Below, piece by piece: positions 1 through 64,000 of a stretch of DNA of 64,000 nt. The stretch lies in assembly GCA_965116075.1 (NCBI GenBank), contig OZ220467.1:2308849-2372848 (forward strand), read 5' to 3'. The notes beneath the pieces are model-generated. The model did no database searches and was not told where the DNA came from. It saw nothing but the letters and a program-made list of their open reading frames with translations. How positions within the stretch are numbered: the first letter of the stretch is position 1; each line of letters opens with the position of its first letter. Origin of the DNA: Thermodesulfobacteriota bacterium (GTDB lineage Bacteria; Desulfobacterota_D; UBA1144; Nemesobacterales; Nemesobacteraceae). A program made the position numbers and the translations under genes.

Positions 1-8
1 CGGAGGTG

Positions 9-1121
9 CTATGTTTCCTCTCTACCCGGCAATCTATAACTTGTGCTACGCCCGCCGCCGGGGTTTTGAATGAAGATGCCTCGCTCTTTCAATTCCTGAA
101 TATCCCGCAACGCCGTATCATTTGAACACTTGGACAGCTTTGCGTATTTCGAGGTGTTTATAAAACCCTCAAAATCATCCTCAAGCATGCGGTTAATGAT
201 CAGTCGCTGCCGATCATTAACAGACTTTTGATTAATCATATCCCAGAGCTGCGCCTTGAACAGAACATTGCCAAGCGTCGTTTCGGCATTGCTAATGGCC
301 CGGCCAAGACAGTCCAAGAACCATGACAGCCAGTTCGTGATATCGGGAGTGGCTCGTTGTTGTCTCTCAAGCTGATCGTAATATTGCTTCCGCTCTGCCT
401 CAATTTGGGAGGAAAAACTGTAAAAGCGATCCTGCGTGCCATCTGCACGCGCTAAAGCCATATCACCAATCGCTCTGGCAATCCTGCCATTGCCATCTTC
501 AAACGGGTGAATTGTGACAAACCACAGATGTGCAATGCCTGCTTTGATCACAGGGTCAATGTCATCTCCACCCTCAAACCACGCAAGAAACCTCTCCATT
601 TCTTTTTCAAGATGCTCAGCGCTTGTAGCTTCAAAGTGAACCTTTTCTTTTCCGATAGGGCCAGAAACAACCTGCATGGGGCCAGCATCAATAGTACGCC
701 AACCGCCAACGGTGATTTTATGCATGCCGCTTCGTCCTGTTGGGAACAATGCCGCGTGCCAGTCGAACAAGCGACCCTTTATCAGTGGCTTGAAAAATTG
801 TTGCGTAGCATCCAGCATCATCTCAACGATACCTTCAACCTCCCGGCTTGCAGGAATAAGTCCGGCAATATCAATCCCAAGCCTACGAGCAATGGATGAG
901 CGCACTTCTTCCGGATTGAGGTTCTCGCCCTCAATAGCAGAGGATTTAACCACATCATTGGTCAACGTGCTTAAAGAAGCTTCACGCTTGAGTTCAAAGC
1001 CAAGGCTCTCCATACGACCGAGCAAGCGACCTTGACGATGGCGTACATCAACCAGCTTGGAGGCAAGTGCTTCCGCATCCCATGAGAAGTTTGGCCAGTT
1101 TTGATGTTGATGAATCCACAT
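9..1121 (-). CDS. fic: Fic/DOC family protein with C-terminal winged-helix-like tail
   Basis: ORF 9..1130. The translation contains the canonical Fic motif HPFEDGNGRIARA. The ATG at 1121 (MWIHQHQNWPNFSW) is preferred over the GTG at 1130. Confidence 0.9.
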   Translation of the reverse strand: MWIHQHQNWPNFSWDAEALASKLVDVRHRQGRLLGRMESLGFELKREASLSTLTNDVVKSSAIEGENLNPEEVRSSIARRLGIDIAGLIPASREVEGIVEMMLDATQQFFKPLIKGRLFDWHAALFPTGRSGMHKITVGGWRTIDAGPMQVVSGPIGKEKVHFEATSAEHLEKEMERFLAWFEGGDDIDPVIKAGIAHLWFVTIHPFEDGNGRIARAIGDMALARADGTQDRFYSFSSQIEAERKQYYDQLERQQRATPDITNWLSWFLDCLGRAISNAETTLGNVLFKAQLWDMINQKSVNDRQRLIINRMLEDDFEGFINTSKYAKLSKCSNDTALRDIQELKERGIFIQNPGGGRSTSYRLPGREET

Positions 1122-1123
1122 AT

Positions 1124-1223
1124 TAATCACCGCATTATTTAAGGTGATTATAGGGACTATTCACCGCAATGTCAAGATTATTCCCAGCACAGAATACGGT
1201 GAATGTAGCCACTAATCACCGCA
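1124..1223 (-). promoter_or_regulatory. Array of (A/T)ATCACCGCA-type half sites upstream of fic (putative operator)
   Basis: Three direct copies of AATCACCGCA / ATTCACCGCA at 1125, 1159 and 1214. Two 8-bp inverted pairs: TAATCACC(1124-1131)/GGTGATTA(1143-1150) and ATTCACCG(1159-1166)/CGGTGAAT(1197-1204). Confidence 0.35.
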
Positions 1224-1364
1224 AAGAAAAACTAAAGGGTAAGCAGTTGTGCGTTACTTTGCCTGAAATAACGACGGAATAGCGGGTAATTTGGTTTCAT
1301 CCTTTTCCAATTCACATAACATGAGACAAGTTCATCACTGACAAGCTATTTCCTTTGTAGTTAA

Positions 1365-1455
1365 TGGCGGAGGGAGTGGGATTCGAACCCACGAGGGCCT
1401 AAAAGACCCCACTGGTTTTCGAGACCAGCGCCTTAAACCACTCGGCCATCCCTCC
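1365..1455 (-). tRNA. tRNA-Ser (anticodon CGA), CCA encoded
   Basis: The reverse complement folds as a class II tRNA. Acceptor GGAGGGA/TCCCTCC, anticodon stem CTGGT/ACCAG with loop CTCGAAA, a long variable arm, and a T arm GTGGG-TTCGAAT-CCCAC. It ends in GCCA. Confidence 0.9.
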
Positions 1456-1553
1456 TACGATCTAGAAAGACAGGCTACCAAAGCCTAACGAGCAAGGCAA
1501 CACTACCCGAAAAAAGTTCAGTTATTAACTCTTTTGTGTAAAATTAGACCAAA

Positions 1554-4067
1554 ATGAAGCAAAATCACTTTACTCCCGAAGCCGCAAATTCCATAAAACA
1601 GGCAATAGAAGAAGTTAACGGAAATGAAGTCTTTTTCGTCGGGAAAATAAATGAAGACTCCCTAGTTTACGAGGTTCAGGTTCTGGCCCGGGGAAACCGG
1701 GTATCTGTTCCTGCCATCATAGATAAAGCAGGACCTGGAACCGTAGTCATTCATAACCACCCGTCGGGAAACATGGATCCTTCTTCTAAAGATGTCACGG
1801 CCGCCTCGATTTTCGGCAACAAAGGAACCGGTTTTTATATAGTGGACAACAAAGTAAAAGAAACATATGTCGTGGTTGAACCCTACGTCCCAGGAGAAAT
1901 CGTCAGGCTTGATGAAGAATCTGCAAAAGAGTACCTTTTGCCAAATGGTTCCGTAGCTGAAATTTTTGGAAAGAAATACGAATGTAGAGATGAGCAACTT
2001 AAAGTCCTATCATATGTGGTCGAAGCCTTTAACGATGAACGTCTCTCAATGATAGAGGCAGGTACGGGCACTGGAAAAACTTTTTCCTACCTAATCCCTT
2101 CTATCCTCTGGGCTATCAGTAATAAGCAAAGAGTATTAGTATCCACAAACACCATCAATCTACAGGAACAGTTAATAAACAAGGACTTACCTATTCTCCG
2201 AGATATCTTCCCAGAAAAATTCGATTATGGCCTCATCAAAGGGATGAGAAACTATTTCTGCATTCTTCGCGGTGAATCGGTAGAAGAGGGGCTGCTTGAT
2301 TTTATAGATCAAGGAGAAAAAGGATCAATAAAAGATGTTCTCAAATGGTCAAAGACCACTTCCTCTGGATCTATTTCCGATCTAAGTTTTACCCCCTCAA
2401 ACGAAGTATGGGACAGAGTGTCCGCTGAAAGCGAGAGTTGCCCAGCAAGCAAATGCCCGCATTATTCGGACTGTTTTTTCTACAGAGCAAGAAGAGAGAT
2501 TTCAAGAGCATCTGTTTTGGTTTCAAACCACCACATGCTTTTTTCTGATATAGCTATAAAGGGTGAATCCGGTACAGACTCTAGCTTTGGATTAATCCCC
2601 GCATACTCTAGGGTGGTGTTTGACGAGGCGCATAATATAGCCGAGGCCGCAACATCCCACTTCAGCCAGAAACTCACCCTCCACGCAACCTTAAAAAATC
2701 TCTCAAGAATTCGGGGCACAAAAAAAGCAGGTAGAGACAAAGGATTTGTATCCTACATCACCCATTTTGCAAATAAAGAAACCAGCTCTTCTGTTAGAGA
2801 AATTCTTACAAACTCAGCAACTGCCCTTGCAAAAAACGCAGAACAAGTAGAAGCAAGAAATGAAGAGGCCTTTGTCTCGCTTTACTCGCTAGGTTGCAAA
2901 CTCTCTGGTGAAACCCAGATAAGTTTGAGACTCACCGAAGATATTGAGAAGAACAAAGGGTGGGGTAGTGTGAAAAAGTATTTTTCATCTCTTGAGAAAT
3001 CCCTTTTTTCACTCGAAAACGAGATATCGCGACTACTTGACATTCTGGAGAGTTCACCAAAGAGAGATTCTTATATAAAACTCACCGCAGAACTCGCCGG
3101 AGCTGGGAAAAGATGTTCTTCTTCTCGGGAGATATTGACCAGGTTTTTCGGGGAAGCAGATGAAAATTACGTCAAGTGGTTCGAGGGAGCACAGCGTGGC
3201 AGAGTAGTTTTCTGCTCTATTAATCTTTCACCACTTGATGTGGCTCCAGAACTTGAGAAGAAACTCTACGCGAAAACAAAAACAGTTGTTATGACTTCCG
3301 CGTCGCTTGCAGTAAACAAGAATTTCGATTTTCAGAAAAAAAGCTTAGGTCTTTCGAGTAATAACAGATTCAGAGGAGTCCTAGTGGAATCTCCTTTTGA
3401 CTACAAGACTCAGTCCCTACTCACCGTGCCAATTGACATCCCTGATCCCAGAGAGAAGAACTATGAAAATCACCTAGCGAGCGTAATATCAGACGCTGTT
3501 TCCATAACTAATGGAAATGCTCTTGTCTTATTCACCTCATACGCATCGCTTAACAAGGTTTACGAAGAAACAGGCACATTACTTGCGAAAAGTGAAGGTT
3601 TTTCTACTACTCTCTTCAAGCAAGGAGAACTGCCGAGAAACCTGCTCTTAGAAAAATTCAAGACACTTGGTAATTCTGTTCTTTTCGCCACAGATAGTTT
3701 CTGGGAAGGTGTAGATATTCCTGGAGACTCACTCAAGTTGGTAATCATATGCAGATTGCCCTTCAAGGTTCCCACAGACCCAGTCACAGAGGCAAAAATT
3801 GAGTATATGAAAAATCGTGATATTGATTCTTTTCGCGAGTATTTTCTTCCTCACGCAGTGCTCAAATTCAAGCAGGGTTTCGGAAGATTGATACGCACAA
3901 AAACAGACAAGGGAGTGGTGATGGTTCTTGACAAGCGAATTGAGTCAAAAAACTACGGTAGATTTTTTCTAAACTCTGTTAGTGATAGCGATTTTTTCTC
4001 CGGTAGGACAGAAAAGGTACTAGAACGGATACGTCAATTTTTTCTCAATAACCGTACCATCAAATGA
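1554..4067 (+). CDS. dinG: RadC-like JAB/JAMM domain fused to a DinG/XPD-type Fe-S DNA helicase
   Basis: 837 aa. The N-terminal ~110 aa carry HNHPSGNMDPSSKD (HxHx7SxxD). The remainder has Walker A GTGTGKT, a DEAH box (FDEAHN), and a Cys cluster (FCIL..SCPASKCPHYSDC) typical of the XPD/DinG Fe-S domain. Confidence 0.85.
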   Translation: MKQNHFTPEAANSIKQAIEEVNGNEVFFVGKINEDSLVYEVQVLARGNRVSVPAIIDKAGPGTVVIHNHPSGNMDPSSKDVTAASIFGNKGTGFYIVDNKVKETYVVVEPYVPGEIVRLDEESAKEYLLPNGSVAEIFGKKYECRDEQLKVLSYVVEAFNDERLSMIEAGTGTGKTFSYLIPSILWAISNKQRVLVSTNTINLQEQLINKDLPILRDIFPEKFDYGLIKGMRNYFCILRGESVEEGLLDFIDQGEKGSIKDVLKWSKTTSSGSISDLSFTPSNEVWDRVSAESESCPASKCPHYSDCFFYRARREISRASVLVSNHHMLFSDIAIKGESGTDSSFGLIPAYSRVVFDEAHNIAEAATSHFSQKLTLHATLKNLSRIRGTKKAGRDKGFVSYITHFANKETSSSVREILTNSATALAKNAEQVEARNEEAFVSLYSLGCKLSGETQISLRLTEDIEKNKGWGSVKKYFSSLEKSLFSLENEISRLLDILESSPKRDSYIKLTAELAGAGKRCSSSREILTRFFGEADENYVKWFEGAQRGRVVFCSINLSPLDVAPELEKKLYAKTKTVVMTSASLAVNKNFDFQKKSLGLSSNNRFRGVLVESPFDYKTQSLLTVPIDIPDPREKNYENHLASVISDAVSITNGNALVLFTSYASLNKVYEETGTLLAKSEGFSTTLFKQGELPRNLLLEKFKTLGNSVLFATDSFWEGVDIPGDSLKLVIICRLPFKVPTDPVTEAKIEYMKNRDIDSFREYFLPHAVLKFKQGFGRLIRTKTDKGVVMVLDKRIESKNYGRFFLNSVSDSDFFSGRTEKVLERIRQFFLNNRTIK

Positions 4068-4077
4068 AATCTTTTCG

Positions 4078-4470
4078 ATGAACTTAGAAAAAAACAATGA
4101 GAAACAATCCACAGAAAAACGGTTGGAAAAAACACTTGCAAAACTCAGAAATTCAAATTTCCGCTCGGGTTTCAGACTGAATTCAAAAGAACAGAATTAT
4201 CTTAGGGAAAAGGGACTTTCTGTCATTCTTCGCCACGGAAAAGATTTCATCGAAAAAAGACTTGCCCCCGCCGTTCCGCCAAACGATGGAAAGCAAACCC
4301 CTTGGGGAGGCCACCCAGTGTTTCGGGCACAGCACGCAACTGCTACATGTTGCCGAAGTTGTCTTTTAAAGTGGCATGGGATATCGAAGAACAAAAGACT
4401 AAACGCAGAAGAAAGAAATTATGTTGTCAACTTGATTAGATTGTGGCTGAGCCGGGGCGGACGACTTTAA
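4078..4470 (+). CDS. DUF4186-like small protein
   Basis: 130 aa. The signature NDGKQTPWGGHPVFRAQHATATCCRSCLLKWHGI matches my recollection of the DUF4186 family. It starts 10 nt after the dinG stop. Confidence 0.65.
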   Translation: MNLEKNNEKQSTEKRLEKTLAKLRNSNFRSGFRLNSKEQNYLREKGLSVILRHGKDFIEKRLAPAVPPNDGKQTPWGGHPVFRAQHATATCCRSCLLKWHGISKNKRLNAEERNYVVNLIRLWLSRGGRL

Positions 4471-4772
4471 TATCAATTTGATTGCAATCGGCAACTACCG
4501 TAGTTCAATCAGGAGGAATTTAAAAACAGGAAGTTGATACAACACATAAAACAAAATATGGAAAAATAGAGTGCTTTGAATAAGTGTCACTAATCTTTGC
4601 TACCAAAATAGGTTTTGTCGACAACAAATTTTAAGATGTTCGACGCATGGATAGTTATCCAATATGATAGGTGTAAGTACTGAGAATTTGATTGAAACTT
4701 GAAAGAATTCAACTAGGATAACATGAATTGAATCGCTCCGAATTTTGATGGGCACTATTCTTCAATAGGCGT

Positions 4773-5684
4773 GTGAAAAAACCAAAAACTTTATATCTGG
4801 CCAATTCTTATGGATTTTCTTTACACGGAACTTGCGGAACAATTTTGAGATAAGGCATTGGTATTATTGATAAAGTAGAAAAATAAAATGTTCTTTACTG
4901 GACAGGTTTTAGTTTAACCCCAGATGAGTCAGAAACAGCGTGGTCGCCTTTGAATAGTACATGCAATCCTTGAATAACTTTGGATGAACATTTGGATAAA
5001 CTAGAGATGGTACGTTTATGGGCTTTTCTGTTTTTCGATAGGACTCACATAGCACGATAGCGGGTGGAGAATTTCTGTTTGGGATGCGATCTACATACAT
5101 GCACAGGATAATATATAAGAAAATGAAGCCTGTCAAGTGGAAAAAGCAAATAAACTACAAATATACATGGACAGAATATTACACGAAAAACAGATAAAAG
5201 TAAACTAATATGAATAAGTTACACTCAAAAAAAGGTAGATTTTTCCCGCAAGTTCAGTTTACAGCAACGAGAAGGTCCTCTGAAGGAATTGGTAAAAGTT
5301 CTGAAATCTATGGGAGCTGAAGTGTGGGAACCGTTTTCTCGAAACAATCAAGTTGATAAAGCGGTTGCAGGCTGGGCATGGAGAGTGGGACAGTTAGATC
5401 TTCAAGATGTACGCAGTGCTGATGGGTTATTCGCGGTTGTAAACGGGTGTCCTCCGGATGAAGGAGTCATGGTGGAATTAGGCATGGCTATTGCTTGGAG
5501 TAAACCCGTATTTTTGTTCCGAGATGACTTTCGTAGATGTACAGACAGCGAAGATTATCCGCTCAATCTTATGCTGTTTTCTGGAATGCCTGAAAAGGGA
5601 TGGAACGCTTACTTATATGGTTCTGTAAAAGAACTAACCGATCCACATAAGGCCCTGGTAAAATGGCTTAATGAAACTGACTAG
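4773..5684 (+). pseudogene. Nucleoside 2-deoxyribosyltransferase-like gene split by MITE-1
   Basis: The 5' piece runs from GTG 4773 to 4825 (VKKPKTLYLANSYGFSL). The 3' piece is ORF 5289..5684, whose frame is open from 5259. Removing 4826-5257 plus one TTTACA copy joins them in frame (..GFSLQQREGPLKELVKVL..). Confidence 0.75.
4826..5257. mobile_element. MITE family 1, copy a (432 bp)
   Basis: 12-bp terminal inverted repeats CGGAACTTGCGG / CCGCAAGTTCAG (11 of 12 match). Flanked by the direct 6-bp duplication TTTACA (4820-4825 and 5258-5263). Near-identical inverted copy at 14412-14842. Confidence 0.85.
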
Positions 5685-5713
5685 CCCGACAATGGTCTCT
5701 TCTCAAGGATTTC

Positions 5714-6082
5714 TCACGGTTTCTTCAAGAGAGCGGTGAAACCCTCTTGCTCAAAATGCCGATCACTCGTCAAAACTTCCGTGATTGACTTCTTTTCCAT
5801 GATGACCATTGAGATACAGTCCTGCAAACTGTATTTTTTGTCAAGTCGTTTCTCATATCTATCAAGCCCTTGAAAAAACAGAGACCGAGTCTGTGGGATG
5901 ACCGAAATATTCGGATTATTCATTATAGATCACACTGCTTTTGTGGTTCTTTTTCGAAAATTGGGATCATATGAAAGACTCGTGAGAAGTTCCATCAAAA
6001 CTACATCTGTCGTCACCAGAAATACATCTCCCAACAAACATTTAACTTCTTTAGCTACATTATGCCATTGATCACATGGGTT
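5714..6082 (-). pseudogene. PIN-domain (VapC-like) remnant with in-frame TGA, N-terminally truncated
   Basis: ORFs 5714..5923 and 5930..6115 share one frame and are separated by a TGA at 5930-5932. LVTTDVVLMELL and LTSDRHFEQEGF resemble PIN motifs. The 5' end runs into the MITE-2-like terminus at 6083. Confidence 0.5.
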
Positions 6083-6145
6083 GAGGCATCTACGCTGTCT
6101 AAAAGGGATATGCATATCAATGGGTTTTAGAAGGGGTAAAAAACC
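6083..6145 (+). repeat. Left-end fragment of MITE family 2 (degenerate terminus GAGGCATCTACGCTGT)
   Basis: 6083-6145 aligns by eye to the first ~63 bp of MITE-2 (compare 26614-26676). This includes ATGCATATCAA..GGGTTTTAGAAGGGGTAAAAAAC. Confidence 0.6.
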
Positions 6146-6353
6146 GACACCAGTTGGTAGCCTTTTGAACGTTTTTGGGAATAAGATCTTTTTAGTTCAC
6201 CCATTAAACTGTGAAGTGCAACAAAGCGAGGTATAATATTACTCAATCCAAATCTATTCTTGTTTATATCCTTTTCCATTTTCTCAATTCTACTCTCATA
6301 CTGCTTTATCTGATTTTCATGCAATCCTATTAACTGCTGAAGTCTGTCAGCTA

Positions 6354-7579
6354 GTGTTGCGTCAAAGGCAGCATTTTGTGTATAATGTGTTTTAAGGCGA
6401 GGGATCTGTGTTCCGAGTCATCTTTCCACAACAAAGGAGGAGGAACCATGAAGAAGTACATTGTGCGCCTGTCGGAGGCGGAACGCAAGACCTGTCAGGA
6501 GGTCATCGGAAAACTCAAGGGTAGCAGTCAGAAAGCGCGCAGGGCGCGAATTCTGTTGCAGGTTGATGCGGATGGGCCAGATTGGTGCGACCACTAGGTC
6601 GCGGAGGCATACGGTTGTTGGGAGCACACCGTCGCGAACGTGCGCAAACGTTGCGTGCTGGAAGGCTTTGAGTTAGCCCTCAACGGGCGGCAACGAGACC
6701 CATCCACCTGGCCGCCGAAGCGTCTGGACGGGCGGCAGGAAGCCGCGCTGATCGTGTTGCGGCTGGGGCCGCCACCGGCTGGCTACGGCCAATGGTCACT
6801 ACGTCTGCTGGCACGCGAGGCGGTTGAGACCGGCATCTGTGAATCGATCAGCCACGAAACCGTCAACAAGACATTAAAAAAAACGGCATTGCGGGGCGCT
6901 ATCTGCAGTACTGGGTGATTCCGCCGAAGGCGGACGGGGAGTATGTGGCGGCCATGGAAGATGTTCTGTCGACCTACGATGAGCGACGACCAGTGGTCTG
7001 TATGGACGAACAGCCGGTACAGATGGTGGGGGAAACCCGCCAGCCATTGCCTGCAACCACGGAGCATCCGCGTCGTGTGGACTATGAGTATCAACGTGCT
7101 GGCATGGCCTCGGTGTTCCTGTTCTGTGAACCGCTGGCAGGTTGGCGTACGGTGACGGTGCGAGAGCGGCGCACCAAGTTAGACTGGGCGGAGGAGGTGG
7201 CGGCTCTGCTGGAGAGCCGCTATGCAAACTGCGAGATGGTCACGCTGGTGCTGGACAACCTCAACACGCACACGCAGGGAGCGTTGTACGAGGCTTTCGA
7301 GCCGGAACGGGCGCGGCGGCTGAGGCAGCGCATCAAGTTCCAGTATACTCCGAAGCACGCGAGTTGGCTGAACGTGGCTGAGTGTGAGTTGAGTTGTCTG
7401 ACGCGGCAGTGTCTGAAGGGTCGACGGATCGGGGACCTAGGCGAGTTGCGGGCCGAAGTAACGGCGTGGTCGCAACGCGTCAACGCAAGCCAGCGTGGTG
7501 TGAACTGGCGTATGTCGGTTGCCGATGCCCGTTGCAGACTCAAGTCTCTCTATCCAAAAATCATTGCTTGACGGAACAC
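6354..7579 (+). mobile_element. IS630-family insertion sequence (1226 bp)
   Basis: Terminal repeats GTGTTGCGTCAA (6354-) and TTGACGGAACAC (-7579). TA duplication at 6352-6353 and 7580-7581. Visibly more GC-rich than its flanks. Confidence 0.85.
6448..7571 (+). pseudogene. IS630-family DDE transposase, inactivated
   Basis: HTH part MKKYIVRLSEAERK.. An in-frame TAG at 6595-6597 falls where homologs continue (..DWCDH*VAEAYG..). There is a frame change at the A8 run near 6878-6886 (..LKKNGIAGRYLQYWVIPPKAD in the shifted frame). The DDE core is in ORF 6915..7571. Confidence 0.85.
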
Positions 7580-7625
7580 TAGGCTCATAGTATTTCCTCC
7601 TTGGATATGTTCTTGCCATTATATC

Positions 7626-7660
7626 AAAAAAAAGCCCCGCAGGGGATAACCTGCAGGGCC
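7626..7660 (-). terminator. Rho-independent terminator of RTX paralog 1
   Basis: The minus strand reads GGCCCTGCAGG-ttatc-CCCTGCGGGGC followed by T8. The same hairpin follows paralog 3. Confidence 0.7.
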
Positions 7661-7685
7661 GTATAAAACTCCGTATCAAGATTCT

Positions 7686-8858
7686 TTAGTTGTCTTGGAA
7701 AATGTAGGTTCGTGTTTTGGTATTAAATGTTGTACTTATAAACCTAGTCAGGGTCGCTTTATTGGTTACGATCTCTGCCGCTTTTGCCTGGTTTGCCGAC
7801 CCATTGACTTCTATAGTAACATAATTGACACCATTGACTTTAATAATACCCGCCGCGCTAGTTAGTGCTCTAGCGTTATCTCCTGCTGAGAAACCTCTGA
7901 AGTAGATTTTATCTTCTGCTGTATTGAAGTCCTTTATAACCTTAATACCTGGGTTAGCGTTATAGCTAATAAGAAAAGTATCAGCTCCAGCCCCTCCGGT
8001 AAGAGTATCAGCTCCAGTAAATCCCCAAAGAGTGTCATCGCCTTCTCCTCCGACTAGGGTGTCATCGCCGCTCCCTCCGTTAACAACATCAGCTCCAGCC
8101 CCGCCGTTTTGGGTGTCATCCCCTTCATCTCCAAAGAGGAAGTTGTCTTTGTCGTTTCCGGTAAGAGTGTCATCGCCTTTGCCGCAAAGAACAGTCTCAA
8201 TACCTTCAAATGTAAACGTCCCAGTGCCTGATAAAGAAGACCCATCATAAGTCCCCTTAGAAAGATCAATAGTTATATTATCGGTAATCTGATCGGAGTC
8301 AGTACGATTATAGGTACCGGTGACCGTACTAATAAGATCATCGCTTGCCTCTCTACGGCAATATATGATATCGTTACCATCACCGCCAAGCCATTTATTA
8401 GCGCCTGCTTGTTCCCAAATATAAAAGTGATCGCCCCCCCCTTCGCCGTACATTGTATCATCACCAGCTCCCCCTATCATTTTGTCATCGCCCCCGCCAG
8501 CGTAAACAATATCATCTCCGGCTTTAGCTCTAATCTCATTATTATTCCGATTTCCACAAATAACATCGGCATCATCGGTTCCGTTGATATTGTCGTCAGC
8601 AATACCTAATACACCATTTATTCCATTGCTAACATCACATCTTGAATCACCAAAAGGTTTTCCATCAGCTCCGGCGCTTCCATCGGCACCAGCATCCCCT
8701 TTATCGCCTTTGTTCCCTTTATCGCCTTTGTCGCCTTTATCACCTTTCGCCCCGTCCTTTCCCGCCGGCCCTGCTGGGCCTCTCTCCCCCTCACAAGCCA
8801 CGAAAAAAACTGCTCCAGTGAGCAGTAACAACATCACTAATAAATTGTGTAACTTCAT
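7686..8858 (-). CDS. Lipoprotein-signal / collagen-like (GXY) / RTX calcium-binding repeat protein, paralog 1
   Basis: The ATG at 8858 is preceded by AGGAGG. Signal MKLHNLLVMLLLLTGAVFFVAC (lipobox-like VAC). GXY run GERGPAGPAGKDGAKGDKGDKGDKGNKGDKGDAGADGSAGADG. RTX nonapeptides (GGAGDDTMYG, GGSGDDTLVGGEGDDTLWG, GGAGADTF). Confidence 0.85.
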   Translation of the reverse strand: MKLHNLLVMLLLLTGAVFFVACEGERGPAGPAGKDGAKGDKGDKGDKGNKGDKGDAGADGSAGADGKPFGDSRCDVSNGINGVLGIADDNINGTDDADVICGNRNNNEIRAKAGDDIVYAGGGDDKMIGGAGDDTMYGEGGGDHFYIWEQAGANKWLGGDGNDIIYCRREASDDLISTVTGTYNRTDSDQITDNITIDLSKGTYDGSSLSGTGTFTFEGIETVLCGKGDDTLTGNDKDNFLFGDEGDDTQNGGAGADVVNGGSGDDTLVGGEGDDTLWGFTGADTLTGGAGADTFLISYNANPGIKVIKDFNTAEDKIYFRGFSAGDNARALTSAAGIIKVNGVNYVTIEVNGSANQAKAAEIVTNKATLTRFISTTFNTKTRTYIFQDN

Positions 8859-8952
8859 AATACAACCTCCTGTATAAGTTGTTCCATTTATAAATGGACA
8901 TTTATCTGGCAAACCCTTGTTATAAAACCTTCATTCTTAAGTCAGTCTTTTG

Positions 8953-8982
8953 AGTTTACCCCCCCCCCCCTCACAAAGTCAA
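8953..8982 (-). promoter_or_regulatory. Putative sigma70-type promoter with G12 tract in the 18-nt spacer (paralog 1)
   Basis: Minus strand: TTGACT (8982-8977), ttgtga plus G12 (run at 8959-8970), TAAACT (8958-8953). Confidence 0.55.
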
Positions 8983-8997
8983 GGACTAGCGAGAAAC

Positions 8998-9367
8998 GAG
9001 GCATTTGCGCTGTAGTGATGCTTGATGCTGATTTCTTTTGATGATTGTGGAACCGCTACGGATTTATTTCTTTTGTAAATGATAAATTTGTTATTAACTT
9101 GAGGTAGTTACGCTACAACGACTTTGATGCTTTTTCCTTGAAGATAACCAAAATAACATTGACTTACTCTTATAAAAGAGGAGACGATTCTGCTAGCAAA
9201 TTAAATTTCAACCTATGAAGACACCTTTATAGTGACATTAAAAACAAATTAGATCATTGAGTTATTTGTATTTTTGGGGAACTTTTACAGGGGTTATATC
9301 AACCGATTTTAGTGTGGGGTGAAATTTGTGGATTTTGGCTTATATTAGCCGATTTTAGGACTTTTTT
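8998..9367 (-). mobile_element. MITE family 2, copy D (truncated, 370 of ~466 bp)
   Basis: Starts with the terminus GAGGCATTTGCGCTGT (8998-9013). It is collinear with the reverse complement of copies A and B, and is cut off at 9367 by the IS66-like end. Confidence 0.8.
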
Positions 9368-9390
9368 GTAAGCGTTCGTTCAAGGGGTGT

Positions 9391-10280
9391 TTATAGGGGG
9401 TTTGAGCGATTGAGGATTTGTCTCCAATTCCTGTGAAGCGGTCGTAGCCAAATGTCCTTTTTGGGTTTATCGCATCGTTTGTAACGATCGTAGCGACCAC
9501 GCCCCTGTGTAGTTCCAACGCGTGTCCATCCAGATGCCCGGTATACGGTGCCTGTATATGTCGGAATTTGTACAAACGTCTCAATAAGCACAGGCGTGAA
9601 GTTGTATCGTTGCTTCCACTCGTTGGGCAAGCGGCGACAGACTACCGAGAGTATGTGTGACCCAAGATTGGGTATCTGTATCCATGGAAGAATCAGGAAT
9701 CTGGGGTTGTCGATAACCAGCGGTAAATTCTTTTCACGTTGCTCGGATGTCCATCCTATGAAGGTATCACGCGGCGCAAGTTTCCATGCGGCGGTGGAGA
9801 AGCCTAGCATGGCCAGCGGCGAACCGTGGCGGTCGCGCACTGCGTAGCGCATCTGAGCCCCGACTAATGTCTTATACCCTAAGTAGTGATAACGCGCTAC
9901 AAACTCGTTCCATAGTTTGCCTTGCTTGGTGCCACTGACAACGGTGTGAACCTGCAGTGGACGGACTTCTTCAAGGGTCTTAGTAACCGGTAGCTTATGT
10001 GGTTCGGTGTCTGCTCCGAAGACAATAGGCTTGGCTCGGGGCGACACGCAGGTGGTGGCAACTTGATGATGCCATCCCTATGCATGGCTAGCATGGTGAG
10101 TCTGGCCGTCATATCCTTGAGTCCGCCATCGGGCTTGTACCACCCAATACGTCTGCAAAACTCTCTGGACAGAGCAGTCCGGTTGAGCCGCTCGGACCCG
10201 GCTATCAAAGCGCGTAGCAGTTTCATCTCCGCAGCCGTGAACTCTCGCCCGTAGTAGCGGCACTCAACCTTGTTGGTCAT
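9391..10280 (-). pseudogene. DUF4338-like gene, frameshifted (copy I)
   Basis: ORFs 9897..10280 and 9391..10047 together match the intact 297-aa copy at 31789-32682. A 2-nt deletion relative to copy II lies near 10045-10052. Confidence 0.75.
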
Positions 10281-12247
10281 GTCTTGGCGCCAAAGTCGCG
10301 CAAACGTTGCTCACTCATTGACCATGGCAACCAAGGCGATAGATCTTCCGGAGGACTCCTGCCATCTTCCGCGCAGGCAGTCAACCACCCCTTTAGCCAA
10401 CTGAGAATGTCAATACCATTCTTTGAGAGCGTACCTAACACCGTGTATAGAATGGCCGATGTTCTTGCTCCCTCTTCACTGTCAGATCCAAAACTTACTT
10501 TACGGGCAATGGCCGCCCCTCGCAACGCGCTCTCCGCAATATTGTTATCCATGGGAACTTGGGAATGTTCAACGAACACGCTCAGCCCCTCACGATGATT
10601 CATCAGCGACTTAAGTGGCTTTCGTTCACGCGCATCTTCCGCTAACTCGGACAATTCACTCTCGGCTTTGGCGAACACAGCGTCGCACGCTTTTTTCAGC
10701 TTTGTCTGCGTTCGTTCAAACTCTGGAGTATTACCTGAGACGTAGTGATCACACCGCTTTTTATTTAACTCATACATCTTTGCGATGCGTTTTATCCATT
10801 GTTCATTCCATTGCTCAAGCTGCTTGTCTTCTGTAGCGCATTTTATAAAATCTCTTCGTACATGCGCCCAACAAAAACACAGCGTCACCTTCTTATTGAG
10901 TTCTTTGAGGAAATCCCGAACCATCTTCTTATAGGAGCTGTGGCGGTCGCAGACCAAGAAAATACAATCAACGCTGTCGGCGAATAGGATCTTTGCCGCC
11001 TCAGAACTACGCGAACGGTCTATATAGTATAAGACCGAGTCTTTGCTCACAGATACGCACAGCCAAGCGCGTTGAGAACCTCCCACTTCCTTCAGTGACT
11101 GAATACGCCAACTTGTCTCGTCTGCATGACGCAATCTATCTTCGTTTTGATGGGCGAGAATCGCGTCATAGAGAGGCTCGAACAGAGGCAGCAGGCGCTT
11201 TGCGCTGTCCGCTAGAGTCCCTGCCGAAATCTTAAACCCGTGGTCGCTAAACGATCTCTCTATAAGGCGGTAGGGCCTCAGATTACGGTAACGCTCGTAT
11301 GTCAATTGAGCCCAGACACTGATCCCATATTGCGTATGCTCAAACAGCCGCACCGGCGCTGACGCCGTCACATAGAGCGGAGATGACTCACAGTCGCATG
11401 CCCTACGATGACGGGATTTGTTAATCTTGCGCTTGTGCGCCTTGACCTCAATCTCAAATGTCTCTGAGGTCTGCTTCCCATTTCCAACATACGGCTTCCC
11501 GCAACTGGAACAGGTAAGTTCATCCTCGGACGCATACCACGACTCTTCTACCACCTCAATATCTAGTCGGGCTGTACGACCATGACTAGGCGACCCGGGC
11601 TGTTGTCCTCGTCGTCGCCCCGAAGATGGCCTCTTTTACTTCTCACTACGCCTTCCGTACAACGAATTGGACAGAACCTTACGGTTAGAAAGCAGGTTCT
11701 TGACCTGCTTCTTCATCTCTGCATTCTCATCCTTCAGGCTGCCATTCTCATCTCTCAAGTCATCATTCTCATCCATCAAGTCGGCATTCTCATCTATCAA
11801 GTTAGCATTCTTATCTTTCAAGCTATCATTCTCATCTTTCAGACTACCATTCTCCATCCGCAACGACACAATCGTGCTACGCTTGCGCCTATCTACTCCA
11901 ACCTCGTCTAGCAATGCTCTAAGTCGTTCTACTTCTTTGTCCAACGATAAAGCACTTTTCGCCACACGACTGATACGCTTTACTTCTTCTTTTTTCGCGT
12001 CCAACTGAGTACGCGCTTTTTCCCAACAGAATTTATAATTCCCCGACTGTGATCGTTCCCACGTCAATTCATGTTCTAACTCCTGATGTTTATGTTTTAA
12101 CTCCTGATAAGCCGCTAGCAACTCTTCGTACGAAAACTTACAGTCTAACGAAGCGCATCCCGACGTAGCCGGCATGCAATTGATGCATCCAGCGTCATCT
12201 TTATCCAATAACCTGACAACCCCGATATCTTTGTCGTGAACAATCAT
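10277..12247 (-). pseudogene. IS66-family transposase (leucine zipper + zinc finger + DDE) with in-frame TAA
   Basis: ORFs 11636..12247 and 10277..11554 are in the same frame, with a single TAA at 11636-11638 (CAG in copy II). Motifs LYGRRSEK, CSSCGK and CWAHVRRDF. Confidence 0.8.
11722..11855 (-). repeat. 21-bp tandem repeat (about 6 units) encoding DENxxLx heptads in the transposase zipper
   Basis: CATTCTCATC-N11 periodicity read directly. Copy II (about 29940-29980) has five fewer heptads. Confidence 0.8.
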
Positions 12248-12369
12248 ATGACCGATGATAACCGATCAATTAAAATGTGACCAGCCTAAATGCAAAAAAA
12301 TATTTAAGACGGGATTAACGAACGATTAATCAAGCAAACACCCCTTGAACGAACGCTTACATTTTTTAG

Positions 12370-13623
12370 TTAAAAAACATTCCATGGTATTGGGAAAGAA
12401 TAGGAATCTAAAGCATTGTAATCCCAAAGTTTATATCTTTTTTCACTAATAATTTTTTCTGCTAGTTCTTGGTCAAGTTCTCCATTTGTCTCTATCCGTA
12501 AAATCTTCATGTTTTCTATATAAATCCTACCGTCTTTAGCTTTTAACTTTCCGAATGGACGCCCTCCACCCACCCCTCTAATTATATATATTGGTTTTTT
12601 ATAAGTGTCGTAGTAGCAAGTATTGTCAGTTATGCCAACCTCGGCGTGTTCTCTGCATGACGGGCTATATGCGTAGCTTACTTCCCTCTGATTATTGGGG
12701 AAAAAATTGATTACATTGTTTCGGTCAGTACGATGCGCTATTAAAAGCAAGAAGTCTTCTTCTAACTGAAAATTGCGAATAGTATCTACTTGTTTATTTT
12801 CGTCTTCTTTAGGTCTCCATTGCGCATCGTGAACAAAAGTATCCGCGCCCTGACCACTAGCGAGAGTGTCTCTACCATATCCACCTATAAGCCAATCGTC
12901 TCCAGGTCCTCCTCTGAGTATATCATCCCCCTGTCCCCCTCTGAGTATATCATCCCCCTGTCCCCCAAACAGAGAATCATTTCCATATCCACCGATAAGA
13001 ACATCGTCACCTTTTCTCCCGTAGATTCTGTCATTGCCATAAGTAGAGTAGGAATTAATACGAGACCATTCACGCTGAAAGGCGACTTTTGAAGAAGTAC
13101 CCCCATCCCCATAAAGTAGATTGTTCTCTTTCGTTCCGTAGATAATATCATTTCCACCGCCCCCGAGCACTGCGATAACATCTTTTAAGGGTCTATATTG
13201 GTTAGAGTAAATATCAAGCGGGGATTCAGAAACATCTACATCAGCAACACAGATAAAATCTCTACCGGTTGTCCCAAAGATTGTATAAATATTCCCATAT
13301 CCATGCCCCGGCCTCCAGCGATGGCTGGCGCTGTAAATGCCTTGATGCTGCGAGATGCCCTTGGGGCGGTAGTTAAAATGATCCATAGCTAAAAAGACAT
13401 CAGTTCTCACCAAAGACTTAGCATCCCAGCTCAAGTCAGATGAGGACTGAATATCATCGCACCGCGAATCTTCACTAGTCGCCCTTGGCTCTTCTTCACC
13501 CCCCACCGGAATCTCATCATCTCCACTTTTTGCATCAATCGTATCTGGTGGAGTTTCCTCCGCCTGCGCCGGCGCGCCCCAGAGTAAAAACAGAATTGAA
13601 AAAACTGCTATAGCTAGTCTCAT
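12370..13623 (-). CDS. Secreted RTX-type calcium-binding repeat protein (second architecture)
   Basis: The ATG at 13623 is preceded by GGGAGGA. Sec signal MRLAIAVFSILFLLWGAPAQA. Repeats GGYGNDSLFGGQGDDILRGGQGDDILRGGPGDDWLIGGYGRDTL. Confidence 0.8.
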   Translation of the reverse strand: MRLAIAVFSILFLLWGAPAQAEETPPDTIDAKSGDDEIPVGGEEEPRATSEDSRCDDIQSSSDLSWDAKSLVRTDVFLAMDHFNYRPKGISQHQGIYSASHRWRPGHGYGNIYTIFGTTGRDFICVADVDVSESPLDIYSNQYRPLKDVIAVLGGGGNDIIYGTKENNLLYGDGGTSSKVAFQREWSRINSYSTYGNDRIYGRKGDDVLIGGYGNDSLFGGQGDDILRGGQGDDILRGGPGDDWLIGGYGRDTLASGQGADTFVHDAQWRPKEDENKQVDTIRNFQLEEDFLLLIAHRTDRNNVINFFPNNQREVSYAYSPSCREHAEVGITDNTCYYDTYKKPIYIIRGVGGGRPFGKLKAKDGRIYIENMKILRIETNGELDQELAEKIISEKRYKLWDYNALDSYSFPIPWNVF

Positions 13624-13904
13624 AATAGTTCCTCCCATTATTTAAGTATCAATGCCACGCCTGCCCGTGTAGTTAGTGTTCACCAGAAAACCCCCTTTTT
13701 TGGAGATATTAGACTGCTATTTTGCCTGATCCGAGCGTCAAACGGAAGTTGACTTAAGATTTTTTTGTGGATTTTGTGCGTATCAAGCAGTTATTTTCTA
13801 CTTTTGAGACCAATTTTAAGGGCCATAATCACCATTAGCGCATAGGTCACCGTTCCCGCTTAGTGTGGGTTAAAAAATTGGTGTTTTTTGGGAGAATGAA
13901 GTCG

Positions 13905-14288
13905 TCAGTCTGCGTATCGTCGTCGCTTACGCCGACGTAGTAAAAGACCTATACGGTGGATGTTAAAGGCGGCTATGGAGAGTGACACCGTGCGAGCAAA
14001 ACCATCTGCTCCACGTGCTCGGACACGATCCAACCCTCGGTGCTCAAGGTTGTTTATCGCTGATTCCACTGCAGAATGCTTGCGGCGCATTGCTACGAAC
14101 TCTTCGCCTTGCTCTCGCTCTAGATCAACCTTGTTGGAACGACCCTTCTTTGGTAACACGTTGTGTTCTAGCAATTCGTCAAGCTTTATCCGGTTTTCTG
14201 GACTGTGAAAACTACGGTCAAAACTCACCGCAAAAAGACCCGAAAACAACTCATGAGCTCGTTTCACCATCTCCACCGCATAGTCCAC
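13905..14288 (-). pseudogene. C-terminal fragment of a DDE transposase (IS4/IS5-superfamily-like tail)
   Basis: 127 aa only. The tail HSAVESAINNLEHRGLDRVRARGADGF..AAFNIHRIG resembles the conserved C-terminal transposase block. No N-terminal catalytic part is present. Confidence 0.5.
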
Positions 14289-14411
14289 GTGGAAAGAAAC
14301 ATTTGCGCTATAGCGATTCTCAATATTGATTTCCTTTGCTCCTTTTAATCAGTGCCTATTTAACCCGGACAAGGATCCTTCACACTTGTCTGACCACGCC
14401 TCTTTTCAATC

Positions 14412-14842
14412 TGAACTTGCGGGAAAAATCTACCTTTTTTTGAGTGTAACTTATTCATATTAGTTTACTTTTATCTGTTTTTCGTGTAATATTCTGTCCA
14501 TGTATATTTGTAGTTTATTTGCTTTTTCCACTTGACAGGCTTCATTTTCTTATATATTATCCTGTGCATGTATGTAGATCACATCCCAAACAGAAATTCT
14601 CCACCCGCTATCCTGCTATGTGAGTACTATCGAAAAACAGAAAAGCCCATAAACGTACCATCTCTAGTTTATCCAAATGTTCACCCAAAGTTATTCAAGG
14701 ATTGCATGTACTATTCAAAGGCGACCACGCTGTTTCTGACTCATCTGGGGTTAAACTAAAACCTGTCCAGTAAAGAACATTTTATTTTTCTACTTTATCA
14801 ATAATACCAATGCCTTATCTCAAAATTGTTCCGCAAGTTCCG
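14412..14842. mobile_element. MITE family 1, copy b (431 bp, inverted relative to copy a)
   Basis: Termini CTGAACTTGCGG / CCGCAAGTTCCG. Direct 6-bp duplication TTCAAT at 14406-14411 and 14843-14848. Confidence 0.85.
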
Positions 14843-14906
14843 TTCAATACAAGTATCGGTACGCATAGAAATTTATGGAACTTTTATTGACAGGTCAAAT
14901 CATATC

Positions 14907-15004
14907 AGCCCAAGTTTATCCAAAGCCCACTAAAATTCGGCTAATTTAGGCTTTTCTCGTCTTTTTTCCTATAGGCGGTCCCCGTATATTCTGATATATC
15001 GTTA
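14907..15004. mobile_element. MITE family 3, end fragment
   Basis: AGCCCAAGTTTATCCAAAGCCCACTAAAATTCGGCTAATTTAGG.. matches the reverse complement of 31575-31674. It is cut at 15004 by the IS66-like copy III terminus. Confidence 0.7.
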
Positions 15005-15519
15005 GTAAGCGTTCGTTCAAGGGGTGTTTATAGGGGGTTTGAGCGGTTGAGGATTTGTCTCCAATTCCTGTGAAGCGGTCGTAGCCAAATGTCCTTTTTG
15101 GGTTTATCGCATCGGTTATAACGATCGTAGCGGCCACGCCCCTGTGTAGTTCCAACGCGTGTCCATCCAGAAGCCCGGTATACAGTGCCTGTATATGTCG
15201 GAATTTGTACAAACGTCTCAATAAGCACAGGTGTGAAGTTGTATCGTTGCTTCCACTCCTTGGGCAAGCGGCGACAGACTACCGAGAGTATGTGTGACCC
15301 GAGATTCGGTATCTGTATCCATGGAAGAATCAGGAACCGGGGGTTGTCGATAACCAGCGGTAAATTCTTTTCACGTTGCTCGGATGTCCATCCTATGAAG
15401 GTGTCACGCGGCGCAAGTCTCCATGCGGCGGTGGAGAACCCTAGCATGGCCAGCGGCGAACCGTGGCGGTCGCGCACTGCGTAGCGCATCTGAGCCCCGA
15501 CTAATGTCTTATAACCTAA

Positions 15520-16669
15520 GGAACTTCTGATCAACTATCCAAAATCGAACAAAAACTCCATTTTTCCATTATGACACCAAAATTGGGGTGAATTATACCC
15601 ATCTATTCGCTGTTTCTTGTCCAAATTCTGCCATTCGGCAAAATCCAGACGCACCTGTCCTACGCGGACAGCATCTTTTGGCAAGTTAACAGGTTCGTGA
15701 ATGCAGAGAGTACGGCCAATCGGTTGGCATTTTTCTCCAGACCTCGATACCTCACCTTGTCATAGCCAAACTGACGTTTGATAGTTCTGAATGAATGCTC
15801 CACTTTTGCGCGGATGCTGGCCTTGGTCTTTTCAAGAAATTGCTCCTCAGCATTCATCGTCTTGCGCCTACCCGGACGTTCAGCTATTTCCCATTTGATC
15901 TCCTTGTCCTTGAGTTCTTCACGCTTCTCAACACCCAGATAACCCGCATCACCGTAGCAAGTCACTTCCTTGCCATATAACAGGCGCTCCGTCTGGGTGA
16001 TGTCATGCACATTGGCAGCAGTGGTTTTCATGCTGTGAATAACACCCAAGGTCTCATCCACACCAATGTGCATCTTCATCCCAAAATACCATTGATTGCC
16101 TTTCTTGGTCTGGTGCATCTCCGGATCACGCTTGCCCTCTTTGTTCTTGGTTGAGGTCGGCGCTGATATAATAGTCGCATCTACTATTGTACCTTCTCGC
16201 AAAAGCAGACCATTACGTTGCAGGTGATGATTCACTTCTTTGAGGATCATCTGGCCCAACTGATGTTTCTCCAGAAGATGACGGAAGTTCAATATAGTGG
16301 TTTCATCCGGTATTGGCCCGGTCAGGCTCAGCCCAGCAAAACGGCGCATGGACTCAATCTCGTACAGCGTTTCTTCCATCGCCGGGTCGCTCAGGTTGTA
16401 GAACAACTGCATGCAGTGAACCCGTAGCATCTTTGACAGAGGATAGGGTCTACGACCTTTCCCGGGCTTCGGATAGTATTTGGCAATTTTGTTCTCTAGC
16501 TGTTTCCAAGGAATCAATTTATCCATCTGCTCAAGAAACTTCTCACGACGTGTTTTAAGCTTTTTGTAGGGATATTCTGCTACGGAGAAACTTATCTGGT
16601 TCATGGGGCCTCCTCTTAAAGTGAGTTTTTGATACTATAGCATATTTAAGGAACTTATTCAGATATTCC
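15520..16669 (-). mobile_element. IS5-family insertion sequence (about 1150 bp)
   Basis: Ends GGAACTTCTGATC.. and ..CAGATATTCC. 4-bp duplication CTAA (15516-15519 and 16670-16673) within the DUF4338 sequence ..CCTAAGTAGTG.. Confidence 0.75.
15660..16604 (-). CDS. IS5-family DDE transposase
   Basis: 314 aa with no internal stop. LRVHCMQLFYNLSDPAMEE, GTIVDATII, HIGVD and YGDAGY blocks typical of IS5-group transposases. Confidence 0.85.
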   Translation of the reverse strand: MNQISFSVAEYPYKKLKTRREKFLEQMDKLIPWKQLENKIAKYYPKPGKGRRPYPLSKMLRVHCMQLFYNLSDPAMEETLYEIESMRRFAGLSLTGPIPDETTILNFRHLLEKHQLGQMILKEVNHHLQRNGLLLREGTIVDATIISAPTSTKNKEGKRDPEMHQTKKGNQWYFGMKMHIGVDETLGVIHSMKTTAANVHDITQTERLLYGKEVTCYGDAGYLGVEKREELKDKEIKWEIAERPGRRKTMNAEEQFLEKTKASIRAKVEHSFRTIKRQFGYDKVRYRGLEKNANRLAVLSAFTNLLTCQKMLSA

Positions 16670-17372
16670 CTAAGTAGTGATAACGAGCTACAAACTCATT
16701 CCATAGTTTGCCTTGCCTGGTGCCACTGACAACAGTGTGCACCTGCAGTGGATGGACTTCATCAAGAGTCTCGGGAACCGGTAGCTTATGCGGTTCGGTG
16801 TCTGCTCCGAAGACTATAGGCTTAGCTCGGGGCGACACTCGGGTGGGTGGCGGTAACTTGATGATGCCATCCCTATGCATGGATAGCATGGTAACTCTGG
16901 CCGTCATATCCTTGAGTCCGCCATCGGGCTTGTACCACCCAATACGTCTGCAAAACTCTCTGGACAGAGCAGTCCGGTTGAGCCGCTCGGGCCCGGCTAT
17001 CAAAGCGCGTAGCAGTTTCATCTCCGCAGCCGTGAACTCACGCCCGTAGTAGCGGCACTCAACCTCGTCGGTCATGTCTTGGCGCCAAAGTCGCGCAAAC
17101 GTTGCTCACTCATTGACCATGGCAACCAAGGCGATAGATCTTCCGGAGGACTCCTGCCATCTTCCGCGCAGGCAGTCAACCACCCCTTTAGCCAACTGAG
17201 AATGTCAATACCATTCTTTGAGAGCGTTGTGTCTTTCTTTCCAGAAATATATAGAAGTTAGGTAGCAGATTGTTTATAGCGCGTAGCCCCGACTTTTCAG
17301 AAAAAAACCTTTTTATGTTAAAATGAGATTTGAACTGATTGGACCTGTACAATATCAAAGGAGGTATGGTAA

Positions 17373-19499
17373 ATGAGCGTTGACACATCGGAGTTGCCCA
17401 AAGCCATAAGAGATGAAATCGACGAATTTGAGGGGCAAATTTCCGATTACAGAAACGGGAAGATAAGCGAGGTGAAGTTCCAGAAAATAAGGCTTCAACT
17501 TGGCGTTTACGCGCAAAGGCAAGAAGGAGTCCAGATGCAAAGGATAAAGATTCCCTACGGTAAGCTCGCCTCTGACCAGTTAAGAAAACTCGCTTACGTT
17601 TCAGACAAATACGGGAGCGGTTTTTTTCATTTAACCACTCGTCAGGATGCCCAAATTTACTATATCACCCTTGAAAATGAACCCGATCTTATGAGAGAAC
17701 TTGCAAGCGTGGGGATCACCACTCGTGAAGCGTGCGGAAACACAGTAAGAAACGTTACCGCATCCCCAATAACAGGCGCATCTCCTACCGAGACATTTGA
17801 TGTGACCCCTTATGCTGAAGCGTTTAAGGAATTTATGCTGAGAAACCCGATATGTCAGAATATGGGAAGAAAATTCAAGGTATGCTTTGAAAGCAATCCA
17901 GATATTGACAATGCGGGAGTACGCATCCACGACTTGGGTTTTCGAGCAAGAATAAGAAAAGAGGATGGCAAACGGGGTTTTCAGGTTTATATAGGTGGAG
18001 GGCTAGGGGCTTCTCCGTCACTCGGCCATCTATGGACTGAGTTTATGCCAGTCGAGGAAATGATACCGTTTTCAGCGGCAGTTGTTAGGGTGTTTGACAG
18101 ACACGGAGAGAGAAAAGTGCGGATGAAGGCCAGAATGAAATTTCTGCTGAGAAAACTTGGCTTTGAAAAATTCAGGAAAGTCATTGAAGAGGAAAGAGCC
18201 GCTTTGAAGGTAGATCCTTCTTGGAACAACTATCTAAACAAAATAGAACGTGACCACGAAACTCCAACATACGATGAGCGTAAGTTCCCCAAAGCCTCAT
18301 TCAGTGAAGATGAAAACCCAGACTTTCTAGTTTGGAAGAAAAAAAACGTCTCCCCGGCTAACTCGCATGAGTATTCAATTGTAAACGTCAGAGTGCTCCT
18401 TGGAGATGTATCTTCTGATACCGCCCGCGCGCTTGCCGACATCGTGGATACCTATGCCGACGGGCAGGCTCGAATAACGATTCAGCAAAATTTTGTAATT
18501 AGATGGGTTCCTAATAAAGCGCTTACATCTCTTTATTTAGAACTTGAAAAAGTTGGGCTGTCCGAATCGGGCGCAGACACTTTTGAGGACATAACAGCTT
18601 GCCCTGGAGCCGACACTTGCCGTTTAGGAATCACCTCTGCCAAAGGGCTTGCGACTAAACTCACAGGAATGATGGAAAATGGCCTGGGAAAATATAAGAA
18701 CACTCTTTCTGACCTGAGAATAAAGATTTCAGGTTGCCCTAATTCCTGTGCCCAACACGTCTCAGCAAATATAGGCTTTCAGGGAGCATCAATAACAAGA
18801 GAGGGAAGAAGCGTACCCGCTGAGATGCTCTACTTAGGTGGGGGGCTATACGGAGACGAATCTCGCCTTGCTATGCCTGTTACCAAGATACCTACGAGAA
18901 ATGCCCCGAAGGTCGTCCAGAGACTACTTGAGATATATGAAAAGGAGAAAACAGACGGCGAGCATTTTGACCTTACAATGAAAAGGCTTGGAGCTAAATA
19001 TATAAAACAGGCAATTTCAGAGTTCAACGAAATACCATCTTACGAACAAGAACCGGATTTCTATAAAGATTGGGGACACGAGGAAGACAAGTTCGCCGTT
19101 CAGCAAGGAATGAAGGGAGAATGCGCTGGGATTACCGTAGAAGAAAAAATTCCCGTATTTTCTAATGCTGAGCGCCGCCTTGAGCAAGCCCAGGCCCTGT
19201 TTCTCCATGGCGACTATCAAGGTTGCATAAATGAACTTTACCTTGCGTGCTCAGATAGCGCTCACGTCCCCTTGTATGCAAAACTTATTGATCCGTTCAC
19301 GCCGGAGCAAACCATATGGGAATTTGAAAATCTTGTGGTAAGAACTGGAGAGACCGATGAGAAATGGATTGACGTATCGCAAAGATTAAGCGAATACAAA
19401 AACTCCGAGCCCTCAGCCACAACCGCTATAGAGTTCCTTGAAGTCGCAAAGCAGTTCCATGCCGAGTGCGAGAAGGTTCAGCAACAACTGAGCATGTAA
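17373..19499 (+). CDS. Ferredoxin-type sulfite/nitrite reductase (siroheme/4Fe-4S) with ~140-aa helical C-terminal extension
   Basis: 708 aa, with AGGAGG upstream. Cys motifs TREACGNTVRN and CPGADTCRLG..GCPNSCAQH. Confidence 0.8.
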   Translation: MSVDTSELPKAIRDEIDEFEGQISDYRNGKISEVKFQKIRLQLGVYAQRQEGVQMQRIKIPYGKLASDQLRKLAYVSDKYGSGFFHLTTRQDAQIYYITLENEPDLMRELASVGITTREACGNTVRNVTASPITGASPTETFDVTPYAEAFKEFMLRNPICQNMGRKFKVCFESNPDIDNAGVRIHDLGFRARIRKEDGKRGFQVYIGGGLGASPSLGHLWTEFMPVEEMIPFSAAVVRVFDRHGERKVRMKARMKFLLRKLGFEKFRKVIEEERAALKVDPSWNNYLNKIERDHETPTYDERKFPKASFSEDENPDFLVWKKKNVSPANSHEYSIVNVRVLLGDVSSDTARALADIVDTYADGQARITIQQNFVIRWVPNKALTSLYLELEKVGLSESGADTFEDITACPGADTCRLGITSAKGLATKLTGMMENGLGKYKNTLSDLRIKISGCPNSCAQHVSANIGFQGASITREGRSVPAEMLYLGGGLYGDESRLAMPVTKIPTRNAPKVVQRLLEIYEKEKTDGEHFDLTMKRLGAKYIKQAISEFNEIPSYEQEPDFYKDWGHEEDKFAVQQGMKGECAGITVEEKIPVFSNAERRLEQAQALFLHGDYQGCINELYLACSDSAHVPLYAKLIDPFTPEQTIWEFENLVVRTGETDEKWIDVSQRLSEYKNSEPSATTAIEFLEVAKQFHAECEKVQQQLSM

Positions 19500-19513
19500 A
19501 AGCAAGTATAGAG

Positions 19514-19948
19514 TTAATATCCCCCAGTTATATATTTTCTGAGCGCATCAATCTCAAACTTCTGCCGGGAAATAATGTGATTTATTATATCACCAGACGT
19601 AACCATTCCGTACAGTTTTCCGTCTTCTATAACTGGAAGGTGCCTTATTCTGCTATTCGTCATTACGGCCATGCTATCCTGAATGGAATCATCAGGAGAG
19701 GCGTAAATAACATCCTTAATCATCAGTTCTCTTACTTTAGTAGATGATGATGACCTTTTCTGAAGGATTACCTTCCTTGCATAATCACGCTCGGAGAATA
19801 TTCCCACAACCCTCTCTCCCTCAACGACAACCAGAGCTCCTATTTCCTTCTCCGCAAGAACCTCAAGAGCTCTATATACAGTCTCTTCAGGTCCTATCGT
19901 CCATACGTCATGACTCTTATTCTTGAGTATATGTCTAATATTGTCCAT
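19514..19948 (-). CDS. CBS-domain pair protein
   Basis: 144 aa with two CBS-like repeats (GALVVVE.. and IRHLPVIEDGKLYGMVT). Confidence 0.75.
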   Translation of the reverse strand: MDNIRHILKNKSHDVWTIGPEETVYRALEVLAEKEIGALVVVEGERVVGIFSERDYARKVILQKRSSSSTKVRELMIKDVIYASPDDSIQDSMAVMTNSRIRHLPVIEDGKLYGMVTSGDIINHIISRQKFEIDALRKYITGGY

Positions 19949-20179
19949 GGTGACACCTTACTACATATTCTTATATTCTGATTATATAGGTTTTGACCCT
20001 CAAAACAAACTATTTTTTTAGTGGTCGACTCTGAAAACCCCTGCGAACACCTTGTAAAACAAACTCAAGAAAAGATATTGTCTCCGCAAAATACAGTATT
20101 GTTCCATTGTTTGTGTAATATTACATATGTTATTTGTCGATGAAAATTAAGATGATCTCAGCATAAGCACGTGCTCAAG

Positions 20180-20887
20180 ATGACTAGAACTGAAGAACTA
20201 AAAAAAGATGCAGGCATAAGAGCCGTTGATCATTTGTACTCCGGAATGCTTGTCGGTCTTGGCACGGGTTCAACATCTGAGTTTGCGATAAAAGAACTTT
20301 CCAAACGTGTAGAAAAAGGTCAACTTACCCGCATATCTTGCGTCCCTAGTTCTAAAAGAACAGAAAAACTTGCAAAGACTCTAGGACTTAAACTTGTTAA
20401 GCTCAAATCAGGACAAAAAATCGACATAAATATTGACGGAGCTGATGAAATAGATCCAAATTTCGACCTTATAAAAGGCGGTGGAGGTGCGCTTCTACGG
20501 GAAAAAGTTTTGGCTCAGAACAGCAAAAAAAACATAATCATCGTCGACGAATCAAAGCTTTCTGAATACTTAGGCACAAAATTTGCGCTTCCAATCGAAG
20601 TAATTGAATTTGCCCTAGAAGTTGAGAAAAATTATCTGGAAAGTTTAGGAGGAAAAACACGACTTAGACTTGCAAAGGACGGTTCCCCTTTTCTTACTGA
20701 CCAGCAAAATCTTATCATTGACTGGGACTGTGGAGAGATAACGGACCCAGTCGGTCTTGCAGAAAAACTGTCAAACAGAGCCGGGATAGTAGAGCACGGT
20801 CTTTTTATAGAAACCGCAGATTACGTAATAATAAGTTTTTCTCAAGAGGCGAGACTTCACCCGCTGAGTACCATCTTCGGTCTCTGA
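20180..20887 (+). CDS. rpiA: Ribose-5-phosphate isomerase A
   Basis: GLGTGSTSEF, DGADEID and KGGGGALLREK motifs. The start is either the ATG at 20180 or the GTG at 20171. Confidence 0.9.
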   Translation: MTRTEELKKDAGIRAVDHLYSGMLVGLGTGSTSEFAIKELSKRVEKGQLTRISCVPSSKRTEKLAKTLGLKLVKLKSGQKIDINIDGADEIDPNFDLIKGGGGALLREKVLAQNSKKNIIIVDESKLSEYLGTKFALPIEVIEFALEVEKNYLESLGGKTRLRLAKDGSPFLTDQQNLIIDWDCGEITDPVGLAEKLSNRAGIVEHGLFIETADYVIISFSQEARLHPLSTIFGL

Positions 20888-20903
20888 CAAATCGGCGAAA
20901 AGC

Positions 20904-22631
20904 TTAGGTCGTGTTAAAAAACTCTCTTATCTTCTGTACATCAGACGAGACTTCAGGGGAAATGCCAATTCTCACCACATCTCTTCCTTTCTCATCAAGA
21001 GATCTAAAATCGCCCCTAGCCTGTGCCACTTTGAGTATCTCAAAAGAGAATGACGATGACTGAGACCCTACTTCGTCCGCCGGGATGGAAAGGTCGGTTG
21101 CGTTGCGGCTTACTATCTGAATAAAGAATCCTCTCCCCGAATCTCCCTTGTGAAGTTGTCCCGTTGAGTGAAGAAACCTTGGGCCAAAACCCAGAGTGAC
21201 TGGTACAGAGGAATTTCTTTCAATTTCTGCACGAAGAGATAAAAGATTCTTTGAGTTTTCTTCTCCATGATCAACGTAAGCCTGAATTGATATGTAGCCG
21301 TCTGTTTTCAAGCGGACGAGTTGCGCTAACTGTTGTGATGATTCTAGATTTATATTGCTTGAAAAAAGAAGTCCATCTGAGAAAAAATCTGACTCTATGT
21401 CCTCTACTCTTCCAGTCTCTTTGTACAGGTTAAGAATGCTTCTGGCAAAAAACTTGGCCGACTCAACATCAGGTTGGTCAAAGGGATTTATACCCATAAT
21501 GCTCCCGGCAACCGCAACGGCAAACTCAAGACGCAAAAATTCAGCAGATACAGACATCGGTTCATGAAGATCTATTTTAACAAAAGGAACCCCTGATGCT
21601 TCAAGAGATCCCGCAACAGCATCCACCGCTTCATCAACTCCCAAAGAAAAAAGCGCATAAACTTTGTCTTTTTTTCTGAGAGACAATGCGGAAAACCGCT
21701 CATCCAAAAGAGGTAGAATCCCAACTCCGTTTTTACCTAAACTTTCCGCAATTAACTGTTCGACCCAGTATCCAAAAGGAAAAATCTTCTCTGAAAAAAC
21801 AAAACCCAATTTGTCCTTGCCCGCTCTCGCCGCAACACCCAAGAAAGTCCCTAAGCGAAAAGAGGTGTTTTCACGCAAGCGACCCTCTTTTGGTACTTTT
21901 TTAAGATCGTAAAGCACCTCTGCCGCTAAACCCAGTACTTTTTTTATATCAATTCCCGTAAGAGATGCCGGAACAAGTCCAAAATATGAAAGCACGCTAA
22001 ACCTTCCTCCAACATTTGGGTCATTTATAAACACCTTGGCGAAGTTATGATTGCGAGCTGTATCCGCAAGCGTAGATCCGGGATCGGTTATGCAAACAAA
22101 ATGTTTTCCAGCAGAATCCGTGATTTTCTCAAGCTCTCTGTAAAAGTATTTCATCAAGGAGATAGTCTCTACAGTAGAGCCTGACTTGGATGAGACAATA
22201 AATAGGGTTTTCTGAAGATCTAGGCTTCTACTCGCTCTGAGAATGAAATCCGGGTCAGTAGTATCAACAAGCGCAAGACGCATGAAGCCGTGGCTGGCAG
22301 GGAATACGCTTCGAAACACCTCAGAGGAAAGGCTTGATCCTCCCATCCCAAGAACGACTACGTCTGTAAACCCTTTTTTTCTTACAGATTCAGAGAAACT
22401 GTCTATTTCTTCCACGGCTGAGAGCATTTGTTTTGGAAGACTTAGCCAACCAAGACGGTTTGATATCTCTGTGGGGTCATCTCCCCAGAGCGTGTGATCG
22501 GAGGAAAAGATTCTCTGAGCGAATTCTTCTTTTTCAAGCTCAGAAAGTTCAACCTCTATTGATTCTTTTAGATTTCCCGCAAACTCACGGTAACCCGGAG
22601 CGTTAAAATCGGTTGCTTTCCGTTCAGACAT
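20904..22631 (-). CDS. pgi: Glucose-6-phosphate isomerase (PGI family, long form)
   Basis: 575 aa. GMGGSSL, SKSGSTVET and GGRFSVLS motifs. Confidence 0.8.
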   Translation of the reverse strand: MSERKATDFNAPGYREFAGNLKESIEVELSELEKEEFAQRIFSSDHTLWGDDPTEISNRLGWLSLPKQMLSAVEEIDSFSESVRKKGFTDVVVLGMGGSSLSSEVFRSVFPASHGFMRLALVDTTDPDFILRASRSLDLQKTLFIVSSKSGSTVETISLMKYFYRELEKITDSAGKHFVCITDPGSTLADTARNHNFAKVFINDPNVGGRFSVLSYFGLVPASLTGIDIKKVLGLAAEVLYDLKKVPKEGRLRENTSFRLGTFLGVAARAGKDKLGFVFSEKIFPFGYWVEQLIAESLGKNGVGILPLLDERFSALSLRKKDKVYALFSLGVDEAVDAVAGSLEASGVPFVKIDLHEPMSVSAEFLRLEFAVAVAGSIMGINPFDQPDVESAKFFARSILNLYKETGRVEDIESDFFSDGLLFSSNINLESSQQLAQLVRLKTDGYISIQAYVDHGEENSKNLLSLRAEIERNSSVPVTLGFGPRFLHSTGQLHKGDSGRGFFIQIVSRNATDLSIPADEVGSQSSSFSFEILKVAQARGDFRSLDEKGRDVVRIGISPEVSSDVQKIREFFNTT

Positions 22632-22634
22632 GGG

Positions 22635-24629
22635 TCAGTCTCTCAAAAGCCGAAGACTTTCTTCTAGGATATTTTCCGCATTGAAGCCAAAATTATTCAT
22701 AACGTCGCGGTACGGAGCTGATTCTCCAAAACAGTCTATTCCGTAGGATTTAGATAAAGGACCAGAGCCAGTGAATTTTTCCCATCCCATAGTCGCTGCG
22801 GCTTCAACGCTCATTCTCACTTTGACAGACGGGGGCAAAACGCTATCTCTGTATTTCTGCGTTTGTCTCTGGAAAAGGCTCCAGCATGGAATACTTATAA
22901 CTCTTGAATTTACTCCCATCTCTCGCAGTTTTTCATAGACCTCAAGACAGATATGAACCTCAGAACCGGTGGATATAAGTATAATGTCAGCATCCTTGTC
23001 AGAGTCCGCTATAGTGTAACCACCCATGAGAGCGCCTTGCGCTGAGGCGTAGCGACCTCTGTCTATAACGGGAACGTTCTGCCTTGTCAGAACAAGCGCT
23101 GCGGGACGATCAGAAAGCCCCATAACATGTTTCCAGAGCACTGAAAGTTCATTTGCGTCGCAGGGACGGATAACGTCTATATTCGGAATCACTCTGAGCG
23201 CCGCAAGATGCTCAATGGGCTGGTGAGTAGGTCCATCTTCTCCCACTCCTATGCTGTCGTGGGTGAAAATATAAAGAACCGGCAATTTCATCAAAGCCGC
23301 AAGTCTTATTGAGGGCTTCATGTAATCGGAGAATACGAAATAAGTTGAAGCGTAAGATCTGAGGCCACTTAAGCACATCCCATTTGCTATGGCGGCCATC
23401 GCATGTTCCCTTACTCCAAAATGAAAGTTCCTTCCCTGACGATTCTCTGCAGAAAAACTGGTGGCGTTGTTAAGATAGGTTTTTGTCGAGGAACCTACAT
23501 CTGCCGCTCCACCCATAAACCACGGAACCTTTGAGCCTATGGAATTTAAAACATTTGAGTTAGAAGAGCGCGTCGCAATCGGACCAGAAGAAGATGGAAA
23601 AAATGGAAGGTCACTATCCCATCCCTTGGGCAGACGTCTTTTCTTAATCATTTCAAACTCCTCTGCAAGTTCCGGATATTCAACAGAGTATTTGCCGAAC
23701 ATCTCCATCCACTCTGTTTCTAACTTACTTCCTTTCTTCTTCACTTTATCTATGTAATGAAGGACTTTCTCCGGAACATGAAAATTCTCTTGCGTATCCC
23801 AGCCATAAAACTGTTTTGCGAGCGTCACCTCATCTTGGCCAAGTGGCGCTCCATGGGCTTCGCAGGTATTTTGCTTGTTGGGACTTCCATACGCTATTTC
23901 GCTTTTAAGTATGATTATGGAAGGCTTTTGAGTCTCTTGCTTTGCCAGTCGTAAAGACTCCTCTATCTCTTGGAGATTGTTCGAGTCAGAAACTGTCTGC
24001 GTGTGCCAGTTGTAGGAACCAAAGCGCATCGCAGTATTTTCAGAATATGAAAGGTCTGTGCTACCTTCAATGGTAATTTTGTTGCTGTCATATATCCAGA
24101 TCAGATTCCCAAGACCCAAATGTCCCGCTATAGAAGCTGCTTCTGAGGAAATCCCCTCCATCATATCACCATCGCTACAAATTGAATAAACATGGTAATC
24201 AATGATGTCATAACCCGGTCGATTGAAATGTTCAGAAAGCCATCTCCCCGCTATCGCCATTCCCACAGAATTTGAAACTCCTTGACCAAGTGGACCTGTG
24301 GTGGTTTCCACTCCCGAGGTGATCTCAAACTCCGGATGACCGGGACAACGACTGTGAAGCCTTCGGAAATTCTTTATGTCTTCAATTGAGACGTTATACC
24401 CGTTTACGTACAAAGACGCATAGAGAAGCATTGATGCGTGGCCTGCAGACAGAACAAAACGGTCACGGTTTGGCCAGTGTGGATTTGTGGGATTATGACG
24501 AATAAATTTGTCAAAAAGCAGAAAAGTCACAGGCGCAAGGGACATAGGAGTCCCTGGATGTCCTGATTTGGCATTTTCCACAGCATCCATCGCAAGCGTT
24601 CTGATGCAGTTGATTACAACACTATCCAA
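22635..24629 (-). CDS. tkt: Transketolase
   Basis: 664 aa. SGHPGTPMS, LSAGHASMLLY, GDGDMMEG-like (SDGDMMEG) and THDSIGVGEDGPTHQPIEH. Confidence 0.95.
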   Translation of the reverse strand: MDSVVINCIRTLAMDAVENAKSGHPGTPMSLAPVTFLLFDKFIRHNPTNPHWPNRDRFVLSAGHASMLLYASLYVNGYNVSIEDIKNFRRLHSRCPGHPEFEITSGVETTTGPLGQGVSNSVGMAIAGRWLSEHFNRPGYDIIDYHVYSICSDGDMMEGISSEAASIAGHLGLGNLIWIYDSNKITIEGSTDLSYSENTAMRFGSYNWHTQTVSDSNNLQEIEESLRLAKQETQKPSIIILKSEIAYGSPNKQNTCEAHGAPLGQDEVTLAKQFYGWDTQENFHVPEKVLHYIDKVKKKGSKLETEWMEMFGKYSVEYPELAEEFEMIKKRRLPKGWDSDLPFFPSSSGPIATRSSNSNVLNSIGSKVPWFMGGAADVGSSTKTYLNNATSFSAENRQGRNFHFGVREHAMAAIANGMCLSGLRSYASTYFVFSDYMKPSIRLAALMKLPVLYIFTHDSIGVGEDGPTHQPIEHLAALRVIPNIDVIRPCDANELSVLWKHVMGLSDRPAALVLTRQNVPVIDRGRYASAQGALMGGYTIADSDKDADIILISTGSEVHICLEVYEKLREMGVNSRVISIPCWSLFQRQTQKYRDSVLPPSVKVRMSVEAAATMGWEKFTGSGPLSKSYGIDCFGESAPYRDVMNNFGFNAENILEESLRLLRD

Positions 24630-24831
24630 ATTGTCTGTCCTCAGGTGGAATAGGTCTGCAAATATAAAAGCGTCTTATGCGTGACTTGGATCAATATGAA
24701 AACAGCCGGGGTTTCGCTTGCGCTTGCTGTTTTAAGTTTACTAATAATAAGTAATTGGGATAATATTTCAACTATATTGAAGCGGTTTTCACGTTGTCCG
24801 CGTGATAAAAACCGCAGTTTTCCACACAAAA

Positions 24832-25542
24832 ATGAAAAAAGCGGCTTTAGTGACAGGAGGAGCAGTGAGAATAGGCAAGGCCATCTGTCTTAACCTTGCG
24901 GAAAAAGGCTATGATATAGCGCTTCACTACAACTCCTCAAAAAAGGATGCTTTGGAAACAAAAAAACAGATAGAACAGTATGGGGTGGGCTGCGAACTTT
25001 TCAAATACGACCTGTCTTCTCCTAGCGCAGAAAAACTGGTTATACAGGTCCTTGAAAAATTCCCGAAACTTTGCGTTCTTGTAAACAATGCGTCTGTTTT
25101 TGAGGATGTGGGATTTTTTGATGTGACACCTGAATTTCTGGAGACAGATTTAACTATAAACTTCAAGGCGCCGTTCTTTCTTTCTCAGTCTTTTGCCAAA
25201 AATATAGAGAGTGGAGTTATAGTGAATTTTCTTGACATGAGGATAAGAAAGATTCCTTCACAACATTTTTGCTATAATCTCAGTAAACAGTGTCTTTACC
25301 ATCTGACCAAAATGCTCGCAAAAGAACTTGCTCCTAATTTTAGGATAAACGCGGTGTGTCCCGGAACAATTCTCGCGCCACCGGGAAAAGATAAAAAATA
25401 TGTTGAGAAAATGGCGAAGAAAACACCGATGAAACGTACCGGCAGTCTTGAGAACATAACAAACGCGGTCAACTACCTATTAGAAAACGATTACGTAACC
25501 GGAGAGTGTCTTTTCGTTGATGGGGGCATAAGCCTCACTTGA
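24832..25542 (+). CDS. SDR-family oxidoreductase (possibly pteridine reductase-like, given the folB neighbour)
   Basis: TGGAVRIGKA glycine motif and a YNLSK catalytic region. Ends 4 nt before folB. The ATG at 24832 is preferred over the GTG at 24802. Confidence 0.75.
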   Translation: MKKAALVTGGAVRIGKAICLNLAEKGYDIALHYNSSKKDALETKKQIEQYGVGCELFKYDLSSPSAEKLVIQVLEKFPKLCVLVNNASVFEDVGFFDVTPEFLETDLTINFKAPFFLSQSFAKNIESGVIVNFLDMRIRKIPSQHFCYNLSKQCLYHLTKMLAKELAPNFRINAVCPGTILAPPGKDKKYVEKMAKKTPMKRTGSLENITNAVNYLLENDYVTGECLFVDGGISLT

Positions 25543-25546
25543 AAAA

Positions 25547-25897
25547 ATGATAATAAAAATTGAAAACCTGAGACTTCGCACAATAGTCGGAATCTATGAC
25601 TGGGAGAAAAAGGAAAAACAAGATCTGGTCATAAACGTAACTATTAAGTTTGACGGTGGGCGGGCCAGGATAACTGATAGTATTGAAGACACCGTTGACT
25701 ATAAATCCGTAAATAAAAAGATCATAAGTTTCGTAGAAACAAACAACTTTAACCTGCTTGAAAGGATTGCAGGAGGCATATGCGATATATCTCTTGAATG
25801 TCCGAAGGTAAAAAAAGTGTCGGTCAAGGTAGAAAAACCTGGAGCGCTCAGGTTTGCAGACTCTGTGTCAGTAACAGAAACAAAAAAGCAGGGATAA
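25547..25897 (+). CDS. folB: Dihydroneopterin aldolase
   Basis: 116 aa. IVGIYDWEKKEKQDLVINV.., DTVDYKSV and LLERIA blocks. Confidence 0.8.
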   Translation: MIIKIENLRLRTIVGIYDWEKKEKQDLVINVTIKFDGGRARITDSIEDTVDYKSVNKKIISFVETNNFNLLERIAGGICDISLECPKVKKVSVKVEKPGALRFADSVSVTETKKQG

Positions 25898-25916
25898 GCA
25901 CCGACTACAATCGTTA

Positions 25917-27894
25917 GTGTTCGGTGTAGTGACTGCTCTTCGTATGACTGAAACGCTCTTTGATGACAGAACATCAGCAAGTATTGTTGAAACTTCGCCT
26001 GATGCCAAATGGCTGGAAATCGAACTCTTTGGAGAAGCTTTGCGAACCGGTCTTGGCGAAAGTGACTTTGAATTTCAGTGCGGCGTGGTTACATATCCAC
26101 TTCTAGGCCAGGGTATCTTCGTTGCAAGCGTCACCGAACTCGCACACATCTATAACAAGCCTGATAAAGCCAGCAGCATCCATGTCGGTACACTCTCTCA
26201 GGCATCGTCACTGCCTGTGTACTTGCTGGCAGATGAACTGCTTGGAAAACACTTTGCCGTCCTTGGCACAACTGGATCAGGTAAGTCATGTTCCGTAACT
26301 GTACTACTACGTGCTATTCTTGAAGTCGCGCCAAAAGCACACATGATCTTACTTGACCCACACAACGAATACCGTCAAGCATTCAAGGACAAAGCCGAAA
26401 TCATTGACCCAACAACTCTTGAACCGCCACATTGGCTCCTGAATTTCGAGGAAAGTACTGAATTGTTCATTGGTAGGACAGAATACGCTGCGACGAGCCA
26501 GAGCAACATCCTGAAAGACGCCATGCTCGCCGCACGGCAAGATTTCGTTCATTCCAACAAGGTTATGAGCGAAGAAAAGGTTACGGTAGACACACCAGTT
26601 CCATACCAACTAAGAGGCATTTGCGCTGTCCAACAAATGTATGCATATCAAGGGTTTTTAGAAGGGGTAAAAAACTTTTCACCCCAGAAATCCCCCCAAA
26701 AAGCCCCAAAAAAGCCCTGAAATCGGCTAATGTAAGTCAAAACCCAGAAATTTCACCCCACACTAAAATCGGTTGATATAACCTCTGTAAAAATTCTCCC
26801 AAAAACAAATAACTTGATGATATTATTTATTTTTAATGTCACTATAAAGGTGTCTTCATAGGTTGAAATTATAATTTGCTAGCAGAATCTTCTCCTCTGC
26901 TATAAGAGCAAGTCAATGTTGTTTCTGCTCATCCTCAAAGAAAAAGCCTCAAAAATCGTCGTAGTGTAACTACCTCAAGTTAATAACAAATTTATCATCT
27001 ACAAAAGAAATAAACCCGTAGTGGTTCTATCATCATCGAAAGAAATCAGCATCAAGAATCGCTACAGCGCAAATGCCTCAACTAAGCAAACTTATTGAGA
27101 ACATCAATGCCAACAAACCAAAGCAGGAATCAAAACAAGCCCCTTACCTCAAGATAGAGAATAAAATTCAAACGTTGCAACAGGACAGCCGCTTTTCTTT
27201 TTTGATCCGTCCAGACAAGGATGTAAAAGATAATCTGGAAAAAATTGTCGGGCAGTATCTGCACATACCAGTCCAAGAAAAGCCGCTTTCGATCATTGAT
27301 CTTTCAGGTGTTCCCTCGGATGTTGTGAATGTTGTCGTATCGGTATTGTGCCGTATGATTTTTGATTTCGCGATTTGGGTACCACGCCCTGTCCAAGTTC
27401 CGATTGTTTTGGTTTGCGAAGAAGCACACCGATATGCGCCGCGGCGCGATGACGCCGCCTTTCAGCCAACTAGGCAAGCACTCTCTCGCATTGCGAAGGA
27501 AGGTCGGAAATATGGTGTTGGCCTTGGGCTGATTTCCCAACGCCCCTCTGAACTAGCAGAATCGGTCCTCTCGCAGTGCAATACTCTCATCGCGTTGAGG
27601 ATGAGCAACGAACAGGATCAGAATTTTGTACAGCGCGCCTTGCCTGACTCAGTTCACAGCATTGCCAGCGTGTTGTCAACTCTGCGGACACAAGAAGCTT
27701 TGGTGGTCGGTGAAGGATCGGTCGTACCAGTTCGGTTACGCTTTATTGACCTCCCAAAGTCAAACCAGCCTCAAAGTGCCGATGTGCCATTTACAAGCCT
27801 CTGGAAAAATGAGGAGACGGATCTTAAGTATGTCAAAGACGTGGTGGTGCGCTGGCGTCTTCAAAAGCGTCCACCGATAACCGCGGAAAACTAA
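25917..27894 (+). pseudogene. HerA-like (DUF87) ATPase gene, split by MITE-2 and apparently 5'-truncated
   Basis: ORFs 25917..26720 (Walker A GTTGSGKS) and 27073..27894 (VLVCEEAHRYAP, EGRKYGVGLGLISQRPSE). They join in frame when 26614-27079 and one AACTAA copy are removed. Confidence 0.75.
26614..27079 (+). mobile_element. MITE family 2, copy A (466 bp)
   Basis: Perfect 16-bp terminal inverted repeats GAGGCATTTGCGCTGT / ACAGCGCAAATGCCTC. 6-bp duplication AACTAA (26608-26613 and 27080-27085). Confidence 0.9.
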
Positions 27895-28005
27895 ACACTG
27901 AGGCGGAATAGTTCAGTCAAAAACTAACACATCATCCCACATTCGAGTAGCCAAGTCTATCCAAAACCCACCCCAGGGCCTTATAAAACTCCGCATCAAG
28001 ATTCT

Positions 28006-29241
28006 TTAGTTGTCTGTAAAAGTAGCGGTTCTTGTTTTCCCAATTTCTAGATCTATAAACCTATATTTTGTTGAATCGTCTTTTATTTTCGTAGCTTTGT
28101 CGTTGTCTACTGTCCCGGCATCATTATGTATTATAACAATTTCCGTTCCGCCAACTGAAATCTTACCGGCAACAACAGTTATTCGTCTAGCGGTATCGCC
28201 TGTTGGGAACTTCCAAAAATAGAGTTTATCCTCTGTCAAATCAAAGTCTTTTATCGTATAAACCCCATTATCTTTACGAACAACGAAAATGTCAGCGCCT
28301 GCTCCACCAGTATAAACGTGAGTGGTTCCAGAAGCCCCGCCTGAGTAAAGAACATCATTGCCGTCACCACCGTTTAGAGTATCATTACCGCGCAGGAAAC
28401 CGCCCCAAAGAAGATCATCACCCCCGAGGCCGTTAATAATATCGGTTCCATGCCCCCCGAAAATGTAGTTGTCTTCATCGGTCCCGGTAAGAGTATCATT
28501 ACCACTCCCGCTAAGAATGTCCTCAATACCTTCAAATGTAGCCGACCCAGTCGACCCAGCATTCCCTGAAATTGAAGAAGCATCAAACGTCCCAGAAGAA
28601 AGATTAAGAGTTATAGCAGCAGTACCAAGGACACCAGACCAATATATATCTTTGCCGTCCAGTGCCGTATTATCAGGAACGGGGTGAGCCCAATAAATCA
28701 TATCCCTCCCAGGACCACCAATCAATTTGTCCCCTGATTGTTCTAGAAGAAAAAAGTGGTCCTTTCCTGCGCCTCCGTTGAGCGTATCATCACCATCACC
28801 ACCGTCAAGCCTATCATCACCATCACCACCGTTGAGTTCATCATTGCCAGCTTTCCCTTTGAGATAATCGTTTCCACCGGCACCGTAAACCGTATCATCC
28901 CCGCCCTCAGCTGCAATTATGTTTGCAACACGAGTTCCACAAATAACATCGTCATCATCTGTGCCGGTTAGGTTGTTCTGATTAATACCGACTATCCCCT
29001 GTATCCCATTGCTAACATCGCACCGAGAATCACCATATGCAGGCCCTTGGTCGCCAGCTCTGCCATCCGCCCCCGCGGGGCCTAGCGTGCCGTCCTTCCC
29101 TGGGTCGCCTTTATCGCCTTTCGCTCCGTCCTTCCCTGCTGGACCCGCCGGCCCTGCTGGTCCTCTCTCGCCCTCACAAGCCACAAACAAAACTGCTCCA
29201 GTGAGTAGCAACAACATCACTAATAAACTACGTAACTTCAT
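28006..29241 (-). CDS. Lipoprotein-signal / collagen-like / RTX repeat protein, paralog 2
   Basis: MKLRSLLVMLLLLTGAVLFVAC, GERGPAGPAGPAGKDGAKGDKGDPGKDGTLGPAGADGRAGDQG, and RTX repeats (GGDGDDRLDGGDGDDTLNGGAGKD, GGDGNDVLYSGG, GGAGADIF). Confidence 0.85.
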   Translation of the reverse strand: MKLRSLLVMLLLLTGAVLFVACEGERGPAGPAGPAGKDGAKGDKGDPGKDGTLGPAGADGRAGDQGPAYGDSRCDVSNGIQGIVGINQNNLTGTDDDDVICGTRVANIIAAEGGDDTVYGAGGNDYLKGKAGNDELNGGDGDDRLDGGDGDDTLNGGAGKDHFFLLEQSGDKLIGGPGRDMIYWAHPVPDNTALDGKDIYWSGVLGTAAITLNLSSGTFDASSISGNAGSTGSATFEGIEDILSGSGNDTLTGTDEDNYIFGGHGTDIINGLGGDDLLWGGFLRGNDTLNGGDGNDVLYSGGASGTTHVYTGGAGADIFVVRKDNGVYTIKDFDLTEDKLYFWKFPTGDTARRITVVAGKISVGGTEIVIIHNDAGTVDNDKATKIKDDSTKYRFIDLEIGKTRTATFTDN

Positions 29242-29331
29242 ATTACAACCTCCCTTATAAGTGTTCCATTTATAAATGGATATTTATGGTAAACCTTGTT
29301 ATAAAACCCTCATTCTTAAGTCAGTCTTCTG

Positions 29332-29364
29332 AGTTTACCCCCCCCCCCCCCCCTACAAAGTCAA
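29332..29364 (-). promoter_or_regulatory. Putative promoter with G16 tract giving a 21-nt spacer (paralog 2)
   Basis: Minus strand: TTGACT (29364-29359), ttgta plus G16 (run at 29338-29353), TAAACT (29337-29332). Confidence 0.55.
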
Positions 29365-29549
29365 GGACTAGCAAGAAGAGAGGCATTTGCGCTGTAAGGT
29401 TTTTGAGAGTGGTTTTAGACCGAACTTCACCTGACTGTAAGCGTTCGTTCAAGGGGTGTTTGCTTGATTAATCGTCCGTTAATCCCGTCTTAAATATTTT
29501 TTTGCATTTAAACTGGTCACTCCTTAATTGATCGGTTATCATCGGTCAT

Positions 29550-31792
29550 ATGATTGTTCACGACAAAGAGATCGGGGTTGTCAGGTTATTGGATAAAGAT
29601 GACGCTGGATGCATCAATTGCATGCCGACTACGTCGGGATGCGCTTCGTTAGACTGTAAGTTTTCGTACGAAGAGTTGCTAGCGGCTTATCAGGAGTTAA
29701 AACATAAACATCAGGAGTTAGAACATGAATTGACGCGGGAACGATCACAGTCGGGGAATTATAAATTCTGTTGGGAAAAAGCGCGTACTCATTTGGCCGC
29801 GAAAAAAGAAGAAGTAAAGCGTATCAGTCGTGTGGCGAAAAGTGCTTTATCGTTGGACAAAGAAGTACAACGACTTAGAGCATTGCTAGACGAGGTTGGA
29901 GTAGATAGGCGCAAGCGTAGCACGATTGTGTCGTTGCGGATGGAGATTGGCAGCTTGAAGAATGAGAATGCAGAGCTGAAGAAGCAGGTCAAGAACCTGC
30001 TTTCTAACCGGAAGGTTTTGTCGAATTCGTTGTACGGAAGACGTAGTGAGAAGCAGAAGAGGCCACCTTCGGGGCGCGACGACGAGGACAACAGCTCGGG
30101 GCGCCCGGTCATGGTCGTACAGCCCGACCAGATATTGAGGTGGTAGAAGAGTCGTGGCATCCGTCCGATGATGAACTTACCTGTTCCAGTTGTGGAAAGC
30201 GGTATGTTGCCAATGGGAAGCGGAGTTCGGAGATGTATGAGATCAAGGTCAAGGCGCACAAGCGCAAGATCAACAAATCCCGTCATCGTAGGGCATGCGA
30301 CTGTGAGTCATCTCCGCTCTATGTGACGGCGCCGGTGCGGCTGTTTGAGCATACGCAATATGGGATCAGTGTCTGGGCTCTATTGACATACGAGCGTTAC
30401 CGTAATCTGAGGACCTACCGCGGGATAGCGAGATTGTTTAGCGACCACGGGATTAAGATTTCGGCAGGCACTCTAGCGGACAGCGCAAAGCGCTTGGGGC
30501 CTCTGTTCGAGCCTCTCTATGACGCGATTCTCGCCCATCAAAACGAAGATAGATTGCGTCATGCAGACGAGACTAGTTGGCGTATTCAGTCACTGAGAGA
30601 AATGGGAGGTTCTCAACGCGCTTGGCTGTGGGTATCCGTGAGCAAAGACTCTGTCTTATACAAGATAGACCGTTCGCGTAGTTCTGAGGTTGCGAAGGTC
30701 CTATTCGTGGACAGCGTTGATTGTGTTTTCCTGGTCTGCGACCGCTACGGCTCCTATAAGAAGATGGTTCGGGATTTCCTCAAAGAATTCAATAAGAAAG
30801 TGATACTGTGTTTTTGTTGGGCGCATATGCGAAGAGATTTTATAAAATGCGCTGCAGGAGACGAGCAACTTGAGCAATGGAGAGAACAATGGATAAAACG
30901 CATTGCAGAGATGTATGAGTTAAACAAACAGCGGTGTGATCACTACGTCTCAGGTAATACTCCAGAGTTTGAACGAGCGCAGGCAAAGCTGAAAGAAGCG
31001 TGCGACGCAATGTTTGCCAAAGCCGAGAGTGAATTGTCCGAGTTAGCGAAAGATGCGGATGAGTGGAAGCCACTTAAGTCGCTTATCAATCATCGTGAGG
31101 GGCTGAGCGTGTTCGTTAAACATCCCCAAGTTCCCATGGATAACAATATTGCGGAGAGCGCGCTGCGAGGCCCTGCCCTCGCCCGTAAAATAAGTTTTGG
31201 ATCTGACAGTCTAGAGGGAGCAAGGACATCAGCCATTCTATACACGGTGCTGGGTACGCTCTCAAAGAATGGTATTGACATTCTTAGTTGGCTAACCCAA
31301 GTTTATCATGTCCAAAAAATAAATGTTAGATATCAGCTGGTTAGATGCCATAAAAAATTGGTGTGGCACTACATTTTGTTACGGGAACTATTTTCTGCGA
31401 AGTGGAATCAACCCCCAGTGTATCTAGAATTTCCTGTTGCTATATCTAAGGTTGGGTAGACACATGCACATGTAGCGTTTTCCCATCTGAGTGACATATA
31501 TAGAAATATTATTACATCGTAGGCCATATGTCAACAGACAAAAAAGATTAGTAGGGCACTACATTTACCTTTTAAAATTATAAATAACGATATATCAGTG
31601 GGATACGAGCCTCCCTCATAGGAAAAAAGGCCTAAATTAGTCGAATTTTAGTGGGTTTTGGATAAACTTGGGCTAAAGGGGTGGTTGACTGCCTGCGCGG
31701 AAGATGGCAGGAGTCCCCCGGAAGATCTATCGCCTTGGTTGCCATGGTCAATGAGTGAGCAACGTTTGCGCGACTTTGGCGCCAAGAGATGA
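29550..31792 (+). pseudogene. IS66-family transposase, copy II (frameshift plus MITE-3 insertion)
   Basis: One extra base relative to copy I near 30071-30080 splits ORFs 29550..30146 and 30140... The reading frame is then broken at 31296 by MITE-3. The C-terminus resumes at 31677 (KGWLTACAEDG..) and ends in an ATGA overlap with the DUF4338 start. Confidence 0.8.
31296..31672. mobile_element. MITE family 3, full copy (about 377 bp)
   Basis: Termini CCCAAGTTTATC / GATAAACTTGGG. Flanked by CTAA (31292-31295 and 31673-31676). The uninterrupted target AGTTGGCTAAAGGGGTGG is seen in copy I (reverse complement of about 10385-10402). Confidence 0.8.
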
Positions 31793-32682
31793 GCGACGAG
31801 GTTGAGTGCCGCTACTACGGGCGAGAGTTCACGGCTGCGGAGATGAAACTGCTACGCGCTTTGATAGCCGGGCCCGAGCGGCTCAACCGGACTGCTCTGT
31901 CCAGAGAGTTTTGCAGACGTATTGGGTGGTACAAGCCCGATGGCGGACTCAAGGATATGACGGCCAGAGTTACCATGCTATCCATGCATAGGGATGGCAT
32001 CATCAAGTTACCGCCACCCACCCGAGTGTCGCCCCGAGCCAAGCCTATTGTCTTTGGAGTGGACACCGAACCGCATAAGCTACCGGTTCCCAAGACCCTT
32101 GACGAAGTCCGTCCACTGCAGGTGCACACTGTTGTCAGTGGCACCAGGCAAGGCAAACTATGGAACGAGTTTGTAGCGCGTTATCACTACTTAGGTTATA
32201 AGACATTAGTCGGGGCTCAGATGCGCTACGCAGTGTGCGACCGCCACGGTTCGCCGCTGGCCATGCTAGGCTTCTCTACCGCCGCATGGAAACTTGCGCC
32301 GCGCGATACCTTCATAGGATGGACATCCGAGCGACGTGAAAAGAATTTACCGCTGGTTATTGACAACCCCAGATTCCTGATTCTTCCATGGATACAGATA
32401 CCCAATCTTGGGTCACACATACTCTCGGTAGTGTGTCGCCGCTTGCCCAAGGAGTGGACTCAACGATACAACTTCACACCTGTGCTCATTGAGACGTTTG
32501 TACAAATTCCGACATATACAGGCACCGTATACCGGGCATCTGGATGGATACGTGTTGGAACTACACAGGGGCGTGGTCGCTACGACCGGTACAACCGATG
32601 CGATAAACCCAAAAAGGACATTTGGCTACGACCGCTTCACAGGAATTGGAGACAAATCCTCAATCGCTCAAACCCCCTATAA
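31789..32682 (+). CDS. DUF4338-like protein (DruA-like domain), the only intact copy
   Basis: 297 aa. YHYLGYKTLVGAQMRY, NPRFLILPW, LIETFV, YRASGW and GRGRYD blocks match my recollection of the DUF4338 signature. The start overlaps the transposase stop (ATGA). Confidence 0.7.
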   Translation: MSDEVECRYYGREFTAAEMKLLRALIAGPERLNRTALSREFCRRIGWYKPDGGLKDMTARVTMLSMHRDGIIKLPPPTRVSPRAKPIVFGVDTEPHKLPVPKTLDEVRPLQVHTVVSGTRQGKLWNEFVARYHYLGYKTLVGAQMRYAVCDRHGSPLAMLGFSTAAWKLAPRDTFIGWTSERREKNLPLVIDNPRFLILPWIQIPNLGSHILSVVCRRLPKEWTQRYNFTPVLIETFVQIPTYTGTVYRASGWIRVGTTQGRGRYDRYNRCDKPKKDIWLRPLHRNWRQILNRSNPL

Positions 32683-32894
32683 ACACCCCTTGAACGAACG
32701 CTTACACCTGACTTTCAGCCTTTATTTCTCACCTAACACATTGAGATTCAACGAGCTTTTGCCTAAAAAGAGGCATTTTGCCTGCGCATTTATGTTTCCA
32801 GTGCATAACACGCTATATAACCTCTATCTCCCTTTCTAGTGTTATTTTAATAAAATATATTGACTTATTATTGTTTCCAGTGCAGAATAACACT

Positions 32895-34661
32895 ATGTCT
32901 CTACATATTGAAACCATCCCTAACAAACGCGGCCGTGCCTCTATCCTTCTGCGTGAGGCTAAAAGAGAGGGTAAACGTATTCGTAGAACAACCATCGCCA
33001 ATCTTACCGATCTACCACCGCATATCATCGCAGGCTTTGATGCAATCATTCGCGGAGGCGTCGCTTTTCCCTCCACCAGCGATGTCTTTAATGTCAGACG
33101 TAGTCTGCCTCACGGTCATGTCTGCGCAATCCTTGCTTGTTGTAAGCAAATAGGACTGTCTAAAATACTTTCCCGCAAAGCAAATAGACAAAGCAACCTA
33201 GCTCTTGCGGCTATTGCCACTAGAATCTTTTCGCCAGCATCGAAACTCGCTACCGCCCGAGCGCTTTCCGCATCTACCGCTAATTCCAGCCTTGGACCCC
33301 TTCTAGGTCTCGGCCATGTCCGTGGCAAAGAAATGCTCTCAATGCTTGATTGGCTACGCGATCGTCAACCATGGATAGCAAAGAGTCTAGCCAACAGACA
33401 TCTTGGTAAAGATGCCCTGCTTCTCTATGACATTAGTTCGTCATGGTTTGAAGGGAGTTGCTGTCCGCTAGCAGCTTTTGGCCATAGTCGTGACGGCAAA
33501 AAAGGAAAAAAGCAGATTGTTTATGGCCTGCTATGTAGCGCTGACGGTTGTCCTATAGACATTGAAGTGTTTACCGGCAATACCGCCGACCCAAAAAGCG
33601 TAGCAACGCAAGTGAAGAAGATAAAACAACGTTTTGGTATCTCCAACATTGCCCTGGTGGGTGACCGAGGTATGTTGACCACTGCCCGAATTCGTGATGA
33701 TCTAAAGCCAACTAGTCTTGACTGGCTCTCGGCTCTGACTAACCGTAGCATTGCTACTCTTCTTAAAGAAACTGATAAAGTATCAGCGCCGATACAACCG
33801 GACAATCTCAAGGACAACGCAGTGGTAGAAATCAGCAGTCCTAATTTTCCAGGAGAACGACTTATGGTCTGCCTTAATCCGCGTTTGCGGGAGGAACGTA
33901 GGCTGAAAAGAGAAGAACTATTGGAAGCTACCGAGCGTATTCTTTGCAAGATTGCCTCATCCGTAGAAAATGGTCGTCTGCGGGGAAAAGATCATATTGC
34001 TCACCGTCTCGGTCGCGAGGGTAACGAAATGAAAGTGGAGAAGCATTTTGACATTAAAGTGACAGATGAAAGTCTAATTTGGCAACGTAATATCCAAAGC
34101 ATTGAAGCCGAAGCTAAATTCGATGGCATTTACGTAATCCGTACCAGTCTTCCGGTTGAATCCATCACTGCTCATCAAACTGTCACTGGCTATAAGAATT
34201 TAGCAACGGTGGAACGAGCATTTCGATATATGAAATCAGATCTTAGTGTTCGTCCCTTTCATGTTTACACTGCAGAACATCTACGCGGTCATCTGTTCCT
34301 ATGTATGCTTGCTTACTATGTGGAGTGGCATATGCGCCGTCGTCTCGCACCCATGCTATTTGAGGATGAGAATAGAGAGGCTGCGAGCAGAGAAAAACAA
34401 ACGCCTGTAGAACCTGCGATAACATCACAAGGCGCAAGGCAAAAAATAGCAAGCAAAAAAACCGAAGATGGTCTACCTGTTCATAGCTTTAGAACTTTAT
34501 TGGAAGACCTTGCAACGCTATCAGTGATTGGAGTTTCTTTGCCCAGTCATCCAGAGGCAACCGTACCTGTAATTGCTCCACCAACTCCTGTGCAACAAAG
34601 AGCATTTGATCTACTCAACACAGACCCAACCCGGTTTGTTTCCAGTGCAATGACAGGTTGA
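32895..34661 (+). CDS. IS1634-family (IS4-like) DDE transposase
   Basis: 588 aa counted from the ATG at 32895 (MSLHIETIPNKRGRASILLREAKREGKRIRRTTIANL). LYDISSSWFEG, LVGDRGM and the C-terminal YKNLATVERAFRYMKSDL block. Confidence 0.8.
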   Translation: MSLHIETIPNKRGRASILLREAKREGKRIRRTTIANLTDLPPHIIAGFDAIIRGGVAFPSTSDVFNVRRSLPHGHVCAILACCKQIGLSKILSRKANRQSNLALAAIATRIFSPASKLATARALSASTANSSLGPLLGLGHVRGKEMLSMLDWLRDRQPWIAKSLANRHLGKDALLLYDISSSWFEGSCCPLAAFGHSRDGKKGKKQIVYGLLCSADGCPIDIEVFTGNTADPKSVATQVKKIKQRFGISNIALVGDRGMLTTARIRDDLKPTSLDWLSALTNRSIATLLKETDKVSAPIQPDNLKDNAVVEISSPNFPGERLMVCLNPRLREERRLKREELLEATERILCKIASSVENGRLRGKDHIAHRLGREGNEMKVEKHFDIKVTDESLIWQRNIQSIEAEAKFDGIYVIRTSLPVESITAHQTVTGYKNLATVERAFRYMKSDLSVRPFHVYTAEHLRGHLFLCMLAYYVEWHMRRRLAPMLFEDENREAASREKQTPVEPAITSQGARQKIASKKTEDGLPVHSFRTLLEDLATLSVIGVSLPSHPEATVPVIAPPTPVQQRAFDLLNTDPTRFVSSAMTG

Positions 34662-34753
34662 ATTTGCCTATATCCTAATACTGTATTGACCATTCCGTAT
34701 TTTTAACAAGTGAAGTTCGGTTTAACCTCCTTTAACAGGTTCCCTTAGGACAT

Positions 34754-35287
34754 TTATGGACAGTGAGAATATAAACGCTTGTGTAGCGAAACGGTGAAAG
34801 CCTCTTCATGTTTGAGAATCGCTTTTTTGACTTTAAGTCCCCAGCGATAGCCGTGAAGAGATCTATCTTTTCCTATGATACGATGACAAGGCACAATATA
34901 AGCGACAGGGTTGTTCGCCACTGCGTTTGAAACAGCCCTTACCGCGTTAGGCTCTTCTATGAACTCCGCGAGAACTGAGTAGGAAATTGTATCTCCCTCC
35001 GAAACCTCAAGCAACTTCTCCCAGACCCGCAACTGAAATCGGGTTCCCAAAAGTAAAATTTCTGACGACTTATTTTGTGTCGGGGAAAACACCTGCCGAA
35101 CCATAGCACGGGTCCCCTCTTCATCTCTTCGGTTATCTGGATTTGGCCAAGTATTATGGAAAACCTCCATATGGGATTTTGAATCGGAACTGAAAAAACT
35201 CATATGACATATACCCTGTTCGCAGATTCCGACAAGACATTTTCCAAACGAGGTGTCATGGATTCCGTAGACAAGCCTCATTGACAT
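34754..35287 (-). CDS. ogt: Methylated-DNA-protein-cysteine methyltransferase
   Basis: Active-site VPCHRIIG. The start is uncertain: M at 35287 or 35335. The annotated ORF extends to 35431 but would overlap the neighbouring gene. Confidence 0.8.
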   Translation of the reverse strand: MSMRLVYGIHDTSFGKCLVGICEQGICHMSFFSSDSKSHMEVFHNTWPNPDNRRDEEGTRAMVRQVFSPTQNKSSEILLLGTRFQLRVWEKLLEVSEGDTISYSVLAEFIEEPNAVRAVSNAVANNPVAYIVPCHRIIGKDRSLHGYRWGLKVKKAILKHEEAFTVSLHKRLYSHCP

Positions 35288-35411
35288 CCTCTCTTTTTTC
35301 TTTTCGTGGGAAGTCACCTCTTTTGTGTTAACCATGACATCTCTCCACAGGCGATGAGATTGGGTTTTACAAACACTATTCCTACTTGGTTCTGGGGTTA
35401 TCAGTTGCAAC

Positions 35412-36641
35412 TCAGCCTCCTCTTTTTCCAAAAATGGATCTTGCTATTATCATTTTGTGTATCTCATTTGTCCCCTCGTATATCTCACCTACTTTTGAAT
35501 CTCTGTAGATTTCCTGAACCTTGTAGGTTGAGCGATCATGGGCAAGTTCTACCATAAGCCCAAGGCCTCCGAATATCTGAACCGCGTCGCGGGCCATGGT
35601 GACGCTTATTTCCGAACCGTAGTATTTAGCGGCGGAGGTTTCAAATGTCGGAAAAGAATCCTCGTTATCAAGGCAAAGTGCAGCTTTTATATAAAGATTT
35701 CTCGCATTTTCTATCTCAACGGCCCTCCGCGCCAGTAGAAACTGCCAATACTGAAAATCCGCTATCTTTTTCCCAAAAGACTCTCGTTCATTCATAAACC
35801 GAACGCACTCATCAAAGGCTGACTGCGCCATACCAACTCCACTTGCCCCAATTCCGGTTCTACCGTAAAGAAGAGAATTTACAGCTATGTGCAGACCTTC
35901 TCCTTCTTTACCTATTAGGTTTTCCCGAGGTACTTCCACATTTTCAAGATATATGTCGTAGGTAAGCTCTCCTCTGTTTCCAAGTTTTTTGTCCGGCTCA
36001 CTCACGGTGCAACCGGGCGAATCAAGATCAACAACTATCATTATAGACTTACCTTCTACAGTGGCGAGCAACGTCACAAAATCCGCCACGCCAGCGTTAG
36101 TTATATAACGTTTGTGACCGTTTATAACGTAGTTATCGCCACCTCTTTGAGCTTTTGTCTCAAGAGATTCTGTTCTCACGTCAGAACCCGACCGAGGTTC
36201 CGTCATAGCGAAAGACCCCACTGAGTCTCCAGAAACAACCCGTGTCAGATATTTTTTCTTTATATGGGATGAACCCATAGCTAGGGTCTTTCCACAAAGC
36301 AAAAAGTGGGCGTTTATCATCCCTGCAAAACTCGCGCTCATATAGGCTAGTTCTTCTGTCATAACTGCGGATGCGCATGCGGGGTAGGAAAGGTCTAGAC
36401 CTCTGTCCTGTTTTGAAAACGGGATTCTGAAAAAACCTTGGTCCGCCGCTTTTTTGAACAGCTTATAGGGGAAATTTTCGGTTTTCTCTTCTTTTTCTCC
36501 TATTTCTCTAGCAAGAGGAAGTAACTCTTTTTCCGCAAAGGTCCTTACTTCTTTTCTTATCTTTTTTGTTTCTTCAGGAATAAAATGGTCCTTGTAAAGC
36601 CTTGTCTGAATCCTCTTGGGCAATTCGCACATTTTGATCAA
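35412..36641 (-). CDS. Acyl-CoA dehydrogenase family protein
   Basis: 409 aa. FAMTEPRSGSD, the C-terminal IYEGTNEIHKMIIAR, and QIFGGLG. Confidence 0.85.
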   Translation of the reverse strand: MIKMCELPKRIQTRLYKDHFIPEETKKIRKEVRTFAEKELLPLAREIGEKEEKTENFPYKLFKKAADQGFFRIPFSKQDRGLDLSYPACASAVMTEELAYMSASFAGMINAHFLLCGKTLAMGSSHIKKKYLTRVVSGDSVGSFAMTEPRSGSDVRTESLETKAQRGGDNYVINGHKRYITNAGVADFVTLLATVEGKSIMIVVDLDSPGCTVSEPDKKLGNRGELTYDIYLENVEVPRENLIGKEGEGLHIAVNSLLYGRTGIGASGVGMAQSAFDECVRFMNERESFGKKIADFQYWQFLLARRAVEIENARNLYIKAALCLDNEDSFPTFETSAAKYYGSEISVTMARDAVQIFGGLGLMVELAHDRSTYKVQEIYRDSKVGEIYEGTNEIHKMIIARSIFGKRGG

Positions 36642-36712
36642 TCCAGTATAGAGTTATAACATCCTTAAGAAAAAACCTGCTGTGTATTTTCTAAACAGCC
36701 TAACAGTTTATT

Positions 36713-37178
36713 GAGGCATTTGCGCTGTCCAAAAAATGTATGAATATCAAGGGTTTTTAGAAGGGGTAAAAAACTTTTTACCCCAGAAATCCCCCCAAAA
36801 TACCCCAAAAAAGTCCTAAAATCGGCTAATGTAAGTCAAAACCCAGAAATTTCACCCCACACTAAAATCGGTTGATATAACTTCTGTAAAAATTCTCCCA
36901 AAAACAAATAACTTGATGATATTATTTATTTTTAATGCCACTATAAAGGTGTCTTCATAGGTTGAAATTATAATTTGCTAGCAAAACCTTCTTCTCTCCT
37001 ATAAGAGCAAGTCAAAGTTGTTTCTGGTCATCCTCAAGAAAAAAGCCCCAAAAATCGTTGTAGTGTAACTACCTCAAATTAATAACAAAGTTATCATCTA
37101 CAAAAGAAATAAACCCGTAGCAGTTCCACAATCATCAAAAGAAATCAGCATTAAGAATCACTACAGCGCAAATGCCTC
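36713..37178 (+). mobile_element. MITE family 2, copy B (466 bp)
   Basis: Perfect 16-bp termini. 6-bp duplication TTTATT (36707-36712 and 37179-37184). Intergenic. Confidence 0.9.
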
Positions 37179-37383
37179 TTTATTGTAACTAACAACCCGT
37201 CCAAAATTAAAGCGCTGTTTAATAGGCGGTAAATAAAAGATGGTTGGGTCTGTAGAAAAAGCAGAAAACAACTGAAACCCTTTTTCTTCCAGAAGTAGTT
37301 TTGGCGACCACATGCTTTGAGATGCAGAAAAGACGGACTTTGAATAGTTAGGAACACGAAAAACAACTTCCATTAATTCTGGC

Positions 37384-39177
37384 TCATGCTTTGTTTCCGG
37401 AAAGTTCCTCCACCTCATCCACCATAGCTTTTATAACATCAAGCCCCGATTGCCAGAAATTAGGGTCGTTTATATCTACTCCGATATCTCTGAGAAGTTC
37501 TGTTGGCGAGGCGCTCCCCCCAGAACGGAGAAGTTTCATGTAAGAAGGAACAAACGGGCTTCCTTGATCAAGAAACATACCGTAAAGAGCCAATGTAAGT
37601 AGTTCACCAAAGGAATATGCGTAGCAGTAAAATGGAGAGTGTATGAAATGTGGGATGTAAAGCCACCACCAAGAATAATTTTCTGTGAGAACCACTGAAT
37701 CCCCGAACATGACTTGATTAGCATCAATCCAGAGTTCATTTATCCTTTCGGTTTGAAGTTCTCCTTTATTCCTTCTTTCTTGATGCAGGCTCTGCTCAAA
37801 TCTTGTGAGCACAGCCTGTCTGAAGACCGTAGCCATTATGTCTTCAAGTTTTTCCGCGACTAGAACCATCCTAGCCTCTCTTTTTGTTTCTGAATCCTTC
37901 AGTCTGTGAAACACCAGCATCTCCGCAAACACGCTTGCCGTCTCGGCAGTCGTAAGAGGGGTGTGAGCCTGAAAATAACCCTGCCGCCTTGAGAGATATT
38001 GGTGCACTCCGTGACCGAGCTCATGAGCAAGAACCATAACGTCTCTAGGCTTTCCAGTATAGTTCATAAATACGTACGGGTGGACTGAAGGAACGGTTCC
38101 GTGGCTAAAAGCCCCGCCTCTTTTTCCATCGCGAAGTTCAGCGTCTATCCATTTTTCATCGAAAAATAAGGATGCGACCCGACTCATTTCAGAAGAGAAC
38201 TCTCCAAAGGATGAGAGCACTATATCCTTTGCGCTTTCCCATGACACTTCTTTTTCTCCCAAGACAATAGGAGCGTAGCGGTCATAGTCGTAAAATTTCC
38301 GATATCCCAAAAGTGCCCTTTTGATCCGGTAATAACGATTCACAAATCCGAAATTTCGCTCGCATGATTCAAGAAGAGCATTCACAGCGTCACTAGATAT
38401 CTCATTGCTCAAATGACGGGAGGACATTGGGTCTTCGTAATTTCTGATTCTGTCGTCTATTGAGTGGTCGTTAACAAGCGTGTTGAATATGTAGGTAAGC
38501 ACATGGGAATTTTTCTTCAAACCCCGAGTGAGTCCTGACCAAGCGGCTTTTCTTTTCTTTCTATCTGAGTCGTAGAGAAGCGCGAGAGTACGTGACTGAG
38601 AAAGTTTTTCTGTCTTATTAGAAATCCTCACGTGAAACTCAATATTGTTCACAACCTCGTCAAAAAGTCTTGAAAACGCCTTACGGCCAGTATTTGATTT
38701 TTCATAAAGTATTTTTTCCTCAGCCTCTGAGAGAATGTGGTCTTTATACTTCCTTTCTTGTTCAAGAAAGTGTTTGTACCGAGAAAGTTCTGGATGACAG
38801 AGAAGTTTTTTTGCTCTTTTGTTTGGAACAGAAACCCATTCAACGTCAAAGAAAACAAGTTTTTTCTGAATCTCAGTAGCTCTTTGTTGCATTTCGGAAT
38901 GGAAAGCCCCAGTCGTTGGGTCAGACGTATTCGCCGCAAAAAGAAGTGAGGAAAAAGAAAGTATTTTTCCGATTCCTTCTGACAATTGCTCAAGTTCTTT
39001 TACAGCCCGAGCAAGTTCCTCTGGCTTAAGCGATGGAGAGTTTATCCTGCCCCTGTATTTTTTTTCGATTTTATCAGCGCGAGCTGATATGCGCCTGAGG
39101 TCCCTTTTGATACGCTCATCAGAAATTCCACTGTAGAGAGCTTCCAGATTCCATCTTACGCCTTGCGCTTTTGTCAT
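37384..39177 (-). CDS. pepF: Oligoendopeptidase F family (M3B) metallopeptidase
   Basis: HELGHGVH zinc motif. The ATG at 39177 is preceded by GGAGGAG. Confidence 0.85.
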   Translation of the reverse strand: MTKAQGVRWNLEALYSGISDERIKRDLRRISARADKIEKKYRGRINSPSLKPEELARAVKELEQLSEGIGKILSFSSLLFAANTSDPTTGAFHSEMQQRATEIQKKLVFFDVEWVSVPNKRAKKLLCHPELSRYKHFLEQERKYKDHILSEAEEKILYEKSNTGRKAFSRLFDEVVNNIEFHVRISNKTEKLSQSRTLALLYDSDRKKRKAAWSGLTRGLKKNSHVLTYIFNTLVNDHSIDDRIRNYEDPMSSRHLSNEISSDAVNALLESCERNFGFVNRYYRIKRALLGYRKFYDYDRYAPIVLGEKEVSWESAKDIVLSSFGEFSSEMSRVASLFFDEKWIDAELRDGKRGGAFSHGTVPSVHPYVFMNYTGKPRDVMVLAHELGHGVHQYLSRRQGYFQAHTPLTTAETASVFAEMLVFHRLKDSETKREARMVLVAEKLEDIMATVFRQAVLTRFEQSLHQERRNKGELQTERINELWIDANQVMFGDSVVLTENYSWWWLYIPHFIHSPFYCYAYSFGELLTLALYGMFLDQGSPFVPSYMKLLRSGGSASPTELLRDIGVDINDPNFWQSGLDVIKAMVDEVEELSGNKA

Positions 39178-39192
39178 ATTGCTCCTCCTCAC

Positions 39193-39780
39193 TCACTTGT
39201 GAAAATCCTTCTCAAGCACGTATACGTTCTCAAGATCTCTCCCCACTCCCTTATAATCCATTCCGTAACCTACGAGAAATCCCCTGTTCATACGGAAACC
39301 CAGATAATGAGGCGCATGACCAACCATCACATCTTCCGCCCTTTTATCTATAAGGGCGCACATACGAAGCGAACTAGGATTTTTTGACTCAATATGCCGG
39401 AGAACAAATCCCGCCGTCTTTGATGTGTCAACTATATCTTCTATTATTATAACGTCTCTTCCCTCCACTTCGGATTCAATATCTTGAATTAGTTTAAGAT
39501 ACCCCGGTCGCGTATTCCCCTCATAACTTGAGATTCTGAGAGATCGTCTCTCAACTTTTACAGTCATTGCGTTAACTAGATCCTCAAAAAAAGGACGCGC
39601 TCCCAACAAAACACAGACCATGACAGGAATTTTCCCGTCGTAATCCCCTGAAATCCGTCTGGCAAGTCTCACCACGGTGGTTTTTATCTCGTTTTTCGAA
39701 AGAACCTCTCTAAGCGCAAGTCCTCCCAATATTTCATCCTGTTTAAGTAGCGTTAGATCCTTTCTCAATTGTTTTTTCAA
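39193..39780 (-). CDS. hpt: Hypoxanthine phosphoribosyltransferase
   Basis: PRPP motif VIIIEDIVDTSKT. The exact start is uncertain because the ORF overlaps the folK 3' end. Confidence 0.85.
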   Translation of the reverse strand: MKKQLRKDLTLLKQDEILGGLALREVLSKNEIKTTVVRLARRISGDYDGKIPVMVCVLLGARPFFEDLVNAMTVKVERRSLRISSYEGNTRPGYLKLIQDIESEVEGRDVIIIEDIVDTSKTAGFVLRHIESKNPSSLRMCALIDKRAEDVMVGHAPHYLGFRMNRGFLVGYGMDYKGVGRDLENVYVLEKDFHK

Positions 39781-40153
39781 GTTCGGGGCAAAGTTCGATT
39801 ATGGAATGGCGCAGAAAATCCCGTTTGTAAACATCTAAATCAATAATCTCTCCATTCCAGACGAGTATATCTAAATCCATTGTCCTCGGACCATACGGGT
39901 CTTCTTTCTCTCCCCTTCCAAGCGACGCCTCAACCTTTTTGAGCAGAGCTTTCAGATTTTCACGGCCAAGATTGGTTTGCGCAAGGACAGAGCCGTTTAG
40001 AAAATTTTCCTGATCCCTAGTGCCTATGGGCTTTGTTTTTACGAATCGTGATTCGTTTAGGACACGGAGGGTTTCTCCCAGAATCTTTCTAACAACGCCT
40101 ACGTTGCTTTCCGCATCTATGTTTGAACCAATTCCGATAATTACCGTATTCAA
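39743..40153 (-). CDS. folK: 2-amino-4-hydroxy-6-hydroxymethyldihydropteridine diphosphokinase
   Basis: IGIGSNI, FLNGSVL and GPRTMDLDILVW motifs. Confidence 0.85.
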   Translation of the reverse strand: MNTVIIGIGSNIDAESNVGVVRKILGETLRVLNESRFVKTKPIGTRDQENFLNGSVLAQTNLGRENLKALLKKVEASLGRGEKEDPYGPRTMDLDILVWNGEIIDLDVYKRDFLRHSIIELCPELEKTIEKGSNAT

Positions 40154-40224
40154 GGCGTGATCACAAAGTTTTAATGGGCGATGGTTTCTAACTCTAGAAT
40201 TGTAACTGAAAGTCGATCTGAAAA

Positions 40225-42081
40225 TCAGACCCGCTTGAACTGAAAATAGTCATAGGCGCGATCAATTTCCTTACACGGGTCTTCGTCCACTATGAGATAG
40301 AGCAGGTCTCGGGCTCGTGTCATCGCAGCGTATAATCTATCCAGATTCAACTGCCGCTTTTCTTCTATTTCTGAAGGTAAAGACTCAGAATCTACAAGAC
40401 TAGACTCATCTAGCGGAAAGCGCGATTTGCCAAGACGAGGTATAAACACCACGAGAAACTCCATTCCCTTAGCGCGGTCAAATGTTCCGATACGAACTCC
40501 TTGACCAATCGGTTCATCGCGAAGACCTTTGAGATTAAAACACGGAATTCCTTTATTATTCAAGTAATTCTCAAGATCAAAGACGTCTGAACTTCTCCAA
40601 ACCAACACCGCTATTTCCTCTGGACTAAACCCTTCGTTAGTTATCAGATCTACGATTTCTTTCAAAATCACTTTAGCTTCTCCTTTTTCTGAGGTTTTTA
40701 AAAGCATGGGAAGCTCTCCAGAGTCACGTTCGAATTTCACATCTTCAGCCGCACCATCGTCATTGGCATCCTTGCCAATAAGCACATCTCCGCGCACCGC
40801 GCGGGCCGCCTCGAATATAGCCTTACTGTTACGAGAGTTAACGTTGAGAGTCGTCGAATTGCCCGTATAATCAAGATTGGCCCAACGAGGTCTATAACCA
40901 CCTGGATAAATTCTCTGCGCCGTGTCATCCATCATCAAAATGCTATCCGGCCGCAGTTGTGATTCCGGTCCGCCGGCTACAAGAGCCCTAACAAGTTGAA
41001 TGCCGACCAGAGTCATATCCTGACCCTCATCTACAATCGCGCAACGATATCTAGGAGTTCCTTCTTCCCAAACACGGTCACGGGCTTTGAGTAATCGGTC
41101 TTCAAATGAAGTCATTTTACGGACCTGCATTTCACAGTCCCATGCCTCACGTAAATTCCAGCAAATTTCACGGTCGCGTTTCTTAAAAGAGCGTATCCGT
41201 CCCAACCTCTCAAAACTTCCAGTATCAAGATATTCCTCTCTGCTTGCGTCTCTTCCTTTTATCACCCTTCGTATCTCTTCTTTCATGTATTCAGGGTCCA
41301 GCCTAGTTCTCACTTCTTCAGGCACGGTCTTTTGGTAAGCAGCATTAAACGCATCATCTTTTAAGTCTATTTCTTCGGATAATTCTGCCGAAGTAAGGAC
41401 TTTGTAGGCAAGTCTATCTACATTTATGAAATCAACATTCTCACAACGATTTGGCATGCGCGCAAAAAGGGATTCCATATAACCGCATAAGGAACGGCTA
41501 AATGTCGTCACCAGAATCCGATCATCCGGATAACGCTTACCCAGCATAGCAGCCCTGTGTAGTGCTATCACAGTTTTTCCCGTACCGGCTGCTCCTCTGA
41601 TGCGAGCAGCCCCAGAATAATAAGTACGCTCTACAAGACTTCTCTTTCTATTGGAAAGAAAAAGCATCCACTCCTCAAATCGCTCCGGCGGAAGTAAGTC
41701 AGGGTCGGTCTTTCCTTGGGTAGATATGGCAAGCGGTTCATAGACCAACTCGCGGTCATCAAGATTAGTATAATAACCTTGCCGATTAGACCAGTCATAC
41801 ATCTGATCGTGATGGCCCATATTAACTGACGCGAAACGAACGGGTTTACTGTTGTTATCAAGGTCCACGGCGAGTATTACTCGCAACTCCTGTGAGGCCC
41901 GTATTGACCAGTGGTTTTGCTTAGATCTAGGACCAAGCCGCTCGAAGTTGAGTCCGGGATGATGGATGTCATTCTGAAACTTATCAACGGCGGATATACA
42001 ACGTTTAATATCCGACTGCTGGAGATTGGATTGCTTTGGGTTAGACCTACGGAAATACTCTTTACCGATTAATCTTTTCAA
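40225..42081 (-). CDS. UvrD/Rep-type SF1 helicase with RelE/ParE-like N-terminal module
   Basis: 618 aa. N-terminus HPGLNFERLGPRSKQNHWSIRASQELRVIL..GHHDQMY. Walker A GAAGTGKT, VDEGQD, and the C-terminal GMEFLVVFI..YAAMTRARDLLYL. Confidence 0.7.
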   Translation of the reverse strand: MKRLIGKEYFRRSNPKQSNLQQSDIKRCISAVDKFQNDIHHPGLNFERLGPRSKQNHWSIRASQELRVILAVDLDNNSKPVRFASVNMGHHDQMYDWSNRQGYYTNLDDRELVYEPLAISTQGKTDPDLLPPERFEEWMLFLSNRKRSLVERTYYSGAARIRGAAGTGKTVIALHRAAMLGKRYPDDRILVTTFSRSLCGYMESLFARMPNRCENVDFINVDRLAYKVLTSAELSEEIDLKDDAFNAAYQKTVPEEVRTRLDPEYMKEEIRRVIKGRDASREEYLDTGSFERLGRIRSFKKRDREICWNLREAWDCEMQVRKMTSFEDRLLKARDRVWEEGTPRYRCAIVDEGQDMTLVGIQLVRALVAGGPESQLRPDSILMMDDTAQRIYPGGYRPRWANLDYTGNSTTLNVNSRNSKAIFEAARAVRGDVLIGKDANDDGAAEDVKFERDSGELPMLLKTSEKGEAKVILKEIVDLITNEGFSPEEIAVLVWRSSDVFDLENYLNNKGIPCFNLKGLRDEPIGQGVRIGTFDRAKGMEFLVVFIPRLGKSRFPLDESSLVDSESLPSEIEEKRQLNLDRLYAAMTRARDLLYLIVDEDPCKEIDRAYDYFQFKRV

Positions 42082-42491
42082 ACCAATTTTCCAAATACAG
42101 AATAGAACGCTCTTCTAACAGCAATTATCGTCTCCTCAATGGCGCATGTGATACTCATAAAGCGTTATAAATCACTGAAGAGTTGGGAAACGGCAAAGGC
42201 TTTGCCTAGTTGTGACGACCGCCGTTTTTGTGAGAGTAGTTATAACCGATATTTTGAAAATGTAAAACAATCGTTTTTTTTCTGTAGATCTTTGATTTAA
42301 AACGGAGATCTTTTACCAACTCAAATTGATTTTGTGAATTGTTCTGATGCTTTTCAGTGGTGTAAAACGGTATGGGTGTATATTGATTCAGTCTTCTGAC
42401 AGACAGTTCTTGGTTTAATGGGCGAACCATTATGTTAGCCATGTTAGCCAAAACAAAGAAATTGCAGAGTGGTCAAGGTTCCAGTTACGGC

Positions 42492-43340
42492 CTATTGATT
42501 TTCTGAGTGGATACGTTTTTCGTAATCACTCACTATTTTGCTTATTTTTGAGTAATGAACAGATACGCTATCAGCAACTTGTTTAAGCGTATAGTTTCCT
42601 GTGAGATAGGTCTTAGCTATAGCGTCATTTTTTGTATGTCCTTTTTGCGTAAAATCTAGGATAAGAACCGAAACTGGTTTTGTAATCTGATCGTGGGGAA
42701 ACTCTTTTGAACGGGATTTTTCTTTTATTCTCTCAAGAACCATGCCTATGAACTGATCGTCCCCAAGATATATCTGTTTTCTTACTTCAGCGAGTACGTC
42801 ATTGGTGAGATTTTCTTTAAGAAATTTTTCAAACCTATTTACGTCAGAGAAAAAATCCTGGGCAAACCAACTAAGGTCAAGATAACTCGGCGTCTGTTCT
42901 TTCCCAAGTAAGTACTTAAAACTACTCCACTTGTATTGACTAGAGTACTTTACAAAACCAGCTCTGAGTGGAAGACAGAAAATATGGGCAAGAATCGGTA
43001 GAAGATATTTCTCCTCCTGCACAACGATGGATTTGTACCTTCCACCAAAAACGTGGCCACCCGTACCATGAAGTTTGTTGGTACGCTGCGTATAAACGCC
43101 GTTTAACTGCCTTATGGCTTTTGAAAGATTTGGCTCGGGAGTTTTGATAATGAGATGGTACTCCGTAGGCATAAGACAATAACCAAAGCAACAGCATCCA
43201 AATCTCTCGCACACCCATTGAAGCAACTCTATCCAAATATTCGCATCATCACGACTTTGAAAAACCGATTGCCCACGGTTTCCCGCAGAGCAAACGTAAT
43301 AAAGAGCTTTTGGGTACTCGGGTCTTAAAGGCCTTGTCAT
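42492..43340 (-). CDS. IS200/RayT-like Y1 (HUH) transposase-fold protein with C-terminal DnaA-type HTH
   Basis: 282 aa. CLMPTEYHLIIKTP and GHVFGGRYKS blocks. C-terminal YTLKQVADSVSVHYSKISKIV. Confidence 0.65.
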   Translation of the reverse strand: MTRPLRPEYPKALYYVCSAGNRGQSVFQSRDDANIWIELLQWVCERFGCCCFGYCLMPTEYHLIIKTPEPNLSKAIRQLNGVYTQRTNKLHGTGGHVFGGRYKSIVVQEEKYLLPILAHIFCLPLRAGFVKYSSQYKWSSFKYLLGKEQTPSYLDLSWFAQDFFSDVNRFEKFLKENLTNDVLAEVRKQIYLGDDQFIGMVLERIKEKSRSKEFPHDQITKPVSVLILDFTQKGHTKNDAIAKTYLTGNYTLKQVADSVSVHYSKISKIVSDYEKRIHSENQ

Positions 43341-43405
43341 ATCATAAGATTATAGCAAAAACTAAAAACTATTTCAAGACCTGACCCTAAATTTCAACTG
43401 TTCCT

Positions 43406-44368
43406 CTAAGGCGCAAGAGTTTTCAAAGAAAAAACTATCTGTTCCCTTGATGCGGTATAGGGAATCATGAGTATCTGAAGATCAGAACTCGTGGAAAACT
43501 CCGCAAGCTTCGCCGTGGCTTGTTCTGCAGACCCGCTAACTGAAATCAAATCAAGCAGCTCATCGCTTATGGATCTTGTAGCCTCCGCCCTGTCTTTTTT
43601 CCAGAGTTTTCTTGCCTTGTCCGCTTCTTCTGCAAATCCGTAACTACTCACAAGTTTGTGGTAATAATTACCCATCGCGCATATGTAAAGCGCCACGAAA
43701 TTTCTAACTTTTTCTCTTGACTCTCGTATATCTTCAGATACCATCGCGGGAAGAAACGGGGCTACCGTTATCTCTCTACCTTTGGAAATAAACGCTTTGC
43801 TCCGTTGGTCCAATAGGCTTGTGGGACAGAGGTAGGGAATCCAACCATCTGCGATCTGAGAAGTAAGTTCTATGTTCTTAGGACCCATGGACGCTAAATA
43901 TATCGGTATTTTTTTCCTCAGAGGTTTGAAAAGAAGTCTGAAGTCTCTGAGTTTGAAAATCTTGCCGTTGTAGTTCACCCTCTCTCCCGAAAGCGCCATT
44001 CTTATTATTTCTACGCATTCAAAAGTTCTTCTGAGGGGTTTTTCGAATTTTGCTCCATGCCAGCACTCATTCAGATAAGAGCTGCTTATTCCTAAACCCA
44101 GTATTATTCTTCCTTCGCTATACTCATCCAGCGTAGCTACGGTCTGAGCTATCAAGGCCGGGCTTCTACTGTAGATAGAAACGATTCCCGTGGCGAGTTT
44201 TATATTCTTGGTAACGGAAATCATCTGTGATATGAGAGAAAACGCGTCCCTGCCCCACATCTCGGGAACCCATATCGAATGATACCCAAGGTCTTCAGCA
44301 AGCCTTGCAAAATAGACAAGGTCTTTTTTCTTCACATCCGACCAATAGGGAATTACAACCCCTCTCAA
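43406..44368 (-). CDS. LLM-class (luciferase-like) flavin/F420-dependent oxidoreductase
   Basis: 320 aa. GYHSIWVPEMWGRDAFS and LGLGIS blocks. Confidence 0.75.
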   Translation of the reverse strand: MRGVVIPYWSDVKKKDLVYFARLAEDLGYHSIWVPEMWGRDAFSLISQMISVTKNIKLATGIVSIYSRSPALIAQTVATLDEYSEGRIILGLGISSSYLNECWHGAKFEKPLRRTFECVEIIRMALSGERVNYNGKIFKLRDFRLLFKPLRKKIPIYLASMGPKNIELTSQIADGWIPYLCPTSLLDQRSKAFISKGREITVAPFLPAMVSEDIRESREKVRNFVALYICAMGNYYHKLVSSYGFAEEADKARKLWKKDRAEATRSISDELLDLISVSGSAEQATAKLAEFSTSSDLQILMIPYTASREQIVFSLKTLAP

Positions 44369-44859
44369 AACTAATCATCTCCTTTGAGCCGTGAAAATTT
44401 CTTCAGTAATTATGCTCTGACGCTACTGTCAATTCTCATAAAAGCCCTACACTGATGTTCTCACCAGCGCAACTTGCCTAACAATATAACGCTGTTCTCC
44501 ATATCCGCTGACTATTCTTCCTTAAGGGTTCTCACAGAATGAAATCTGTCACCTGTTTTAAGAAAAAGAACAAGCGACATCAACCCTCTAGTCCAGCTTC
44601 CTTTTTAATCGCCCCGGCCAGTCAGTTTTTGCTCGTTCCTAATAATCTGTGTCTGGCATTATCTCTGATTGGATACAGACACCGGCTCTTGCCTGTATTC
44701 TCTAACCCGCTTGAGAACAACTTCTCAAATATTTCTCAATATTCTAAAAAACAACAGCAAAAAGTCCAACTACCGCATTTCACAAGTGTCGTCGTAGAAA
44801 TTTCTGGTATTATTAAGGGATTAGATGCCTCTCCCTGATTTACCATAGCGAGTCTAAAA

Positions 44860-45615
44860 ATGTATGAATACGATATCCTCTCTTTGATTTTGCTTTTTTT
44901 CACAGGCGTTCTTGCGGGGGCGATAAACGTGATGGCTGGAGGGGGTAGTAGCATTGTGCTCCCCGTGCTCATATTTTTGGGAATTGACCCAACGGTCGCA
45001 AATGGAACAAACAGGGTGGCAATCCTGTTTCAGAATCTCTCGGCGATTCTCTCATTTAGAAAAGAAGGAATAGCTAGCGTCAACTCCGGCATGAAACTAG
45101 CGCTGTTAACGCTTCCCGGCGTCGTTGCGGGCGGATTGGTGGCGGTAAGAGTTGGTGATGAGTTTTTTGAGAAAATTCTTGCGGTTGTGCTTATTTTCGT
45201 GTGCGCCTCTTTTTTCTTAAATATAAAGTCTTTGGAAAAGCTTCTGGGTAAAAGTAAAGGAAAAACTTACAAGTTACTTCTTTACCCCGCTTTGGTTCTG
45301 ATAGGTTTTTACGGTGGTTTTATACAGGTCGGAGTGGGGATTTTTATAATGGCGATTCTTTATCATCTTTTGGGAGAGTCTCTCTCCAAGGTGAACTTTC
45401 ACAAGGTGATTATAGTTTTTTTCTATACCCTTCCAGCGATTTTGATTTTTTTTCTGAGCGGAAATATAAATTGGTTCATAGGCATCTGTCTTGCCGTGGG
45501 AAACTCAGTCGGCGGATGGTTTGGCGCTAGGTTTTCCGTAAGGGGTGGTGAAAAGTACATAAAAATTGCGCTTGTGGTCGCTGTTGGGATTATGGCTATA
45601 AAACTTCTTATATAG
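44860..45615 (+). CDS. TauE/SafE-family anion exporter membrane protein
   Basis: 251 aa, polytopic. The N-terminal AGAINVMAGGGSSIVLPVL is typical of the family. Confidence 0.75.
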   Translation: MYEYDILSLILLFFTGVLAGAINVMAGGGSSIVLPVLIFLGIDPTVANGTNRVAILFQNLSAILSFRKEGIASVNSGMKLALLTLPGVVAGGLVAVRVGDEFFEKILAVVLIFVCASFFLNIKSLEKLLGKSKGKTYKLLLYPALVLIGFYGGFIQVGVGIFIMAILYHLLGESLSKVNFHKVIIVFFYTLPAILIFFLSGNINWFIGICLAVGNSVGGWFGARFSVRGGEKYIKIALVVAVGIMAIKLLI

Positions 45616-45750
45616 AACAGAAGTTGATCTCTCAAGAACCTACAAAGCATTGAACGCTACCGTTGACATAACCACTTTGAAACTGAGAAGATTAACGCAG
45701 GATAATACGCGACCTGACTGATTATAATGTTATGGCTCGCAAAGAATTTT

Positions 45751-47772
45751 TTACGCGTTATTGCTCGCTACAGAGTAATCACCCGTCTTTTTCAGAAAAT
45801 CATACAGAGCGTAATAAGGTCCTTGATTCTGAAGAAGCTTTTGATGGGTTCCTTGCTCCACAACCTTCCCTCTATTTATGACAATAACGCTATGTACGTC
45901 TTTGAGCGTTGTAAGTCTGTGGGTTATTATCAACCTTGTCTGAATACCGGAGTTTTTCTCCATGATTTTCTGTACTGTTTTTTCCGTTTCAGCATCAAGG
46001 TGCGAAGTGGCCTCATCCATTATCAAAAACCTTGAGTTTTTCCTGAGCGCCTTTTCAATGGAACGAGCTTGAGCCTCTCCTGAAGATAACTCTAATGGCA
46101 TCTTGGTAGAAACTACGGATTGCTCTCTTCTATCAGAAACATCCTTTTCAAACAAAAATAGGTCTTGGAAAATAGCGGTTACATTCTGGCGCAAATACTG
46201 GTTAGAGAGTTGTTCAACATCTATCCCGTTAAAAAGAATGCGTCCTTTCTGCGGTTTGTAAAACTTGAGTATAAGATTTACTATGGTTGATTTTCCCGCA
46301 CCGGTAATCCCCACGAGCGCAACTGTTTGTCCTGGCATTACTTTGAAGGAAACATCTTCAAGAACCCACTCCTTCTCGTTATACGAAAACCATACTCCCT
46401 GAAACTCAAGCGACCCTTGGCACTCTATAGGCGCAAGGGGTCCACCCTGTTCCGGCCGTTCGGCAAGCAACTCGTATAGATTTTCAGATGCAGCCACAGC
46501 AGACTGAAATATGTTGTACTTCTCAGAAAGTTCCTGTATCGGCTTGAATATCATTCTCACATAGTAAAGAAACGCTAACAACGCCCCCAAAGAAAGATCA
46601 AGGTCACTCACCCTGATCGCCCCATACCAAAGAATTATTCCTGTTGCGGCTATACTTACGTATTCAATAGATGGCCGAAAAATCACGTAAACCCATAACT
46701 GCCGGATATTAGCTCTATAGTTTTCTCTGTTGACCTTCCAGAACCTCTCAAAATTCCTTTCTTCTTTGCCATAGAGTTTGATAAGCACTATTCCCCTTAC
46801 GCTTTCCGCAACAAACGTGTTGAGTCTAGAGATGGTACTTCGTATATCCCTGTATACTGCGCGAAGTTTCGTACGGAAGATAGACACCACAAAAATCAAG
46901 AAAATGGTGAGGCCAACTATTATGAGCGCAAGACCAGCGTCCATTGCAAACATCATCACCAAGATACCTACTATGATTATCACATCTTTTATAAAATGGA
47001 TGAGAACTGACGTGTACATATCGTTTATGGCGTTTATGTCGTTTGTAACGCGAGTGGTTATCCTGCCTACGGGATTACGGTCAAAATAAACTTGCGGGAG
47101 AGAAAGTATATGAGAAAAGGCATGCCTTCTTATATCATGCATTATACGGTGACCAGAGTAATGAAGAGCATAGGTAAAGGCCGAAGTGAAAACAAAAATC
47201 CCGGTTATCGAAATTAATATGTAAATAGAAAGAGTTTTTAGTTTGCGTATCTGCCCCGATCGAATAACGCTGATTTCATTCTTTGAAAGCTTTTGAATAT
47301 CAAAATGAGGCGCAAATACCGCGCCGTTTACTTGCTCAAAAATTTCTGGTTTGCTCTTAACCAGATCAAGAATCTTTTGTTTTTGTTCTCCTTTGAACTC
47401 CTCAGGGTAGACCACAACGTACTTTGTCTGCGAAAACGGAATTTTTGCGCGGGCAATTTTGTCCTTCTCCGAACGGGAAAGCCGGGAAAAATCAACTAGT
47501 AAAGCGGTATCAGAAATCATAACAATGGCGCTAGGTGAAATCTCGCTGAATAAGCGTCTGTCCGTACCGACCTCTGCCATGCTCCAAGTAGGGTAGACAT
47601 AATTGTCGACTGCGACCTTTATAAGATAAGGAACTGCGATCTCAAAAGCAGCCGTAGCGGTCATCAGCAGGAAGGAAAGCGTAAAGTACAATTTGTACTT
47701 CCCCGCAAAACCCAATATCCATCCTAGGATTTTGATGTCATAGGTCGGTTTGCTCTTCGTTCTCTTACTCAT
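45751..47772 (-). CDS. ABC exporter, fused permease/ATPase (degenerate signature LSSGE)
   Basis: 673 aa. Walker A GITGAGKST and Walker B FLIMDEATSHLD. Confidence 0.85.
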   Translation of the reverse strand: MSKRTKSKPTYDIKILGWILGFAGKYKLYFTLSFLLMTATAAFEIAVPYLIKVAVDNYVYPTWSMAEVGTDRRLFSEISPSAIVMISDTALLVDFSRLSRSEKDKIARAKIPFSQTKYVVVYPEEFKGEQKQKILDLVKSKPEIFEQVNGAVFAPHFDIQKLSKNEISVIRSGQIRKLKTLSIYILISITGIFVFTSAFTYALHYSGHRIMHDIRRHAFSHILSLPQVYFDRNPVGRITTRVTNDINAINDMYTSVLIHFIKDVIIIVGILVMMFAMDAGLALIIVGLTIFLIFVVSIFRTKLRAVYRDIRSTISRLNTFVAESVRGIVLIKLYGKEERNFERFWKVNRENYRANIRQLWVYVIFRPSIEYVSIAATGIILWYGAIRVSDLDLSLGALLAFLYYVRMIFKPIQELSEKYNIFQSAVAASENLYELLAERPEQGGPLAPIECQGSLEFQGVWFSYNEKEWVLEDVSFKVMPGQTVALVGITGAGKSTIVNLILKFYKPQKGRILFNGIDVEQLSNQYLRQNVTAIFQDLFLFEKDVSDRREQSVVSTKMPLELSSGEAQARSIEKALRKNSRFLIMDEATSHLDAETEKTVQKIMEKNSGIQTRLIITHRLTTLKDVHSVIVINRGKVVEQGTHQKLLQNQGPYYALYDFLKKTGDYSVASNNA

Positions 47773-47781
47773 CCCTAGATC

Positions 47782-49530
47782 CTATTCTGACTGCAGTCTT
47801 TCAAGCGCATAGTAGACCCCACGTTTTTCCATAAGTTCTGAGTAACTTCCAATCTCAATTATTTCACCGCGTTTCATGACCGCAATTTTCGGAAGACCAG
47901 CAACAGAAGATGTCCTACTTGATATTATTACCAACGTCTTACCACTCATTTCCCGGACAACGTTCCTTATCACTGCGCTTTCTGTCTGCGGGTCAAGGGA
48001 TGAAAGAACATCATCTAGTATCAACACTTGAGGGGAAAGAACAATGGCTCTAGCTATTGCCAGACGCTGTCTTTGTCCTCCTGAGAGCGTAAGTCCTCGC
48101 TCTCCTACTACTGTTTCAAACCCTTGATCAAACTCTGTTATCTGGTCATATATCCCAGCTACGCGCGTAGCGCGCTCTATCTGCTCTGCGGTTATATCCG
48201 GGTTTATAAATTTGATGTTGTCAGAAACCGTACCACTAAAAACAGTTATTTCCTGTGGAACGTAGACTATGGTTTTCTGAAGACTTTTTCTTGATATTCC
48301 GTCTATGTCTATCCCATCAATAGTTATCGAACCATTTTGTGTTCTGTGTATCTTCATAAGGAGTTTTATGAGGGTGGTCTTCCCTGAACCGGTAAGACCT
48401 GTTATTCCTAGTGCTTCACCTCGCGGTATGTGCAGGTTTATATTGCGCAAGACAGGAATGTCTCCGTAGGAAAAACCAACTCCCGAAAACCTTATTTCCC
48501 CAAAAAGTTCATAATCCGTCTCATGAGAACGAATTTCTTCTTCCTCTTTGACCTCAAGAATTTTGTTGAGCCGATTTATCGACGCATTACCGCGCTTGAG
48601 TAAATCAACCGCCCACCCCATGGCCATCATGGGCCAGCCGAGCATCATCAAGTAGACAAGCATGGCGGAGAATTCCCCAAGGGTGATTTCAGATCCTATG
48701 GCTTGAGTTCCACCGAAGAAAAGAAACACCACCATCGCCACTGAAGGAATGAAATATACAAATGGCTGAAAAGGACCCCAAACCTTTACTAGATGCAGAT
48801 TTCTTGCTAGGTAATCAGCGCTTGCGCGGTCAAAATCTACCTGCTCGGCTCTTTCTATCCCAAAAGCTTTTACAACCTTGATTCCTGAAACAGATTGCCT
48901 GGTAGTCTCAGTGAGTTCAGAAAACGAATCCTGTGATCTCTGAAATCTCCTTTCTATCATGTTGCCAAATTTGTATATAAAAATGACAAGTGGAGGAAAA
49001 GGTAAAAACGCATACAGGGCGAGTTCGGGAGAAATGTAAATCATGGCTGCAAAAATAAACAGAAACAGGAAAATCCCATCATACGCTATCAACAACCCGA
49101 GTCCACACGAGAACTTCAAAGTCTCTATGTCGTTTACCGTGTGCGCCATAAGATCACCCGTTTTTCTTTTTGAAAAGAAATCAAAATCAAGTTTTTGTAG
49201 ATGAGAGAAAAAATCATCCCTAAGCGAATTCTCTATCTTTCTCGCCCCACCCATTATAAAATAGCGCCATCCAAGCCTAAAAAGCGCCATAACCACCCCA
49301 AGCGCGAATATATATAATGCGTATCTAGTGATAAGCGGAAAATCGACTGTTCCAAGAGTAAGTTCATCTACTATCCACTGAACTACTATCGGAATTGATA
49401 GTTGAGCTATATCCACCATAGTAAGACACAAAAGACCTGCAAGGAACGAGTACCTATACCGAAGAAGAAGAGAAGAAATGCTTGTTTTTCTTACCAATGG
49501 CGTGAGCGTATAACGTTTGCGCAAGATCAA
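47782..49530 (-). CDS. ABC exporter, fused permease/ATPase (canonical LSGGQ)
   Basis: 582 aa. GLTGSGKTT, LSGGQRQRLAIARA and ILDDVLSSLD. Likely the heterodimer partner of the downstream gene. Confidence 0.85.
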   Translation of the reverse strand: MILRKRYTLTPLVRKTSISSLLLRYRYSFLAGLLCLTMVDIAQLSIPIVVQWIVDELTLGTVDFPLITRYALYIFALGVVMALFRLGWRYFIMGGARKIENSLRDDFFSHLQKLDFDFFSKRKTGDLMAHTVNDIETLKFSCGLGLLIAYDGIFLFLFIFAAMIYISPELALYAFLPFPPLVIFIYKFGNMIERRFQRSQDSFSELTETTRQSVSGIKVVKAFGIERAEQVDFDRASADYLARNLHLVKVWGPFQPFVYFIPSVAMVVFLFFGGTQAIGSEITLGEFSAMLVYLMMLGWPMMAMGWAVDLLKRGNASINRLNKILEVKEEEEIRSHETDYELFGEIRFSGVGFSYGDIPVLRNINLHIPRGEALGITGLTGSGKTTLIKLLMKIHRTQNGSITIDGIDIDGISRKSLQKTIVYVPQEITVFSGTVSDNIKFINPDITAEQIERATRVAGIYDQITEFDQGFETVVGERGLTLSGGQRQRLAIARAIVLSPQVLILDDVLSSLDPQTESAVIRNVVREMSGKTLVIISSRTSSVAGLPKIAVMKRGEIIEIGSYSELMEKRGVYYALERLQSE

Positions 49531-49709
49531 AATCAGAAGATGAAGCGCAAAAACGGATTTGATTTAAAAACAGATGCGGAGAAAAATACCGACTTTAGAC
49601 AATTAGTGTAACGGATAAAAGCCCTGAGAAAATCCTAGAGAGTTTCTTTTTGCAAATTATAGACAGTAGAATCTAGCGTATAGGACAGATCAGTTAGCAT
49701 TGTACGCAG

Positions 49710-50351
49710 ATGCCCGTAATAAACAGAGAGCAAGATAGGTTGAAAGACAGCACGTATTCGGTTCCCAATGGAGTTTCCACAGCGGAATTGACGATTAAAA
49801 AAAGTAAATTCGTTGCAAATGTAGGCAGAGCGAATAGTAGGCAAAGCGCAGAGAATTTTATAAAAACCGTATCTATCTCCCACTCAGGGGCAACTCATAA
49901 CTGCTATGCGTTTGTGGCCTGTGCCCCCGGAGAAACAGAGATTGGTTTTGGAGACGACGGCGAAGTCTCGGGAACAGCTGGACGTCCAATGCTCAATCTT
50001 CTCAATCAAAGCGATATAGGAGAGATAGTGGCCGTGGTAAGCAGATATTATGGAGGGGTAAAACTCGGTACGGGAGGACTTATGAGAGCGTATACGGATT
50101 GTCTACGGAATGCGCTTGCAGAACTCAACTATGTAAAACGAGTAAGGGTTCGGGCAGGACGCGTGAGTTTTACCTACGCGCAGGAAAACTCTATACGGAT
50201 TCTGTTTGAAAAAACCGGCACAGAAATAACAAGCTCGCAGAGAGCAGAAACTGTGTGTCTGAACTTTGAAACATCTGTTGCTTGCGTCGCGGAGATTGAA
50301 GAAAAAATCGCCTCTATTACAAAAGGAAAATCAGAACTCATCTGGAAGTGA
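49710..50351 (+). CDS. yigZ: YigZ/IMPACT-family protein
   Basis: 213 aa. KKSKFVANV, ATHNCYAFV, GTAGRPML and YYGGVKLGTGGL. Confidence 0.8.
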   Translation: MPVINREQDRLKDSTYSVPNGVSTAELTIKKSKFVANVGRANSRQSAENFIKTVSISHSGATHNCYAFVACAPGETEIGFGDDGEVSGTAGRPMLNLLNQSDIGEIVAVVSRYYGGVKLGTGGLMRAYTDCLRNALAELNYVKRVRVRAGRVSFTYAQENSIRILFEKTGTEITSSQRAETVCLNFETSVACVAEIEEKIASITKGKSELIWK

Positions 50352-50440
50352 CAAATAGATTCAATAGCATAGACAAACCGTTTTTTCTTTTCAGTATAAT
50401 AGAGCAGATATTTCAATAAATTTCGGAGGCAGAAAAAACA

Positions 50441-50995
50441 ATGGATTTGCACGAAAAGGAAGCGATGTACGTTTGCCAATGCGTAAAATCGCTCAGTTCC
50501 CTGAGAAACTATATTGAAAAAGAGGTTCCCGACGAAATCATAGCGGAAGTTCTTGAGGCAGGCAGACTAGCTCCAAGCGCACACAACAATCAACCATGGG
50601 AATTTGTGTTGGTAAAAAATCGTGACGCGTTGCGGCAACTGAGCAAATACTGCACAAGTGGAAAATTCGTCGCGCAGGCGGGTTTTGCTGTGGTTATCGT
50701 CGTTGACCCTGAGAATAAATGGTATCAGATAGACGGTACAAGAGCCGCGCAGAACATGGTCATTACGGCATGGGGATGGGGACTAGGATCTTGTTGGATA
50801 GGAAGAATCGAAAAAGATGAACTAAAAAAGCATCTTGCGGTGCCGCAAAAACTTGACATTCTAACTGTACTCCCGTTTGGCTATTTTGATAGAAATTTTC
50901 TATCTTCCACGAAAAAAGCAAGAAAAAGTCCAGACGATGTCATTCACATTGAAAGTTATGGAAAGAATTTTTCCACTTGGCTAAAAACATACTAA
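50441..50995 (+). CDS. Nitroreductase-family protein
   Basis: 184 aa. APSAHNNQPWEF motif. Confidence 0.8.
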   Translation: MDLHEKEAMYVCQCVKSLSSLRNYIEKEVPDEIIAEVLEAGRLAPSAHNNQPWEFVLVKNRDALRQLSKYCTSGKFVAQAGFAVVIVVDPENKWYQIDGTRAAQNMVITAWGWGLGSCWIGRIEKDELKKHLAVPQKLDILTVLPFGYFDRNFLSSTKKARKSPDDVIHIESYGKNFSTWLKTY

Positions 50996-51008
50996 TAGGA
51001 GATGTCTG

Positions 51009-51632
51009 ATGAAAAAATACATTTGTGAACTTATAGGAACTTTTTTTCTGGTCTTCACTATAGGAACTACGGTGATCAACCCGGGAGCTGGGGCCTTCGC
51101 TCCTTTTGCAATAGGCGCAGTTCTCGCAGCAATGATCTACGCTGGAGGACATATTTCAGGAGCGCATTATAACCCAGCAGTTACCGTGACGCTATGGATC
51201 CGCGGAGAGACCAACCGAGCAGAAGTCATACCTTATATTGTCTCCCAAGTAGTCGGAAGCGCACTTGCAGCTATAGCGGTGATGTTTATAAAAACACCGA
51301 TCACAGTTTCGGCGATGGAAATATCAGTTCTTCCCGCGCTTTTATCAGAACTGCTTTTCACATTTGCTCTCTGCCTAGTAATACTTGAGGTTGCCACCTC
51401 AAAGAAAACGCAAGGCAACTCCTACTACGGTATAGCAATAGGGCTTGTGGTTATGGCGGGAATTTATTCTGTAGGTGAAATTTCAGGTGGAGTCTTCAAC
51501 CCCGCGGTGGTTGTAGGAATCATTGCGATGGGGCTTTCGGCGCTGGAAAACGCTTGGATATACGTTGTCGCGAATTTTGCAGGAGCCGTTCTCGCAGCGG
51601 TAATTTTCAGATTTTTTAACTCTAGTGAATAA
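51009..51632 (+). CDS. MIP/aquaporin-family channel
   Basis: Two NPA boxes (HYNPAVT and FNPAVV). Confidence 0.9.
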   Translation: MKKYICELIGTFFLVFTIGTTVINPGAGAFAPFAIGAVLAAMIYAGGHISGAHYNPAVTVTLWIRGETNRAEVIPYIVSQVVGSALAAIAVMFIKTPITVSAMEISVLPALLSELLFTFALCLVILEVATSKKTQGNSYYGIAIGLVVMAGIYSVGEISGGVFNPAVVVGIIAMGLSALENAWIYVVANFAGAVLAAVIFRFFNSSE

Positions 51633-51644
51633 CGGACGCTAGGC

Positions 51645-52457
51645 ATGCCGGAGTGCACCAAGGTAAATCTCAAGAACCTAGGAAATACGAAAGTCTTGGT
51701 TCCCGAAATCGGACTCGGCACTTGGAGATACAAAGGAGGAGTTGATGCGCTTCGGGCCGGGATCAGACTTGGATCTACGCTTATTGACACCGCAGAAGGT
51801 TATCATACGGAAGATATCGTTGGTCAGGCTGTGGCGCATCTACGCGAAGATGTATTTCTTGCAACAAAAGTTTCTGGAAGGAATCTCGCCTACGACAGCG
51901 TGCTTAGGTCATGCGAAAAAAGCCTTGAAAAACTCGGCACAGACCATATAGACCTTTATCAAATACACTGGCCAAATCCCGTACACCCGATAAACCGCAC
52001 TATGAAAGCGCTTGAGAAGTTGGTTGACCGCGGGTGGATAAGGTACGTTGGAGTCAGCAATTTCTCCATGGACAATATACGCGAAGCGCAACACTATTTT
52101 CCAAACTATCCGATAGTTTCAAATCAGGTGTTGTACAATTTAAACTCAAGGGAAATAGAACTTGATCTTCTACCCTACTGCATAGAGAAAGGTATAACTG
52201 TAATGGCCTATACGCCTCTTGATAACGGCAATCTCTGCAGAAGAAATCCCGGAGGAGTACTCTCCACTATTGCGGATGAAACGAGAAAAACAGAAGCGCA
52301 GGTGGCTCTTAACTGGTGCATTTCCCACGAAAATGTCATCTGCATTCCGAAATCAAACTCTGTGGAGAGGACTGTGGAAAATTGCAGAGCCTCGGGATGG
52401 ACTCTTTCAGGCGAACAGATCAGCAGACTTAACGAAGATTTTTCTCTTCACGTGTGA
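51645..52457 (+). CDS. Aldo/keto reductase
   Basis: 270 aa. IDTAEGY, DLYQIHWP and GVSNF motifs. Confidence 0.85.
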   Translation: MPECTKVNLKNLGNTKVLVPEIGLGTWRYKGGVDALRAGIRLGSTLIDTAEGYHTEDIVGQAVAHLREDVFLATKVSGRNLAYDSVLRSCEKSLEKLGTDHIDLYQIHWPNPVHPINRTMKALEKLVDRGWIRYVGVSNFSMDNIREAQHYFPNYPIVSNQVLYNLNSREIELDLLPYCIEKGITVMAYTPLDNGNLCRRNPGGVLSTIADETRKTEAQVALNWCISHENVICIPKSNSVERTVENCRASGWTLSGEQISRLNEDFSLHV

Positions 52458-52502
52458 TATAGTGGAGGGGATAAGGGAAATGTCAGGGAGGTTCTTTGTA
52501 CG

Positions 52503-53831
52503 ATGATTTCTAGAAGACCGACTCAGTTTTTGATTTTGTTGTTATCCGTTTTCGCTTTTTTCCTGCTTACCGATCCAGCATCGGCTAGTGAGCTTGATAC
52601 CGGGGATACCGCGTGGATACTGATTTCCACAGGGCTTGTCTTATTCATGATGATTCCAGGGCTTGCGCTTTTTTATGGTGGTCTAGTTGGAAAAAAGAAC
52701 GTCTTATCAGTACTGATGCAGTGTTTTTCCATTACCGCAATAGTAACGGTTATTTGGACCATATTCGGCTATAGCATGGCTTTTGATACAACTGGAATGA
52801 CTGCGGGAGAGATTGGAATAAACTCTTTTGTTGGAGGGTTATCAAAAGCGTTTCTCAATGGAGTTGGTACTGACACCCTCTCTGGAACAATACCTGAAGT
52901 ACTATTTTTCGCCTTCCAGCTTACTTTTGCTATCATAACTCCGGGGCTTATCATCGGCGCCTTCGCTGAAAGAATGAAGTTCTCAGCAATGCTACTTTTC
53001 TCCGCTCTATGGGTAATTATCTGCTACTTCCCAGTTGCTCATATGGTTTGGGGAGGAGATGGCTCTTTCTTTGGGGATAAGGGACTCATTGATTTCGCAG
53101 GAGGAATCGTCGTCCATATAACAGCGGGTACCGCCGCGCTTGTAGCAGCAATAGTGATTGGACCTAGAAAGGGCTACCCACATCAAATAAATCTTCCTCA
53201 TAACCTTTCTTTCACCATGATAGGAACAGCGATGCTCTGGGTTGGTTGGTTCGGATTTAACGGGGGAAGCGCTCTCGCCGCAGGTGGGCAAGCCGCAATG
53301 GCGGTTGTGGTAACCCAGATATCTCCGTGCGTTGCGGCGCTTACATGGATATTACTTGAAAAAGTAAGATCGGGAAAACCCAGCGCTTTGGGCTTTGCCA
53401 CCGGAGCGATAGCAGGGCTAGCCGCTATAACTCCTGCATCGGGAACAGTAGGACCGAGTGGAGCGATAGTCATAGGAATTTCATCCTCTCTAATGGCCTA
53501 TGTAGCAGCTACGTATATAAAATTCAGGTTTAAATACGATGATGCGCTTGATGTTGTCGGAGTGCACGGAGTCGGAGGACTGGTCGGAATTTTACTGGTC
53601 TCGGTGTTTGCCTCAACCTCGTATGGAGGATCTGTTGAGAATTTGGATATAGGGTCACAGTTTGGAGTTCAGCTCTATGGAGCGGTATTTGCAATAATAT
53701 ACACCGGTATTTTGAGTTTCATAATACTCAAAGCTATTGACATGACTATAGGGCTTAGAGTGGACGAGGATGAGGAAAGTCAGGGACTAGACATAACTGA
53801 CCACGGAGAAGTTGGTTACTACGACCTATAG
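52503..53831 (+). CDS. amt: Ammonium transporter
   Basis: 442 aa. AFQLTFAIITP, DFAGGIVVH, WFGFNGGS and DDALDVVGVHGVGG. Confidence 0.9.
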   Translation: MISRRPTQFLILLLSVFAFFLLTDPASASELDTGDTAWILISTGLVLFMMIPGLALFYGGLVGKKNVLSVLMQCFSITAIVTVIWTIFGYSMAFDTTGMTAGEIGINSFVGGLSKAFLNGVGTDTLSGTIPEVLFFAFQLTFAIITPGLIIGAFAERMKFSAMLLFSALWVIICYFPVAHMVWGGDGSFFGDKGLIDFAGGIVVHITAGTAALVAAIVIGPRKGYPHQINLPHNLSFTMIGTAMLWVGWFGFNGGSALAAGGQAAMAVVVTQISPCVAALTWILLEKVRSGKPSALGFATGAIAGLAAITPASGTVGPSGAIVIGISSSLMAYVAATYIKFRFKYDDALDVVGVHGVGGLVGILLVSVFASTSYGGSVENLDIGSQFGVQLYGAVFAIIYTGILSFIILKAIDMTIGLRVDEDEESQGLDITDHGEVGYYDL

Positions 53832-53873
53832 TATGCTCATTAATATGACTTTTGCGTACAACTGATATCCAAG

Positions 53874-54107
53874 ATGCATGGAAGCGCGAAAGTTGTAAGT
53901 GGTATATGTGAGTGCGGACACTCAGTTGGAGATCCTTGGGTAGTCCCAAAACAAAAATACTCTTTTTTCGGGTGGTTTGTGATGAGTTGCGGAATGAGTT
54001 ATCCTCCAAAACAGATAAACTTGGAGTGCGACTGCTGTGGGGAGATTTTTGAAGTGATCCGCGGAGATAGGGAGTTTCTTGAGCAGTATTGTGAGCGTAA
54101 TCGATAA
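53874..54107 (+). CDS. Small Cys-rich (zinc-ribbon-like) hypothetical protein
   Basis: 77 aa with CxC..and CDCC pairs. No family recognised. Confidence 0.3.
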   Translation: MHGSAKVVSGICECGHSVGDPWVVPKQKYSFFGWFVMSCGMSYPPKQINLECDCCGEIFEVIRGDREFLEQYCERNR

Positions 54108-54109
54108 GA

Positions 54110-54586
54110 CTACATCTTGTATTTGCCGAAAAATTCAGGTGGAATGTCTTCTAATATTTCTCCTGCTGTTTTGTCGTTATCAGTTGTCTTTGCGCTCAGT
54201 GCCATTTTTATGACTTCTTCTTCGACCAAAATGTGGGAGTCTGTCCTGAGCGCAAGAGCAATCGCGTCACTCGGGCGCGCGTCAACGAACAACTCCTCTC
54301 CTTCCTTTTCAATCACTATACGCGAGAAAAAAACGCTGTCTTTAAGTTCGTTTATCTCTACCCTAAGCAACTTGCATTGAACCGCGTCAATCACGTTTTT
54401 CATAAGATCATGGGTAAGAGGTCTTGGTCTCTCCATCTGCTTTATCTCAATGGCTATGGCATTTGCTTCCTCAACGCCAACCCAGAGAGGAAAATTTTTT
54501 TGTTTCTTCTCGTCGGTGAGTATTACAACCGGCGTGTCTGTAAACGGATCTGCGACTATGCAAGCGACTTTCATTTCAATAAGCAT
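54110..54586 (-). CDS. Bifunctional nuclease (DUF151) family protein
   Basis: 158 aa. PLWVGVEEANAIA, RPLTHDL and DARPSDAIALALR. Confidence 0.8.
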   Translation of the reverse strand: MLIEMKVACIVADPFTDTPVVILTDEKKQKNFPLWVGVEEANAIAIEIKQMERPRPLTHDLMKNVIDAVQCKLLRVEINELKDSVFFSRIVIEKEGEELFVDARPSDAIALALRTDSHILVEEEVIKMALSAKTTDNDKTAGEILEDIPPEFFGKYKM

Positions 54587-54610
54587 TTTCTGTCCTCAAT
54601 TATACTTTAA

Positions 54611-55924
54611 TTAATTCAGATACTGCCCTCTAAGAGAATTGGCAAGTCCTTCGGTTATCCTCACATCAACCACCTGACCTATAAGTCCCGGTACTCCGGG
54701 GAAATTTACTATTCTGTTATGATCAGTTCTACCTGCGAGCCAAGATGAGTCGTTTCGGCTTACGCCTTCCACCAAAACACGCTCGGATTTTCCGATTCTT
54801 TTTACGTTTTTCTCAAGCGTGATCTTTTGCTGATATTGTTGAAGACGCGCAAGCCTCTCACTTGCAACGGTATCTTCTACCCTGTCTCCTGATTTCCAGA
54901 GCCTGTCTCCTTCTGTTCCCGGACGTGGCGAATACTTAAATGAAAAGGAACTTTCAAAACCCACTTCCTCGACAAGACTCATTGTCTGCTCAAAATCATT
55001 ATCGTCCTCACCCGGAAACCCTACTATTATATCTGAAGATACAGTTATATCCGGCATAGCATCTCTAAGTCTTTTCACTGAGTCAACATACCAAGCCCTA
55101 GTGTAAGTTCTTTTCATTAACTTCAGCACTCTGTCTGAACCTGACTGCACAGGCAGATGTATATGACGACACACCTTAGAAACGTCGGCCATGGATTCAA
55201 CCATTTTTCTGGTTATATCTCTAGGGTAGGAAGTCGTGAATCTTATCCGCTTAAGTCCCTCAAGTTCTCCCATCTCTCTTAGGAGATCCCCGAATCTAAG
55301 TTCTTTTGTCTTCCAAGAATTTACGGTTTGACCTATAAGGGTTATTTCCTTGACGCCTTTTGAGATTAGATAGCGCGCCTCAGTCATGATATCTTCAACA
55401 GTCCTGTTCACTTCCAAACCTCTAACCTTAGGAACTATGCAATAAGCGCACCGCTTGTTGCACCCCTGCTGTATTGAAAGAAAGGCGGTAGGCTTGCCCT
55501 CTGCATGATAGGGAAGAATGTCAAAAGGCTCTTCCACGTCAAAGGATGTTTCAATAGGTCTAGTTTTTTTCTCTTTTATGTCATCCACAACCCTTTTCAG
55601 CCCGGGAATCATTCTTGGCCCCAGCACGAAATCCAGATGAGGCATTTTATGGAGAAGTTTTTCTCCATAAAGTTGCGCAACGCATCCAGATACCCCCACC
55701 ACAAGTTCTGGGTTTTTAGCCTTCAGATGCTTGAACCGCCCAAGACTACTCAGGGCCTTCTGGTCAGCCTTTTGCCTTATAGCGCAGGTGTTTACAATTA
55801 CTATGTCGGCCTGCCTAGGGTCTTCAGTCACATCGGCACCCAGAGCGGTTTTTATCCTCTCCGAGTCATACTCGTTCATCTGACAGCCATAAGTTTCGAG
55901 GTAGAGCATATTATTTTTCTTCAT
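54611..55924 (-). CDS. miaB: tRNA-i6A37 methylthiotransferase
   Basis: 437 aa. YLETYGCQMN, the radical-SAM motif CNKRCAYC, and a TRAM-like C-terminus. Confidence 0.9.
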   Translation of the reverse strand: MKKNNMLYLETYGCQMNEYDSERIKTALGADVTEDPRQADIVIVNTCAIRQKADQKALSSLGRFKHLKAKNPELVVGVSGCVAQLYGEKLLHKMPHLDFVLGPRMIPGLKRVVDDIKEKKTRPIETSFDVEEPFDILPYHAEGKPTAFLSIQQGCNKRCAYCIVPKVRGLEVNRTVEDIMTEARYLISKGVKEITLIGQTVNSWKTKELRFGDLLREMGELEGLKRIRFTTSYPRDITRKMVESMADVSKVCRHIHLPVQSGSDRVLKLMKRTYTRAWYVDSVKRLRDAMPDITVSSDIIVGFPGEDDNDFEQTMSLVEEVGFESSFSFKYSPRPGTEGDRLWKSGDRVEDTVASERLARLQQYQQKITLEKNVKRIGKSERVLVEGVSRNDSSWLAGRTDHNRIVNFPGVPGLIGQVVDVRITEGLANSLRGQYLN

Positions 55925-56346
55925 TGATCATGAAATCCTAACGCAACAGAATACAACTATCAAGAATCAGCTAAACCACAACTGTCTTGTGATGATGGCG
56001 CTAGCCATTGGACACATAAAGGCTGGAAGGGCTGATAAGATGAGGTCACTTGTTTCTGGGTGTGCTCCTCGGGCTGGATAGGGTTTTTCTCCGAATACTA
56101 CAGATAATTTGACCAGAGGAATTTAGCGGTAGTGGCCGTGAATGTATAGTTGCGTCTAAAGGCTGATAATTGGGCGAAAATCAGCGTCATATCCTGCGAA
56201 AATCAAGGAATCTGACCGTCAGATTGTTCAAATACGAATCAGTACGAACTGAAACAGTGCTGAACATGCCTTCATACGTCCTCATTACGTCTAAAATCAC
56301 TCTCAAAAACCTTACAGCGCAAATGCCTCCTCTTTCTCGCTAGTCC

Positions 56347-56376
56347 TTGACTTTGTAAGGGGGGGGGGGGTAAACT
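56347..56376 (+). promoter_or_regulatory. Putative promoter with G12 tract in the 18-nt spacer (paralog 3)
   Basis: TTGACT (56347-56352), ttgtaa plus G12 (56359-56370), TAAACT (56371-56376). The ATG lies 95 nt downstream. Confidence 0.55.
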
Positions 56377-56470
56377 CAAAAGGCTGGCTTAAGAATAAGA
56401 TTTTTACAATAAGATTTTGCCAGATAAATGTCCATTTATAAATGAAACAACTTATAAGGGAGGTTGTAAT

Positions 56471-57652
56471 ATGAAGTTGCGTAACTTATTAGTGATGTTG
56501 TTACTGCTCACTGGAGCAGTTTTGTTTGTAGCTTGTGAGGGCGAAAGAGGTCCAGCGGGTCCAACAGGGCCAGTAGGTCCAGCGGGTCCAGCAGGGAAGG
56601 ACGGAGTAGACGGAAAGGACGGCGCACAAGGGCCAGCGGGGGCAGCAGGCGCGAAAGGCGATGACCTAACCGAAGGTGATCCTAGATGCGACCGCAGTAA
56701 CGGAATAGATGTACCCGTAGGAATACGACTCATTTATGGTACAGGCGATGATGATGTTATTTGCGCAAATCGCCTAGATAACCAGATTAGAGCCGGTGAG
56801 GGCGATGATACGGTTTACGGTGGGGATGGAGCTGACAAAATGATAGGTGGCGATGGCGATGATACGCTTTACGGTGAAGATGGCGCTGATGATTTTTTTA
56901 TTTGGCAACAAAAAGGCGCTAATACATATATTGGTGGGAATGGGAAAGACATGATCTATTTTTGGAGAGATAATCCGAGTGCAACAAGAATAAAAACGGG
57001 CGTTAGTGCTGGTATATATACTGAGCAGAGTGATGGTTCTGACGCCCCTAACAGCGATATAACCTTTGATCTTTCTTCTGGGAGTTTTAATGCTACTTTT
57101 TCGACTACGTCTGGCTCGTATACATTTGAGAGCATTGAGGCTGTTAGAGGTGGCGATGGGGATGACACTATCACTGGAGACGACAAAGACAACTTCATCC
57201 ATGGAGGTTACGGAGACGACACCATAAACGGCGGGGGTGGCGATGATATGCTTCGCGGGGGGGCCGGGGATGACATAATAAACGGCGACGACGGGGACGA
57301 CTTGTTTTACGCATACAATAGGACCACGGATACGCTTACCGGCGGAGCTGGGGCAGACACTTTTGTTTTTGAGAATTGGAATACGCCAGGAGTCCACGTG
57401 ATAAAGGACTTCAACTTGGATGAAGATATAATCTATCTCAACGGTTATCCCTCGGGTGATTCAGCGCGGGATATAACTAATTCAGGCGCTAACCTATTAG
57501 CGGGTACAACTACTTTTGCGCTGATTGAAAAGGGTGGCGCCAACAGCTCCACTCACGCCAAAGCGATAGCAGACAAGACAAGCGCCGTTAAGTTTGTAGA
57601 TAATCCGCAACTTGATCCGGAAACGAGAACTTGGTCTTTTGATGACGATTAA
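56471..57652 (+). CDS. Lipoprotein-signal / collagen-like / RTX repeat protein, paralog 3
   Basis: The ATG at 56471 is preceded by GGGAGG. MKLRNLLVMLLLLTGAVLFVAC, GERGPAGPTGPVGPAGPAGKDGVDGKDGAQGPAGAAGAKG, and RTX repeats (GGDGDDTLYGEDGADDF, GGGGDDMLRGGAGDDIINGDDGDD, GGAGADTF). Confidence 0.85.
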   Translation: MKLRNLLVMLLLLTGAVLFVACEGERGPAGPTGPVGPAGPAGKDGVDGKDGAQGPAGAAGAKGDDLTEGDPRCDRSNGIDVPVGIRLIYGTGDDDVICANRLDNQIRAGEGDDTVYGGDGADKMIGGDGDDTLYGEDGADDFFIWQQKGANTYIGGNGKDMIYFWRDNPSATRIKTGVSAGIYTEQSDGSDAPNSDITFDLSSGSFNATFSTTSGSYTFESIEAVRGGDGDDTITGDDKDNFIHGGYGDDTINGGGGDDMLRGGAGDDIINGDDGDDLFYAYNRTTDTLTGGAGADTFVFENWNTPGVHVIKDFNLDEDIIYLNGYPSGDSARDITNSGANLLAGTTTFALIEKGGANSSTHAKAIADKTSAVKFVDNPQLDPETRTWSFDDD

Positions 57653-57677
57653 CAATCTTGGTGCGGAGTTTTATACG

Positions 57678-57712
57678 GCCCTGCAGGTTATCCCCCTGCG
57701 GGGCTTTTTTTT
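57678..57712 (+). terminator. Rho-independent terminator of RTX paralog 3
   Basis: GGCCCTGCAGG-ttatc-CCCCTGCGGGGC followed by T8. Confidence 0.7.
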
Positions 57713-57750
57713 GTTATACTGACAACAACAAAATCCAAGGAGGATATACG

Positions 57751-57990
57751 ATGAGCCTAACGGAAAGAATTAACCACGCCAGTTAATAGAATCGCATGAA
57801 GATAGGATAAGGGATTACGAGAGTAGAATTGAGAAAATGGAAAAGGAGATAAGCAAGAACAGAGGAGGCATTGATGAATATCACTCGTTTATTGAATTAG
57901 AGAAAGAACAAATAGCAGTGCTTAAGAAGTTTTTGTCGTTCGGTTCCGACTATCTGGAGACCCTTGCCAGTATTGTACGTAGTGGATAGA
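57751..57990 (+). pseudogene. Small coiled-coil protein gene, frameshifted homolog of 6127-7588
   Basis: AGGAGG then ATG at 57751 (MSLTERINHAS stop). The shifted frame continues QLIESHEDRIRDYESRIEKMEKEISKNR.. to the TAG at 57988-57990. DNA homology to the locus 1 gene is visible. Confidence 0.5.
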
Positions 57991-58032
57991 TCCACAACTA
58001 AAAAACTCTTATTCCATGCCAAAAAACGTCTA

Positions 58033-58442
58033 AAAAACTTTTCACCCCAGAAATACCCTCAAAATACCCCAAAAAAGCCCTAAAATCGGCTAATGTAAGT
58101 CAAAACCCAGAAATTTCACCCCACACTAAAATTGGTTGATATAACCTCTGTAAAAATTCTCCCAAAAACAAATAACTTGATGATATTATTTATTTTTAAT
58201 GCCACTATAAAGGTGTCTTCATAGGTTGAAATTATAATTTGCTAGCAAAACCTTCTTCTCTCCTATAAGAGCAAGTCAATGTTGTTTCTGGTCATCCTCA
58301 AGAAAAAAGCCCCAAAAATCGTTGTAGTGTAACTACCTCAAATTAATAACAAAGTTATCATCTACAAAAGAAATAAACCCATAGCAGTTCCACAATCATC
58401 AAAAGAAATCAGCATTAAGAATCACTACAGCGCAAATGCCTC
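58033..58442 (+). mobile_element. MITE family 2, copy C (lacks the left ~60 bp and left terminus)
   Basis: Collinear with copies A and B from AAAAAACTTTTCACCCCAGAAAT.. to the terminus ACAGCGCAAATGCCTC ending at 58442. Confidence 0.8.
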
Positions 58443-58585
58443 TGTCTTCGTTATATATTGATATATTTTTACCAATATACTACAATGTTTAGAAAGATGA
58501 TTCATAGAAACTAGTTTTGATCTTCTATATTTTTGCATCAGTAGACCGGAGTTTGGATGTGAACCCTTCTAAGTGAGGAAATAAT

Positions 58586-59893
58586 ATGGCAAATGATCAG
58601 TCGGATTTTCAATTAGAGGGACCTCCGAGCGCAAAGGGCCCCTTCAGTTGGTTTAGCGATATAAACTCCGAGCAGTGGAAATCTTTTATAGCGGCTTTTC
58701 TGGGATGGACTCTTGACGCTATGGACCTACTGCTTTTCGCATTTGCGGTCGGAAGTATCGCAGAAGTTTTCAACCTTTCTCCCGAAAAAATTGGCGCCCT
58801 TTTCTCTGTAACTCTTTTCGCTTCCGCCTTCGGAGGTGCACTGTTCGGCGTAGTTTCGGATTACTTTGGAAGGGTAAGAGCTCTTACATATACTATTCTT
58901 CTTTACTCTTTTTTCACCGGACTTAGCGCATTCTCTCCCAATGTGATCTTTTTCCTAGTATGCAGGGTGTTCCTCGGCTTGGGGATGGGAGGAGAGTGGG
59001 CTTCGGGAGAGGTCTTGGTCGCCGAATCTTGGCCTAAGCAACACAGAGGAAAGGTGATTGGAATGGTACAGAGCGGATGGGCCATCGGATATATCTTGGC
59101 TGCACTTCTTGCCACGGCCATACTTCCCTATTTTGATGTTGACCTCGGTTGGAGGATATTGTTCCTTATAGGAGTGACTCCCGCGTTTCTCGTTTTATAT
59201 ATAAGGCGCAATCTTTCAGAACCTGAGATATGGCGAAAAACCTCCCTGATGAGAAAGGAAAAAAAACTTGCAGGGGATCAAGATTTCACCTTCATACAGG
59301 TATTTAAGCATGGACTTCTGGGTTATACGCTTTTATCCATGCTTCTTACAAGTTTATGCATGATCTCCTATTGGGGACTTATGTTCTGGGTTCCGCAGTT
59401 TCTCGCAAGACCTATCTCAGAAGGAGGAGTGGGACTTGGAACTAAAGGTTTTATCTGGATAATACCGCTTAACATAGGGGCATTTCTCGGGTGTCTAACT
59501 TTCGGCTGGATAAGTGACAGGCTGGGAAGGCGCCCGGTCTTTATAAGTTATCTGCTAGTGATGGCCATTTTGGTCTATTTCTTCGGGCAAGCCCAATCTC
59601 TCTCACAGGTCCTTCTTTTAGGTCCACTTGTAGGATTTTTTGGAACGGGTTTTTACTCGGGATTTGGAGCAATATTCTCTGAGATGTTTCCCACTAGGGC
59701 GCGTGGCGCGGCAATGGGGTTATGCTATAATTTCGGGAGAGGCGTATCTGCAATAGCTCCACCTCTTGTCGGCTTTGTGGCTGGAATGAAAGGCTATGGT
59801 ACTGCTCTTATATCCGTATCGGTTTTTGCCGTAGCTGCTGCTCTTGTAGTTCTAGCACTTCCAGAAACTAGGGGTAAGGATCTAGAGATCTAG
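58586..59893 (+). CDS. MFS transporter
   Basis: 435 aa, about 12 predicted helices. GRVRAL and GRRPVF loop motifs. Confidence 0.8.
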   Translation: MANDQSDFQLEGPPSAKGPFSWFSDINSEQWKSFIAAFLGWTLDAMDLLLFAFAVGSIAEVFNLSPEKIGALFSVTLFASAFGGALFGVVSDYFGRVRALTYTILLYSFFTGLSAFSPNVIFFLVCRVFLGLGMGGEWASGEVLVAESWPKQHRGKVIGMVQSGWAIGYILAALLATAILPYFDVDLGWRILFLIGVTPAFLVLYIRRNLSEPEIWRKTSLMRKEKKLAGDQDFTFIQVFKHGLLGYTLLSMLLTSLCMISYWGLMFWVPQFLARPISEGGVGLGTKGFIWIIPLNIGAFLGCLTFGWISDRLGRRPVFISYLLVMAILVYFFGQAQSLSQVLLLGPLVGFFGTGFYSGFGAIFSEMFPTRARGAAMGLCYNFGRGVSAIAPPLVGFVAGMKGYGTALISVSVFAVAAALVVLALPETRGKDLEI

Positions 59894-59921
59894 ACCCCAT
59901 TGCGGTTGTTCTGCATTGGCA

Positions 59922-61742
59922 ATGCAAGAAAAGATTTCTGAGTTCTGCGGTTCACTTCCCTCAACAACCGGGGTTTACATAATGAGGGGAGGGGACGGCA
60001 CTCCGGTCTACATAGGAAAAGCAAAAAATCTGCGTTCCCGCGTGATGTCATACTTTCAGTCCGAGCGGGGAAGGGAAAGGGGACAGATTCCCTATCTCGT
60101 TAAGGAAGTTGATTCTATTGATTACATGGTGACTGAAAGTGAGAGCAAAGCGCTTTTTCTTGAAAACTCTCTGATAAAACGCCACAAACCAAAGTACAAT
60201 ATAAGACTCAAGGATGACAAAACCTTTTCTTCCCTTCGCCTCTCTACCAAAGAAAAGTTTCCCAGGCTTTCTCAGACAAAAAAAGTACGTGATGATGACG
60301 CGATTTATTTCGGTCCCTTCGCCTCGGGAAAGTTTCTCAAACGTACGGTGAATCTTGTCCACAGGCTTTTTCCACTCAGAGACTGTACCCAAAGCAAATT
60401 TGAAAGACACAGGACCAGACCCTGTCTGAATTACTTTATGAAGCTCTGCTCAGGACCATGCGCAGGCAAAATTTCGGAAGAGGATTATCAACATTTAGTA
60501 CTTCAAGCAACATCTTTTCTTCGAGGCGATAAGAAAAAACTGGTCAGAATGATAAGGGAGATGATGGAAAAAGCGGTGGCGGAAGGAAGATATGAAAATG
60601 CCGCCTACTACCGTGATCAACTCACAAGCCTCAAAGAAAACGCGGAGATTGATAGAGCAACATCTTCTAGATTTGAAGACACTGATGTATTGGGCATTTA
60701 CCGAGACTCCGAACACTACGAGTTTATGGTGCTATTTTCAAGAGGAGGCTCTGTGGTCGATAAGGTTAGCTTTTCAGTAAAAAGTGTTCACGACAACGAA
60801 GCTGAAACGCTTAGAGAGTTTATCGGCAGATTCTATTTTTCAGACCACTATGTTCCCGCAAGAATACTCCTGCCCTTTAAAATAAGAGACTATGACGGAT
60901 ATAGTCAGTGGCTTATGGAGAAGAGAGGAAAGAGGGTTTATATGGAAACTCCCGCTCGTGGGTTAAAAAAAGAACTTGTAAATCTAGCAACAAAAAACGC
61001 AAAGGAGAGTTTCTTCAGAAAAGCAGATGAAAAAATAAAACAAAGTTCTCTTCTCCGCAGTATAAGAAAATCGGCTGGAATAACTAGAACCCCTTACACT
61101 ATAGAGTGCTTCGACATATCCAATATTCAGGGAACTCAGATAGTCGCATCCTTAGTAAGATTCCGTAACGCAAAACCCGAAAGAGACAGATACAGAAAAT
61201 ATAGAATCACATCCGTATCTGGCCGCAACGATGATTTTCAGTCCATGTACGAAGTAATCTACAGAAGATCTCTGCGAGCCAAACAAAGTGATTGGGAACT
61301 CCCTGATCTGATGTTGATAGACGGAGGCAAAGGACAACTCAATGCCGCATGGGAAGCCCTTTGCGATTGCGGGATTGAAAATGAAGTTGAAATCGCCTCA
61401 ATAGCCAAGACCCTAGGACGAATGGGAACCGACAGAATTTATGTACGCGGGAAATCCGAGCCTTGTGATTTTTCCAACAACAAAAAGGGAATCTATTTCC
61501 TGATGAGGGTGAGAGATGAATCTCACCGCTTTGCAATCAATTATCACAGGAGGCTGAGGAAAGAAAAAACTTTTGCTTCACTTATAGATAGCGTGCCGGG
61601 AATAGGAAAAAAGAGAAAATTTCTGCTCCTTGAGCACTTTGGAAGCATAGAAAAGATAAAGGGAGCTACGGTTGAAGAACTCGCTTCGGTAAAAAATATG
61701 ACGAAAAAAACCGCGGAAAGCGTAAAAGAATATCTTAGGTGA
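59922..61742 (+). CDS. uvrC: Excinuclease ABC subunit C
   Basis: GIY-YIG domain (GVYIMRG..VYIGKAKNLRSRV). C-terminal HhH (PGIGKKRKFLLLEHFGS). The ATG at 59922 is preferred over the TTG at 59916. Confidence 0.9.
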   Translation: MQEKISEFCGSLPSTTGVYIMRGGDGTPVYIGKAKNLRSRVMSYFQSERGRERGQIPYLVKEVDSIDYMVTESESKALFLENSLIKRHKPKYNIRLKDDKTFSSLRLSTKEKFPRLSQTKKVRDDDAIYFGPFASGKFLKRTVNLVHRLFPLRDCTQSKFERHRTRPCLNYFMKLCSGPCAGKISEEDYQHLVLQATSFLRGDKKKLVRMIREMMEKAVAEGRYENAAYYRDQLTSLKENAEIDRATSSRFEDTDVLGIYRDSEHYEFMVLFSRGGSVVDKVSFSVKSVHDNEAETLREFIGRFYFSDHYVPARILLPFKIRDYDGYSQWLMEKRGKRVYMETPARGLKKELVNLATKNAKESFFRKADEKIKQSSLLRSIRKSAGITRTPYTIECFDISNIQGTQIVASLVRFRNAKPERDRYRKYRITSVSGRNDDFQSMYEVIYRRSLRAKQSDWELPDLMLIDGGKGQLNAAWEALCDCGIENEVEIASIAKTLGRMGTDRIYVRGKSEPCDFSNNKKGIYFLMRVRDESHRFAINYHRRLRKEKTFASLIDSVPGIGKKRKFLLLEHFGSIEKIKGATVEELASVKNMTKKTAESVKEYLR

Positions 61743-62114
61743 TTGCTGAGGCGTAGCAAATGCTTAGTTGTTGTGGATACCGATTGCCTTTAGCCTAGTG
61801 TTATTGTAGAGAGGACTCGCCAAAGGTGGAGGCATCTTGGATATGCCCGTGGTGTGAACCGTATCAGGAGGTTGTGCATAACACAAATGCTATATCTTAG
61901 AGTTTAAGTCGCGTGAGGTAAAAATATTTACCCTCCCCAATTTCTTTGATTTATATGTACATATTGAGTAGCGTAGCCTCCCTGATTTTTCGAAAACTTT
62001 TTTCTCCTTCCTTATAGTGTGCACCATTTGCATCGCTCATTAAACTGCGAAGCGCAACAACTAGGGTTGCTTTCGCTCCGTTCTGATAAGATTTTGGATA
62101 ATTTACTCAACAGG

Positions 62115-64000
62115 TCAAACGATCACCCTATGAACGCTCACCTTTGAATTGTTTTTTCGCACAAGCGCAAGTAGAAAAAAACTAAGTAATACTACAAAAT
62201 GAAATGCGTCTGACAGAAAACTCACTTGAACTTGCCTTTCACCTGAAATCGAACAACCTCCTGCTGCTGAACTAACATCTTCATTTATAGGGTTGGCTGG
62301 CGCAACAGGGTCTGGTGTTTTCTCATCTGTTGACCTAGTACCTCCACCTGTAGGACTAGTTGGCGTAGTAGCCGGTGTTCCACCCGTTGACCCAGTACCT
62401 CCACCCGCAGGACTATTTGGCGTAGCAGCCGGTGTTCCACCCGTTGATCCAGTACCCCCACCTGTAGGACTAGTTGGCGTAGCAACCGGCGTTCCACCCG
62501 TTGACCCAGTACCTCCACCCGCAGGACTAGTTGGCGTAGCAACCGGCGTTCCACCTGTTGACCTAGTACTTTCATTGTCCTCTATCGTTCCTACAGCAAT
62601 GCCATCAGAAATTGTCACGCCAGTAGACGGATCTGAAAGCGTCACCGTGAACGTCTCATCAGTCTCATCTATACTGTCATCAACCACTGTCACTGTTATT
62701 GTTGTCGTAGTCTGATTCGCAGCTATACTCCCCGCAGTAGGCGTCGCAACCTCTGTGAAATCCGTACCGGCAGTCGCAGTGTTTCCCGTCTCCGCGGTTA
62801 CCTTATACTTAAAAGTTAGTTCCGACGATGGCGCCGGGTCCGCTGTCACCGTAAACCCAAACGTCCCATCCTCCGCAGCGCTTACATCTCCTATGCTAAG
62901 CGTAATTGGCGTAACGGGGTCTGGCGCGCCACTCGCACCTAGTCTTACGAAAACATCATGGGGATCAAACTTCTTATAAAACTTATCGCTACTTACAATG
63001 CTACCAAACTCTATTGCATAAGTTTGCAGTCCTGTGCTTTGATTGGTATCTGATGCCGTTACAGTCACCTCTTGGGTGTCGCTCCAGTCAGTAGGCGTAA
63101 ACACAAGATTAGACGGCGAAATATTGATTTCACTCGAATCTCTACTTGCCAGAGGTATTGAAACGTTACTCATCGGTTCTGAGTCAAGTTTTACCGTGAA
63201 GGTCACCTCACCTCCAGTCCCTGCGGCAGGAGTGGATGTGGTTATCCCCGTTGGAGCGCAGGATGGTGGAAACGCGCTGTCTTTGATTTCCCATCCCATA
63301 TCCTGCAACATACCAAGACTGAGGTTCAGATTATCGGCATTAGTATGAAAGGGCGTCATAATATCTCCACTACTTTGAGATAGGTGTTTGATAGAGCCGC
63401 CACTAGAGAAATTTCTAGGTGCATGAAGCAAAGGTCTACCACTTGGATGTATACCAGATGATTTCAGTTCAGACATCTTCTGCGCCCAACTACATTGATT
63501 TGCGTTTTCAGACGTGCCATCCCAAGAAAGTTCCGTTTCAGAGGTAATCGCTTCTGCTCTTTCATCATCAGTGAGTTGGAGAAAAAACCCATCATCACTC
63601 TCTGAATATATCTGCTTCTGGTAGATAGTTTTCACTGGTGTCTGGTCAGAACTTGTAAGATAAAAGGACCCGTTCGCCTTCAGGCTAGAATGAAATCCTA
63701 ATCCATGAAACACTTCGTGTATTACAATTGTAACAAAATCAATAGAATTGGGTGGTGGGTTTCCGTCTAAACCATAGTAAAAATCAAAAGTTTCACTGAA
63801 TTTTATATGCATATCCTTTGTTAAAAGCCCTTCACACGTTGATGGCGGCGGCAATGCGTCAATTGCTTCGGCAAGAGCACATGCATAAAAGATTCCACTT
63901 TTTTGGAGAAGAAAAGATGAGGTTGAAGCAATGGGTGGTCGTTCGCCAGACGAACTGTTAAACGAAAAGAATTCGACCTCAACACTTACTGAGTCGTTTT
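62115..64000 (-). CDS. Secreted HExxH metalloprotease-like protein with Calx-beta-like domains, PT/G-rich tandem repeats and a C-terminal anchor/sorting-like tail (5' end outside window)
   Basis: The frame stays open to position 64000. HEVFHGLGF motif. Calx-beta-like segment (..TATAGTDFTEVA..TTITVTVVDDSIDETDETFTVTLSD). Four 19-aa repeats. The tail is GGCSISG plus a hydrophobic helix plus RKNN. Confidence 0.7.
   Translation of the reverse strand, partial: NDSVSVEVEFFSFNSSSGERPPIASTSSFLLQKSGIFYACALAEAIDALPPPSTCEGLLTKDMHIKFSETFDFYYGLDGNPPPNSIDFVTIVIHEVFHGLGFHSSLKANGSFYLTSSDQTPVKTIYQKQIYSESDDGFFLQLTDDERAEAITSETELSWDGTSENANQCSWAQKMSELKSSGIHPSGRPLLHAPRNFSSGGSIKHLSQSSGDIMTPFHTNADNLNLSLGMLQDMGWEIKDSAFPPSCAPTGITTSTPAAGTGGEVTFTVKLDSEPMSNVSIPLASRDSSEINISPSNLVFTPTDWSDTQEVTVTASDTNQSTGLQTYAIEFGSIVSSDKFYKKFDPHDVFVRLGASGAPDPVTPITLSIGDVSAAEDGTFGFTVTADPAPSSELTFKYKVTAETGNTATAGTDFTEVATPTAGSIAANQTTTTITVTVVDDSIDETDETFTVTLSDPSTGVTISDGIAVGTIEDNESTRSTGGTPVATPTSPAGGGTGSTGGTPVATPTSPTGGGTGSTGGTPAATPNSPAGGGTGSTGGTPATTPTSPTGGGTRSTDEKTPDPVAPANPINEDVSSAAGGCSISGERQVQVSFLSDAFHFVVLLSFFLLALVRKNNSKVSVHRVIV
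62338..62568 (-). repeat. 4 x 57-bp in-frame tandem repeat (STGGTPVATPTSPAGGGTG)
   Basis: Read directly from the translation and from the DNA periodicity (..GTTCCACCCGTTGACCCAGTACCTCCACC..). Confidence 0.85.

What the first reader, a model, noticed from the sequence alone, without database searches (positions are those of the whole stretch)
8953..8982. Poly-G tract forms the -35/-10 spacer of the paralog 1 promoter (predicted slipped-strand phase or amplitude switch)
**Seen.**
- The minus strand reads TTGACT (8982-8977), then ttgtga, then G12 (8970-8959), then TAAACT (8958-8953). This lies 95 nt upstream of the ATG at 8858.
- The same architecture recurs at the two paralogous loci.
- The tract is G12 here (18-nt spacer), G16 at 29338-29353 (21-nt spacer) and G12 at 56359-56370 (18-nt spacer).
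- Flanking bases are otherwise nearly identical, so the tract is the main variable position.

**Established.**
- Homopolymers of 10 nt or more are hypermutable by slipped-strand mispairing.
- When such tracts sit between promoter hexamers they switch or tune transcription. Examples are Neisseria opc and porA, and Haemophilus hif.

**Inference.**
- The three surface-protein genes would be independently phase-variable at the level of transcription.
Basis: partly seen in the sequence, partly recalled or inferred. Interest (0 to 1): 0.75.

Follow-up and report, generated by a model that had tools for sequence, protein, structure and literature searches.

The report
Poly-G promoter spacers, lipoprotein gene family
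Each gene of a large family of predicted surface lipoproteins in an uncultured Dadabacteria-like bacterium has a run of G's between its two promoter boxes, an arrangement pathogens use to switch surface proteins on and off at random, but actual switching was not seen here.

Summary
The three tracts (G12, G16, G12) lie exactly where stated, between TTGACT and TAAACT, and they are the only homopolymers of 9 nt or more in the 64-kb window.

Comparison supports the promoter reading. Across 11 promoters from two or three related species, only TTGAC, the G run and the T1/A2/A4/T6 positions of the -10 box are invariant.

The three genes belong to a family of at least 36 paralogs on one 2.39-Mb chromosome. 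The proteins combine a lipoprotein signal, collagen triplets and RTX repeats. A conserved 5' cassette (about -130 to +80) heads otherwise diverged genes, much as in Mycoplasma hyorhinis vlp.

Tract length differs among paralogs:
- 12, 13, 14 and 16 in this species.
- 7 and 9 in the sister species.

Length is strongly modal, with G12 in 5 of 6 intact promoters and G9 in 4 of 5. It was identical in all three same-locus comparisons between assemblies. Slippage-driven switching is therefore plausible but not shown.

Three side observations:
- An ISAs1 element sits inside the tract in two paralogs.
- A coding G8/G9 difference frameshifts paralog 1 in a sister strain.
- A G12 tract lies inside a DNA methylase gene.

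The mechanism is known. The organism and the family are new.

The parts
8977..8982 (-). -35-like hexamer TTGACT of paralog 1
   Evidence: TTGAC is invariant in 11 family promoters.
8959..8970 (-). G12 tract of paralog 1. With ttgtga (8971-8976) it makes an 18-nt spacer.
   Evidence: The sister strain ERZ24894574 also has G12 here.
8953..8958 (-). -10-like hexamer TAAACT of paralog 1
   Evidence: T1, A2, A4 and T6 are invariant across the family.
8859..8952 (-). Conserved untranslated stretch between the -10 box and the ATG of paralog 1. It holds the perfect palindrome TCCATTTATAAATGGA (8898-8883) and a GGAGG Shine-Dalgarno site.
   Evidence: No Rfam match. The fold is no more stable than shuffles, z = 0.06.
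7686..8858 (-). Paralog 1 coding sequence of 390 aa: lipoprotein signal peptide (LTGAVFFVAC), collagen GXY triplets and RTX repeats. It contains a coding G8 run at 8434-8441.
   Evidence: The run is G9 in the sister strain and frameshifts the gene there.
29332..29364 (-). Paralog 2 promoter: TTGACT (29364-29359), ttgta, G16 (29353-29338), TAAACT (29337-29332). The spacer is 21 nt.
28006..29241 (-). Paralog 2 coding sequence, 411 aa, same domain layout
   Evidence: This is P0041.
56347..56376 (+). Paralog 3 promoter: TTGACT, ttgtaa, G12 (56359-56370), TAAACT. The spacer is 18 nt.
56471..57652 (+). Paralog 3 coding sequence, 393 aa, same domain layout. It contains a coding G7 run at 57257-57263.
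   Evidence: This is P0035.

Best explanation
**What it is**
- Each G tract is the variable part of the spacer of a sigma-70-type promoter with the layout TTGACW, N5-7, Gn, TAnAnT.
- That promoter heads a conserved 5' cassette made of the promoter, a leader of about 95 nt with a GGAGG ribosome-binding site, a lipoprotein signal peptide and the first collagen triplets.
- The cassette is shared by at least 36 paralogous genes for collagen-like/RTX lipoproteins. The host is an uncultured bacterium related to Candidatus Dadabacteria, in Thermodesulfobacteriota.

**How it most likely works**
- The tract sets the distance between the hexamers: 18 nt for G12 and 21 nt for G16.
- Gain or loss of G's by slipped-strand mispairing should therefore raise, lower or abolish transcription of one paralog at a time.
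- On spacing alone, paralogs 1 and 3 are predicted to be on at a sub-optimal level and paralog 2 off.

**Shown versus inferred**
- Shown: the anatomy, its conservation, the size of the family, and length differences among paralogs.
- Inferred: the transcription start site, the effect of length on transcription, and a high switching rate.
For: - **Comparative footprint.** Over 11 promoters from two or three species, TTGAC and T1/A2/A4/T6 of the -10 box are invariant, while most flanking positions carry roughly 0.2-1.0 bit.
- **Edge of conservation.** Family-specific conservation begins just 5' of the -35 box. Further upstream the sequence is unrelated, or is the end of a dispersed repeat.
- **Conserved cassette.** The region from about -130 to +80 is 82-91% identical among six paralogs, whereas the rest of the genes is mostly about 45-70% identical. 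The proteins are about 50% identical.
- **Family size.** 36 clusters map to the 2,386,527-bp contig and about 23 to the 1.98-Mb sister genome. One cluster holds three near-identical copies on the same contig.
- **Lengths vary among paralogs.** Values are 12, 12, 12, 12, 12 and 16 in intact promoters of this species. They are 14, 10|12 and 13|13 where an insertion sequence has uncoupled the promoter from its gene. They are 7, 9, 9, 9 and 9 in the sister lineage.
- **Distribution typical of contingency loci.** In 190 kb, every G/C run of 9 nt or more is at a family promoter, in the paralog 1 coding region of the sister strain, or inside a C5 DNA methylase gene.
- **G-run slippage occurs.** The only indel in 9.6 kb between the window and a 99.85% identical strain is G8 versus G9 inside paralog 1.
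- **Not an assembly artefact.** Lengths are identical in independent assemblies.
- **Known precedents.** Tract length in the -35/-10 spacer controls T. pallidum tp0126 and N. meningitidis porA (PMC7864442). A poly-A tract controls the M. hyorhinis vlp genes (PMC10502178).
Against: - No length difference was seen at any single promoter locus in three comparisons between assemblies: paralog 1, P0050 and P0062.
- Lengths are modal, not scattered, with G12 in 5 of 6 intact promoters and G9 in 4 of 5. This fits a constrained feature or one homogenised by gene conversion.
- In the sister lineage the spacers are 15 and 13 nt. Either nearly all those genes are off or weak, or the 17-nt rule does not apply.
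- TAAACT matches TATAAT at only 4 of 6 positions, and the whole site scores 9 of 12.
- The transcription start site is unmapped.
- A full-length MutS gene is present (L127 95-2680), so mismatch repair is probably intact.
Confidence: 0.6

Rival explanations
1. The tract is a real promoter spacer but a static one. It has a fixed, selected length, is inherited with the 5' cassette and is homogenised by gene conversion. Differences among paralogs are slow evolutionary changes or decay, not a physiological switch.
For: - G12 occurs in 5 of 6 intact promoters of this species and G9 in 4 of 5 of the sister lineage.
- Lengths are identical at the same locus in separate assemblies.
- The cassette is 82-91% identical among paralogs, consistent with concerted evolution.
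- MutS is present.
Against: - Runs of 12-16 G are intrinsically unstable in all bacteria studied (general knowledge).
- The T. pallidum tprL tract also shows one dominant length, 9 G, yet varies within isolates (PMC7864442). A stable consensus therefore does not exclude switching.
- Tracts uncoupled from their gene by an insertion sequence mostly differ from 12. The values are 14, 10, 13 and 13.
- A G8/G9 change separates two 99.85% identical strains.
- Nothing else explains why a 9-16 nt G run should be kept in a spacer.
Confidence: 0.25
2. The G run is not a passive spacer. It could be a recognition or structural element, such as a binding site for a family-specific regulator, an A-form or G-quadruplex-prone segment, or part of the transcript with the start site upstream. 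In that case the set-point length (12 versus 9) would matter, not 17-nt spacing.
For: - The modal lengths are species-specific and give spacers of 18 and 15 nt, neither of them the optimum.
- The G's are always on the sense strand.
- The G at -14 is always present, as in a partial extended -10 motif (inference from the sequence).
Against: - Conservation of TTGAC and TAnAnT immediately flanking the tract is exactly what a -35/-10 pair predicts.
- In several paralogs the sequence 5' of the -35 box is unrelated, so no shared upstream promoter exists.
- There is no Rfam match and no unusual leader structure.
- G12 is too short for a standard three-tetrad intramolecular quadruplex.
Confidence: 0.1
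3. The tract lengths are sequencing or assembly artefacts of homopolymers.
For: Long G runs are error-prone on all platforms. One sister-species assembly has only 2-3x coverage.
Against: The same lengths were recovered in independent assemblies: G12 in the window and in ERZ24894574, and G9 in ERZ25068685 (83x) and ERZ26693861. The tracts also recur at homologous positions in more than 15 promoters.
Confidence: 0.03

Closest known systems
Mycoplasma hyorhinis vlp variable lipoprotein genes (poly-A tract in the promoter; Citti and Wise 1995, as summarised in PMC10502178)
   Same: - Multigene family of lipoproteins.
- Each gene has its own promoter carrying a homopolymer.
- Promoter, leader and signal peptide are highly conserved while the mature parts diverge.
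- Each gene is predicted to switch independently.
   Different: - The tract is poly-G, not poly-A.
- The proteins are unrelated (collagen plus RTX here).
- The family is far larger (at least 36 genes, against the handful of vlp genes as I recall) and dispersed around the chromosome, not clustered.
- The host is a diderm Thermodesulfobacteriota/Dadabacteria lineage.
- Switching is not demonstrated here.
Treponema pallidum tp0126 and the tprE/G/J/L promoters (poly-G; PMC7864442)
   Same: - A poly-G tract lies in the promoters of paralogous predicted outer-surface protein genes.
- In tp0126 the tract sits between the -35 and -10 boxes, and 17-nt spacing is optimal.
- One length dominates, with minority variants.
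   Different: - The T. pallidum tracts are 7-11 G and were shown to vary in vivo and to alter reporter output.
- In the tpr genes the start site is only a few nucleotides downstream of the tract, so the geometry differs.
- Here the tracts are 12-16 G and untested.
Neisseria meningitidis porA (poly-G spacer) and opc (poly-C), and Haemophilus influenzae hif (TA repeats)
   Same: A repeat tract inside the core promoter sets hexamer spacing and so the level of expression of a surface protein. porA and opc are described in PMC7864442.
   Different: Those are single loci, not a genome-wide paralog family with a shared cassette. The opc tract overlaps the -35 box. The hif repeat is a dinucleotide (from memory, not checked here).

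Membership tests
Promoter-spacer homopolymer phase-variable (contingency) loci | A homopolymer of about 8 nt or more lies between recognisable -35 and -10 hexamers | tested here: met
   The hexamers are invariant over 11 promoters while the flanks vary.
Promoter-spacer homopolymer phase-variable (contingency) loci | Tract length is heterogeneous at one locus, within or between closely related populations | tested here: inconclusive
   Three same-locus comparisons of consensus assemblies show no difference. Lengths differ among paralogs (7-16). No reads were available.
Promoter-spacer homopolymer phase-variable (contingency) loci | The transcription start site lies downstream of the tract, and tract length changes transcript level | not testable with these tools
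   This needs 5' RACE or dRNA-seq and reporter fusions.
Promoter-spacer homopolymer phase-variable (contingency) loci | The controlled gene encodes a surface or host-interaction product | tested here: met
   The sequence shows a signal peptide ending in a lipobox (FVAC), followed by collagen triplets and RTX repeats. Surface exposure is inferred.
Vlp-type variable lipoprotein families (Mycoplasma) | The 5' region (promoter, leader and signal peptide) is conserved across paralogs whose mature regions diverge | tested here: met
   The region from -130 to +80 is 82-91% identical, against mostly about 45-70% for the rest of the genes.
Vlp-type variable lipoprotein families (Mycoplasma) | Sequence homology to Vlp proteins | tested here: not met
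   Pfam finds only Collagen and HemolysinCabind. All close homologues are from the same lineage. The resemblance is an analogy only.
RTX proteins exported by type I secretion | Tandem GGxGxD calcium-binding nonapeptide repeats | tested here: met
   PF00353 matches at E = 1e-21 to 4e-25 in all three paralogs.
RTX proteins exported by type I secretion | A C-terminal uncleaved secretion signal and no N-terminal signal peptide | tested here: not met
   All members start with a lipoprotein-type signal peptide. A C-terminal signal was not assessed.

The most novel reading that the evidence does not exclude
The lineage runs a genome-wide contingency system. About 40 dispersed lipoprotein genes are each gated by their own poly-G promoter. 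The set-point length is species-specific (G12 versus G9) and does not follow the 17-nt rule, which would imply a dedicated factor or a non-B DNA structure that reads the tract. An ISAs1 element that inserts specifically into the tracts would act as a second, coarser off switch. A poly-G-controlled DNA methylase would add an epigenetic layer. Together this would be the first stochastic surface-variation system described in Dadabacteria/Thermodesulfobacteriota, possibly in an animal-associated symbiont.
Probability: 0.15. Interest if true: 0.75.

Novelty: new member of a known kind. Interest (0 to 1): 0.55.

Why it matters
Homopolymer promoter switches are documented almost entirely in host-adapted pathogens such as Neisseria, Haemophilus, Treponema, Mycoplasma, Helicobacter and Campylobacter.

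Finding the same design on every member of a family of about 40 genes in a small (2.0-2.4 Mb), IS-rich genome of an uncultured Dadabacteria-like lineage would have two implications:
- The organism faces strong, fluctuating selection on its surface, from a host immune system or phagocytes, from phage or from grazers.
- Stochastic surface variation is more widespread than the pathogen literature suggests.

The finding also gives three concrete loci where existing long-read data could measure switching directly. No paper in the searched library links Dadabacteria to phase variation.

Tried and rejected
- **Exact-protein look-ups of window genes.** Look-ups of the three paralogs and of two neighbouring window genes found nothing. 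The window's own genome cannot be retrieved, so the orthologous sites of paralogs 2 and 3 in the sister strain could not be compared.
- **Metagenome scan.** A scan with the 15-mer GCTAGTCCTTGACTT returned only chance matches. None was followed by a G run.
- **Genome scan.** The scan with the protein alignment returned one locus only, because the peptide patterns it used were strict.
- **Leader RNA element.** There is no Rfam match and the fold is no more stable than shuffles (z = 0.06). This reading was rejected.
- **Second promoter inside the leader (CTGACT-N15-TATAAC).** Its hexamers are not conserved among paralogs (sequences). This reading was rejected.
- **Alternative sigma-factor motifs (sigma-32, sigma-54, sigma-28).** These were compared from memory and do not fit.
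- **Fourth RTX gene at 12370-13638.** It has an ordinary signal peptide, no cassette and no tract, so it is not part of the system.
- **Host or habitat.** The literature gave only circumstantial hints that Dadabacteria MAGs occur in sponge HiFi metagenomes. Host association is not established.

Full report
**1. The observation**

The sequence is as described.

| Paralog | Strand | -35 TTGACT | Non-G spacer | G tract | -10 TAAACT | Spacer |
|---|---|---|---|---|---|---|
| 1 | minus | 8982-8977 | ttgtga | G12, 8970-8959 | 8958-8953 | 18 nt |
| 2 | minus | 29364-29359 | ttgta | G16, 29353-29338 | 29337-29332 | 21 nt |
| 3 | plus | 56347-56352 | ttgtaa | G12, 56359-56370 | 56371-56376 | 18 nt |

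- The ATG of paralog 1 is at 8858.
- These are the only homopolymers of 9 nt or more in the 64-kb window, which has 44% G+C. The next longest G/C runs are C8 and G7.
- The consensus scan lists the paralog 1 site as a 9-of-12 match with an 18-nt spacer.
- The three sites are paralogous copies, so the window alone cannot show that the arrangement is maintained by selection.

**2. The genes**

- All three genes encode proteins of 390-411 aa. Each has three parts:
  - a signal peptide ending in a lipobox (MKL..LLVMLLLLTGAV.FVAC);
  - about 14 collagen GXY triplets (PF01391);
  - RTX calcium-binding repeats (PF00353, E = 1e-21 to 4e-25).
- The proteins are only about 50% identical to each other.
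- The DNA from about -130 to +80 relative to the ATG is 82-91% identical among six paralogs. The rest of the genes is mostly about 45-70% identical.
- The genes therefore share a conserved 5' cassette of promoter, leader, signal peptide and first collagen triplets.

**3. Size of the family and the organism**

- A homology search found 36 clusters (at 90% identity) of this architecture on one 2,386,527-bp contig. That contig is the window's own genome, because paralogs 2 and 3 appear as P0041 and P0035.
- About 23 further clusters lie on a 1,980,752-bp circular chromosome, and more lie on contigs of the ENA assembly ERZ24894574. One cluster alone holds three copies on the 2.39-Mb contig.
- The only species-representative genome with a hit is OZ242002.1, titled Thermodesulfobacteriota bacterium MAG.
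- The window's transketolase is 88% identical to that genome's, and 78-79% identical to proteins named Candidatus Dadabacteria.
- The window also carries ordinary chromosomal genes, including transketolase, UvrC and a radical-SAM/TRAM enzyme, along with many IS66, IS1634 and other transposases.

**4. Comparative test of the promoter reading**

I recovered the upstream DNA of family members from three sources:
- a sister strain, ERZ24894574, which is 99.85% identical over the shared locus;
- a sister species, in ERZ25068685/OZ242002.1 and ERZ26693861;
- a further contig of ERZ26693861.

Results:
- In the sister species the leader and upstream sequences are not alignable with the window. The layout still persists. 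Examples are TTGACT-tcataa-G7-TAGAAT, TTGACT-taccac-G9-TAGAAT, TTGACT-tagtaa-G9-TAGAAT, TTGACA-catgta-G9-TAGAAT and TTGACT-taaata-G9-TAGAAT.
- Over 11 promoters, TTGAC carries 2.0 bits at each position. T1, A2, A4 and T6 of the downstream hexamer are invariant, and most flanking positions carry roughly 0.2-1.0 bit. These are the positions that matter most in sigma-70 -35 and -10 boxes (general knowledge).
- Family-specific conservation starts just 5' of the -35 box. In P0037 and P0026 the upstream sequence is unrelated.
- In paralogs 1-3 the block TACAGCGCAAATGCCTC just 5' of the -35 box is the end of a repeat of about 0.4 kb. The same repeat also occurs at window positions 26.7, 36.8 and 58.1 kb, next to unrelated sequence.
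- No Rfam family matches the region, and the leader does not fold better than shuffled sequence.

I regard the statement that the tract is the -35/-10 spacer as well supported, although the transcription start site is unmapped.

**5. Is the tract variable?**

Among paralogs, yes.

| Group | Tract lengths |
|---|---|
| Intact promoters, this species | 12, 12, 12, 12, 12, 16 (spacers 18, 18, 18, 18, 19, 21) |
| Promoter cut off by IS66 copies in the leader (P0039) | 14 |
| ISAs1 inserted in the tract (two paralogs) | G10-IS-G12 and G13-IS-G13 |
| Sister lineage | 7, 9, 9, 9, 9 (spacers 13 and 15) |

At a single promoter locus, no.
- Paralog 1 is G12 in both the window and the sister strain.
- P0050 and P0062 are G9 in two separate assemblies. 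Those two assemblies are nearly the same strain (99.98-99.99% identical), so that test is weak.

Other relevant points:
- The lengths are strikingly modal and species-specific. This argues for constraint on length and hence for a function of spacing. It does not show independent random on/off states at consensus level.
- Published T. pallidum data show that one dominant length can coexist with minority variants that matter (PMC7864442). Only reads can settle the question.
- Tracts released from their gene by an insertion sequence mostly depart from 12. This fits slippage under relaxed selection. However, the numbers are small (one-sided Fisher p about 0.07, my calculation), and target-site duplication confounds the ISAs1 cases.

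**6. Other signs of G-run instability and contingency behaviour**

- The only indel in 9.6 kb between the window and the sister strain is G8 (8434-8441) versus G9 inside paralog 1. It breaks the reading frame in the sister strain.
- Several family members in the database are truncated (P0042, P0044, P0069). P0042 ends just after a glycine run.
- In 190 kb of DNA from this lineage, every G/C run of 9 nt or more falls in one of three places:
  - a family promoter;
  - the paralog 1 coding run;
  - a G12 run, in frame (MGGGGD), inside a C5 DNA methyltransferase gene. That gene lies near a vsr gene and overlaps a 241-aa ORF of unknown function.
- A homopolymer inside a restriction-modification methylase gene is a classic contingency locus (general knowledge).
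- A full-length MutS gene is present.

**7. Mechanism and rivals**

Most likely mechanism, confidence about 0.6:
- The promoter is of sigma-70 type, and its hexamer spacing is set by the tract.
- G12 gives 18 nt, which is functional but sub-optimal. G11 would give 17 nt, the optimum. G16 gives 21 nt, which should be off.
- Slippage would retune each paralog independently.

Main rival, about 0.25:
- The geometry is the same, but the tract is effectively static and is homogenised along with the cassette.

Smaller possibility, about 0.1:
- The tract is itself read by a factor or adopts a special structure.
- The 15-nt modal spacer of the sister species suggests this, because a 15-nt spacer is hard to reconcile with an active standard promoter.

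Artefact is unlikely, because independent assemblies agree.

**8. Comparison with known systems**

- The design matches promoter-spacer homopolymer switches such as N. meningitidis porA and T. pallidum tp0126 (PMC7864442).
- At the family level it matches the M. hyorhinis vlp genes (PMC10502178). Those have a homopolymer in each promoter, and (from memory of the original vlp work) a conserved 5' region and lipoprotein products.
- The resemblance is analogy, not homology, because the proteins are collagen-like/RTX lipoproteins.
- These proteins also differ from classical RTX exoproteins in having an N-terminal lipoprotein signal.
- No paper in the searched library links Dadabacteria with phase variation.

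**9. Verdict**

- The promoter-spacer anatomy is supported by comparative evidence.
- Phase variation is a reasonable inference with precedent, but it is unproven. The strongly modal lengths and the unchanged lengths across assemblies weaken it somewhat.
- The mechanism is a known kind. The lineage, the protein family, its size and the targeting by an insertion sequence are new.
- Interest is 0.55.

Noticed in passing
window 8434-8441 (minus strand, inside paralog 1); L002 10021-10029: A coding G8 run (GEGGGD) is G9 in a 99.85% identical strain. This is the only indel in 9.6 kb, and it frameshifts the gene there into fragments of 58, 31 and 258 aa. It may be a second, translational phase switch or a pseudogenisation.
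   Followed up: partly
L003 7446-9888 and L126 13865-16307: The same 2443-bp ISAs1-family element sits inside the poly-G tract of two different paralog promoters, as G10-IS-G12 and G13-IS-G13. It splits the -35 box from the -10 box. Both copies seen are in tracts, which suggests targeting to poly-G.
   Followed up: partly
L127 4451-4462 (gene 3667-4602, minus strand): A G12 run lies in frame (MGGGGD) inside a C5 DNA methyltransferase ORF, between motif I and the PCQ motif. A vsr gene lies nearby, beyond an IS1595 transposase gene, and the methylase overlaps a 241-aa ORF of unknown function. This is a candidate phase-variable restriction-modification methylase.
   Followed up: partly
L126 4808-4821 and 4901-9974: A family promoter with G14 is separated from its gene (P0039, at 10001) by about 5 kb of IS66 copies inserted in the leader just before the ribosome-binding site.
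   Followed up: partly
window 8883-8898, and the same position in the other paralogs: The perfect 16-bp palindrome TCCATTTATAAATGGA lies in the leader about 25 nt upstream of the ATG. It is kept, with only 1-2 substitutions in some paralogs, throughout this species and is absent from the sister species. It may be an operator for a shared regulator.
   Followed up: no
window 8998-9368, 26614-27080, 36712-37181, 58054-58442: A dispersed repeat of about 0.4 kb (89-94% identical) ends in TACAGCGCAAATGCCTC. In paralog 1 it abuts the promoter about 15 nt 5' of the -35 box. Elsewhere it is followed by unrelated sequence. It is probably a non-autonomous mobile element.
   Followed up: partly
L001 2891-2897; L124 9907-9915; L128 9896-9904; L130 311-319 and 10277-10285: The sister lineage has a modal tract of G9 (15-nt spacer) and one G7 (13-nt spacer), against G12 (18-nt spacer) in the window's species. 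Neither species sits at the 17-nt optimum. This is unexplained.
   Followed up: partly
L002 2089-3618, against the window between about 14844 and 15005: The sister strain carries an extra IS66 copy that is absent from the window. Together with the many IS66, IS1634, ISAs1 and IS1595 genes, this points to ongoing transposition in a small genome.
   Followed up: no
window 12370-13638 (minus strand): A fourth RTX-repeat protein of 422 aa has an ordinary signal peptide, no collagen region, no cassette and no G tract.
   Followed up: partly
window 9391-10047; L003 7677-9461; L126 7106-7999: ORFs matching the Pfam DruA (Druantia) domain PF14236 recur in or beside IS66 and ISAs1 copies, and in the ISAs1 transposases the domain is fused to the transposase. 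These hits look like transposase-associated domains, not defence genes.
   Followed up: no

Follow-up and report, generated by a model that had tools for sequence, protein, structure and literature searches.

The window, a 64,000-nt stretch of genome that was analysed as a whole, contains three paralogous genes for collagen-like RTX lipoproteins, each preceded by a promoter in which a long run of G separates the −35 and −10 hexamers. The promoter region of the second gene reads on the minus strand of the window as ...tagtccTTGACTttgtaGGGGGGGGGGGGGGGGTAAACTcagaag..., and the features of this locus and of its two counterparts are as follows.

7686–8858, minus strand: paralog 1 gene (open reading frame)
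8953–8982, minus strand: paralog 1 promoter TTGACT-ttgtga-G12-TAAACT, spacer 18 nt, driving the gene at 7686–8858 (TTGACT 8982–8977, ttgtga, G12 8970–8959, TAAACT 8958–8953)
28006–29241, minus strand: paralog 2 gene, an intact 411-aa open reading frame for a collagen and RTX lipoprotein (Pfam, PDB search and family alignment)
29242–29331, minus strand: conserved 5′ UTR of paralog 2, about 90 nt (direct reading and alignment)
29254–29249, minus strand: Shine-Dalgarno sequence GGGAGG of paralog 2 (direct reading)
29279–29266, minus strand: palindrome CCATTTATAAATGG in the 5′ UTR of paralog 2 (direct reading)
29332–29337, minus strand: −10 hexamer TAAACT of paralog 2, followed by the conserved CAgAAG discriminator/start region (direct reading)
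29338–29353, minus strand: poly-G tract of paralog 2, G16 (C16 on the plus strand), the hypermutable part of the spacer (direct reading)
29354–29358, minus strand: ttgta, the 5-nt non-G part of the spacer (direct reading and alignments)
29354–29359, minus strand: TTTGTA, the best alternative −35 in range, 16 nt (all G) from the −10 and matching TTGACA at 3 of 6 positions
29359–29364, minus strand: −35 hexamer TTGACT of paralog 2 (direct reading; TTGACT or TTGACA in 41 of 41 complete family promoters)
29365–29420, minus strand: conserved upstream cassette of paralog 2 (alignments; homology with paralog 3 reaches about 29420)
29437–31459, plus strand: IS66-family element, whose end (…ACGCTTAC) lies 72 nt upstream of the paralog 2 −35 (Pfam DDE_Tnp_IS66; BLAST boundary)
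56347–56376, plus strand: paralog 3 promoter TTGACT-ttgtaa-G12-TAAACT, spacer 18 nt, driving the gene at 56471–57652 (TTGACT 56347–56352, ttgtaa, G12 56359–56370, TAAACT 56371–56376)
56471–57652, plus strand: paralog 3 gene (open reading frame)

All three window proteins (390–411 aa) start with a lipoprotein signal peptide, MKL…LLLLTGAVLFVAC, that carries a lipobox cysteine; then come 13–17 collagen GXY triplets, the conserved linker RCDVSNGI, the RTX nonapeptide repeats and, at the C-terminus, a conserved module. Paralog 2 has the signal peptide (…LFVAC), about 15 GXY triplets, the nonapeptide repeats and the conserved C-terminal IKDFDLxEDKLYF module, and the family alignment shows its open reading frame to be full length with every family-invariant residue kept. 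Pfam identifies it as bacterial collagen-like (Collagen, PF01391: 29.6 bits for paralog 2 and 29.6–32.1 for all three, cutoff 27.2) and recognises the RTX GGxGxDxUx repeats (HemolysinCabind: 87.8 bits for paralog 2 and 77–88 for all three, cutoff 23), and the best match in the PDB is to the RTX blocks of the adenylate cyclase toxin CyaA (E = 1e-39). The signal peptide and lipobox argue for Sec/Lgt processing rather than type I secretion, and the proteins are presumably located, and act, at the cell surface. This is a multigene lipoprotein family in which the 5′ cassette is conserved and the mature regions diverge: the LFVAC-containing signal peptide does not vary, and identity across the mature parts is 49–63%. 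Length also varies within the coding sequence, since two alleles (P0006 and P0129) differ by one GPA collagen triplet, in frame.

About 40 paralogs of the family are present in the window's genome; the count comprises 35 clusters (90% identity) with a member on the window's 2,386,527-bp contig, 5 more from the cluster listings, and paralog 1. For comparison, 27 complete family loci were fetched from a related genome, OZ242002.1 (1.98-Mb chromosome, Thermodesulfobacteriota), and a second assembly of the window's species was available (ENA ERZ24894574), which is 98.9% identical over 10.9 kb of synteny and shares six family ortholog pairs with the window's strain in the cluster listings. Outside these two lineages, the protein-search matches are generic RTX proteins of 600–700 aa, and the search found no protein more than 61% identical to paralog 2 outside the window. 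Searching collections of metagenomes and of genomes with the invariant 16-mer GCTAGTCCTTGACTTT gave 101 and 35 matches, none of which, among those inspected, has a G tract behind it; we therefore rejected these matches as chance occurrences rather than further family loci. Transketolase identity is 88% between the window and OZ242002.1 and 78% between the window and proteins named Candidatus Dadabacteria, a class that NCBI puts within Thermodesulfobacteriota. Dadabacteria are often associated with sponges. IS66- and IS4-type elements and split genes are abundant in the genome of the window's species, which we take as a possible pointer to a host-restricted lifestyle.

On the minus strand, we re-read TTGACT (29364–29359), ttgta, G16 and TAAACT (29337–29332) exactly as the first-pass annotation had given them, and its statement that the hexamers and surroundings resemble loci 1 and 3 with a spacer longer by 3 nt also holds, at 21 versus 18 nt. 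Alignment of the three loci starts about 35–60 nt ahead of the −35, runs on across the 5′ UTR, the Shine-Dalgarno sequence and the signal peptide, and reaches into the collagen repeats; within the upstream cassette ACAGCGCAAATGCCTC (29395–29380) is common to all window-species paralogs in the alignments. The paralog 2 spacer is made up of ttgta (5 nt) and G16 (16 nt). Its tract is 4 G longer than those of loci 1 and 3 and its spacer 3 nt longer, the final non-G spacer base of those loci being absent from locus 2 or turned to G, which leaves a non-G part of 5 nt compared with 6–7 nt in most other window-species paralogs. At 16 uninterrupted bases, the tract exceeds the length of about 8 or more that marks a hypermutable homopolymer. 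Runs of G10 or longer are confined to the three promoter sites (13 overlapping matches, where 0.12 are expected and none of 100 shuffles gives as many), so that their number is far beyond chance, and the next longest G/C run in the window is 8.

A consensus scan called loci 1 and 3 sigma-70-like promoters with 18-nt spacers and found none in range on the paralog 2 minus strand, under a promoter consensus and spacer rules that come from E. coli and other bacteria and may not be those of the Dadabacteria RNA polymerase. The same scan found no other minus-strand sigma-70-like promoter between the IS66 end and the paralog 2 start codon. TTTGTA, which scores under the threshold of the scan, might account for some residual, weak transcription of paralog 2. 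In the 5′ UTR, the cassette alignment showed no strict conservation of the palindrome in other paralogs, the predicted RNA fold is no better than that of shuffled sequences (z = +0.5 for paralog 1 and +0.9 for paralog 2), and an Rfam search of the window returned one tRNA only, with no match in the 5′ UTR.

The promoter was then compared with its relatives in both species, using 41 complete promoters (27 from OZ242002.1 and 14 from the window species, that is, the window and ERZ24894574) anchored on the tract and scored by information content at each position. In each of the 41, the G tract that lies between the −35 and −10 is unbroken. In OZ242002.1, all 27 loci read TTGAC(T/A), 6–7 mixed bases, the G tract and TA(G/A)AAT followed by CAAAG, and in the window species all 14 read TTGACT, 5–7 bases, the G tract and TAAACT, TAAAAT or TAGACT followed by CAAAAG, so that the counterparts of the paralog 2 −10 are TAAACT, TAAAAT, TAGACT or TAGAAT with CAAA(A)G behind them. 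The sole conserved blocks are cTTGAC(T) and TA(G/A)A(A/C)T-CAAA, one on each side of the tract, while the flanks, which represent several diverged subfamilies, have an information content near zero. Two conserved blocks around a tract that is uninterrupted in 41 of 41 cases are the comparative signature of a functional sigma-70-type promoter, one whose spacer appears to be selected to stay a homopolymer. Spacers have their mode region at 18–19 nt in the window species and at 15–16 nt in OZ242002.1, and a 17-nt spacer is absent from all 41 promoters of the two species.

It is conceivable that the G tract is not a spacing device, with transcription starting elsewhere and the tract acting through a binding factor, through G-quadruplex or H-DNA, or mainly as a target for insertion sequences. 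Neither mode, 15 or 18 nt, coincides with the canonical optimum, a 2.44-kb IS4-family element lies within the tract in 3 of 3 copies, and, in principle, a run of at least 15 G could form a three-tetrad quadruplex on the non-template strand. However, the hexamer pair abutting the tract is all that is conserved across subfamilies and species, the consensus scan offers no competing promoter and the UTR no RNA element, and we consider a role other than spacing very improbable. The twist of poly(dG)·poly(dC) was examined as a cause of the off-optimum mode and rejected: with a helical repeat of about 10.7 bp per turn, the shift over 12 bp is less than 1/4 bp, and 18 nt cannot act as 17.

The tracts of the window loci (paralogs 1–3) and of the ERZ24894574 loci (L-numbers) compare as follows.

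G12, spacer 18 nt, intact promoter–gene unit: paralog 1, paralog 3, L061, L199, L203:2942, L204:4558, L206
G12, spacer 19 nt, intact: L200, L201
G13, spacer 19 nt, intact: L202:13569
G15, spacer 21 nt, intact: L204:9890
G16, spacer 21 nt, intact: paralog 2
G14, spacer 20 nt, separated from its gene by IS66 copies in the UTR: L203:4808
G15, spacer 20 nt, separated from its gene by an IS in the signal-peptide codons: L205:7503

Intact units of the window species thus carry G12 in 9 of 12 cases and G13, G15 and G16 once each, with a hard floor at G12 and a tail that extends upward only, and the G16 of paralog 2 is an outlier against the G12 mode. Three of the cassettes are nearly identical over about 220 nt and differ essentially in the tract alone, at G12, G14 and G15. 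At the level of the family, moreover, the tract is polymorphic at a single locus: L204:4558 (G12) and L203:4808 (G14), on two contigs of the same metagenome assembly (ERZ24894574), are alleles with flanks 99.1% identical over 1963 bp. Two haplotypes of different tract length in such flanks show that the length changes faster than anything nearby, and this is direct evidence, from sequence comparison, that no site of the cassette is more mutable than the tract.

The run lengths also set these tracts apart from the rest of the genome. The G/C run-length spectrum is bimodal in the window species, with a background of up to 8 and a separate class of 12–19, and OZ242002.1 has a background of up to 7 and a separate class of 9–11, with G9 in 23 of its 27 family tracts. 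The narrow distributions (G12 in 9 of 12, G9 in 23 of 27) look tighter than would be expected of a freely switching tract. The modal spacers of the two species differ by 3 nt (18 versus 15), a shift that is also seen in tracts outside the family and could reflect either a genome-wide difference in tract equilibrium or under-calling of homopolymers in one assembly. Since ERZ24894574 resolves G10, G12, G13, G14, G15, G16 and G19 at different sites, tract lengths are neither capped nor random.

These data also bear on whether G16, which is the length in the consensus of an assembled long-read genome, is genuine. Indel errors on long-read platforms arise mainly at long homopolymers, and the suspiciously uniform G9 of OZ242002.1 (23 of 27) suggests that assembly behaviour may shape lengths, in which case the real tract of paralog 2 might be about G12–13. 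On the other hand, the same genome reads G12 at both other window loci, the independent assembly of the same species resolves lengths from G10 to G19 at various sites, and a gain of four would be a large consensus error. A miscall is thus improbable.

Outside the family, the long tracts of ERZ24894574 sit in restriction-modification genes. A Type ISP enzyme is split by a C13 tract, and C12 or C15 restores a single 1587-aa open reading frame; a C5-methyltransferase is in frame with G12 only. With tracts that set the reading frame in this manner, poly-G serves the lineage as a general contingency device. A separate observation concerns the IS4-family element mentioned above, whose three copies include both orientations and have G runs on both sides.

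We favour G12 as the expressed length because of the floor at G12, because loci released by an IS move off it, and because the in-frame length of the restriction-modification tracts is also 12. A different assignment would have all three window paralogs off or weak, with the ON state being 17 nt (G11) in a minority of cells and the consensus recording the resting OFF length everywhere; if ON is 17 nt, then 18 nt itself could be weak or OFF. This fits the optimum of 17 nt of characterised poly-G spacer switches (PMC7864442). It also fits the distribution of spacers, with 0 of 41 promoters at 17 and the two species flanking it at 18–19 and 15–16, and an assembly consensus would hide minority ON variants. 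Paralog 2 would then simply be further into the OFF state, and its contrast with paralogs 1 and 3 would say little about expression. Against a resting OFF length, the G12 floor, the upward-only tail and the departure from G12 of loci freed from selection suggest that G12 is functional, as does the in-frame length of 12 in both restriction-modification contingency genes. Sigma-70 promoters also usually keep substantial activity at an 18-nt spacer. On balance, we find it rather unlikely that the three paralogs are all off.

The neighbourhood of paralog 2 raises the question of whether its tract is still part of a working switch. The boundary of the IS66-family element at 29436/29437 was set by BLAST against other copies, which are 93–98% identical, and read-through from this element into paralog 2 was rejected, as the IS66 open reading frames point away from the gene. 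Paralogs 1 and 3 are followed by a conserved terminator hairpin, of which paralog 2 has a degenerate copy. The gene lies in an island (about 25.9–34.7 kb of the window) that is absent from the 98.9%-identical strain; at the syntenic position of ERZ24894574 (ctg6754l) there is a Type ISP restriction system instead, with no paralog 2 ortholog. Taken together, the IS66 end, the degenerate terminator and the strain-specific island suggest that the long tract may have drifted once selection on the locus was relaxed. Tract expansion is also seen in both promoters that an IS has split from their genes, which suggests that length may reflect how strongly a locus is selected and not a regulated switch.

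Paralog 2 might accordingly be a gene in decay, its tract driven upward by expansion-biased slippage, effectively locked off and heading for loss. The IS66 end 72 nt upstream of the −35, the degenerate terminator and the replacement of the island by the Type ISP system would all fit such a course, as would the expansion to G14 (L203:4808) and G15 (L205:7503) in the IS-separated promoters when 9 of 12 intact units keep G12, and the four steps that separate G16 from G12. However, the open reading frame is full length with the family-invariant residues all present, the −35, −10, UTR and Shine-Dalgarno sequence are intact, and L204:9890, an otherwise intact unit, also has G15 and a 21-nt spacer. 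Decay agrees with a switch on the gene being off and differs on reversibility alone; we regard it as an unlikely reading. The G16 tract may represent a reversible deep-OFF state or drift under relaxed selection, and both readings have the gene currently down.

Paralog 2 is thus probably a slipped-strand poly-G promoter switch caught in its long allele, most likely silent or very weak, with paralogs 1 and 3 in the standard state. The first-pass annotation had held that sigma70-type promoters lose most of their activity when the spacer is not 16–18 nt, and the comparison agrees, since 21 nt is out of range and the poly-G spacer promoters of porA and tp0126 peak at 17 nt (PMC7864442, PMC3899988). 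That 21 nt lies beyond the reported working range and that the best in-range −35 matches at only 3 of 6 positions are what make an off or weak paralog 2 most likely. The annotation's view of the locus as a snapshot of combinatorial phase variation stands in part: the conserved hexamers, the mutable tract and the outlying G16 support it, but decay fits too, as the IS-separated promoters are also expanded.

In the mechanism that we propose, the interval would be the core promoter for a single gene from a large, dispersed surface-lipoprotein family, whose products are built as a collagen-like stalk with an RTX calcium-binding beta-roll. Each member would have its own sigma-70-type promoter with a spacer that is mostly uninterrupted poly-G, and the G12–G16 runs would gain or lose bases by slipped-strand mispairing at replication, altering both the distance and the rotational phasing of the hexamers. 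G12 (spacer 18–19 nt), the length kept in intact units, is taken as the expressed state. With G16, the hexamers stand 21 nt apart and RNA polymerase would initiate poorly or not at all, so that the dominant genotype of the sequenced population would have paralog 2 silent or very weak and paralogs 1 and 3 at the standard level. We infer the activity of the promoter by tract length, its reversibility and the OFF state of paralog 2.

Spacer-homopolymer slippage is already well known, and it is the organism and the gene family that are new. In porA of N. meningitidis and tp0126 of T. pallidum, poly-G lies between the −35 and −10, the optimum is 17 nt and activity falls within 1–2 bases of it (PMC3899988, PMC7864442). 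As in those genes, an uninterrupted poly-G makes up most of a sigma-70-type spacer in front of a surface-protein gene; they are, however, single genes with about 8–11 G, whereas here a whole family has 12–16 G and a modal spacer of 18–19 nt. The tprE, G, J and tprL genes of T. pallidum also have variable promoter poly-G, a short tract permitting transcription and a longer one silencing it (PMC7864442). The likeness to tpr subfamily II and tprL extends to paralogous surface-protein genes each with a promoter poly-G, and to many other tracts in a small, host-restricted genome (PMC7864442). The tpr tract, however, is placed at the start site or −10 or immediately upstream of either, and a spacing mechanism was ruled out for tprL (PMC7864442), whereas the tract here is the −35/−10 spacer itself.

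A family-wide arrangement is found in the vlp genes of M. hyorhinis, where a poly-A tract in every promoter switches each gene ON and OFF independently and gives a combinatorial display (PMC10502178, citing Citti and Wise 1995; PMC11868660). The two systems share a multigene family of surface lipoproteins with conserved promoter, 5′ UTR and signal peptide and divergent mature parts, a homopolymer-bearing promoter for each gene, and in-frame repeats whose length also varies. They differ in that Vlp involves poly-A, a small cluster and a wall-less pathogen, and the present family poly-G, about 40 scattered genes and a didermic, uncultured host of the Dadabacteria type. No homology to the mycoplasma Vlp proteins was found, as Pfam gives Collagen and HemolysinCabind only and the PDB search gives RTX proteins; the system would work like Vlp, porA and tp0126 by analogy and is not homologous to them. 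The same lineage further resembles bacteria with phasevarion restriction-modification genes, with its C13 and G12 tracts in the Type ISP and C5-methyltransferase genes (for the concept, see PMC11868660), except that those tracts act by translational frameshift and the promoter tracts of the family would act on transcription.

Full-text literature searches found no paper on Dadabacteria and phase variation, and no relevant paper on sponge symbionts and phase-variable homopolymeric tracts. Tentatively, this could be the largest promoter-repeat-switched surface repertoire yet, with about 40 switchable genes beside phase-variable restriction-modification in a small-genome, IS-rich and probably host-associated bacterium, and with an IS4-family element that inserts specifically into the poly-G switch, as an IS recognising homopolymeric G possibly would. 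If so, contingency-locus biology would extend well beyond the classical pathogens, and IS4 insertion into poly-G would provide a second, insertional way of silencing members. If the switch works as proposed, individual cells would each expose a random selection from about 40 collagen-like calcium-binding surface lipoproteins, a bet-hedging of the kind expected against phage, grazers and host recognition. Consensus homopolymer lengths would then be biologically meaningful and should be validated at the level of reads rather than "polished" to uniformity, and the tract lengths in long-read metagenomes would give a culture-free readout of which members are on in natural populations.

[quoted passage not shown] Nine of the 12 intact units carry G12, whereas the tracts are expanded at the following family promoters of the sister strain assembly (ENA ERZ24894574), which have been cut off by an IS:

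L203 4808-4821, family promoter cut off by an IS, G14
L205 7503-7517, family promoter cut off by an IS, G15

These data suggest that G12 is maintained by selection and that slippage favours expansion. The range of tract lengths also separates the two species, with long G/C tracts of 9-11 in the related genome OZ242002.1 (family loci L001-L027) compared to 12-19 in the window and the ERZ24894574 loci, and this species-specific set point is common to the family promoters and other long G/C tracts. The family spacer has its mode at 15 nt in OZ242002.1 and at 18 nt in the window's species, and a 17-nt family spacer was found in neither, either among the OZ242002.1 loci or in the window and the ERZ24894574 loci. 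The difference in set point reflects either biology, with slippage settling at another equilibrium in each species, or one assembly in which homopolymers were called too short.

The poly-G spacers are also where an IS4-family element has inserted. The 594-aa product of this 2.44-kb element combines DruA-like, DDE_Tnp_1_assoc and DDE_Tnp_1 domains, and the three copies found in ERZ24894574 each lie within the spacer of a separate family promoter:

L202 7417-9893, copy 1, flanked by G14 and G19
L203 13852-16320, copy 2, flanked by G13 and G13
L204 236-2702, copy 3, flanked by G10 and G16

Both orientations are represented, and there is no copy within the window. The location of all the copies in the DNA examined (3/3) in G tracts, with G runs on either side, suggests that the element has a target specificity for poly-G or generates a long all-G target duplication.

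Long tracts also lie within restriction-modification genes of the sister strain:

L062 5417-5429 (ctg6754l), C13 tract in a Type ISP restriction-modification gene, at the place that corresponds to the gap from 25894 to 34721 in the window
L199 4451-4462, G12 tract (coding strand) inside a C5 DNA methyltransferase gene, 140 nt from its start

The C13 tract breaks the Type ISP gene into ORFs of 514 aa and 1030 aa, and a length of C12 or C15 would give a single ORF of 1587 aa. When lengths of 10-14 were tried at L199, only 12 kept the 311-aa frame, and the C5 DNA methyltransferase is a candidate phase-variable methyltransferase (phasevarion). At the island position where the sister strain has the Type ISP system, the window instead contains HerA fragments, paralog 2, an IS66 and an IS4-type element; this different content at one position indicates that the island has been swapped between strains. 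The HerA/DUF87-type ATPase of the window, apparently split into two ORFs, is likely to be a pseudogene within an island of defence genes and mobile elements, and between its two ORFs is an orphan copy of the element that lies upstream of the promoter cassette (the conserved promoter/5' UTR block):

25917-26720 and 27073-27894, ORFs of the HerA/DUF87-type ATPase
26838-27083 and 36937-37182, orphan copies of the ~245-nt element preceding the paralog 1 promoter

Both orphan copies stop exactly at …ACAGCGCAAATGCCTC, ~17 nt short of the expected -35 position, with unrelated sequence beyond. Since ACAGCGCAAATGCCTC is also the point at which homology among all cassettes starts, the motif may mark the place where recombination joined the sequences or where a mobile element ends.

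Further features of the window belong to the paralog genes themselves:

7633-7660, minus strand, strong terminator of paralog 1, GGCCCTGCAGGTTATCCCC(C)TGCGGGGCT then T7
57677-57705, plus strand, strong terminator of paralog 3, the same as in paralog 1
27960-27980, minus strand, degenerate terminator remnant of paralog 2, GGCCCTGGGGTGGGTTTTGG only
29266-29279, ~8879-8892 and ~56434-56447 (the last two approximate), 14-nt palindrome CCATTTATAAATGG in the 5' UTRs of paralogs 2, 1 and 3, respectively
8434-8441, C8 run, which reads as G8 in the coding direction, within the paralog 1 ORF

The palindrome, ~25 nt upstream of the start codon, is perfect in paralogs 1 and 2, whereas paralog 3 and several ERZ24894574 paralogs each depart from it at a single position. 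It might serve as an operator or form a small hairpin, but the RNA fold was not significant. Gain or loss of one base at the C8 run would shorten the paralog 1 protein to 153 or 194 aa, and the run may be a second, translational switch, or simply the glycine codons of an RTX repeat. Finally, two ERZ24894574 family proteins, P0006 (L203 10001-11212, 403 aa) and P0129 (L204 4670-5890, 406 aa), are alleles of one paralog that differ by one GPA collagen triplet, showing that the collagen region is also variable in size.
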